The notes under the pieces were generated by a model, which was given only the letters and a program-made list of their open reading frames with translations, did not search any database and was not told the DNA's origin. The position numbers and the translations under genes are program-made. A stretch of DNA of 64,000 nucleotides from Octopus vulgaris. Taxonomy: Eukaryota. The stretch is from NCBI GenBank assembly GCA_951406725.2, contig OX597823.1:114142001-114206000 (forward strand), written 5' to 3'. This document shows positions 1 to 64,000 of the stretch, in pieces (positions within the stretch are counted from its first letter, which is position 1; each line of letters opens with the position of its first letter).

Positions 1-1949
1 ACAGTTGGATGATATATATTTCTAGATCAATGAAACGTTGATGGAGATAACGTGGCAAAAATATTATCATGCACGATATTTTGAAAGGTTTTTCGTCCTT
101 ATTCCCAGGAATACTTTCTCAGCAACTCATTATATCTGTCGACCCGTATATAAGTACCTTGTTATGTGGTTGCACTTAAAGAATATAACTGATTTTGGTG
201 AGACCTATTTCTTTTAAAATTTACGAAAAAAATTATTTTATCATTTAGTGGAACGTATCAAATATTTATTAACGCTTTGAAAAACATTATTTGAGAATTA
301 ATTAATATCGTTGTTGGGGTTCACTTTACTAGTCATAGTTTTATATCCGTGGTAACGGATTCTGTTATTTTCATACGAAGGTTGTTTTTGTTCTTCGTTT
401 GTTTTACGTAAAGTCAAAATGTCTCAGCAGATTAAAGAAATTCTGCTATTTATTTAGTATCACATGGAATTAAGAAAAAACATCAAAGATAATTAGAGTA
501 AAATTAATATAATTATTCTGTCAGCGTTTCATGTTGCTTTTCAATTTAAATTTTTGCTTTGTTATAACGAAATCTGTTGTTACAGTCGCTTGCTCAGCGA
601 TGTTGTGATTGTTATCTCTGTACTGGCGTCTGATATTTTTATCATTCTATACTACAAGTTTAAAATACTCCAAAATTAAACAAAGCTTGAGTAAAGAACA
701 AATAAAATAAAGATAATTATATTCAAACAGTTTCGTGCTGAGATGACAGCACTTAAAAAATATGATTAGCGAAAGATTTCAGTTTCCAGATATAGACAAG
801 GAGCTTTTGTCATATGTTAACTGTATCAATTATCACGACTGTCAACCTTTTCCTCATCGACGTTTCCATTAGAATTTCTACAATGTTTCAATGTTGTTGT
901 TGTTGATCACATCGTAGTTGATGAAATTTAAATAGTTTATTCCGCCTACATGTCATTTCAATCAAACTGAATATTTTTAATGACTGACGCAAGTCACCCA
1001 GGGACGTCATCTGCACGAAAAAACATTAGTTGAATGATTACTTTCGAACAAGACAGGTAAATAGCAATCTGATTTGTTTCCCCTGCCAGCCTCGATTAGA
1101 TTTAGACACTCAGTTAACATTTTTCTCTCCTCATCACAATAAAGAGAGCTATGTCTAGCTAATTATTTATTGTCCATAACTACATTGGATATGTTAATAC
1201 AGACGTAGCTAAAAAATGTTATTTATTGTAATTCGATAAAATTAAAAGCCACATGGGGATGGAATCACTGAACTTTAGCTGTACTTACCACCACACGATA
1301 TTAAGCAACAGAAATTATCACAATAAACAGCCATTTGAATAAATATATCCATGAATGTTCTCTAATACATAATGTACTTTACCGTAAATCATTCTGTCAT
1401 GGAGCAGCTGAATCCTCTTGCTGGTTCTAATATCTACAATGTTCTAGAATCTACTTGAACACCTTCAGATATTGTGTACACAAGTTAAACGTTGTGTAAT
1501 CAGATCCAACGTTATGTATTTCATTGACTTTGTGGGATGACTGGTCAATTCTACATGGCTCGTAAATATGGTCAACAGATATCAAATTCTCTGGAAATAC
1601 TACTTAGGTAGACTAGTGTTATTTCCATGGTAAATTAATACTATTTTACTTGTTAAATACAACTGTTCGAAATTAAATATTTTAAAGAACTATTGTGAAC
1701 TAAGGAACCATATTGATATAATATAGTGTTCCGCACAAGACGCCTTGAGGTGGTCAGAGATGTTTCTTTACCAAAATCCGTTTTAGATTTCATACACCAT
1801 GTGTCGATAATATAAAGAGCTGCTCAAGCACTGGGGGTGGGGTTCATCATAATAGAGCTACTCTGTCGCTCAGAATGTGTACCCTGCCTTTTTAAAGATT
1901 CTAAATCATGGTGAGCTATCTTACTAAGTAGGTATACGGTGTGGAAAAA

Positions 1950-2200
1950 AATTAGGCATTTCCAATGTGTCACGTAATCATTCCATCAGCAGGATTACTA
2001 GTGGACCTATTCTGGAAAAATTCGGACATATATAGGAAAAATTGTGGACGTATACTGAACAAATTGAATCAATGAATGTGGGGTATCTGAAGTTTACCAA
2101 TAATATTAGGGTTCAGTAAATATGCGTGTTTTATTGTTTGATCCATACTGGACTTTAACACGAAGGACTAAAGACACAATCTATGAAACAGCGATTAATC
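1950..2200 (+). pseudogene. Highly degraded DNA-transposase fragment (Chapaev3-like CGDLK...GFxKYxCF region)
   Basis: Frameshifted manual translation gives AYSGK..., ILNKLN, CGxLK and IILGFSKYACF, resembling the GDLKV...LGxQxGFTKYxCFLC motif. Family assignment is from memory. Confidence 0.3.
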
Positions 2201-2321
2201 TGATACAAAATCCAAATTATACTGTCTAACATGAGATATGAGATGCTGATTAAATAACTATGTTGATGAAATTATTAAAATGATTTTTTAGCGAACCAAT
2301 AGTGTACATACTTCAAAGATA

Positions 2322-2359
<38 letters not shown>

Positions 2360-3453
2360 TACCAATTATATACGTTTTTATTTATTTTTTTGCAATTTAC
2401 TGAATCATTAGTTTTTATTGTTATTTTAATTTAATATTTATATTATATGTAATTTTCTAGATGGTGTAATTTAACTGTTCATTTTGAATTGATAAAAGGT
2501 ATTTTTTTCTAATTTTTATATATATATATTATATTGTGTGAAATTTGATTTAGTATTTCCAAATTGAATTTTTTTTTCCCTGTAAGTTAGGATTAATATT
2601 CCCTCAAATAATTATTATATATATATAAACGAATAGGAAATCTATCAAAATCGTATCGTACTTGATTATTATGCTTTCTGAATTTCTTCATTCCCTAAAT
2701 TAATGAAGGAATTCTAAAATAGTTTCAACCATATTACTGATGCTTAGAATACCAGTCAAAATAATGAAACGTTCTCAAAACAGATATTGAATGTATATTA
2801 TCTTTTGGCATAATCTAGCATTACATATTTCAGTTAATGTCCTGGTTTCATTGTCTGCTTTAATCATATATATCAAATGACCAAGTTGCTCAAATATATC
2901 TTGTTTGTAGACGTCAAAGAAGATGGTGTTCACTTCAACATGTCCGTCACTAACATTAGAAATAGTGGCGGAAATAATTGTGTACTTATTGTTCATCACA
3001 TTAAGTTGTTTGATAGAAAACACAGCGGATCATCTGTTTGATTGATAGTGAATTTCATCGTAAGACGTTGCAGATAATTTATTATCTGAATAGATATTTG
3101 AAGACACTAATAGAATGACCTTATCGATGGGGGAACCGAAACTAAAATCATATATAAGGAGAAAAAAAGATACAGATTGAGTGTGGAGAAAGAGAGAAAA
3201 GCAAAAATGAGAAAAGAGAAAAAAAAAAGATTAAGAAGAAAACGAAACGAAATCAAAAGGAAGAGGAAGTAACAGGAATAAATAGATACTTAAATAAATA
3301 GCATGTATGCAATATATATCAGAAGAGTAATCTCTGTTCACATTTATCAGCCAGTGAATATGATATGACAAGTCATTAACAGGAGATATAGAGATATATC
3401 ACAAGAAAGAAAACAAGTGTACAATATATAATAATAATAATAACAACAACAAC

Positions 3454-3515
<62 letters not shown>

Positions 3516-3744
3516 TCTGGATAGTGTAATTGATATGAACGCACGATATTATTTGGTAATACGATACAAAACTTACTTGATGTTGCGCTTTCAATCTGCA
3601 TTGAAATTATCCAAGTCTATTGATGCCAACACCGTTTCAATAGATTCTTCAGAAATTGCGACACTGCAACATTGCGGCAACATACAACAACATATCATAA
3701 CTTTAATCTCTTACCACACACCGTTACAAAACTAATATAAGTCA

Positions 3745-3794
<50 letters not shown>

Positions 3795-4436
3795 CAGTAT
3801 GCTACATAAAAGAAAAAAATACGAGATTAAGGACATCTTATTACTAGATGATGGAATAGAACGTTATATGGAATTTTCACATAGAAACTAAGAATAAATC
3901 TCTAGATGGAACTTCTCTTGTGAGGATTTTTATGTTTTTTTTGTCTTTGTTTTGTTTTTGTTTTTTTGTTTTTTTGTTTTTTTTTACTTTTTCTCTCACT
4001 TTTTACTCCAGCAACAGTAACTTTATATTTCGCTCCGTATCATTGGCTTAGTACCGTTCTTTAGTCTCCTTTATACATATTTCTGATTGCATGTTTCGGT
4101 AAATCCACATATGCATGTACAGACACATACACGCACAAATACACACACACACACACACCAATGCACACACAAACACAAAACTCGTACGCACTCACACACT
4201 CATATGTGTACGTATTTACGGATATCTTTGTACGTGTGCCTACTTCCGCATATATATGCGTGAGTGTTTTGTGTGTGCGTGTTTGTGTGTGCCTGTGTGT
4301 ATGTATGTGTCTGTGTGTGTTTGTATATATATATATATATATATACATTTATATAAATGAGTGTCTAACGACCTACCTACTTCCCTGCCTGCCTATCTAC
4401 CTCCATAATACATACACACATACATACATACATACA

Positions 4437-4469
<33 letters not shown>

Positions 4470-5586
4470 TGATATACACACATTATATATTGGTGTCTTG
4501 TATATATATTAATCTTTTAGCGTAGACGAAATGCAATGCCCATGACCTGTTAAAATGCGTCCGTGGTTGATGGTAGGCGGGAAGAGAGCATACTGCTAAC
4601 AGAAGCTTGACGCGAAATCTCGCAACAGAGTGGACTTCGCTAAGGGCATTGGAAATGAGAGTAGTTAGCGTTGGGAAGTGAGAGGTGTTAACCTTGGGAA
4701 TGAGATAAATCAAACATCCATGTATGCTATGGTTGAATTTGAACACAGAACACAAACCGCTACACCAAACACCATGAAGCATCTGGTCCAAGGCTCTGAC
4801 ATTTCCGACAACTCAGTGCCTTGGCTGCATCGACGCCGACAGGTTTTCTACGCCTAGACTGGAGAATTGGAACCAATATCTTAAGGCATTGTATGCGATG
4901 ATTTATCGACCCCTCCAGTTCAGCTACGTCCCTACGGGTATATCTGTGTAATCCATTCTTAGCAATCATGTTTACCTTTTGCTTTAGGTAACGTAAACCT
5001 TCACTGTTTGTGATATACTTACTTTACTAGAGTCATTTTTATCGTCTAAATAATATAATACTATTGGGACCAAAGGGAGATATCATATCTAAGAATAGAT
5101 TCCGTGAAATGTCGCTACAACATTGTATGATATGTAAATATTTATAAAACATTATATTCGTATATAGAACAGGACGCTAAAATACAAGTGTTTCGGTATT
5201 TTACACAGCAGCTTTTTTTATGTAATATTTATTTTAATAAAGTTTGGAACATAATCAAATTGTATGATGTTACTGCGTGTTTGAACACAATATGACTTAA
5301 TACCCTAATGGTACAATACAATATCATGCAGTCATATCAGTTTATACTATTACAAACCATGATATGAGATCGTACCAAAACGGCATATTATGACATAATA
5401 CTTCGTACAACGTACTGTGATGGTGTATTCATTCGTAGCCTCTCACAATAATCATATGATATCCTTTCACAATAGGACATACATGACTTCGTACCATAGT
5501 TGGAGATATAACGAACTACTGATCGGCATTTTTGCATAATGTCATCGACTATCGTCTGTAGATAGTCATTAGACCTGCTAGTAATA

Positions 5587-5813
5587 CCTATTTCTTTACT
5601 ACCCACAAGGGGCTAAACACAGAGAGGACAAACAAGGACAGACAAACGGATTAAGTCGATTATATCAACCCCGGTGCGTAACTGGTACTTATTTAAGCGA
5701 CCCCGAAAGGCAAAGTCGACCTCGGCGAAATTTGAACTCAGAACGTAGCGGCAGACGAAATACCGCTAAGCATTTCGGTCGGCGTGCTAACGATTCTGCC
5801 AGCTCGCCGCCTT
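5587..5813 (-). mobile_element. tRNA-derived SINE family A (head AAGGCGGCGAGCTGGCAGA), full length with TSD
   Basis: A/B-box-like head and GCCTTT...CGGGGTCG core, with several near-identical copies in the window. TSD CCTGCTAGTAA starts at 5574 and 5814. Confidence 0.9.
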
Positions 5814-6790
5814 CCTGCTAGTAAAACTATTCAAATATAGATACAATGAAATAAGAAATCGACGGTCATAAGTGAAAGTATCTTTCATGAGTAAATTCTA
5901 AATGTTAATGCTATGAACGATATAGATTCCTGAGAATACTTAGAATTGAATTTTGGGCTAATATCGATCCCAATATATTTTTTTTATTGATCTCAGAAAG
6001 ATAAGACACAGCCAGCAAGAGTAGATTCGATTAGATTAGTGTCCCCGAACTGACTAATTGCAATCCCACTCGACCAAACAATTATTTTAATTTTAGGCAT
6101 GGCAAGGTGTCTTCTTCGCTTTCAACAACTGCAAATCCGCCGAAGGACACTTGTGATAAATATTTGAGTAGATCAGCCCTGTATTCAACTTGTACTTGTT
6201 TCAAAAATATGCAACGTTTTGCTACCATTTGAACACAGGAGTTGAACTAAAGACCGCAGCTTGCAATTGTGGCAAACTATCGACAACACTAACCGTGCTA
6301 GCAAAACTTTGAGAACACAGCAGAATATTGACAACTTTTCAGATAAATGTGACAAAAGTTAGAATTTACTTCAAACAATTAAACGATAAGAACTGTCCAA
6401 AATGGCAAGAAATGTTAGACAAAGTCTAAAATATACTGACGTTTGGTAAGTTGTAAATCTTCAAAGATAAGGTTCAAATAAGGTATGGATTTAATGGACA
6501 GTTGACAGGGTGGATGAGAAGGTAGTGGTAGTATGATGATGGTGTTGTTGGTAGGAAAGGTCATGTTGGTAGGAAAGGTCATGTTGGTGGCAGTAGTGAT
6601 AATAGCAGTAGTAGTTTAAGTTGTCATGGCGGTGGTGTATATAGTGATTTTAATCAAGGAAATGAATGGCGTGATTAGCAATGATGATGATGATGATGAT
6701 GACGATGATGATGATGATGGCGGTTGTGGTGGAGTGGGAATGGCAATCTTGGCGTTGGCAGTAGTAATAGCAGCAGCAGCAGCAGTAGTG

Positions 6791-6848
<58 letters not shown>

Positions 6849-6924
6849 CAGCAGTAGTAGCAGAATTTGAACCTGAAGATCTCCATTTCCAGCGACTTCG
6901 AGGGCCACCTCCCAGTAGTGTCGG

Positions 6925-6987
6925 GCAGACGAAATACCGCTACGCATTTCGCCCGGCGTGCTAACGTTTCTGCCAGCTCGCCGCCTT
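6925..6987 (-). mobile_element. SINE family A head fragment
   Basis: Matches the first ~63 nt of the family A copies. Confidence 0.8.
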
Positions 6988-7350
6988 AAATATATATATG
7001 TTCTACTCAACATTACCGGAAAGATCATCTATCTTCGCTGGGTTGTTCGGTGCATTGTCAAGATGAAGGTTCACCAATTTTATAGAAAATTCGTCCCTTT
7101 CACTTCTGACTTAAAACATAAATACACAGAAACACTCATTCATACACAAACACTCACAACACACACACACACACACACATACACTAAAGTACCCTGATAC
7201 ACACATAGATATATATACTCATGAACACACATTCCTTTGCATGCATGCTGAGATCTGTTGTGGCCAGCTGAATTTAAAAGTTGCTGGTTTGATAGTAGGG
7301 ATGATGTGGGTTGCATTGGTTGAGACATTAGTGTATATGTATATATACTT

Positions 7351-7389
<39 letters not shown>

Positions 7390-7479
7390 TATACCTACAT
7401 ACATATATGTGTGTGTGTGTGTACATATAAGAGTGAAAACAACTATTAAATACTTGGGAGCACTTTTCTAACACTAATG

Positions 7480-7521
<42 letters not shown>

Positions 7522-7558
7522 GTATGTATATGTATGTATGTATGTATATTTATGTATT

Positions 7559-7589
<31 letters not shown>

Positions 7590-7639
7590 ATATATATGTG
7601 TGTGTGTGTGTCTGTGCATTAGAGGGTTAGCAAGTGAAA

Positions 7640-9111
7640 GCAAGTGGTTGGATGTATAAATGACAAAATAGAGTGAAAAAACTACAGAAGACTTGTGTTA
7701 TATGGTTAAAGAATATATTGAAATCGTTACGTTACGAAAATGTTATAAAATGTTGTGTAAAGAAACATTGTCTTTGGAGAAATAACTGGTTCATATTTTC
7801 TTTTCAAATTTCTCAAATTTCTTTATCGATCTTGTGTCATCTCTTCGCTGTAAAGTGGAGTATGAGAGTTCCAGGCAAGGGAAGGTAATCAGGGAATTTT
7901 TCGGTATAAGGGAAATAATCAAAAAAGTTGGGAATGACTAGGTTTTATTAACTTAACATGATTTGGTTTAGAAAAAATAGAATGTTAGAAGTGGTTAAGA
8001 TTTGATTTATATTTTTTTCAAAGAGGTAAATTTCCTTATTTAAAATTGTTAGAAATGGTTATGTTTTGGCTTATATTTTCAATGAAGTAGCTTTCCTTAT
8101 TTAATCTAACTTGAGTTGGTGTTCCAATGGCAGATTGATAAAATGGAAAGATTACAATTTGTGGTACCAGTTGCTTTGCGCATTTCTCGATCTGTGCACT
8201 AAAGGGTATCATTCTGTATTCTGGGAATACAATCTGCTGTCGGTGTAGAGTGCATCTGCGTCTGAGCGATAATCCCGTGGACCCTGTGTAGTTTTGGTTG
8301 CAGCCCGAGCATCTTATAGCATAAATGAGGTTTTCTTAGGCACAAGTAAAGTCAGATTTGATTTTACATTTTGTCCCTCATTGAAAAGGAATTCTAATCT
8401 TTCTAGAAGGTTTGGGCATGTTGCGCAATTTGGTCGACCACATTTCTTCACTGTTGCGTCCGTTATTTTAGAAAATAATTCTGCCTTTGTGATGATCTTT
8501 TTTTAGTAATTTCGTTTGTTTGTGGCTTTTAATGATCTTATGCGTGTGTAAAATTTCCTTTAATTTGAGGTCCTTATGTAGCATTGGTACATTTTGGGTG
8601 ACGATGGTGAGGGCTAGGTTTGCATTTAAAGTTTGTTAAAAGCTCAATTTCTTTGGTTGTCGGTTCTTTTCCATGGGTTTTAGATAGTGAGGACAGGGTT
8701 TTCATTATGTTTTCTTTATTTTTGAGGGATTTAATTTGTGAACTCTTCGTAATATAGACTGTTATTCAGCATGGAGATTACTAGATTTCTATAGTATAAT
8801 GCGTCCATTACTACCACTGCACTTCCTTTATCTCCTACTTTAATCGTTATATCTTCGTCGTTTTAACGATCTGTGAGCTCATTCCCGTGAGTAGTCTGTT
8901 AACTGAATGGTGTGGTAGGGAAAGTTTTCAATGTGGTTGCAGAATTCATCAGTATTCTTATTTCTTCCTTTGTGAGTAATATCTTCACTTTTGTTTTTGA
9001 CTAGTGGGTCATTTTCAGTATTGCAATTGGTTAATGCCTCTGTGAGTCTTAATTTTCTACAGAATTCTATTATACTCTCCTTATATTTATATGACTGATT
9101 ATCACAGATAA
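7640..9111 (-). mobile_element. Degraded, internally deleted Penelope-like retroelement (Neptune-type) retaining the GIY-YIG endonuclease
   Basis: Minus translation of ~8500-8080 gives KKCGRPNCATCP...FTCA*ENLIYAIRCSGCNQNYTGSTGLSLRRRCTLH (Cys motif plus GIY-YIG). 9110-8880 gives EFCRKLRL...DEFCNHIENFP, a PLE N-terminal-like region. No RT core is visible between them. The left boundary is approximate. Confidence 0.8.
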
Positions 9112-9137
9112 TTAGATAGATAGACGGATAGATAGAC

Positions 9138-9207
<70 letters not shown>
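9112..9207. repeat. (GATA)n microsatellite abutting the 5' end of the PLE remnant
   Basis: Direct read. Confidence 0.95.
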
Positions 9208-9208
<1 letters not shown>

Positions 9209-9497
9209 AAGTTTATTATATAAGCATAAGAATATATTTGTATGCAGCATTTATTCGAGAGAGGCATAGAAAAATATGAAAAAACAAGAAGGTAGGAGTA
9301 AGATAAATATAAAAATATGAAAAAAGAAAAAGAGGTGCTAAACATTTAAGGAAATGACACCTTTATTACAGAAGTTGGTACTTTGTTTCCGGTTACGTAA
9401 CATATTGAATTTTAATCCCTATATCTATCACGCTATTTCGCATTTATATCATAGAATTTAATTCAGAAATTTATTACAAACATACATATACAATGTA

Positions 9498-9556
<59 letters not shown>

Positions 9557-9599
9557 GGAGAAAGACAGAGACAGAGAGAGAGAAAGTAAGAAATATATA

Positions 9600-9645
<46 letters not shown>

Positions 9646-10466
9646 TATAGATGTGAGTGCGTGTGTGTGTGGAATTGCACGCAAAATTATATTATATACG
9701 CGTACGTATAATTTTGTTACCTATTTTTGTACTATGTCCTTAATTTCTATTTGCAAAATGTTGCGTGAATCAAAATTATACATTTGTATTTTATTTCGAG
9801 TTTCTTTCAGAGCAGCGCTTGTTATTTATTTGTGTTTTCATTTTTCACTGAATGAATCTCTTTTATTACGTAAAATTTATTAAATTCCCACTGACAGTGT
9901 TAAATGAAATTTTGGTGGGGGGAAATTTTTAATATATTTATCATATCAACTACTAACATAAGACATACATAGGAGATAAAGTATTTAGAGGAAGTAACCT
10001 CGATGACTTCATAGTATGAAATACGAGAAAATCTCCTTATTGAACGGCATATGTATATGATAGATGCAAAGTAGTGATGTCACGATGACCTCAAATCTCT
10101 GCAAGTGACTGTGATATATATAATTCGACCTTTGAAACATTGCATTAAATATATTAATTCTCACTGTAATATCTTTAATACATTCACACATATATGTGTG
10201 GTTGAGTGTATTTGAATATGGTGGAAAGAGACGGGGAGAGGAAGGGGAGGGCTTGCATGTAAATTATGTATATTTAAATATAGCCGTTATCCAATGCACA
10301 ATACCAAAGGACGTTCACTGAATAAATGACATAATGCATATTTAGAATGTAATATATATTATAATTTGATATGTAGTGTTGGTTCGTTGAAACTACGTGT
10401 GGATGTGTATTTATATGTATACATTCACGTCCATGTCGCGTATGTATCGGTGTTTCTATGTGTTAT

Positions 10467-10528
<62 letters not shown>

Positions 10529-10934
10529 TGTAGTGTGGTTGAATGGTTATCAAGTTGGCTTAGCGTCAATGAGCACCAGATTCGATCCAACTGTGTGGTA
10601 TTTTGAGCAAATGTCATTTCCTATGCCCTACAATTGCCCCATGCTTTGAGAGTGAAATTTTGAAGACGAAAATAGTTCAGAAGTCTGTCTAGCTGATAGC
10701 AACAGTCATTGAAATGGTATATCTTTGTCCCATACTGTGTCACACGTATTCTGCCAAACAATTCTGTGAGATGAATACTGGAATAATTTCCTGTTGCCTT
10801 CTCCTGGCGTGACCTACCAGTTAAGGTGTTACTCTCGCGATGGCAATATCACGGGTTTAATTTTCGGACCGGGTGGCACATTGTTCATTTCACGTCGCTC
10901 TTCGGGTAGTAGAGTGGTAAAATCGTTGGAGCAT

Positions 10935-11165
10935 CGGCGAGCTGACAGAATCGTTAGCATCCCGGGCAGAAAGCTTAGCGGTATTTTGTCTGTCTTTACG
11001 TTCTGAGTTCAAATTCCGCCGAGGTCGACTTTGCCTTTCATCCTTTCGGGGTCGATTAAATAAGTACAAGTTACGCACTAGGGTCGATATAATTGACTTA
11101 ATCCGTTTGTCTGTCCTTGTTTGTGCTCTCTGTGTTTAGCCTCTTGTGGGTAATAAAGAAATAGG
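10935..11165 (+). mobile_element. SINE family A
   Basis: Colinear with the reverse complement of 5587-5813. Ends AAAGAAATAGG. Confidence 0.9.
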
Positions 11166-11380
11166 TATACCTAATTGATTCTATATCCGGATGAAAAATG
11201 CGGGATTGATTACTTGAAACATAAAAGCGACAATTGTCTGCAGAATTTCATGTAAAGCCTAAGCGGATGTAAATCCACGAACGTAGTTTTGCGCTTTTTC
11301 TGTTGCTATCATCTCCAGCATCTTTTAAACGATAAAAAATATATATGATAATAATGAAATACATAAAGCAGAGAATACAG

Positions 11381-12133
<753 letters not shown>

Positions 12134-12566
12134 ACGCAGAGAGTGTATAATTATTATTGCATTTGTTGTTATCTAACTATAGGTCAACCCCAACGGAGCA
12201 GACAAGCAAGCAAATGTCTATCCGCGTATATACACAAATACACACCCGAACACCCACTGATGCGCGCACTGATGGTGGTGGTGATGGTGGTGGTGGTGGT
12301 GGTGGTGATGGTGGTGGTGGTGATGGTGGTGGTGGTGGTGGTAGCAGCAGCAATAACGGAAGCAGCAGCCATGGCAGCTCTATTACATCATCATCATCAT
12401 CATTACCATCATAATGACCAATATTATCAGTATTTCATGTAGTTTTAACTCAGTCAACACTTTTTCCTGACTACGGTACCTCCAATTTTTATAAAACTCT
12501 AAGAGTAATTATTTATACATACGTCCATAATGTATATATATATATATGTATGTATGTTTGTATATA

Positions 12567-12619
<53 letters not shown>

Positions 12620-12636
<17 letters not shown>

Positions 12637-13215
12637 GTATATAATATATATATATATAAATGTATATTTATATAAATGCCTCTCTCTATATATATACTAC
12701 TTACATATATCCATATGTGTATATGCATATATATATATATGCCTATATACATACGTATATATACATATATGTGTTTGTGTATTTAAACTTATATGTATAT
12801 ATACATACATATTGACACACACACACAAATATGCACATGTATACCTATATATGTATATGCATTGAAGTATTATACACATAAGTTATATATATATATACTT
12901 ATATATATATACATATATATATGTATGTATGTATGTTTGTATATAATATATATATATTTATAAATGTATATATATAAATGCCTCTCTCTATATATATACT
13001 ACTTACATATATACATATATGTATATGCATATATATATACGCCTATATACATACGTATAAATACATATATGTGTTTGTGTATATAAACTTATATGTATAT
13101 ATACATATATATCTATGCATATATATAAACACACACACAAATATGCACAGGTATACGTATATATGTATATGCATTGAAGTATTATACACATAAGTTATAT
13201 ATATATATATATACT

Positions 13216-13230
<15 letters not shown>
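12620..13230. repeat. ~300-310 bp tandem duplication of TA-rich compound microsatellite
   Basis: TGCCTCTCT occurs at 12677 and 12979; GAAGTATTATACACATAAG occurs at 12864 and 13176. Confidence 0.85.
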
Positions 13231-13284
<54 letters not shown>

Positions 13285-13700
13285 TTATATATAAGTTTAT
13301 ACATATACACATATATTTGCATACATATCTCTGTGTTTGTGTTTGTCTTTGTATGTGAGTGTGTGCGTGTCTTTAAGTGTGTAAGTATCTATGTATATAC
13401 GAAAGTTTTTTTTATTGAAAGTAATATATTTTGTTGTTAGTAATTTGTTTACATTAATAATGTATTTTGGAAACAGATAACCTTGCCAAACAGTGCAAAC
13501 TAAGCAAAACATGAAAAACCACAATTTAACTACAATGTTCAAATATTGATGGATTAAGAGAACTTAAAATTTTTATAGCGCTAATTTATATTTCTGCTAT
13601 AACCAATGAGTATTACTTTATAAGTCTAAACCTATCAGGAAGCCATTACGCGCTCAAATCTCTCACTAGAAGCAGCAGCCAAATCTCTCTGAAGTAAACT

Positions 13701-13935
13701 CCTATTTCTTTACAACCCACAAGGGGCTAAACACAGAAGGGACAAATAAGAACAGACAAACGGATTAAGTCGATTATATCGACCCCAGTGCGTAACTGGT
13801 ACTTATTTAATCGCCTCCAAAAGGATGAAAGGCAAAGTCGACCTCGGCGGAATTTGAACTCAGAATGTAGCGGCAGACGAAATACCGCAAAGCATTTCGC
13901 CCGGCGTGCTAACGTTTCTGCCAGCTCGTCGCCTT
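13701..13935 (-). mobile_element. SINE family A inserted in an older repeat
   Basis: Full-length match. TSD AAGTA(A/C)ACTCC starts at 13692 and 13936. Confidence 0.9.
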
Positions 13936-16900
13936 AAGTACACTCCATCACCATCGTGTTGGATAATGTATTCTAGGATTTCCTGTATGTAGTTTCAAAA
14001 GGAAACAGGCTGGTCGTGGATAGAATGATTTCGATCATATGAATGCTGCTGGACTCACAACCTCTTGGATCTAAGCAACATTAACATTAAGGGAAACATT
14101 TGCAATAAATAAAACATAACCAATAACTGCAACAACTTTGGAGAATAACTATCGATATTTGAGAGGAAGTCAATATTTGCTGTCAAGTCTGAAGAGTTTC
14201 ACAATAAAACATTTTAAATATTCATCAGAATTATATCTATTTGGCAATTGTTTCAATGAAGTTGAAACGTACTGTTTACTGTAAAAATTATATATTATAG
14301 AAAATTCACCGATACAGCTTAAAATAAATTTGTGTATTGAGTGATTTGATGGCTAAGTGATTTTATACTTCAGCTTGCAGCTTAATGGTTAGAGGTTCGG
14401 CACCTTACGTGCCATGTTTGGCAAGTCTTTTCTCTTCTAACTTCGACTTGACTAACGCCACATTGAGGCCACATTTAGTAGAGGACATTTGAGCGAATCC
14501 GATCAAACCAAGCAATTCTGTACTCGTGGAGTATGAGACAGTACTTAGTGAGTAGCTTAAAATGAACACCAGATCAATGGTTCTCTTTCACAAAGCCCTC
14601 TAGATTGGGTACAGTGTGAGGTCTTCTTCTCCTTCCCACACCAAGCTCAAATATGTTGGAAATGTTTATGGGTATTACCCATTCTCTTCTGAACCATTGA
14701 TATACATATGTACACACACACAAGCACTCCCACAGATATATGTTGCCGTTTGAGGAATATGCAAATGCTCGTTGAAGGGCAGAAATGTGACATTATGTAA
14801 GTAAAGGTTTTCATCAATCTATTCAAATACAACTGCCGTATGAAATATGATAAGCTGAAGAAATCGTCGATAGAAAATACGCCATGCAGTCATCTGTGTA
14901 CTTGCACTTGCTATACACAGAATAAGTTAGATATTCCACTTGCAAAACCATTAGATATTTTCATCTCTCCTGCATCAGATGACTGAAAGGCACACGGCGC
15001 AAACACACATGCAAAGATGCATGTTTAATGGCGTTAAAATTTGTCATTGTTATCTTTTAATGATGAAAAGCATACTATTACAGCCTTTTGAAAATTCGAA
15101 AAGAATGGACGATATTTTTGAAACTTGCAGATATTTGTATCAATACTCATTGTGCAGTTTCCAAATAAACACCGCTTTAAATGGAATATTCCGTAAATAT
15201 TTTATTTACAATAAATTAATGATGACAATATTCTACTTTTGATATACACTCAACTTATTCACAACGTATGTACCTTCCTTACTTTTGCATATTGTACACA
15301 GGTGATACTAAATTTCTTAAAATTATCGAGTGATTTGCATGTGAATAAGCACACGCCTCCACACATAACAGTTGAAGCGATGAATGTCTCAGGAATTATC
15401 TAAAGTTCGTATCTGTGTGAACTTCTTGTGTTTTTTTACACCGTACTAATCTAGATGTGTACCCACAATTGGATGCATTTGAGAATGATTTTCTTATATA
15501 TTGTGGTAACCCTTCGCTTCTCTAACTTTTCGGTTAATAAGCAACGTGAAACAGTTATTATTAAAAAAAAGCTTCATTCTCTAACCAGCTACGCAGACTA
15601 TCTCGGTATATGGTGCATTTTCTTTGTAATTCCATGTGTGCGCGCGTGTTGGTGTGTGTGATTGTGTGTGCTTGCGTGTATGTATATATAAATTTACATA
15701 TATTCTTTTACACTTTTACTTCTTTCATCTTATTAGTGAGGATAGGTAGGGATGTGCTACGTACTATTTCGTTTATTCTTACTGTATTCCTTTATGCAGT
15801 TTGGTGTCAATTCGAAGCAATGTATGTGTAACAGGAAGTTGTCAGTAATTTGGGGTCTCTACAGAACGATTATTTATCAATTTTCCTCGCAGTTATATTA
15901 TTGATTGATATAATTGGGAAATATGTGAAAATCCACAATTCTTGCTTGAGAATATCATACTATGTGGTTGCTAATCCAGAAGTCAGCCATGAAAGTGCAG
16001 CTAAATTTCCCATAGATAACACACTACTGCCAAATATAATGATCCATCGCATAATGTTATCACAGATACAACATATCTGAAAATAATATACGATAGCGGA
16101 AGCTGAATCTAGATGATATGGGGCTAAACAATATCATAGATAACAGTAATAATAACCAATAATCAATATTTTATCTCACATTTATGAGTATTCTAATGGG
16201 TATGCTTGATTCATTGCAATATAGCGCGGAACACAGACATGACCGTGTTAAATATGAGATCAGACATGTACACTAGAAATAGCAGCTACAAATCTATCAC
16301 TAGAACTGCATGATCTTTATGGTCAAGGAAAATTGTATCATTTAGTCACTCGTATATTTATAAAATTCGTGCTGGTCGTCAGTGTTTGTATATTTTGATC
16401 ATAATACTTCTCGTTGAGATCTGACGTAGAGTTAAACTGCAACAAGAGGCCAGCATATAACTGAGTGTAACCATCACCGTATCACCACCAGTTTCCTCAC
16501 AGACAGGAAGTAACAAATGAATAAGAGAACAGAATGAGATTTTATATCGCCCATGCTTTCACGCAAGTACATTATTAACCTAGGTGAAATGAAGCGTGAA
16601 TTAGTTTCAGCTTGGAATCAATATTGATACGGTCCGTCTGAGAATTGATATCTTGCTCGCCATTACACAACACAGCCAACTTAGCAAAGTTAATCCTAAA
16701 CTGCAATCACTTATAGATTGTTCTCGAATGTCTGATTGAATTAATATATTTCAAATTCTGTTTGGTTAAGGGTGACGTACTATCTAATTAAAAGCAATAT
16801 ATTAATGCTAATCTCTTGACCTCAACGCTTGACCTTTCAGTGCAGAAGATAGTCGGTAAATTAGTTATATTTAGAGTGACCTATCACTCTTTGCTTCAAT

Positions 16901-17684
16901 AAAATCATGATTGAATATTAATTTTTGTTCTTATGAAGAGTAACGAGTGAACACTCATTAAAATATATTCAGAAATTTAATTCATGTGATGTAAAAATGA
17001 ATACAAAATTTCAGAGCATATTAGGATTGTCGTAAAGCTTGAAGAGAAGGAAGAGGAGAAGGAAAACTGAGGAAAGAGGGAAGGAATGAGAAGGAATATG
17101 AAGAAGATGTGGAGAAATACTAGTTATAGGGAAACTTGCGAAGCAAAGTAATAATGAGAGAATTAGAAATATAATGTTATAAGAAGGGGGATAAAACGGT
17201 GAGTAAGAATGAGTGGATATCGAAGACAAGAAAGGTTAGATAAATTGAGATATAAAAGGAGAATAAAATATGGATTTAAAGGAAAGAAAATTGATGAAAA
17301 CGAAGAACATGGGAGATAGTGATATGTAGCAGAAAACTTGTAGTAGCTTGGGTGAGTAAAAAAAATGATGAAAGTGAGTGAGTGAGAGAGAAACAGACAT
17401 ACTGAGAGGGTAAAGTGGGTATGAGTACAAAGAATTTCATGGAGTCTTAAAGCTGTGAAAGTAAGTTTTTAAAAATGGTAAATATGTGAAAAGAAACGTT
17501 TCGGAAAAGCATAGAATAATGTAAGAAATTAGAAAATACTGTCATAATTTGCATTTAATTTCTGACGAAATATTTTCGGAAATATAACATTTTTATTAAT
17601 ATTTATAGTTGTCCATACTAACTCAACTGGCAATATGTCGTAACCCCTGAAGCAGAACTTTTAATATTGATTCAATTTTACCAC

Positions 17685-17715
<31 letters not shown>

Positions 17716-17716
17716 G

Positions 17717-17759
<43 letters not shown>

Positions 17760-17965
17760 GTGTGTGTGTATGAAGTATGGCGAGTGATTGGAAAAATGAG
17801 GTTGAATGAAAGGGAGATAATAATGGTGATCCCAACAAGCTAAAGTGCGCTACCGTATGTGTATATGTGTTAATGAGAGCGATTGAGTTTCACGAGTGTT
17901 TGTGTGTGGCAGTTGATGTGTGCTTTTCACTTGGTGTGTGCACATCTATATATTTAAACACAGAA

Positions 17966-18018
<53 letters not shown>

Positions 18019-18038
18019 TATATGTGTATATGTGTATA

Positions 18039-18069
<31 letters not shown>

Positions 18070-18124
18070 TATATATTATAGTATATTATATTATATATTA
18101 TATCATATATTAAATACTATATAT

Positions 18125-18657
18125 ATATATATAGAATATAAAGAAAGTCGGGAGGTATGTGATGAATATAATTATTTCATTAATTGACATCCATAAGGTG
18201 ACGGCCGTTTCGCAGACAATATCATGAAAAATTAATTTGTTTTAGTGTATATTAAATTAGTTTACATTCTTGCACTAATGTGTATGCTATAAATTGCATT
18301 TACTATTGTATATTTTAGAAACGAATGCAAATATAGAAGGGTAGCTCTACAGATCAACGAAATATCATGGTTATATCAATTTTTCAGCTAAAGCAAATTC
18401 AAACATTCATATAACCATGATACTCTGCAGATGTAAAGTGCTAGCTGTCTATATCTGCATCCGTTTGTAAAATGTAGAATAACACTATGCAGTTTATAGC
18501 ATACACACTAGTGCAGATATGTAAAATTATTTATTATACACAAAAAGAAAATCATTTTGTATGATGTTGTCTGCGAAACGGCCGTCGTCCTACGAATATC
18601 AACAGGTGATATAGATATATTTATCTCATACCTCCTGCCTTTTTATTCTATATACTC
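18125..18657. repeat. ~530 bp imperfect foldback (inverted arms of ~250 bp)
   Basis: GACGGCCGTTTCGCAGACAA (18200) pairs with TTGTCTGCGAAACGGCCGTC (18567). TATCATGGTTATAT and ATATAACCATGATA flank a ~30 nt loop at ~18378-18408. Confidence 0.85.
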
Positions 18658-19543
18658 CTCATGAAATAATTTTCACTGATTAAACTTACTAGATTTTAAC
18701 TGCGCAGGACGCCACAGTACAGCCCTCCGTAATGGTATACTGTGGGGTTTGTAGTCAGGTTCACTACAGGGTCTTTCTTGTAATTACCACTGTATTATAT
18801 AAAGTCAGAAATTGTACTTGAAAGTTATATACATACACACACACATACATTCATACACATACATACATACACACAGACAGACAGACTGACAGATTCTTAT
18901 ATGCACCCTTTATTATTCTGTACACCTTTTACTATTCTCCTCTCTAAACAGATTTCTTTATACGATAGTATCCGTATTTATATTTCCCCTGCTGTTTATT
19001 ATTATCCTCTCTTCCAGTCACATTGTCGCTAAGTCTCCATTCTCTGTTTTTGCTTTGATAACATAATTATATTTGTTTAATGAAACAGTTCTTATCTATG
19101 ATTCAGAAGCGATTTCTATAGATTTTATCTAAAATTATTCCTGGCTTTTTCTGATAATAGTAGAGTTACACACGTGGTACTCCAAATCCATCAAAGAATC
19201 CCTTCTTTTATTTTCGATGTTGCGCAGTGTTTCTTGCATTTCCTTTGGTATGATGCCAGACTGAATATTTCTTCAAACCGAATATCTTCGTTCTAGCATT
19301 TTAACATTCCTAGCAAGTATTTTTCACCTGGCAACAAATCATGGATAATTGTTGTTTTCTCTTATAAACCTTACTCTACCCACGGAAGTCTTATTAGACC
19401 TTGATCTCGGTTTATTCCACATTCCACTTTTGAAAATATTTTCTTTTGCTGCTTATGCTTAGAAGTGTGGTTAAGGCATAGTAGTGTGCTTAAGAAATGT
19501 GTGTGGTTAAGAAATTTATATATAGGCGCAGGAGTGGCCATAT

Positions 19544-19924
19544 AGGCGCAGGAGTGGCTGTGTGGTAACTAGCTTGCTTACCTACCACATGGTTCCGGGT
19601 TCAGTCCCACTGCGTGGCACCTTGGGCAAGTGTCTTCTACTATAGCCTCGGGTCGACCAAAGCCTTGTGAGTGGATTTGGTAGAGGGAAACTAAAAAGAA
19701 GCCGTCATATATATGTATATGTATGTGTGTGTTTTTTTTGTCCCCCTAACATCGCTTGACAACCGATGCTGGTGTGTTTACGTCCCCGTAACTTAGCGGT
19801 TCGGCAAACGAGACCGATAGAGTAAGTACTAGGCTTACAAAGAAAAGGTCTTGGGGTTGATTTGCTCGACCAAAGGCGGTGCTCCAGCATGGTCGCAGTC
19901 AAATAACTGAAACAAGCAAAAGAG
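19544..19924 (+). mobile_element. tRNA-derived SINE family B (head AGGCGCAGGAGTGGCTGTGTGG, CORE-like ACCTTGGGCAAGT)
   Basis: A/B boxes present, with related copies at 25585 and 51795. An 18-nt head duplication sits at 19521. Confidence 0.9.
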
Positions 19925-21341
19925 TATACGCGTTGATTTATATATATAATTTAATGTGTTCGCTAAAAGAAACCACGGCAGTACGCAACAGAGTCCCTCA
20001 AATTAAACAGTAATCTGGTATGGCCACAGTAAAATGATGGACAGTGTGACTGATCATTAGCGTGATTAGGTCATTAATGTGATTAATTATTAGTGTGGTT
20101 AGATCATTCATGAGGTATTGCTTCTGAATGATCTAGAAGAGGAGGCTCGCGAAATGTGTTGTGCAATAGGAATGAACCTAAAACCTCATGATTCCAAAAT
20201 GTGCTTCTGAACCAAGCAGTAACGCTCGCACACACATCTGTCTCAATATATGCTTTTAAGCTATAGTCTCCAGCAATTACCCTCTCACTAACTAATTAAC
20301 TATGTGGGTGTGGTGCATAAATATATGCATATACAAGCAAATTTGCGTGTACACATACACACACATACACACACGAACAAACAAACGAACACAAACACAC
20401 GCATATATGTGTATTCTTTTATTGATTGTTAGCTATCGGAAGTGCAACCAGTATGGAGCGTCACCTTCAAGGCTCTCATCGATATCGATAGCAATATTTT
20501 TCATTCAGTCCCTCACTACTTCTACGTGTATGTGTGAGTGTGTGTGTGTGTGTGTCTGTCTGTTTGTGAACGGGAGTGTACGAATAGATTTATGTATGTG
20601 TATGTCTAAATTAATGCCTATGGGCATGTAAATTATGGTGTTTGTAATTGATGAAGCGTTTTCACTCGAAAATTGTGAGAAATTATTCGCAATTACGGAA
20701 TATTAATACTAAAACATATTTAATGTAAATGTACAGCTCCAATACGCAGAGGGAAATTGGAAATATAGGTTATTCCCTTATGATATTGAAATGTATTGGG
20801 ATATATTTTGTCTTATAATGTGGCTACAAAATATCGTTTTAGGTTTAGAGGCAGAGAAAGATATATAAATAGATAGAGTGATGAGTTGTCATTGCTTGTT
20901 ATTTGGTAATTTCAATAATTTTTAATAACTTATATATTCTTGTGAATAGAGTTCTTTGTTGCGTGAATGGGGAGATATTTCTGAAGCACGAACAATGAAT
21001 GTGAAATTAAATCTTGTAATGCACAACGGCAGCCATCAACGTTGATGAAACTTGCTATTGAGCAATCTTTCAGTAGATTAATTGTGTCTGTCTATTTTGC
21101 CACTAACTACAGAGATTCACGCTTGAGTGAAAACGATATTTCCCTCCCGGAAATCAGCTCGATACAAACATAATTGAAGAAAACCAAGTGAACGTAACGA
21201 TTACTTGAGATTTTCTAACACCATCAGCCTGACTTGAACCGCATAGGTACACACACTCGAACACACACACACACACACACACACACTAACACACACATAT
21301 ATATACATACATACATATATATATATCTACATAGAGACAGT

Positions 21342-21396
<55 letters not shown>

Positions 21397-22212
21397 TGTA
21401 TGTATGTATATATATATCTTAGCTGCTTCAAATTTCGAATTCCCACAGACTATAGCAGCTTTATAGACCATAGATAGAAGCGAAGAATACAATTTCAAAG
21501 ACAACAGCTGCTGGAAGAATCTCCAACTACTGAAACATACACCAAACCGAACAGCATGATCGATAACAATAAGTAAACAGTGTTAATCCCACAGCTGCTT
21601 GTGGCAGTAATAATTACTTCATAAACATCGATAGTAGTATCACGGTGGATTAGTTTCGATCTCCGTCCGGAACCACTTTATTTCGTTTTATTATTGGTCA
21701 TGAAATATTCCTTCTTGTGTTCCGTGTGAAAGGAGTGAAAGGAAAGGACTCTTTCGACAACTTTTAACATCAGTGATTTCAATAAAGTTTCATAACATTG
21801 ATAAAATGATTGAACGAAAAGTTTATTCAATTTTGTTTCGTATACGACTTTGATAATTGGGCATAGAAATAAATTTCATGAAAAGAGCACGTTAAGAAAT
21901 GAATACGAAGATATCACCGAAAGGATGTTTATATTAACTAAGCACATTCAGAGCAATGTTGCATTTAAATAATTGTAAACGCATTTATCTAGAGCAGTGG
22001 CTTCCAGTAGTTGTTCCGAACCTGTTTATTTAAATGAGTTTTCTCATGGACACCTTTTAATATGCCGATCCGAAACTGCAAAGACGATCTGGTACTCGAC
22101 TGATGATTGAAAGCTGCGAATTACCCGTCCTTGTTTTTCCGTGTCCTTTTTTGTATCGTCTAAATATCCGAATGTTTTGTTGTCGCCTGTTACATTCTTG
22201 ATCCATTTTTAT

Positions 22213-22316
<104 letters not shown>

Positions 22317-22329
22317 TATATATATATAT

Positions 22330-22631
22330 CACCGTGACCGACCAGGCTATCAGATGTTGGTACACATCGCTGGTCACAATGCACTTCGCATTGTTTTAGC
22401 CTTCAAATGACGCCACCTCTCTGGTTAAGCGAGTAGGCCAACAGAAGAAAGAATGAGAGAAATTTGTGGCGAAAGAGTACAGCAGGGTTCGCCACCACCC
22501 CCTGCCGGAGCCCTGAGGAGCTTTAGGTGTTTTCGCTCAATAAACACTGACAACGCCCGGTCTGGGAATCGAAACCGCGATCCAACGACCGCGAGTCCGC
22601 TGCCCTAACCTTTGGGCCATTGCGCCTCCAC
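22330..22631 (-). mobile_element. tRNA-derived SINE family C
   Basis: Minus-strand head GTGGAGGCGCAATGGCCCAAAGGTTAGGGCAGCGGACTCGCGG...GGTTTCGATTCCC followed by a non-tRNA body. Confidence 0.8.
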
Positions 22632-23089
22632 ATATATACCCCTAGTACCCCCTTTGCTGACCACCAGGTGCCTGTGGATTCCAGGTCGGAAAATACTGAT
22701 CTTGAGTTTGATTCTAATACCATTGGTCTATTTTTTCTATTGATTGTACACCAGTAGTAAGCCGTTTCATACATTAACACCAGTTACTTTACATCTCATT
22801 AGTGTGTATCATGTTGGTATTTGTTTCTCCTCTAATCCTATACAATGGAAATTAATTGTTTTGTCGTAGTTTACGTCATTATAGTTATTGTCACTTGTAT
22901 ATTATCAATCTAACAGTATTCGGGAATTGGTAGCTATGTCTATGTTGTTTATGGCACTGGCATGTGACTGCAGGCACTTGCGACGGAAAAAAAAACATCC
23001 AATTCTTATTGATTAAAAATAAAACACTCACACTAGCAAATATATACCGCTTCATCAGCATAGAATTTTCATCTGAGCTGTCTTTATTA

Positions 23090-23129
<40 letters not shown>

Positions 23130-23155
23130 TATATATATATATATATACATAAACA

Positions 23156-23341
23156 AGTAAGGGAGGACAATGCAGCAACCTCCACACGTACCCATCGTTG
23201 TTCGTGTGCAAACTGTACCAAGGACTGCCACTCTAGAATTGGACTGTTCAGTCACAGCAGACGCTGCACATCATCAAAGTAGGCCCCACTCTTGGCGCAA
23301 CCCATTGTCTATCAAGACAGACGGGGATAAAGTAAAGTAAG
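23156..23341 (+). mobile_element. RTE-clade LINE 3' end (5'-truncated)
   Basis: Translation CANCTKDCHSRIGLFSHSRRC matches the RTE C-terminal zinc finger, followed by a short 3'UTR and an (AAGTA)n tail. Confidence 0.85.
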
Positions 23342-25584
23342 AGAACACATTTCAAAGGTCAATGTTCATATTCACTCAATATATTTCAAAGAGACGTATA
23401 CTCCACAGCATGTACAGCATATATGTGTGTGTATGTGTGTGTATGTGTATGTGTGTGTATGTGTATGTATGTATGTATGTATGTATGCATGTATGTATGT
23501 ATGTGTGTATGAATGTATGTATGTATGTATGTATGTATGTATGTATGTATGTATGTATGTATGTATGTATGTGCGAAATGCATTAGTGCTTCCTCATAGT
23601 GGAGGAGGGAGAAGAGTGCCTGTAAAACTTTACAGAATATCTGTGACTGCTGGATTGGGAAGACGAGAATTGGATGAGAAAAATTTTGTTGCAAAAGGGG
23701 TCCAGTTAGAAAATACCCAAGAAGTATGTAAAGGGGTTCAATTGGGCAACGGATTAAGTTCACCACACAAGAAGTCGAACTGTTTCTGTCAATCAAATCG
23801 CCCCTCAAAAATATTTTCTTTCATCGAAACTATGATCAGACAAAAGCCTCTTGCGCAGTAGCATTCAACTTGAAACCACGTAATTTCGAAGCGAGCTCTT
23901 TCGCTTTACATCCACATTTGCGACAAAATCTTAAATTAAACAACTGATTTTGTGTTGAACTCCCTCATCACACAGTCTTGGTGCGACGAAATCCTTGACC
24001 ACACAGTTTTTGGTGTAGCGAACTCCCTCCGTACCTAGACAGCTATAGTTACGATGTACGTAATAACCACATAGTTATTGGTATAGCAAATGCCTCACTT
24101 ATATAACCCATTTTATGCCATGCTTTTTAACCACGCAGCGACACACTCATTGGTGTATCTAACTCGTTAACCACGTTGCCATTTGTTGCAGCCGTTATTC
24201 AATGCTGCATTAACATAAGAGATAATATCATAAAGAAATATTGAAACAAAAGTGGAGCAGCAAACAATATGAGTTATCAGAGTCCATTAAACATTAAACC
24301 ATTTGAAGTAACTTTTAGATTGCAATTTATTATTTATTCAATGAATATTTTTTCAATATTTCCAAGATAAAAGACTTGAGAATCGGCAAAAGAAATAAAA
24401 TAGTTATTTGTTTCATGATTACAAAAATAAACAGTAGCTTATTGAAATTATTGTTGTTGTCTAGACAGAAGCTAACCCTGAGCGAACAGAACTATCATCA
24501 AAGCTGTGCCAGCAATGACCATCCCGTCTTTCTCTGCGGCATTGTTCAATGCATACCTTCTGTTCCAAGATATTACGGTGTGAATTAAGTGGATTTATCT
24601 GCCATTTCTAGCATATAGGACAAATACATAGATGTTCGCTCAATGGTCATTTAAGGATCACTAAGGTGATATACAAAGCATTGTTAAGGATATTTGCGAA
24701 ATGTTATAGTTTATGGTAGGAATTTTGATGATATCTTATTACAGATTACAGGAACAGTTTCTTCAATACGTAAATATCTATCCTAAAAGAATTGAAAGTA
24801 TATATTCTTATACTAAATACTATTACAAGTCAGTCTTTTGATTTCTTCGTTGTATATGTTCTACAGAAAACATGTCTATCTTTTAGTTTTATCTAAACTT
24901 AAGTGGAAGCAACAAACTCCAAACTCACTTGAACATTAAACTGAGATCGTAGACACAAAAGAATGTTGATAACATTACTATTCCTAACAAATTGCAATAA
25001 ATTCATACGTAAAAATGAAAAGTGAAACGGGAAGATATATAAACTTAGAACAAGAGCGGAAGGGTGAGGTAAATCGTAGTTGAAGTAGTATCGAAACAAG
25101 AGAAGTGAGGCAACTGAGCGTGAGACTGAGAGAGCAGAAACTGTCATTTAAGCTTAGAACGGGGAACTTAAGCGACGGCTGTATTTAGTATTTAGTACTA
25201 AAGAAATGTAATACAGTCACTTTACTTTTCTCTTTTATAATTAGTTTTTAATTTTGTTTCAATAGAAATGTTTCCATGCACACAGTCACAGAATTCTTAT
25301 AATCAACTGTCTTAGAGTGTTCACAAAACATCAATGGTATGCAAAACATCAACGTTCTCATGTGTTTCTAACCTGTCCCATTTCAAAACTAATTTCTTTT
25401 CTAATGCTTGTAACAGATCCCAAGTTTGCTCTGTTGCACCAAGAGCTATTTTATGCCGTACCAGACAGTTCTATTTTCTGTCATTGGAAATGGAATACAT
25501 TGGCTACAGCTAAAGCAAACAGAAAGAATAAACCTTGTGATCGATGATCGGTGGAGGGCCCGTTTGCTAAAATATCACTATTAT

Positions 25585-25770
25585 AGGCGTAGGAGTGGCT
25601 GTGTGGTAAGTAGCTTGCTTACGAACCACATGGTTCCGGGTTCAGTCCCACTGCGTGGCACTTTGGGCAAGTCTCTTCTACTACAGCCTCGGGCCGACCA
25701 AGGCCTTGTGAGTGGATTTGGTAGACAGAAACAGAAAGAAGCCCGTCGTATAAACTGAAAGAAGCCCGTC

Positions 25771-25804
<34 letters not shown>

Positions 25805-26012
25805 TTAATAATTAGGGTGAGTCCCTTTTTAAAGTAGAAGAAATAGCTAAGGTTTTGGCTGCTATTTCTAAACTTCGGTATGTGGTAAAGCAAATCTTTG
25901 CTGAACCCTAATTATTAAGTATTACTCAAGTTTACCGTGAAATGGTCCTTTTTTCATGCCGAATTCTACTTGGTGAAATTATTGATTACATCTTGATTAT
26001 TTAATTTTACCC

Positions 26013-26094
<82 letters not shown>

Positions 26095-26313
26095 TAGGAG
26101 AAATAGTGATCAATTTGGCTGTTATTTCTAATATTTTCGGTCGCTTGACAACCGATGCTGGTGTGTTTACGCCCCCGTAAATTAGCGGTTCGGCAAAAGT
26201 GACCGATAGAATAAGTACTAGGTTTACAAAGAATATGTTTTGGGGTCGATATGCCCGACTAAAGGCGGTGCTCCTGCATGGCCACCGTCAAATGACTGAA
26301 ACATATAAAAGAG
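25585..26313 (+). mobile_element. SINE family B interrupted in its internal (TA)n by a ~370 bp insertion
   Basis: The 5' half (25585-25772) and 3' half (26140-26313) both match 19544-19924. Confidence 0.85.
25802..26016 (-). mobile_element. (TA)n/(TTA)n-flanked short element with an internal 17-bp inverted repeat
   Basis: TACTTAATAATTAGGGT (25802) and ACCCTAATTATTAAGTA (25905) are inverted. The minus strand carries the AGGGTAAAA terminus and TAGAAATAGCAGCCAA motif also seen in the 53010 element. Confidence 0.55.
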
Positions 26314-26859
26314 TATCCAATTGCAGTTCTAGAAACGGCACTTAGATTCATTAAAAAATAAAAAATCGGTAGACAACTATTTTCAACCTGCTGTCTTGCC
26401 GCATACCTAGTGACGATCTGTGTCTGCAGGGTTTGTTTGACTGCTTGCGAGGATATTCATTAATGTTTTGCTGTTACATTCAATATATTCTTGAAAACAC
26501 TCTATCTCCATTTGTCTAGATTTTCATTTTCGCCATTCCTATCAAGTATAAATGTACCACAGCAATTTGTTTTTGACTTTTGTTCTTGTTAGAGATTTGT
26601 ATTATTTTGTATAATTTCGTCTTAACTTGACATTTGGTTGACTATAAACGAAGTCAACGCGGATATGTCCGGATTTTCAAAAATGTTTGGTTTACATAAA
26701 TTATGAAATCTGATCAAATTTTAGAAGCCGAGTAATGGTCTGTTCATTTACACTGCCATTGTCCATCATACCCTCATAATGCACTTATTTTTAAACAATG
26801 AATTCCTTCTTACCGCCACACATTCTTCTTCAGACCATTATTTTAGTTTCAAGACGAAA

Positions 26860-27110
26860 GGTATTCTTCCATCAGGATAATACTCGGTCACATACAGCGA
26901 GGGTTACATTCCGTCTAAATGATTTTGAAGACTGCGGAATAAATGATAATAAGATGGGGTAATGTCGGGCGAATATTGTGGGCATGGCATCGTTTTCCAT
27001 TCAAACTGCTCCAGCCATCGGAATGTCCACCCTCGCTGTATGTGGCCGAAGATTATCCTGATGGAAGAACACCTTTCCTCTTGAAACCAAAGTAATGGTC
27101 TGTAAAACAA
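26860..27110 (-). pseudogene. Mariner (DD34D) transposase fragment
   Basis: FHQDNLRPHTA and PQYSPDITPSYYHLFRSLQNHL correspond to the HDNARPH and YSPDLAPSDY motifs, with a frameshift between them. Confidence 0.85.
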
Positions 27111-27520
27111 TGTGTGGCACTAAGAAGGAACTGAATTGCTTAGAAATAAGTGCATGATGGGTGTGCGAATGACACTGGCAGTGGAAAGGAACAAATATGG
27201 CCATTAGAGAAGCTCTGAAAATACCCTCAAAAGAAATAACTATGAGGACTTGTTTTTACGAAAGTGAGAATAACAGATTGCTAATTAATAACGGTGAGCT
27301 GTGTAGGTATTAGTGGTTGACTGTGACACTGAGCAGGTGGGTGGGAATTATGGAATGTAGTATCCTATCATAATGTTTTCGGGATTGGCTTCTGCACATA
27401 GCAGGCACCTAAACATATGATCAGGCAACCCAAACATCACATATATAGAAGTACATACTTTGATCCTGAAACTCCCACAAATACACGTATCCAGCTATCG
27501 AACTATATGCGCACCAGTCA

Positions 27521-27521
27521 G

Positions 27522-27582
<61 letters not shown>

Positions 27583-27604
27583 ATCTATATCTATCTATCT
27601 ATCT
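27521..27604. repeat. (TCTA)n microsatellite, 5' flank of the Tx1 element
   Basis: Direct read. Confidence 0.95.
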
Positions 27605-31640
<4,036 letters not shown>

Positions 31641-32036
31641 TCTATATTAATATATATATATGTGTGTGTGTGTATGTGTGTATCTATGTACGTACGTACG
31701 TATGTATGCATATCTGTGCATTATAATTATATATACACTCATATACACACACACATATGAAAGGAAGACACAAGGAAACAAAGAAGACAACACGCATAAA
31801 CAAACGATCTAAAGAAAAAGAAATGCATTTCTGCATTTGTGAGCGACTGTGCGGGCACTCCTGTGTCTGAGAGTGAGAGTGGGGGTGAGTGAGGGTGAGT
31901 GAGGAGGGAAAGAGAGACGAGAGAGTTAATATACTCAAGCACCTCTTGTATTTCATTTGCTGCGATATCTACTTCCCGAGTAACAACAATAACAACAACA
32001 ACAACACTGATAATAATAATAACAATAATAACGATA

Positions 32037-32039
<3 letters not shown>

Positions 32040-32082
<43 letters not shown>

Positions 32083-32159
32083 CAATAATAATAATGATGA
32101 TGATGATGATGAGGAGGAGGAGGTGGAGGTGGATGATGATCATGATCATGATCATGATG

Positions 32160-32196
<37 letters not shown>

Positions 32197-32216
32197 TAAT
32201 AATGATAGTAATAATA

Positions 32217-32256
<40 letters not shown>

Positions 32257-32333
32257 CAATAATAATAATGATGATGATGAGGAGGAGGAGGAGGAGGTGG
32301 AGGTGGATGATGATCATGATCATGATCATGATG

Positions 32334-32373
<40 letters not shown>

Positions 32374-32393
32374 TAATAATGATAGTAATAATA

Positions 32394-32433
<40 letters not shown>

Positions 32434-32510
32434 CAATAATAATAATGATGATGATGAGGAGGAGGAGGAGGAGGTGGAGGTGGATGATGATCATGATCAT
32501 GATCATGATG

Positions 32511-32547
<37 letters not shown>

Positions 32548-32567
32548 TAATAATGATAGTAATAATA

Positions 32568-32616
<49 letters not shown>

Positions 32617-32660
32617 TGATAATAATAATAATAATAATGATAATAATAATAATAATAATA
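32040..32660. repeat. Higher-order tandem repeat (~180 bp x3) of (AAT)/(GAT)/(GAG)/(GATCAT) blocks
   Basis: GAGGTGGAGGTGGATGATGATCATGATCATGATCATGATGA recurs near 32120, 32293 and 32471. Confidence 0.9.
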
Positions 32661-32855
32661 ATAACAACAACAATAATATAACAGAAGAGCAACAACTACA
32701 ACAAAATCTACAAGAGCAAAACAAAAAAAGCAATGGAAGAAATATGTTGACGTTATGAAAAGGACTGGCGTCATAATTAAATATCTGAATACGATACTCT
32801 CATTGAGCGACATAGATATGGTTATGCCGGTATTGCTTGCCGTGAAAACTAGAAT

Positions 32856-32925
<70 letters not shown>

Positions 32926-33359
32926 TCTTTTCGTGTTTGTGGTTGGTGATGCTGCTTGCTGTACGTAGTGATGTCGGTATGCGTCGATTGCCGAAGAAGG
33001 GAATTGAATTTGAGGTTGAGAAAGGAATAAGAGACACTAGAGAAATGGATGAGCTTGGAGAAGGAAGATGAGACAAAATAGAAATAGGAGGAGGAAGATG
33101 AGGAGGAGGAGGTGTTGATGATGGAGGCCAAGGAGGAACAGACACCAGCTATAGTGTTTTTGAAGGAGATCTATATATCACTATTAGCAAAGCAACTGGA
33201 TTGTAAAGTGTTGACACTTGCGTCGTTCAACGACCAAGTGGTGGTTTCTTGTGAATGTGATACTTCTCTCCAACATTAACGGCCGTAATGTCATTAAGAG
33301 GAAAGTGTCTTTACGTGACGACAATAGGGGTCGCTTTTGACAGTTCTTAGAGGTCAACG

Positions 33360-34460
33360 TGGCGGTGGTGGTGGTGGTGGTGGCGGTGGTGGTTGTGGTG
33401 GTGGTGGTGGTGGTGGTAGTGATGGTGGTGGTGGTGGTAGTGGTGGTGGAGGTGGAGGAGGTGGTGGTGGTGATTGTGGTGGTGAGAGTAACGTTGTTGG
33501 TGGTGGTGACTGTGGTGATGGTGGTGGTGGTGGCGATGCTTGTGATTTTAGTGGTGGTGGTGGTAGTGAGAATGTTGGTGTTGAGAGTGGTAGTAGTGGT
33601 GGTGTCAGTGTCGTTGGTGGTGGTGATGGTTGTGATTGTAGAGGTGGTGGTGGTTAGAGAGTTAATGTTGAGAGTGGTGGTGATGGTGGTGGTGGTTGTG
33701 GGGGTGAGATTGGTGGTGAGAGTGACGTTGGTGGTGGTGGTGGGGATAGTTGTGATTGTAGTGGTGGTGGTGAAAGTAGTGATGGTAGTGGTGGTCGTGG
33801 TGAGAATGGTTGTGATGGTATTTTACTGGTGATGGCCCTAGTGATAATAACGGCAGCAATGACGACGACCATTAGGAGGAAGTGGACGTTGATGGTATTT
33901 ATGGGGTCATGTCGGACGGATGACATCGCCTGGGATGATACGATGATCATGATGATTGTTTATTGAGATGACGATGACGGCTATCGTGTTGTAGTTGATG
34001 ACAGAAGAGATGGTTGTGTGTGGGGGTGGGGGCAGTGTCGGTTGTGAGGATGGTGATGATGGTGATGACAATGGTTGTTGGTTTACTGATACTGTTGATG
34101 AGTGGATGATGACCGTTGTGATGTATTCTGAAGTGGTTGATGAGGAAGCTGGGGGTTGTAGTGATGTTGCTGGTGGTGCTGGTGGTGCTGGTGCTGGTGG
34201 TGGTGCTGGTGGTGGTGGTAGTGGTGGTGGTGGTGCTGGTGGTGGTGGTGATGGTGTCGATGGTGGTGTCGGTGGTAGTGGATGTGGTAGTGGTTGTTGT
34301 GGTGGTGGTTGTACTAGTCGTAGTGATGGCGGCGGCGGCGGTGGTAGAAAGACAGATGTTAGTAGTGGTGATGATGTTGACAGGAATGCCGGTGATTGTG
34401 ATGGCGGTGATCGTCGTAGTGACGAGGACGATGATGATGATGGTTTTGGTAGCGGTGGTG
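33360..34460. repeat. Degenerate (GGT)/(GAT)-rich low-complexity region
   Basis: Direct read. Confidence 0.85.
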
Positions 34461-34619
34461 ATTTTCTATTTTCTGCTGTGTTCTAAGCTCGCTCTGTAAG
34501 TCAGTGGAAGTGGACAAAGAATGGTAATTCCATTCAAACTCCAAGACAATGTTGTGTGAAGGGACACATGTTTTATAGCAACGATATTATCATTAGATAT
34601 TTCTTTACCTTTATAAGCA

Positions 34620-34621
<2 letters not shown>

Positions 34622-34680
<59 letters not shown>

Positions 34681-35510
34681 ATTCTTTGTCTCTTCCTCAC
34701 TTTTACAACATTCCACTCTCACCCTTTTTCGTAGCCTTTTCTCGCTCCTTTCTTATTTTCACCCCTTCACGTCTTCTTCTTCTTCTTCTTCTTCTTCTTC
34801 TTCTCCACCCCCTTCTTATTCGTATCCTCCTCCTCCTCCTTCTTCTTCTCGTCCTACTCCTCCCCCTTCTTCTTCGCCTCCTCCTCCTCCCCATTCTCAT
34901 TCTACTACTACTACTACTTCATCTTTTCTTCTTCTTTTTCTTTATCTTCTTCTTCTCCTACTCCTTTTTTTCTTCTTTTTTTTCTTTAATTCTTCTACTT
35001 TTTTTCTTCTTCTTTTTCTTTATCTTCTTCTTCTCCTACTCCTTTTTCTTTTTCTTTTTCTTCTTTTCCTTCTTCTTCTTCTTCTTTTCTTCTTCTTCTA
35101 CTACTACTACTTCAATTTTTCTTCTTTTTTTCTTTATCTTCTTCTCCTTTTTCTTTTTCTTTTTCTTCTCTTTCTTCTTCTTTTTTTCTTTATCTTCTTC
35201 TTCTACTCCTTTTTCTTTTTCTTTTTCTTCTCTTTCTTCTTCTTTTTCTTCTTCTTCTTCTTTTTCTACTTCTTTCTCTTCTTCTTCTTCACCTACTACT
35301 TCTACTTCTTCTTCTCCCCTCCTCCTCATAACCCCTTCTTCTTCTTGTTCTTCTTGTTCTTCTTGTTCTACTTCCCATCTTCTTCTACATCTTTTTCTTC
35401 TTCTTCTTCTCCCCTTCTCCTCCTCATAATCCCTTCTTCTTCCTCTTCTTCTTCTTCTTCTTCTCTCTTATTCTGCCCCTCCCCCCTCTCTCTCTTTCTC
35501 TCCCTGTCTT
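34622..35510. repeat. ~900 bp polypyrimidine/polypurine tract, (CT)n then (CTT)/(CCT)n
   Basis: Direct read. Confidence 0.9.
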
Positions 35511-35729
35511 TATCAATCTCTATTTTGCTTGATATTTTTAATTATATATTTCTCTTCCTCTTAATCTGCATGAATACTTCAATATATGTGTTTCTGGTTG
35601 TCATTCTATGTCTATTTGTCTGTCTGTTTGTCTTCCTGCCTATCTATTTATCTATATATCTATCTATCTCCATCTCTCACTCTACATGCAAATATAAGTG
35701 TGTGTGTTCATGCATGTGTGTATGTGTAC

Positions 35730-35789
<60 letters not shown>

Positions 35790-35828
35790 GATATATACAT
35801 AGATATATAGATAGACAGAGAGATAGAC

Positions 35829-35967
<139 letters not shown>

Positions 35968-35969
35968 CA

Positions 35970-36291
35970 GACATCCGTCTATCTCGAAAGACCATATATC
36001 TGCGCCAGGAAAATTTAGTGTCGACTGTCGATGGCGGTGCAGCGTCTGCTGCGGCTATACAGGCTCACACGCCAGCGACAGTCTTGCAAGATTCGACTGA
36101 AGTTGGAGATGACTCCACGGGAGCGCTGCAGAATTTTCTTCCATCACGCATTTCATCGGTGGCAAGTTTTAGTTTTTCCTCTTCCTACATCCCCTTGTGC
36201 AGTGCTTACTCCTTTCCAGCGTGTGTGATCATTTGCTACCTCTTCTTATCTCAGGATGTCCAAATCCATTGACTTCATATCTCTCTTGCAG
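35970..36291 (-). mobile_element. RTE-clade LINE 3' fragment joined to the Helitron helicase remnant
   Basis: Minus translation CKRDMKSMDLDILR*EEVANDHTRWK ... DCRWRVSLYSRSRRC. Its 3'UTR resembles that of the 23156 copy and runs into (TCTA)n at 35810-35969. Confidence 0.8.
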
Positions 36292-37140
36292 AACTGTTAC
36301 TCCTCCCATAAGCATGCGATTGTTTTTAAAGTCTTGTGGGGTACAGTCAAGTACTTCTGAAACTCTACAACTCGACATTGCACTCATTCCAAACAATGAG
36401 GCATGATGTTTGTTGGAGAATTGTTGCCATTGCAGAGTTTTGGGAAATGTTGCACATTTGAGATCCTTTCATTGCAATGTTTAGAGGGAGCTTAAACATG
36501 GAATGAGCAGTTCTTCCCTCATTGAAGACGGAAGCTGCAATACCAGAAGATGCAACACTGGAAGGAGGTTAGATTTTATATCCTCCCATTTAGGATTGCA
36601 GGCGAAAGTGACAAAAGTATCTGGTTTTCCATATACCCAGACATATGTCATAGCATTGTGTGTTCGTTCGTGAACGATGATGGAAGGATTATAAGTTACC
36701 TCATGTTTTGAATATCACCATTTATCTTCAGAGCATCAACATAAAAAGCAACATAATTTTTAGCCCTTAACATCTTTTGATTGTTACGAATGTAAAGGAG
36801 ACGCTGACTCTCAACTTTAGTATACATATGAACCAGGTATTGAGGAAATACATCACGAGACATGGGTAATTAATTTGATTGTACGGGTCTTAACACCTTT
36901 TTCTTTGTAATTGTCTCTCCTGTTGCAGGTTCAATCTATGGAATATTGAAATGATACCTATCTTGGCCAATCCTCAGAATACGAGGATGCTGGAGAACAT
37001 GATAAGAGGGATGAGTCTCTGAAACATGTTTAAGGTTGTTATCCTGAACACGAATGAGAATATCACAATTTTCATGGGATCACCTACCATAAGGATGGCT
37101 GCTTCATTAGGTGTGTGCTTATTAAAGCGGCGTAAAATTC
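36292..37140 (-). pseudogene. Helitron Rep/PIF1-helicase remnant with a large internal deletion
   Basis: Rep-side motifs HVSETHPSYHVLQHP...GQDRYHFNIP, QYLVHMYTKVESQRLLYIRNNQK and AMTYV..YGKPDTFVTFACNPKWEDI are fused at ~36560 to helicase motifs VASSGIAA..GRTAHSMFKLPL, LIVWNEC and MGGVTV. Confidence 0.9.
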
Positions 37141-39003
37141 CCTTTAATATAGCTTCCTATAGACGTAACAAACGCTGAAATAAACGCACACACATTCACA
37201 GACACATTCACACTCATAGCATTGATAATACTGAAAACAGCAAAATGTACACACACGAAGTTAAAACGAAACGAAACGTATTCAATATGGGTGCAAAACA
37301 TACCATGGAATTTTGTTTCCGGGAATATTTCTAAAGGAAATATTCCAGCATCGGAAAGTCACCAATTTAGCAACAATTACAATGCGCCACCAATGTAACA
37401 GAGTACAAAAAGTCAACATTCATTTGGAACATGTACTAAATGTTATAAAATTCAGGATTGAATGGCACCGTGAAGAAAGGCAAGCTCCAGAAAATTCAGA
37501 AGGTATAACTCAATTTTTCATACAAAAATTTATTATTTAACAATTTTTAAACGAAAGCTGAACAAAATGTATTCAAGGGAATACGTTGCTGTTGTGAACG
37601 TTAATTAAATTAAAACATTTGCTGAAGGATGTTTGTAGCACGGCATATATCAATTTTACATAATTTACTATATATTTTACCCGTGTAAGCTTATTGTCTG
37701 TAGAATAAATATTGAATAACGCAATAAAAATGTTGCAAGGCATTGAATATTAACACGGTTAAAGCAGCATAGCAGGAATATTATAAGAACGCTAGGACTG
37801 TTTAAAAAGCATTATCTTCAAACTGGTTATAAGGACTGGAATAACATTTCTGTAATGATATTGAAAGAGCCACTAAAGCTTTCTGCTTCTTCAAGTTACC
37901 GAATTTGTTATAATTGCCAGAATAACATTTTTCCCAGATATATTTGCGAGTGTTGTGAGTACTGTCAAATCAGCCAAATCATCATGAAAACCAGAAAATA
38001 TTTCAGCACATAAGTAGTGATAATCGAAAATGCTGTTAAAACTGCAACTCTCTATGATGGAAGAAAAATCCAAACAGTAGTACTTAAAAAAAAACGCTGT
38101 TTTATGTTCAACATTCGGGCAGCTACTAAACTAAGCTCCTTCAAAATTGGCTGTTGGAAGGTACAGTCACATACATATACTAAGAAAGACGCACATAAAC
38201 AAACCTTCACGCACACCTCAAGCCTGTTTCTATCCCTCTGTGTGTCAGTCGTCACAAAAATGTATGTATACTGACAGACACATACACTCACACACATATA
38301 CTTGTCAGTCATCGACCTAACGTGCGTAACGAATGCGCAAACACACACACATTGACAGACACATACACACCCGAATGGGACGTCGTCTTTGTCGTCATCG
38401 TGGTATAAAATGTCGTTTACGATAGTTGGCATATAGAAATATTATAATGCTAAATTTTTGTAATGCAAACTATATAAATGAGAATAAAGTTTATTTGGTA
38501 ACCGAAACATTACTGATTCTTTTGATACACCATACGTCAAAATCGGCAACTAAGTTTACGAATGTATAAGGAACTTACACACGCGTGCGCGCGCACACAC
38601 GCATACTTTATATATATATATAGATATGTAATCCCTTATATCTAATCGCGTATAGGCTTAAAGAAGAATACCTAGACACCGATTCATGTACATGGACGCA
38701 TGCGCGTATATATGTATGTATGTGTGTATGTATTTACGTTTGTGTATTCTTATGTATGTGTGTATGCCTGTATGCATGTATGAATACATGCATGCATTTA
38801 TGTATATATATATATATGTAAAAGTATTTTGCATAATCCCTGGTAATTTACTTAAATGCCTTGAGATATTTGACCCAGTTGTCTGCTCTATTATTTTAAA
38901 TATATTAAGGATCAAATTTGCCTTTAGCCTTTCATGATCGTTAAGTAAATTATTTATTAATAACGAGTCTCTCACTCTCACTCTCTCTTTTTTCTCTTTC
39001 TCT

Positions 39004-39067
<64 letters not shown>

Positions 39068-41491
39068 GTTGTACTTTTGCGTTACAGGTTCAAACTAGTC
39101 ACACAGTATCACAATAATTAGGCCTGATATTTAACATATTGATATATCTTATGAGCGCGTGCGATGCACACAACATCTAGGTGTTTCTTCAGAGTGATTG
39201 CAGCCACATACAATCAGCTGTAGATAGCGTAGTATGTCGTTTACCATATTTAAATATTCCCTTGAATGTTATTAATATTTAACATCTAAGTAGTAATTCT
39301 GTTCCTACCCTCCTCAAGAAATGCTTGTAATATTACGATAGCATTTTACATCCTGAATTGAGATTCCGCTGAGATCGACTTTACTTTTTATGCTTTCACG
39401 GTCGAGAAAATAAGTACAAGTTGAGTACTAATATTAAAGTGAATGACTTACCATCTTTGCCGAACTTGCTGGCCTTGTGCGAAAATTTGAAACTAATATT
39501 ATGATAGCTTAGAAGTATTAGGAAGAAATACTTGGCTTTTAATATGTGTAAACGGTTTTATTCCTGCTTTTCTCTGATGTTTCATTTTCATGTATAGTTG
39601 TGTTTGTGTTACCATGGCTTTGACGATGGCCTCAATTTGTTTACTTTCTTACCAATCACTATAGTAGTTCTTTACATGATTATGATATCTTCAGAAAATT
39701 CACTAACATTACAAGAGTGATACAGGAATTGTTATCTGAGACAATCCCATTTTGAAGAAAGAAATAATGTTTGTGCCTCCTGATCCCGGAAAAAATTAGC
39801 CCAAATAAATTGAGTGCATGTCCCTGTCAAATGGGTTATACTAGTAATTCAAGACATAAGCTGATACTACCACACTGCCAAAGAATTATGCTAAGGGTAC
39901 ACATGTCTGTGGAATGCTAAGCTTCTTACAATGCTAATTAAATGAGCAGGTAATTCTACGCAGCCAATATCTGAATCCAGGTCACAATACTGAAAGAGAT
40001 CCATTTGTTTTACCTTATGTATGTGCGCGTGTGTGTGTCTTGTATGTATATATGTGCACATATGTATGTGCACATATATCTGTATGCGAGTGGGGAGTGA
40101 GTGTATGTGTGTGTGCTTATGTGTGTGAGAGTACGTGTCTCTATTCTCTGTCTAGCTTTTTATCGAAGCATATAATTATGTTTGTGTGTATATATCTGCG
40201 TCTATTAGCTAAACTTTGCAAATTATCTACGTATGTCTGTGTATTTAAATGCCTGCGCATAGTTACATATTTCTTTAGATTTTTGTGTTACATTCGGTGC
40301 CAGCAAGTACTCGTATAAAAGTGCAAAATCGTGCATATGCGTATGGTTCTATGCACGCGTATAAGATTTTGTGTTAATATCGATGCGTGAACGTAAATGC
40401 GCTTATAATTCTTTATCTGCAAATGCATCATATTAAGCTTGTGTGTAGATGCGTGTGTGGATGTGTGTGTACCTGTGTGTGTGCGCAGGTGTGTACATAT
40501 ATAAATGTGTGTATTTCTGCTCGCGTGCAAAAAGGAATTTCAGGAATGTGAGATTCCTATGTGTTTTATATAGAACAATGCATTTGAACTTTTAACCGCA
40601 TACATATGGCACATGGGTGTATATGCATATATGTATGCTTGTGCATGTTCATATATATGTATGCCTTTATAAATACATGTAATTTTGCGAATGTCAGTAC
40701 ATATGTGTATATATGTAAGTAAGTTCTAGATGTAAAGTTTTACTAAATGGTGTGGGGTACATAACGTGTGTGTAGTGTGTGCACACGTGTGCCTGTATCA
40801 ATTAGTGAGTTTATCTTCTATAGGTGGTCAATTTGTGTGTTTGTCTTCTATAAAATTATACCAGTAATTCAAGGTACATGCTAATACTGCCATATTGCCA
40901 TACTGCCATATTGCCATACTGCCATATTGCCATACTGCCAGGGAATTATGGTAATAGTACACATGTCTGCGGAATGCTAAGCTATTTACAAAGCTAATTA
41001 AACGAGCATGTTTATTTATAAATAAGAGTGAAAAGTATTGAAATGTTTGCAAGACACAACGAAAATTTTAGAAAAATAAAGAAGGAAATAAGTGGAAAAT
41101 TTACCGGTGAGTGTGTTAAATTATAAGGGACTCAAAGAGAATGACTCTCCCCAGACAGAACACAAGATGCTTCAGCACACGAACTCACATAAAGGATCTT
41201 GCAAACCAAATCCAAAAACGAAATAGCCATAAATATTTATCACCAAATCTCTGGATTTTTGTATATTATAACCGCGTTATTATTCATATATTTGCACACA
41301 CACACGCACACACGCACATATATATACATAAGCACACCAATATATAGCTCATAAAACGGTCGAAGCTATTGCATGCTCCTGCAATCGATTCAGGTGAAAA
41401 TGGAAATCTGTCTAGTACAGGAGTGTTTTCCTTTGCCTTCAACACCCGCACCCGTCATGCTCGTAAGATAACACCGCCAGAATGTCTATAC

Positions 41492-41541
<50 letters not shown>

Positions 41542-41552
41542 TAATAATAATG

Positions 41553-41611
<59 letters not shown>

Positions 41612-41660
41612 CATAATAATGATAATCATAATAATAATAATGATAATAATAACAATAATA

Positions 41661-41695
<35 letters not shown>

Positions 41696-42504
41696 TTCAT
41701 AGGGATGTTGAAGATAAGATAGACAGAGAAAAATATGGCTGAGGATGACTAAAAGTGATTTAAAATCGGAAACGGAGGCTCTAATCTGTGCTGCCTAAGA
41801 GCAAGCACTAAGAACAAACTACATAAAATACAGAATAGACAGCACATCAGAACGAGATATGTACAGAATCTGTAGACAAAACGGTGAAACCGTATGGCAT
41901 ATTACCAGCCAATGTACGCCACTAGCCCAGAAGGAATATAAGAAACGCCAAAACAATATAGCCAGGCTTGTCCATTGGATACCTTGCCACAAGTATGGAC
42001 TTGACAGAGCAAAAAATTGGTATGACCACAAACCTGAAAGCATTTTCGAAAATAGAAATGCAAAGATCTTATGGGATTTTATGATTCAATGAGACCATGA
42101 GATAGAGAATAGGAAGCCGGACATAGTCTTAATTGAGAAAGAAAACAAACTATGCTGGATTATAGACATAGCATGCCCAGCTGACAACAAGGTATGCGAT
42201 AAGGAAGAAAGAAATGTTTAGATATATGACAGGTTAGATTTGGAAGTTAAGAAGTTGTTGTCGATGAAAAAGGTAGCAGTAGTACCAATAATTGTCGGAG
42301 CCCTGGGAACAGTTAGCATCTTGAGAAGTACGTGGAACAAATAGGGGCTGCAGTAAGTGTGGAGCACTTGCAGAAAACAGCACTGCTTGGAACCACTCGA
42401 ATACTCTGGAAGGTGCTCGATAATTTAGAGGTATTGCCTTAGTTCACTGGTAGGGAACAGCTGACACCATAGTACATCTCCAGCGTTAGAAGTTGTGCAA
42501 AGAC
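41696..42504 (+). mobile_element. 5'-truncated R4/Dong-clade non-LTR retrotransposon (CCHC plus restriction-like endonuclease) in (TAA)n
   Basis: LKSETEALICAA*EQALRTNY, (Y)RICRQNGETVWHITSQC, ILWDF, RKPDIV, IDIACP, VPIIVGALG and LLGTTRIL. (TAA)n lies on both flanks. Confidence 0.9.
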
Positions 42505-42511
42505 AATGATC

Positions 42512-42575
<64 letters not shown>

Positions 42576-42598
42576 TAATAATAAAAATAATAATAATG

Positions 42599-42653
<55 letters not shown>

Positions 42654-42667
42654 GAATAAAAAGAATG

Positions 42668-42744
<77 letters not shown>

Positions 42745-42747
42745 AAT

Positions 42748-43159
42748 ATTGCTTGTCAGTTGTTTGAACTTAACCAGTTGAGCATGTCCCTTAGTGGCTG
42801 ACGATATGTGCATCTCTGATCACGAGCAGAAGTAGTGGGGGAGCATCATAGCCCTGTGTTGAAAGGTTTGAATAATTCACTTTTGGAAACATGGGTGGCT
42901 CGTTCAACATCCTTAAACAATCCTTATTCCTGGACCTTTTGAGCGGGATAGGCTACTCCACCAGAAGAAAATTCTAACTGGGCCCCACCTACGAGATCAT
43001 GTGCTGTTTATCTTGATATGAGACCACCATGTCACGCACATATGGTTGCGACGCATGTACCTTGTGTACCCTTATCAGACGGGTAGTTATGATGGGTATA
43101 CTGAGTTTCTTATATTTTACCCCAGTGACAATTTGATGGCATGCACTACTCTCTCACTC
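42748..43159 (+). mobile_element. Non-coding (TAA)n-inserted retroposon, copy 1
   Basis: Colinear with 43350-43772 and shares the 3' end CTCTCACTC-(AAT)n. Confidence 0.8.
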
Positions 43160-43197
<38 letters not shown>

Positions 43198-43221
43198 TAC
43201 TAATAATAATAATAATAATAA

Positions 43222-43772
43222 TAGATGCAGTACCAGGCAGTGGCTCTCATGGCTTCTGATCTTAACTGATCGGAAGTGTTATCATGTACATTGTTTTGTC
43301 TTGGTATAAAAGATGGGCTACAGCAAATATTCTGCTCAATACCACAGATTTGCTCGTCAGTTGTTTGACCTTAACCAGTTGAGCCTGTCCCTTAGTGGCT
43401 GACGATATGTGCATCTCTGATCACGAGCAGAAGTAGTGGGGGAGCATCATAGCCATGTGTTGAGAGGGATTCTTTGGGGTTTGAATAATTCACCTCTGGA
43501 AACATGGGTGGTTCTTTCAACATCCTTAAACAACCCTTATTCAAGGACCTTTTGAGTGGGATGGGCTACTCAACCTGAAGAAAATTCTAACTGGGCCCCA
43601 CCTGCAAGGTCATGTGCTGTTTATCTTGATATGAGATCACCATGTCGCGCACATACGGTTGTGATGCATGTGCCTGGTGTACCTTTATCAGACGGGTAGT
43701 CATGATGGGTATACTGGGCTTCGTATATTTTACCCCAGTGTAACTTTGATAGCATGCACTGCCCTCTCACTC
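43222..43772 (+). mobile_element. Non-coding (TAA)n-inserted retroposon, copy 2 (longer 5' end)
   Basis: Same family as copy 1, flanked by (TAA)n on both sides. Confidence 0.8.
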
Positions 43773-43808
43773 AATAATAATAATAATAATAATAACAACA
43801 ACAACAAC

Positions 43809-43880
<72 letters not shown>

Positions 43881-43898
43881 AAGAACAATAATAATAAC

Positions 43899-43992
<94 letters not shown>

Positions 43993-44310
43993 GTACATAG
44001 CTTTTTTTCTTTTTCTGTTTTTGAAGACTCCCACGTCCTGAAGGATGCCTAGACATAATATTTTTACAGATACATTTCTTACCGGGTTAATTTGCATGTA
44101 ACTTATAGTTGTGTGGACTAAAACTGAGAATGTTTGACTTTGCGACTGATTAATTTTAGTTTCAAATATAAAATTTAGAGCAGCTGTAGATGATTAGAAG
44201 TAGGATCTAAATAGATGTAACTAGTACTCCAAAACACCTTGCATTATAATAACTAGTATTATGGTGCGTATTAAAATAAGTAGCCCTCTATATTACGGAA
44301 TATTAAAATA

Positions 44311-44653
44311 ACATCCGGGACCCCCTTTGGTTACGACACTGACCATGGGATTGCACCTTGGAAGTTACCCTCCTAGTCACAAGTCTGGGCAAGGTGGTTT
44401 ATGGAAGACCAGCAGTCGCCGATGCATACCGGCCTCCTCTCTCCACGCCACCAGTGTTATCCAAGGGAAAGACAAAGGTCGATACAGCTTGGCACCAGTG
44501 ACGTCGCAACTCATTTCTACAGCTGAGTGAACTGGAGCAACGTGAAATAAAGTGTCTTGCTCAAGAACACAACACGCAGCCCGGTCCGGGATTCGAGCTC
44601 ACAACCTCACGATCGTAAGCTCGACGCTCTAACCACTGAGCCATGCGCCTTCA
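44311..44653 (-). mobile_element. tRNA-derived CORE-like SINE family D
   Basis: Minus-strand head TGAAGGCGCATGGCTCAGTGGTTAGAGCG...CTCGAATCCC, then GTGTTCTTGAGCAAGACACTTTA. Confidence 0.85.
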
Positions 44654-46837
44654 TTTGATAAAAAGTAAAATAACATAAGGGTTTATTATTTCCGATCATT
44701 TATTACCTTTATTTTATTGCCATTTTTTCTTTCCAACATTTTCTTCAATTATAGTTTTTAATAACTAACTCGGAAAAGGAATGACATCATACATGACCCT
44801 GTATAGGGCCTCTATGACTGCTAAGAAAGAAGATCACCAGAGATCCTTATCAAAACCATGAAGTACACTGATGGATCGGGTGATGGTGTTCAAAGGGAAT
44901 GAAATCGAAAGGACTATGCCATGTTCATACCAACCCAAAACAGTAAAGGCCTAGCGATTGAACTTCCACACTGTTCGACAATCAAATCCCACGTGGGCTT
45001 GATCGGATTGAATCTGTGGTTGAATGTATGTATTTACTCGAGACACTGTACTGAGATCGAGCTGGAAACCACGCAGTTGTGAAACTAACTTCTTAACCAC
45101 AAAGTCATGGATGCGCACTTTGCAGAGGTACGAAACTAATTGATTAACATGTGATAAATAGTATCAACGTTCTAATTCAATTACCATATATGGTATCTGT
45201 TCTCATTCCTTGGTTCAAATCCCTTGCAGCACATCTTTTGTTAGAAAAATCAGCGTGAATTTCCAGAGAGCACAACAGAAATTAAGTTCTTTATACCCTG
45301 CAGAGTTTTATTCTCCTGATTCTGAAATGATATTTACTATAATAAGTTAGAAATTATTACAGTAATATCATAAAGTAAAATTTGATAAAAAGTAATTAAA
45401 CATCCGTCTGAAATCTATAACTTACGTAAGAAGCAACAAAATTTACCACAGAAGTTTCACTCTGTATCAAAAGAATAGCAGAACTGATATGGAAGCATTT
45501 CACTATACATTTCACTACACTAAATTTCTGTGCTATAGAATTTACTTTACTGAAATCATTCACGAATACTCAGCATGATTGCTCTTAGCACTCAAGGTTA
45601 ATTTGAAAATGTCAAACAGCAATTAACCTTTTTACTTTCTACTTCCATTTTGAATGTGAGGTAAATCAGTTGAATTTAAAGAAATGTGTTGATAATTCCC
45701 TGCAGAATTTCAATAACGAATTCTTCTTGTGTCTTTATTTCAGTTGTTCCTTAGTAGTTCACAGTGCTGCTACTTTTAGCAGTGATTTTGCTGTGCTACT
45801 TGAAGAGTGTGAAGGAAGGAGAAGAGAACAAGAGGTGGAGAGAGAAAGCAAAGGAAATGGTATTGTTAAGACATAAAGAAGAAAGAGTGATGCAACAAGC
45901 AAGTCAGATTAGGAAATAAAAATATAAGAAAACAGCCAAAAAGTGTGATTTCAAAGGAGATTTCAATCAGAAGCTACTGATTCCGGCTAAATAGGAACTT
46001 GTGTATCGCTATCTAGTGATTAGCAGTGATAAATTGAATTATACACCTGTGACACGGTTTCAATTATCAACGAGGGACATTTCGTGGAAAAACCTGATTA
46101 ATAACTTCTGTTTTATAATAACAAACACCACAAAATCTACAAACCAAAGCAAAATCAGAACACACACTCTCGTTCTTCCTCTCTTATTCTTTCTAACATA
46201 CATATATTTATGCGTGTATGTATCTGTGAGTGTGTGTGTATATGTGTGTACGCGTGTGATTTTTACACACATAAATGTACACTTGTAAGTTTAATAAACA
46301 TAAATTTACGTCTGCAAAATGAACTGCTTAGCTGAGCTTGATTATTGCCGGCTCACAAGAAGCGTTGGAATAATCTTATTATACATAAGATGAGTAGTGT
46401 TATTTATGTACGTGGAATGGAAACCGATGTATTTTTATTGTTAGGAAATTAGCATAATTATCTTAGTGTTACTATTTTCATTTTCTCTTTTACCGACAAG
46501 GAGCTTGGAACAAAGCATCGTTTATCTCATCTATTCGTAACATGAGCATCTCTCACTTAATTTAGTCTGCCGACATACATTTCTAACTAGTATTTTGATT
46601 TATATTTGTTACCGTTGTCGTATTTATTGCAGAAATATAATAATGTTGTACACCCTAGTATTAAATAGACCTACATTTACAATTATACAAATAATTTGTT
46701 CAAAAGATACAGCTAAACAGTTAAATGAAAAATGACATCTTTTCCAATAGTAATTTGAGATTTGCTATTGTTTAGCCACTGGCCAGTTTTATTAAGATGA
46801 TCAATGGTATTCCAGCCGCTTTTACACTATATTTAAC

Positions 46838-47037
46838 ATGGGTTATGAAAAGTTTCTGGCTTTGGGTAAAAGAAAAATACAGGAGGATCAGTTAATTCTG
46901 ATACCATTCAACATATTCCCCTCTCAGATTGATACAGTTATTGCAACGGTCCCTCAGTTTTTCTAAGCCTTGTAAAATTACTCGGAAGGTTGGACTTCCA
47001 ACCAAGCTTTTCCTGATACACTTGAAGCCAAGAACTT
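46838..47037. mobile_element. Decayed mariner-derived MITE
   Basis: Imperfect inverted ends AAGTTTCTGGCTT and AAGCCAAGAACTT, with a mariner-like internal TTCAACATATTCCCCTCTCAGATT. Confidence 0.5.
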
Positions 47038-47693
47038 ACATCCTTACAAACAAAATGTGTCCTTTCTTCTTTTAACACTTTAATGAGTGGTTCAATGGTG
47101 ATCTGGCTGCTATTCCTAGTTGCTGCTCTGTCAAAACCTATCCAAACTCATTCAAAGTTGACTAGAAAAGATCGAAAACATGTATAAATAACTGCAAAGA
47201 TTGTGGAGATGAGGGGAATGAAAGTCAAGTGCAGCAATATTTAATCAAAATGTCGGTGTCTTATAAAATGCTGCGACGTATAACCGAGCCGCATTCTTCC
47301 ATTTTGTTGATCTTGTGTTTTATATTATTGTCGTTATGCTAGGAGTTTGTTTCGATTCCTTTAGCTTATTCTTAGGAATGGTCATTCGAGGTATTGAATG
47401 TTCCCACATTAGTTAAAAATATTTTCTGTTTTACGCTTTTGGAGAAAGAATTTAGTAAAATGCGTTTATTTCAAATGGAAGAATTATTAAAGATGTCGAG
47501 CATACAAGCAGTCGAAACAATAATATGTTCGTTAAATCAAAAGCACAAACTCGAGGACTTTACTAAATTCCATTCATCACACAGCTTAACAGCACTACAT
47601 TGCCTTCGAATGGTTTAACATACAAACCACTTAATAGCAAAAAAATGCAGACTGTCTCTTTGTCTGAGAACAGATTCCTCTCTCGCCTGCGCC

Positions 47694-47725
<32 letters not shown>

Positions 47726-47833
47726 TGTATGTATGTATGTATGTATGTATGTATGTATGTATGTATGTATGTATGTATGCATTATGTATCAATCTATCTG
47801 TCTATCTATCTATCTACCTACCTACCTACCTAC

Positions 47834-47929
<96 letters not shown>

Positions 47930-47991
47930 ATATATATATATTTACGTCTGTGTGTACGCTATGTATGTATGTACGTTATGTATGCATTATG

Positions 47992-48024
<33 letters not shown>

Positions 48025-48111
48025 ATGTATGCATTAATATATATATATCTACGTCTGTGTATAAGTTATGTATATATATACGTTATGTATGCATTATGTA
48101 TATATGTATGC

Positions 48112-48147
<36 letters not shown>

Positions 48148-48204
48148 ACATATATATGTATATATATATATGTGTGTGTGTATGTATGCATTGATATATA
48201 TATA

Positions 48205-48252
<48 letters not shown>

Positions 48253-48967
48253 CAAGAAAATTGTGGAAAGGTTACACTATTCTAATTTTATCACCGCTTA
48301 GCTGAGCTTGATTATTGCCATCGAAGAAAAGAAGATATGTGTATTTTATGTAAAATGCGTAGAAATAAACCAAAATATTAAATAAGAATGCAATAAGGAC
48401 GAAGCCTCATGTCATAACCAGATCTTATTCGAACGATTTTCGCATATACATCCTCGTCGTTGGCCACTGAATGTAATTATACTCTAACGCTGTCGAAGTT
48501 AACATTAATAATAGTGTCTGAAAATATCTCACAAATCTATAACGAATATCATATTCAAGAATGACGCACGGCATCATGTAAAATTTGCTCAAAAAAATAT
48601 GTCTGTATAAGAAAGTATATCTCTGTAATTATGAATTTCTATGTAGGGAAGAATTATTGTTCAGGAAAGTATTTTTATACACAATGGCTGTTTCGGTTCT
48701 GATCACTGAAATTTGGTGTATCCGCTACTGAACTGGCAAAAAATTATACGCTGAAGAACGGGACCATTATCATTTCGAATGAGGTGTATCATATCAGCTT
48801 TAAATGAAAAACACTCCGAAGAAAGAATAATTTTATAGATCAAGCAATATTAATCAAGAATTTAAATCCTCTATCGTTATAGATCTTGTAATTAGTGTGC
48901 AAGAAAAATGTTACGAAGATCAACGTGTCTGAATTAATTACTTCTCTATAAACACTAATTTATTTTT

Positions 48968-49383
48968 AAGGCGGCGAGCTGGCAGACACATTAGCGCGCC
49001 GGGCGAAATGCTTAGCGGTATTTCGTCTGTCGCTACCTTCTGAGTTCAAATTACGCCGAGGTCGACTTGGCTGTTCATCCTTTCGGGGTCGATAAATAAA
49101 GTACCAGTTGCGCACTGGGGTCGATATAATCGACTTAATCCGTTTGTTTGTCCTTGTTTGTCCTCTCTGTGTTTAGCCCCTTGTGGGTAGTAAAGAAATA
49201 GGTATTTCGTCTGTCGTTACGTTCTGAGTTCAAATTCCGCCGAGGACGACTTTGCCTTTCATCCTTTCGGGTTCGATAAATAAAGTACCAGTTTCGCACT
49301 GGGGTCCATGTAATCGACTTAATCCCTTTGTCTGTCCTCGTTTGTCCCCTCTATGTTTAACCCCTTGTGGGTGATAAAGAAAC
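48968..49383 (+). mobile_element. SINE family A partial dimer bounded by one TSD
   Basis: A full unit runs to 49202, then a head-less unit follows. TSD CACTAATTTATT starts at 48953 and 49391. Confidence 0.9.
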
Positions 49384-50175
49384 ATATAAGCACTAATTTA
49401 TTGTATTAATTAAGACAAAGATTTCATTGAAAAGAATTATCTTTTCGACCGAAAATGTTTCACATTAAGCTTCGGCGCGCTTAGAAATCCCGATCCATCA
49501 GTCGAGAGAATCGTATATTCTCTGCAGAGTTTACAACACTATTACGTATTTAAATCGGTGTAGGAATATATGCTGATTCAGAGATAACTAATCCATATGT
49601 TCTACGGTGTATTGCCTAATCTTCCAGCGATCATTTGAATATATTTTACATTCTAAGTGATAAATTGCCAATGTGTACAGTCATCCACTCAGATACAATT
49701 CCTTAGAAATTATTCCTTCACTAACGGCACTAAATTAGAAAATATTTGGACGCCACAATTCCCAAACTTCATTGCCTGGAAATCTCATCTTCCATCACTA
49801 TTTATATAACAAATGCATAATATACACTGTCAATATATTATATTATTAGCAATTTATTGTAAATTCCCAAATATCAGTAACAGAGATGAGTTAGATGTAA
49901 CGTATTGTTATATGGAATATATTTAATCTCCCTCTCCCTCCGATATTTTCCCGAATTAACACGCATCCAACCAATAGGTATAATCTCCCGATAATTCACA
50001 CAATTATGCGCATGCTGTGTCCAGTTACCTCATCTGTACATGTACAAGTATCTCCCTTCTATATGTATTTCCGTCTCTCTCCCTCATTCCTATTTACCAT
50101 TTCATAATCAACTCACGCATTTTATCTATCTGTTGTCGTTATACATATATATGTGTGTGTGTGTGTTTGTGTGTT

Positions 50176-50206
<31 letters not shown>

Positions 50207-50211
50207 GTATG

Positions 50212-50244
<33 letters not shown>

Positions 50245-51318
50245 GTGTAGAGAAAGAAAGTGATACAAGTAGGTGTGTATGTGTTAGGTTCATGTGTACA
50301 TATACGCACACGTACATATGAATGCATGCATGTATGTGTAAATATACATATATAAATCTTAGTGCTTGTGTGTGTATTTATATCTACGTATGAAGTAGAG
50401 CTTTATTTTGCTCAGTTCTACTGAATCCCTCTCCATCTTAATCTTCTTCATTTCATAAATACACATTTATTCCAATACTCTTGATCAATCTCTTTCTATA
50501 AATATCTATCTGTCTATCTATCAATGTTTCTTTCTATCTATCTATCTTCGTCTATTAATGTTGCTTTCTATATCTCTGCATCTATCTCTGCATCTAACTA
50601 TCTGTTTATCTATCTATTCTTTCATTCTCTCCATCCCGGTAGTTTAATACTCTGCTTTTTACGTAAGCCACCGCAACTATACAATATCTCTGGTACAGAC
50701 TAATTGTCCAATAAATCATATACAATATTTCGAATAATTCATTAAATCATTGCTATTTCAGTCGAATGCCAATGATCTATAATGAACAGGAATTATTCAA
50801 AGATTCCAGATATATGCAAACCTTTCTTATTACGGAAATAGAAGGCAGGATTAATTAATTATTTCACTAATTTAAATTAATTCACAAATCTTACGATCAT
50901 CAACTTGTATATACATCCACACACGTAAACACACGCACGCGCACACATGTACATAAATTTACTCGCATAGTTAACGGCCTTCCCGTATAGAAATGCAAAT
51001 ATGTGAGTATTTGTGTGTATCCGTATATCTGTATGCTTGAACGTATATAGAGGGAGAGGAGAGCATATGTGTACGTATATAAGCATTCGTTCGTGTTTCA
51101 ATGAATTTGATTGATATTATGCTACGACTTCGGATTGCAAAGTATCACAGTTCGAATAAAACCGTTGAACTTTTACTCAGTTAGATTCTCCTTTAATTGT
51201 AGCTAAACCTCGAATGTTATAATGGAGATCTGTGCATTGCTTGCGGGAATTCTCCTTTAACTGAAGCTAATCATAGCCAATGCATGTGTTTTGTTTGTAA
51301 GTGTAAGTATATCTCACT

Positions 51319-51795
51319 CTCTTTTATTCTTTTACTTGCTTCAGTTATTTGTGGCCATACTGGAGCACCGCCTTTAGTCGAGCAAATCGATCCCAGGACT
51401 TATTCTTTGTAAGCCCAGTACTTATTCTATCGTTCTCTTTTGCCGAACCGGTAAGTTACGGGACATAAACACACCAGCATCGGTTGTCAAGCGATGTGGC
51501 GTGGACTAGCACAGACACACAAACATATACACACACAAACATATACATATATATATATACATACTTACATACATAAATATATTTATATATACACACATAC
51601 ACATACATATATACATATACATACATATATACGTCGGGCTTCTTTCAGTTTCCGTCTACCAAATCCACTCACAATGCTTTGATCGGCCCGAGGCTATAGC
51701 AGAAGACACTTGCCCAAGGTGCCACGCAGTGGGACTTAACCCGGAACTATGTGGTTCGCAAGCAAGCTACTTACCACACAGCCACTCCTATACCT
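51319..51795 (-). mobile_element. SINE family B
   Basis: Reverse-complement match to 19544-19924. Confidence 0.9.
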
Positions 51796-52218
51796 CTGTA
51801 GAACTTTTGTGAGGTTTGTCATGAACGCTAATCGTAACATGGAATCCGGTACAATCTGTTGCCTGATCGGGTCGTCGGCGACTAAACCCAGCACGACTGG
51901 AAACAAGACTTGTCAAAATGAAGGATGAAAATGGTGTAGGTTCAGCGTCGGTCTAGTATCAGTATAACCAGTAAAAAATTCCGGGTTGGTATCTGGAATG
52001 CTAGAAGACCGTTCAGAGTGAGGTGCATTTCAGCTTTTGTTAAAGCATTTTTCTTGTAGAAGGTCACTGATATAAAACCAGGTACGCAGGTAATAACTTT
52101 GGGCCTTTGGGGATATTTTGCTTGCACTGGATATCATGGTACTCCCATCATGGTGCTTCAATTCTCTTGAGCATGCGATCCCTATCGGTAATAGATATTT
52201 CGCGTCAGACTGACTCTT

Positions 52219-52271
<53 letters not shown>

Positions 52272-52275
<4 letters not shown>

Positions 52276-52405
52276 GTTGTCCCAAAAGTTCGTAAACACT
52301 AGCGAAAATTGAATTTTTACTCGCCAAGTACTAACAAAAACAACAAAAATCATTCCTCAAAATAAAGACCATTATTTTCCAAGACTTTCTACGAACTTTT
52401 GGGAA

Positions 52406-52411
<6 letters not shown>
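52272..52411. mobile_element. ~140 bp Tc1/mariner-type MITE in (TA)n
   Basis: TIRs TAGGTTGTCCCAAAAGTTCGTA and TACGAACTTTTGGGAAACCTTA. Confidence 0.85.
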
Positions 52412-52475
<64 letters not shown>

Positions 52476-53009
52476 CCAAAGTGTACGTACGCCGCTATAT
52501 TTTTATATATAAATAATACAAAAATAAGACAAGAACGCAAAACATCCAGATAGTTCAGTGAATCAAGAAAGGGACAACAAAACATCTAAACAGACGATAC
52601 AAAGAAAATAAAGACGGGTATTTGAGATTTCTCTTTCCTCAGTCGTGTTCCAGATAATCTTTGCAATTTCGGCTTCTTATACTCGAGATTGCTCCAGTCT
52701 GACCAGCTCCAAAGAAAAACTATGGTAAGAGCACTAGATTCATTGGAAGAAAGCAGCGAATGTATATGAAAACAAGGACGGAAAAACGACGGAGAAATGG
52801 TACACAAATTCGTCCTGAGTCTTTCGACTAAGGATGAATTAAATTAAGCTGGCGTGTGTGGAAGTAAAGCCTAACGGCAGGGACATGAGGTTTGACAGTC
52901 ACAGGGAGGAATATAGATGTTGCACGGATGGTAGTCGAACCAAGAAAGGAAGGTGAGGCTTGTATATATGTATATGTATATACATATATACATATATATA
53001 TATATATTT

Positions 53010-54050
53010 ATAATTAATCAATATAGGGTAGCAAAAAAATTCAGCAGAAATTATTTTGCTACCAGCGGTCTAGTGAGAAAAAAGGAAATAGTCAGAGACT
53101 ATTTATAAATTCAACAGCAAAATTAAGGAACGGCCATAATAGGCTGTTCAACCCACTAGAAATAACAGCCAAGGCCTCAACCGCAAAATAGTAGTAATTC
53201 CGTGAATCAGGAGAAAATTAAAAAAACATTTACCCTGTTTCACTTTATACAATGCATTGTTTCATCGTTTTTTAATGGTAAATCAGCCTGATTAAATTAA
53301 ATCAAGCTAATCTTCCATAGGCCAACAGATTCATCAGTAAAGTAAGCCAGGAGGGAGAGATAATTACACGAGGCAGCACCACTACCGCTTCCGCAATATC
53401 TAACCTAAAATTTTCAAAATCATCGTACTCGCGCCAATTTTATCGGCAGCAAATATAAGCGGCCGATTCCATTTCGGAATTAAACAGAAAATTCATAATT
53501 AATCAATATAGGGTAGCAAAAAAAATCAGCAGAAATTATTTTGCTACCAGCGGTCTAGTGAGAAAAAAGGAAATAGTCAGAGACTATTTATAAATTCAAC
53601 AGCAAAATTAAGGAACGGCCATAATAGGCCGTTCAACCCACTAGAAATAACAGCCAAGGCTTCAACCGCAAAATAGTAGTAATTCCGTAAATCAGGAGAA
53701 AATTAAAATAACATTTACCCTGTTTCACTTTAAAAATTGGCGCGAGTACGATGATTTTGAAAATTTTAGGTTAGATATTGCCGAAGCGGTAGTGGTGCTG
53801 CCTCGTGTAAATATCTCTCCCTCCTGGCTTACTTTACTGATGAATCTGTTGGCCTATGGAAGATTAGCTTAATTTAATTTAATCAGGCTGATTTACCATA
53901 AAAAACGATGAAACGATGCATTGAAACAGGGTAAATGTTTTTTTTAATTTTCTCCTGATTTACGGAATTACTACTATTTTGTGGTTGAGGCCTTGGCTGT
54001 TACTTCTAGTGGGTTGAACGGCCTATTATGGCCGTTCCTTAATTTTGCTG
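53010..54050 (-). mobile_element. Hammerhead-containing non-autonomous retroelement (retrozyme/PLE-like): 485-bp period, ~1.5 units plus inverted copy, in (TA)n
   Basis: Direct repeats 53010-53247 and 53495-53732 (offset 485). 53733-54050 is the reverse complement of 53115-53441. No ORF. Confidence 0.85.
53240..53345 (-). ncRNA. Type I hammerhead ribozyme with extended stem II
   Basis: Minus strand reads ACUUUA-CUGAUGA-[67-nt hairpin AUCuGUU...AACGAU]-GAAA-CAA-ugca-UUG-UA^UAAAGU. Core is intact, stem I has 6-8 bp and stem III is palindromic. Confidence 0.85.
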
Positions 54051-54125
54051 CTATATATATTTATATATATATATATACATATATATATAAATATATATGT
54101 ATATACATATATATATATACATATA

Positions 54126-54205
<80 letters not shown>

Positions 54206-54233
54206 CAAAAATAAGCAACAAGAATGAATCCGG

Positions 54234-54327
54234 TAATTTAGTACAATTGTTTCATACTACAACATTTTATTAAAAGCTGTAAATATTACAGCAGATTTAA
54301 TATGTCGAGTTCTCTTCAGCTAATTTA
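54234..54327 (-). ncRNA. Second type I hammerhead with extended stem II (different sequence family)
   Basis: Minus strand reads UAAAUUAG-CUGAAGA-[long hairpin]-GAAAC-aauu-GUA^CUAAAUUA, with a few stem mismatches. Confidence 0.7.
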
Positions 54328-54471
54328 TATAGGTTTTCCAATAATATAAAGTTCTCAGATCAATTAGTAACATCTCAGGGAAGGTAAATATACAGATAAA
54401 GATGTAGATATGAATCTCAGGAACATGAGGTAGTGTAGTTCATATGCGAACCAGACCAAAACTAAGTTCAC

Positions 54472-54625
<154 letters not shown>

Positions 54626-55387
54626 GCATAAAAGCATTCAGAGGGAGAGAAAGAATGGGAAAGGGAGGAAAAGATGGAGGAAAAGAAGGCCATGTGGAAG
54701 GACGCGTATATGTTCCTGCGTGCAGCTGAATGTTTATGAGACATGTTGGTATCTTGCAAGTTCAATTTAGTACTTTCAATTATTCTTAAGGGCATATAAA
54801 CTCTTTTTCTTTGAAATACAAAGGATAACCATGAATTAAATTTTAAAATCATATAAGAATTTGGTGTTTATTCTTGGCATCTTCCACTTTTTCACCTGTT
54901 ACACATTTATTTCACTACTCCCCACCCCCTTACTGCTGTTTTCATATCTGCTTGAATGTTTTCATAAATCTTTATTCATTCAGCTTTCTCTAGTTCTAAG
55001 CTGGCGTTAGGATTAGTGAACACGCAGAAGAGTTTGGCAGCAAATTGCCATTCTGAAGCAACTTAGTACATAACATCATATTTATACGAAATAGAACACG
55101 AGTTGAGCTATGTTTAAGATGTACAACTCTCGGCTGGTTTTACTTCTGTGCCTACCTTCCCTAGTAAAACGTACCCAGCTTTGGACTTCTTTTTAACCAG
55201 AAGGCCGTAGGGTTGACATTTCAATGATTTTCACGTTTTAATCGAAACCATCACCAACACTGGTGATGTTTTAGTTGAGATAGTCTATGGAGTATCTTTA
55301 AAATACGAACCAGTCATCAGCTTTGATTTACACAAACATTCTTTGAAAAATATGAATCTTGATATAAATATGATGTTGCCTAATTAA

Positions 55388-55990
55388 GGTGTCGGGATGT
55401 CAGAATCGTTAGCATTCCGGGCGAAGTGATTAACGGTATTTCGTCTTTCTATACGTTTTGAGTTCAAATTCCGCGGAGGTCGACTTTGCCTTTCATCCTT
55501 TCGGGGTCAATAAATTAAGTACCAGTTGCGTACTGGGGTCGATCTAATCGACTGGACCCCTCCCCAAAAACTTCGGACCTTGTGCCTAGAGTAGAAAAGA
55601 ATATATTTTTAGCACACTGGGCGAAATGCTTAGCGGTATTTTCGTCTGTCTTTACATTCTGAGTTCGAATTCCGCTGAGGTCGACTTTGCCTTTCATCCT
55701 ATCGGGGTCGATAAATTAAGTAGCAGTTACGCACTGGGGTCGATGTAATCGACTTAATCCCTTTGTGTGTCCTTGTTTGTCTCCTCTATGTTTAGCCCCT
55801 TGTGGGCAATAAAAAATAAGAATTGTTAGCATGCCGGAAAAATACTTAGCGACATTTCGCCCGTCTTTACGTTCAAAAACCACCGAGGTTGACATTGACT
55901 TTCATCTTTTAAATACTAGCTGAATACTGGAAACGATATAAGCGACAAACTCCCGGCCCTGGACTTGCTGGCAGTGTGCCAAAATTTGAA
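55388..55990 (+). mobile_element. Tandem cluster of three family-A-related SINE units with two tail types
   Basis: Units start near 55388, 55608 and 55820. Tails are CCTTGTGCCTAGAGTAGAAAAG and TTAGCCCCTTGTGGG. Confidence 0.8.
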
Positions 55991-56856
55991 TACAGTAATA
56001 CATTTTTGCTTTATACCAGTTCAGCCCACGCTCTCCAAGATCACTCTTTTTACTTCTTTCAGACTTAGAACAGTATTATTTAACGTTTGTCTCTCTTTCA
56101 TGAGACAGTAACGCGTGATTCGTGGAACATTTGACTGCTATTTCCAGCAGCGATAGACACAACTTAGTCGCTGATAACTTTGGCGGTATGTATTGATAGA
56201 TTAATCTCATTGCGTTTATCTTCGATTTTCTCTGGCATAACTGACGTCCCGCTGGAGTTAATTTTTATCATTCACATCTCCTAGGTGTTAAAATATAATA
56301 ACAGTAATACATCAATTTCAAGTACAGTGGGTAGAAGGCCATCTATAACAGCAATATATTGCTTATATTTCATGGCCTGTAATTCACAACTCTAATACAT
56401 TCATGTACCTATGGAGATGACATACAAGGAGAAGCTTGTTAATCATTCTATCCAGAATATATCCATACATTAACCTGATTGCCAGTTCTCAAAGATTGTA
56501 GAATGAAAAGAAAGAATCGTATGTTGCCGCCACAGAAGCTGGTAAATCTACTGGCGAGAAAGTAATATAACGATAAGGACGCAGATCGTAATACCACATT
56601 TACTTATAAAGCTTACGTGTTCCGTTCGTGATTGAATGATTAAAGAAATTCACTACCAATCCGAGCGATTTTAAGCTTCAGATCATAACCAAAGACAATA
56701 GACAAGTGTCTTAACTTAGTCACGGAATGCCTATTATATCTCTGTAGGTGCGTGTTTGTGTGTGTGTGGGCGGGGTACACGGAAATATATAACATGTGTG
56801 GTGCTTTCCATAAAAATTAACTTGACGTTGTCTCCCAAACGTTGTCTGATAAGGAA

Positions 56857-56891
<35 letters not shown>

Positions 56892-56894
<3 letters not shown>

Positions 56895-57121
56895 TTATGG
56901 CTGCCCCCTCGTTATCGAGTATGGCCATTGCACGAAGCTTAACTGTTGCTGGTGCTGTGATCGAACGTGACTTTTTAGCCCAGCTAAAGATCTACAATGT
57001 CTTGTACAAAATTGGCAACTAAAATCTTTACTGGTTTTAGTTGCCAATTTATAGCCGGCTGTAGTTGTAACTGGGCTTCATGTACCTTTGCATGTCGTTT
57101 AAGTCCTCCTGCCGAATTACA
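56892..57121 (-). mobile_element. RTE-like LINE 3' end with C2H2-type fingers, in (TA)n
   Basis: Minus translation CNSAGGLKRHAKVH and CQFCTRHCRSLAGLKSHVRS, followed by a short 3'UTR. Confidence 0.65.
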
Positions 57122-57311
57122 TACATATATATATATATATTGATAGATAGATATATATATATACATTTAAATTTAAAATAATAAGGGTGAAAAATTGAAT
57201 ATTTATTTCATTAATATCAATTTAAAAACAGTCGTCTAACATATTGAAAAATCTGAAAATTCTGAAATATCTGAAGATTCAGAAAAGATTATATTGCATA
57301 CATATAAGGGG

Positions 57312-57487
57312 GATGACCACTAAGTGGACATTCATTATGCTGGAAGTAGGCTCACTATGGTCTTACCACTAAGAGAGGATTGCTCTCAAGAAAATTTAAC
57401 CAAATTTTCTTGAGAACAATCCTTTCTTAGTAGTAAGACCATAGGGGGGCTACTTCTAGCATAATGGATGTCCACTTAGTGGTCATC
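57312..57487. repeat. Near-perfect palindrome, ~86-bp arms, 4-nt loop
   Basis: GATGACCACTAAGTGGAC...AAGAAAATTT aacc AAATTTTCTT...GTCCACTTAGTGGTCATC. Confidence 0.95.
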
Positions 57488-57583
57488 TCACTTTTATATA
57501 TAGATTCAAAATGTGACCACGTGTGTACCGTTGGCGATTATTTTTCCTCCGTCTTCCCTTCTCTGGATCTTTCCTTTTCCTAT

Positions 57584-57618
57584 GTTTCTGACGAAGAGCT
57601 CTGCTCGAAACGTTAATC
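57584..57618 (+). ncRNA. Minimal type I hammerhead in a PLE-like terminal repeat (~57500-57720)
   Basis: gttt-CTGACGA-a-GAGC-tct-GCTC-GAAACGTT-aatc, with palindromic ACGU stem III. Confidence 0.7.
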
Positions 57619-57715
57619 CCTCCTTCTTCCCTTCCTTCCTGAGCGTCCAATAACACTATATTTGTTCCACGTCCTCGTGTTGTTATGTTTTCTCTTTGTG
57701 TTTTCATGTTTGGAT

Positions 57716-57805
<90 letters not shown>

Positions 57806-57934
57806 TCTGTCTATCTATGTATCCCTCTATCTCTCATTATTTATATTCTTTAATTCATTTATAAATTTCAGCGCTTAGCCTGTGGCCGTGCTGAAACACA
57901 CGCGCACACGCGCACACACAAACACACACACACA

Positions 57935-58010
57935 TAGATACATACATACATACATACATATATACATACATGCATACATACATACATACATGCATACATA
58001 CATACATACA

Positions 58011-58042
<32 letters not shown>

Positions 58043-58132
58043 CATACATACATACATACATACATACATACATACATACATACATACATACATACATACA
58101 TACATACATACATACATACATACATACATACA

Positions 58133-58166
<34 letters not shown>

Positions 58167-58308
58167 CATACATACATACATACATACATACATACATACA
58201 TACATACATACATACATACATACATACATACATACATACATACATACATACATACATACATACATACATACATACATACATACATACATACATACATACA
58301 TACATACA

Positions 58309-58340
<32 letters not shown>

Positions 58341-59012
58341 CATACATACATACATACATACATACATACATACATACATACATACATACATACATACATA
58401 CATACATACATACATACATACATACATACATACATACATACATACATACATACATACATACATACATACATACATACATACATACATACATACATACATA
58501 CATACATACATACATACATACATACATACATACATACATACATACATACATACATACATACATACATACATACATACATACATGCATACATACATACATA
58601 CATACGTACATATATACATACATTCATACATACATAGATACATATATACATACATTCATACATACATACATACATACATACATACATACATACATACATA
58701 CATACATACATACATACATACATACATACATACATACATACATACATACATACATACATACATGCATGCATACATACATACATACATACATACATACATA
58801 CATACGTACATACATACATACATACATACATACATACGTACATACATACATGCATGCATACATACATACATACATACATACATACATACATACATACATA
58901 CATACATACATACATACATACATACATACATACATACATACATACATACATACATACATACATACATACATGTACATACATACATACATACATACATACA
59001 TACATACATACA

Positions 59013-59044
<32 letters not shown>

Positions 59045-61870
59045 CATACATACATACATACATACATACATACATACATACATACATACATACATACACA
59101 TACATACATACATACATACATACATACATACATACATACATACATACATACATACATACATACATACATACGTACATACATACATACATACATACATACA
59201 TACATACATACATACATACATACACATACATACATACATACATACATACATACATACATACATACATACATACATACATACATGCATACATACATGCATA
59301 CATACATACATACATACATACATACATACATACATACATACATACATACATACATACATACATACATACATACATACATACATACATACATACATACATA
59401 CATACATACATACATACATACGTACATACATACATACATACATACATACATACATACATACATACATACATACATACATACATACATACATACATACATA
59501 CATACATACATACATACATACATACATACATACATACATACATACATACATACATACATACATACATACATACATACATACATACATACATACATACATA
59601 CATACATACATACATACATACATACATACATACATACATACATACATACATACATACATACATACATACATACATACATACATACATACATACATACATA
59701 CATACATACATACATACATACATACATACATACATACATACATACATACATACATACATACATACATACATACATACATACATACATACATACATACATA
59801 CATACATACATACATACATACATACATACATACATACATACATACATACATACATACATACATACATACATACATACATACATACATACATACATACATA
59901 CATACATACATACATACATACATACATACATACATACATACATACATACATACATACATACATACATACATACATACATACATACATACATACATACATA
60001 CATACATACATACATACATACATACATACGTACATACATACATACATACATGTATACATACGTACATACATACATACATACATACATACATACATACATA
60101 CATACATACGTACATACATACATGCATACATACATACATGCATACATACATGCATGCATACATACATACATACATACATACATGCATACATACATACATA
60201 CATACATACATACATACATACATACATACATACATACATACATACATACATACATACATACATACATACATACATACATACATACATACATACATACATA
60301 CATACATACATACATACATACATACATACATACATACATACATACATACATACATACATACATACATACATACATACATACATACATACATACATACATA
60401 CATACATACATACATACATACATACATACATACATACATACATACATACATACATACATACATACATACATACATACATACATACATACATACATACATA
60501 CATACATACATACATACATACATACATACATACATACATACATACATACATACATACATACATACATACATACATACATACATACATACATACATACATA
60601 CATACATACATACATACATACATACATACATACATACATACATACATACATACATACATACATACATACATACATACATACATACATACATACATACATA
60701 CATACATACATACATACATACATACATACATACATACATACATACATACATACATACATACATACATGCATGCATACATACATACATACATACATACATA
60801 CATACATACATACATACATACATACATACATACATACATACATACATACATACATACATACATACATACATACATACATACATACATACATACATACATA
60901 CATACATACATACATACATACATACATACATACATACATACATACATACATACATACATACATACATACATACATACATACATACATACATACGTACATA
61001 CATACATACATACATACATACATACATACATACATACATACATACATACATACATACATACATACATACATACATACATACATACATACATACATACATA
61101 CATACATACATACATACATACATACATACATACATACATACATACATACATACATACATACATACATACATACATACATACATACATACATACATACATA
61201 CATACATACATACCTACATACATACAAACATACAAACATACAAACATACAAACATACAAACATACATACATACATACATACATACATACATACATACATA
61301 CATACATACATACATACATACATACATACATACATACATACATACATACATACATACATACATACATACATACGTACATACATACATACATACATACATA
61401 CATACATACATACATACATACATACATACATACATACATACCTACCTACATACATACAAACATACAAACATACAAACATACAAACATACAAACATACATA
61501 CATACATACCTACATACATACATACATACATACATACATACATACATACATACATACATACATACATACATACATACATACATACATACATACATACATA
61601 CATACATACATACATACATACATACATACATACATACATACATACATACATACATACATACATACATACATACATACATACTACATACATACATACATAC
61701 ATACATACATACATACATACATACATACATACATACATACATACATACATACATACATACATACATACATACATACATACATACATACATACATACATAC
61801 ATACATACATACATACATACATACGTACATACATACATACATACATACGTACATACATACATGCATACAT
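57935..61870. repeat. ~3.9 kb (CATA)n tetranucleotide array
   Basis: Direct read, with scattered CATG, CGTA and CAAA variants. Confidence 0.97.
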
Positions 61871-61874
61871 ATGC

Positions 61875-62215
61875 TTCTCTGCGATATTTTGTTCCAGAAT
61901 TCAAGACAGTCGTCAGGAATTGTTCCGACTTGTTCTTGGGTGGTTCCCTGGTCAAAGATCTTCTGCTCCCTAGTTTCAATTATTGCGTACCTTTTGTGTT
62001 CCCTATTCACTGTCTTTTGGAACCCAATCTTCATTTATTGGGCAGCTCCGATCGTAGCCTTACATAATGACAGTGTTTACCTGTTTTCTTTGCTTGTTTC
62101 TATTTTCGTGGGTCGTAATAGCTATTTTGTCACGTGGTCCACTCTGCTGTCAAGTGGGACACCTGTTGTGTGAGACGCCTTCACCTTCTGCATCAATCAA
62201 TTCAGAAATTATTTA
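61875..62215 (-). pseudogene. Possible degraded N-terminal region of a Dong/R4 ORF
   Basis: KQVNTVIM*GYDRSCP..GFQK...ETREQKIFDQ resembles the R4-clade N-terminal VMECYY.S.P..GYRK...TEQRL.DQ motif, recalled from memory. Confidence 0.4.
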
Positions 62216-62218
62216 TAA

Positions 62219-62735
62219 CTTGCAGTATCGCCCGGCGTTGCTCGGGTTTTGTAAGGGAAATAACTATATAAGCATTTTTAGAGAGTTACTTCCCTTATAG
62301 ATGCCAATTCGGGCTTTCTTAGCCATTTCTGTTTTGGTGCTTTCAAGCCATGAAGTCGTTGTTCTAAAAGAACGCTGGTCTCCTTGACAACGCATTACGA
62401 CGTTGATTTCCTTAAACTCCCTTCCCCACAGCTTCACGAGGAGGGAAGAAGGGGGAGAAGCAAACACAGGTGCAGGTGTTTGAGCGTGGACGCCAACTCC
62501 GCCGCCATCGACACACGAAAAATTATGCATTAAAATGGAATAAAAAATTATGTTAAATTATTTTTAAAATCGTAAACTCATCGTAGACGCGCACTAATAG
62601 CCAGACGGGCTCGATATTAATCACGACTATAAGATACCCGAATTTGGTTAAACTGTACCGCAAAATGTGGGAGTAGTTAGGAATCTAAATCGAAGGGGAC
62701 AGACACTCACACAACTACAGTTTTATATATATAGA
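62219..62735 (-). mobile_element. Non-autonomous Helitron (517 bp)
   Basis: The minus strand starts TCTATATATATAAAA and ends with hairpin CCCGAGCAACGCCGGG plus CGATACTG-CAAG (CTAG variant). It sits between host A and T with no TSD. Confidence 0.85.
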
Positions 62736-63397
62736 TTGCATTTTCCTTCCCACAAGAAATTTTTCCTGACACCCACTTTTTGTTATGAAAATGCAAGCCT
62801 TGGCGATTCATGACGTTACAAGCAACACTGTTATTGGAAGATGCTCTTTTCTTCACATTTACCCCTGTTCACTTCATTTCGTGATCTTGGTACTTGTTGT
62901 ACCTAAAGTTCTAACAACAACAACTATAAACACAACATTCTCACCATAGTCTTTTTATTTCCCACATCAAATCATATCTAATTTGTTTTTTCTTTTCTTT
63001 TTTCATCACTAGTACATGTACAAAGGGAAAAGGTAACATCACTGCTATATGCTTTCTTTTTATTTTCATTTATCTTTTTATTGATATATCTAAACCTCAA
63101 TCTTTCTGTCTTCTACCCATCGATGTATCTTTATATGTCGGTAGAAACATCGATGAAGTTTTCCCTTGAATAAACACAAACATTCTTTCTTTGTCTCTTT
63201 CTTTCTCTCTCTCTCTCTCCCTCTTCAACCATACCACATTCCCTTCACTAAAGACAGTCTCTCTCTTCTTCCCTGTCTGCTTCACTACCTTCCCCTTTAA
63301 CTTAACAATAATTCACCACTTAACAGCAGCTTTCATTGTTAACTTTCTCTTTTCATGTCTCTCTTCCTTGACACACATTTAACCTTGGCGTATTCGT

Positions 63398-63531
63398 TTC
63401 TACTCTAGGCACAAGGCCCGAAATTTTTGGGGAGGGGGCCAGTCAATTAGGTCGACCTCAGTAGGCAACTGGTACTTAATTTATCGGCCCCGAAAGGATC
63501 AAAGGCAAAGTCTACCTCGGTGGAATTTGAA
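63398..63531 (-). mobile_element. SINE family A variant, 3' part
   Basis: Matches 55465-55597. Confidence 0.8.
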
Positions 63532-63839
63532 TTAGCTTTGGCGTATTAATATGTCAATTGCGGTTGTTATATATTTTTCGTGTTTAACCACCGGTGTTGA
63601 TAGATAAAGTACGACTCCAGGCTGGTATAATTGTCGAAATGTCAGCGTCGTCAGTGATATCTTGCGAATTTTTTTCTACTTTTTATGGTTAGTGGTAGGA
63701 AAAAGAGACATTCGGAGTCCCGTACCCCAAAGATGCCTCGAGGAGCAATGCTCCGCCTGAATCATTATTTCGGCCATATGAATAAGAAAACGAACTGCAT
63801 GAAATGGAATAATTGGTAGCAAACATCTTGGTTTCAAGT

Positions 63840-64000
63840 TAGGCATAAGGCCAGCATGTTTGGGAGAGGAAGTACATGCATTAAATCGACCCCAGTACTC
63901 AAATGGTACTTATTTTATCGACCCTAAGAGGATGAGTGGCAGAGCCAACCACGTGGGTATTTATACCCAGAACATAGAGACGGGTGAAATGCCCCTGAAT
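63840..64000 (-). mobile_element. Degraded family-A-related SINE running off the window end
   Basis: Core TCGACCCCAGTACTC..TGGTACTTATTTTATCGACCC. Confidence 0.7.

Follow-up and report, generated by a model that had tools for sequence, protein, structure and literature searches.

The hammerhead motif and the repeat that carries it

In the window (the whole 64,000-nt stretch of DNA analysed here), a type I hammerhead motif, with stem I open, occupies positions 53240-53345 of the minus strand. Core, fold, covariation and flank complementarity support a feature that, together with its predicted pseudoknot strand, spans 53240..53348. A sequence-only reading of this DNA had described an intact CUGAUGA/GAAA/GUA core and had given no strand; we confirm this core on the minus strand, where the CUGANGA, GAAA and NUH that a hammerhead core requires are all present. 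The coordinates given in that reading enclosed the hammerhead and stopped 3 nt short, before the predicted pseudoknot strand GGC (53348-53346). Read 5' to 3', the stem I 5' strand UUACUUUA (53345-53338), which pairs with the 3' strand UAAAGUGA (53247-53240), is followed by CUGAUGA (53337-53331), and the core halves are then separated by the 67 nt of the stem II region (53330-53264). Within this region, all on the minus strand, the proximal stem II 5' strand AUCUGUU (53324..53330) pairs with AACGAU (53269-53264), the internal-loop 5' strand GGCCU (53319..53323), a predicted stand-in for loop 2, lies opposite UAAAA (53274-53270), and a distal rod (53275..53318), placed by fold and covariation and differing in length between subfamilies, consists of AUGG/CCAU, an A.A mismatch, 14 bp and the loop UAAUUU. 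The second part of the motif (53248..53263, minus strand) holds GAAA (53263-53260), the stem III palindrome ACAAUGCAUUGU (53260-53249) and the GUA triplet (53250-53248), with the predicted cut at 53248/53247. Immediately 5' of stem I, GGCU (53345..53348, minus strand) is the predicted pseudoknot partner of GGCC (53323-53320).

Each of the four stem II helices drawn in the sequence-only reading is able to form. The minus-strand minimum free energy (MFE) structure contains AUGG/CCAU and the 14-bp distal rod (z = -5.09, with 0/200 shuffles equally stable); the plus-strand reading was rejected, as it has no structure (z = -0.31). The proximal AUCuGUU/AACGAU helix is absent from the MFE, in which the core pairs with that segment instead, and over a 113-nt stretch the active nested fold reaches -27.3 kcal/mol, compared with -30.7 kcal/mol for the MFE. 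Described earlier as one long rod, stem II retains those helices, but it starts with a short helix, continues with a conserved internal loop and ends in a distal hairpin whose length varies. Rfam gave zero matches at the gathering threshold and no hammerhead among 37 matches at E<=10. As the published minimal hammerhead descriptor allows a stem II of at most 7 bp with a loop 2 of at most 10 nt (PMC4209133 Fig. S7), the point that a length-capped search could miss this motif is valid. The stem is also far longer than those of described Penelope-like element (PLE) hammerheads, as had been proposed, since these have a helix II of 3-8 bp and a short loop, at most ~23 nt (56 rows, PMC4209133 Fig. 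S3).

The motif belongs to a repeat with a period of 485, as positions 53006-53247 match 53491-53732 at 97.5%. One full 485-nt unit, from predicted cut to predicted cut, spans 53248..53732 (minus strand) and adjoins a partial second unit (53006..53247, minus strand), which ends at priming site B (~unit 239-242) in (TA)n. Head to head with this minus-strand arm sits an inverted, 5'-truncated arm on the plus strand (53733..54050; unit 292-483, then 6-133) that runs up to priming site A, in (TA)n. The hammerhead of this inverted arm (core at 53837) is predicted to be dead, lacking 9 nt that include the cleavage site. The (TA)n target flanks the insertion on the left (52961..53005) and on the right (54051..54200), the latter tract being common to the neighbouring element. 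Barring a few bases of junction microhomology, the minus-strand arm starts at the first base past a predicted cut. This start was considered as evidence of cleavage and set aside as uninformative, because it is not general and 5' ends in the family spread along the unit.

Among 60 distinct cut-to-cut units, 59 measure 466-499 nt, and the units lie in tandem with one type I hammerhead each. The unit has no long ORF, PLE protein matches are confined to the flanks, and no family copy joined to an ORF was found in ORF lists, by tblastn or by blastn of family loci. The same three approaches yielded no autonomous parent, and a pattern for close relatives with a G-C-closed stem gave 1 match only. Because the hammerhead units are tandem, present in thousands of copies and joined to no ORF, the carrier fits a non-LTR retrozyme. 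Of the Penelope-like context that had been proposed, the PLE-type insertion features stand; the carrier itself appears to be a non-coding 485-nt retrozyme and not a PLE proper, and an ORF with reverse transcriptase (RT) and GIY-YIG domains, by which an autonomous PLE is recognised, is found only in the neighbouring family.

Family-wide covariation and the predicted pseudoknot

A DNA similarity search of the genome (2.8 Gb, 227 contigs) returned 1,759 candidates, 40 of which were scored (90-100% identity), and three genome-wide searches with family patterns gave 1,238, 1,581 and 3,453 matches, with 0 for each reversed-pattern control. As 1,581 and 3,453 family-pattern matches stand against 0 in the controls, the hammerhead motif is not a chance product. 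These patterns demand an intact core and are therefore uninformative on core conservation; among 30 loci retrieved by DNA similarity alone, 28 hold at least one intact core. Subfamilies with identity as low as ~70-75% are the same non-coding unit, and one family member (L270:294-845), in which the core has become CCGAUGA and stem II measures 72 nt, retains the pseudoknot complement.

For covariation, we aligned 33 copies that were hand-picked for diversity, leaving out truncated flanks and broken triplets. In this alignment, 95.2% of 1,031 cells are paired (29-44% in slid controls), and 14/32 pairs change on both sides; 0/500 shuffles reach as high. The covariation check proposed in the sequence-only reading thus turned up compensatory changes across subfamilies, at 5/6 pairs of stem I and at 3/3 counted pairs of proximal stem II. 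The distal rod is 94% paired, with changes on both sides at 4/18 pairs and on one side at 9 more. The core and the three covarying stems are direct observations. The A-U closure of stem II noted earlier holds in the subfamily of the window copy and is not fixed across the family, the closing pair being A-U in 11, G-C in 8, G-U in 1 and unpaired in 13 of the 33 rows. The centre of stem III is self-complementary family-wide, in 335 of 349 rows (TGCA 311, TATA 24, with overlapping loci counted twice), which fits competence as a dimer; a 3-bp monomer stem III is also possible.

The stem II region measures ~44-70 nt across the family and 54-70 nt in the main set. A search for regions of 17-47 nt added 85 matches, mostly of 40-47 nt. 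About 8 of these look by eye like isolated deletions; the main, short-arm group (44-47 nt) retains the internal loop, which lies 4-7 nt from the core and is conserved, and has a shorter cap. Because the loop is kept while the length of the cap varies, the conserved feature, judging from these alignments, is the internal loop, and length is not conserved. We propose no order of arm growth, as the tree has no root and short-arm copies (mean pairwise identity 0.895, compared with 0.908-0.981 in the others) are not clearly older. Arms of 68 nt occur in the subfamilies that are most homogeneous and probably youngest.

The 5' strand of the internal loop is complementary to the bases immediately 5' of stem I. 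The pair is GGCU/GGCC in the window copy, and elsewhere in the family it takes the form AGGUU/AACCU, AGGUC/GACCU, GGCCG/CGGCC, GGCC/GGCU, UGGCGU/ACGCCA or UGGCUU/AAGCCA. The three central pairs are kept in 57/66 distinct variants (0-25/66 in eight control windows) and in 17/20 short-arm variants; pair 3 is C-G in 47, U-A in 8 and U-G in 2, and pair 4 is found as U-G, U-A, C-G and G-C. On the two strands, the distance to the core shifts jointly (8/7, 7/7, 6/4, 5/5; rho 0.73). Swap tests, run on related rows with the best of six registers, were modest and gave 95 vs 86.5 for Watson-Crick pairs (204 of 20,000 swaps) and 1,199 of 20,000 for any pair, with p across swap tests of ~0.01-0.08; register-free energy swaps gave 381 of 5,000 and 848 of 20,000. 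In the window copy, the internal loop pairs best, by energy, with the 3' strand of the rod itself; the 113-nt MFE also forms the GGCU/GGCC helix, yet misfolds the core. Taken together, we regard a pseudoknot between stem I and stem II as probably real in this family, and it likely substitutes for the usual contact between loop 1 and loop 2.

A hammerhead and retrozyme could also be real with no pseudoknot, the long stem II being a tolerated insertion that stays paired only so that the core folds, and the GG/CC being kept for another reason, such as a protein contact. That the central GG/CC is nearly invariant (56 and 57 of 57) is what this explanation would predict, and it gains from control windows that reach 20-25/66, from the weakness of the energy swap tests and from the neighbouring Hydra hammerheads, which have long stems II and no pseudoknot visible by eye. 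We nevertheless consider it unlikely, as the flanking positions change in pairs in separate lineages (e.g. AGGUU/AACCU, GGCCG/CGGCC and UGGCGU/ACGCCA) and the core spacing is coordinated on both strands.

Insertion ends and the neighbouring Penelope-like element

Among 138 mapped 3' ends of the retrozyme, 124 enter (TA)n, and they form two clusters, A (unit 121-147) and B (226-247), ~100 nt apart and each shortly 3' of a hairpin (local hairpins only, taken from a circular fold in which the unit was off by one base at the junction). Two-arm loci combine A with B in 38/40 cases, with none AA or BB (p ~2e-12 if independent), and single arms comprise 22 A and 18 B. Two priming sites are a signature of the PLE tail (PMC11167929) and PLE insertions form inverted structures (PMC8557442); the retrozyme family likewise presents the traits of PLE mobilisation, namely partial tandems, an inverted 5'-truncated copy, a tail at one end and a (TA)n target. 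By analogy, the A+B pairing matches the two-start tail of Penelope, although the retrozyme tail is ~100 nt, compared with 30-40 nt in Penelope elements (PMC11167929, PMC8557442). Strict use of A and B would thus amount to genomic support for the proposed Penelope-type mobilisation of retrozymes. The tandem units, the (TA)n targets, the inverted arms and the two fixed 3' ends are observed directly.

No enrichment of 5' ends is seen at the predicted cut (3/138 within 4 nt, p = 0.47), and 10/138 fall from -4 to +13 of it (p = 0.03, post hoc). In a second sample of 96 5' ends, which excludes the locus L233, whose ends are mapping-scaffold artefacts, 6/96 lie at unit 9-13, just beyond stem I, a post hoc and weak observation. 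In 14/14 arrays, units are closer to one another than to the nearest other array, which is consistent with copying round a circle and also with local duplication or with source arrays that were already homogeneous.

A Hydra-clade Penelope-like element has its 3' end (54203-54475, minus strand) in the retrozyme's (TA)n tract, and this end carries an unrelated type I hammerhead (54238..54323, minus strand; core at 54319) with a 59-nt stem II region. This neighbouring family has 1,314 candidates and continues into RT + GIY-YIG sequence; subfamilies of its hammerhead display compensatory changes in all three stems, and Hydra-clade hammerheads here have a stem II of 54-60 nt with visible compensatory changes. 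The 3' ends of the family fall 31-45 and mostly 131-148 nt past the cut, a spacing of ~100 nt as in the retrozyme. A related, intact Hydra-clade ORF of 1,090 aa (L263:1669-4941, minus strand) has DKT, RWR, CxCX5C, CxxC and CxH motifs and exceeds the size described for Hydra elements (under 3 kb). Long asparagine-rich inserts lie between the RT and EN of this ORF. Apart from separate retrozyme insertions, the retrozyme has no match to 80 Hydra-family loci that would indicate pLTR homology. As no sequence homology ties the two families together, the role of the Hydra-clade element as the likeliest helper of the retrozyme is one that we infer.

Long stems II are not confined to these two families. 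A further long-stem pattern found 328 motifs (6 in controls), belonging to several families, some branched, with stems of up to 78 nt. The length first called unusual is therefore beyond published PLE cases and, within this genome, is met in several unrelated repeat families with 54-78 nt. Five loci (L174, L184, L185, L188 and L190, at ~1480-1625) represent hammerhead-like families with a 72-78-nt stem II, sometimes branched and GAC/GUC-closed. Elsewhere in the window, a minimal PLE-type hammerhead with a 12-nt stem II region and AACGUU lies on the plus strand at 57588-57620, at the end of another repeat, and is probably decayed, stem I being just 2 bp. On the minus strand at 55320, CUGAUGA is followed ~45 nt further by a strong hairpin, with no ordinary stem I or III, and is possibly a rearranged hammerhead. 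Two similar stretches that begin with CUGACGA, at 42798 and 43399 (601 nt apart), both failed the hammerhead filter. A long tandem repeat with a period of ~8 nt and strong GC skew occupies 57800-61900 and resembles the repeat at ~12980-13350.

The fact that long stems II (54-78 nt, branched in some cases) recur in this genome among several PLE-type families that are unrelated raises the question of whether the distal arm is a functional module, i.e. a binding site for the Penelope RT, an aid to dimer formation or a switch that delays cleavage, in which last case multimers could be copied before they are cut. A rod that stays 94% paired, the presence of 68-nt arms in the most homogeneous, probably youngest subfamilies, and an anole PLE hammerhead that required its protein for cleavage (PMC11167929) would all agree with such a module. 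We find it improbable, somewhat more so than the pseudoknot-free stem discussed above, as the arm ranges from ~8 to 19 bp with no sequence common between families and other hairpins accompany the priming sites, which are 130-240 nt downstream.

Interpretation and comparison with known systems

We favour, with a probability of about 0.7, the reading that the motif is a type I hammerhead in a 485-nt repeat of thousands of copies, which would cut tandem transcripts of the repeat, is copied into (TA)n by PLE machinery and carries a pseudoknotted stem II. The window motif itself is a real and likely active hammerhead of a PLE-mobilised retrozyme. Tandem transcripts would be cut by the hammerhead into RNA of unit length. 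Covariation suggests that a pseudoknot of 3-6 bp docks stems I and II, replacing the non-Watson-Crick contact between loop 1 and loop 2, and that the hairpin beyond it may merely cap the internal loop, with ~8-19 bp tolerated. By analogy with described retrozymes, cleavage could proceed as a monomer (with the 3-bp stem III) or as a dimer (with the 12-nt palindrome), and the products would then be ligated to a circle and reverse transcribed round it. One Penelope-type complex may prime both ends of the target, at A and at B, which would generate the head-to-head arms.

A motif with little or no activity in vivo, the arrays being formed by duplication of the DNA or from multimeric transcripts that stay uncleaved, would suit insertions that read through many cut sites (arms of up to ~4.5 kb), the even spread of 5' ends and the finding that 8/9 predicted Xenopus retrozymes were uncleaved in vitro (Li et al., 10.64898/2026.07.22.740005), but we consider it very unlikely, given a core and stems kept through compensatory changes across ~70-75%-identical subfamilies and the intact cores in 28/30 loci fetched by DNA similarity alone.

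A bolder extension of the favoured reading, which we hold only tentatively and think doubtful, is that this undescribed type I architecture is one of a large class of PLE hammerheads with long stems II that searches do not see, and that the arm binds a protein or times cleavage relative to reverse transcription. Because descriptors and Rfam models miss the motif, counts of ribozymes and retrozymes in such genomes would be too low by thousands. With its naturally varied arm lengths and compensatory changes, the family also offers a series in which the docking of stems I and II can be tested and which probes how much stem II can carry; the hammerhead chemistry itself is unchanged by these findings.

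Metazoan non-LTR retrozymes are non-coding, AT-rich tandem units for which mobilisation by PLEs has been proposed (PMC7229834; preprint 10.64898/2026.07.22.740005). The family described here resembles them in its non-coding AT-rich tandem units, its one type I hammerhead per unit and its thousands of copies. Mussel retrozyme motifs likewise do without the archetypal loop-loop nucleotides, and in one axolotl motif the base of helix II is a U.U (PMC7229834; 10.64898/2026.07.22.740005). The family differs in unit length (474-495 nt, compared with ~170-400 nt for the retrozymes treated in PMC7229834), in its 44-70-nt stem II region and internal-loop pseudoknot, and in being known here from DNA alone. 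With the minimal and small-helix-III hammerheads of PLEs (PMC4209133), it has in common the type I topology, a palindromic helix III, a helix II larger than canonical and inverted motif pairs 100-700 bp apart; a pseudoknot is not reported in the accessible parts of that paper, whereas one is predicted here together with a possible 3-bp monomer stem III.

Unusually long helices II have precedents. The minus-strand hammerhead of the viroid CChMVd has one (PMC3705267), and PLE-X1_sMoe of a spike-moss has a 52-nt stem II, with 9 bp and a 34-nt loop, that is marked as deviant (PMC8557442 File S2); as far as the accessible parts of these sources go, neither family-wide covariation nor a pseudoknot is described for either. 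Among viral type I motifs, a 'long' helix II means 6-8 bp (PMC13725137). Pseudoknots also have precedents, as hammerheads of all three types with a Watson-Crick pseudoknot between stems I and II need it for fast cleavage (PMC3088659). These are sensitive to stem lengths, tolerate U.U closure of stem II and often have a very short stem II, and the long-arm type I form with an internal loop is not seen in the accessible parts of that study. In our literature search, type I hammerheads with a long arm and an internal-loop pseudoknot were unreported, with the proviso that supplements could hold long-stem examples. Long-helix-II hammerheads and pseudoknotted hammerheads are thus already known, and the type I version with its docking loop inside stem II is, on the sequence evidence, apparently a new variant. 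A parallel is found in the HDV-like RNAs of toad and termite, whose type III hammerheads (PMC7936874) extend one helix with an internal loop and an extra hairpin that caps it, as here, and pair the 5' strand of that loop, GCCR, to a YGGC of the other helix. The predicted fold would be their mirror image: the HDV-like motifs are of type III and extend helix I, whereas the motif described here is of type I, extends helix II and finds its partner in the open 5' flank.
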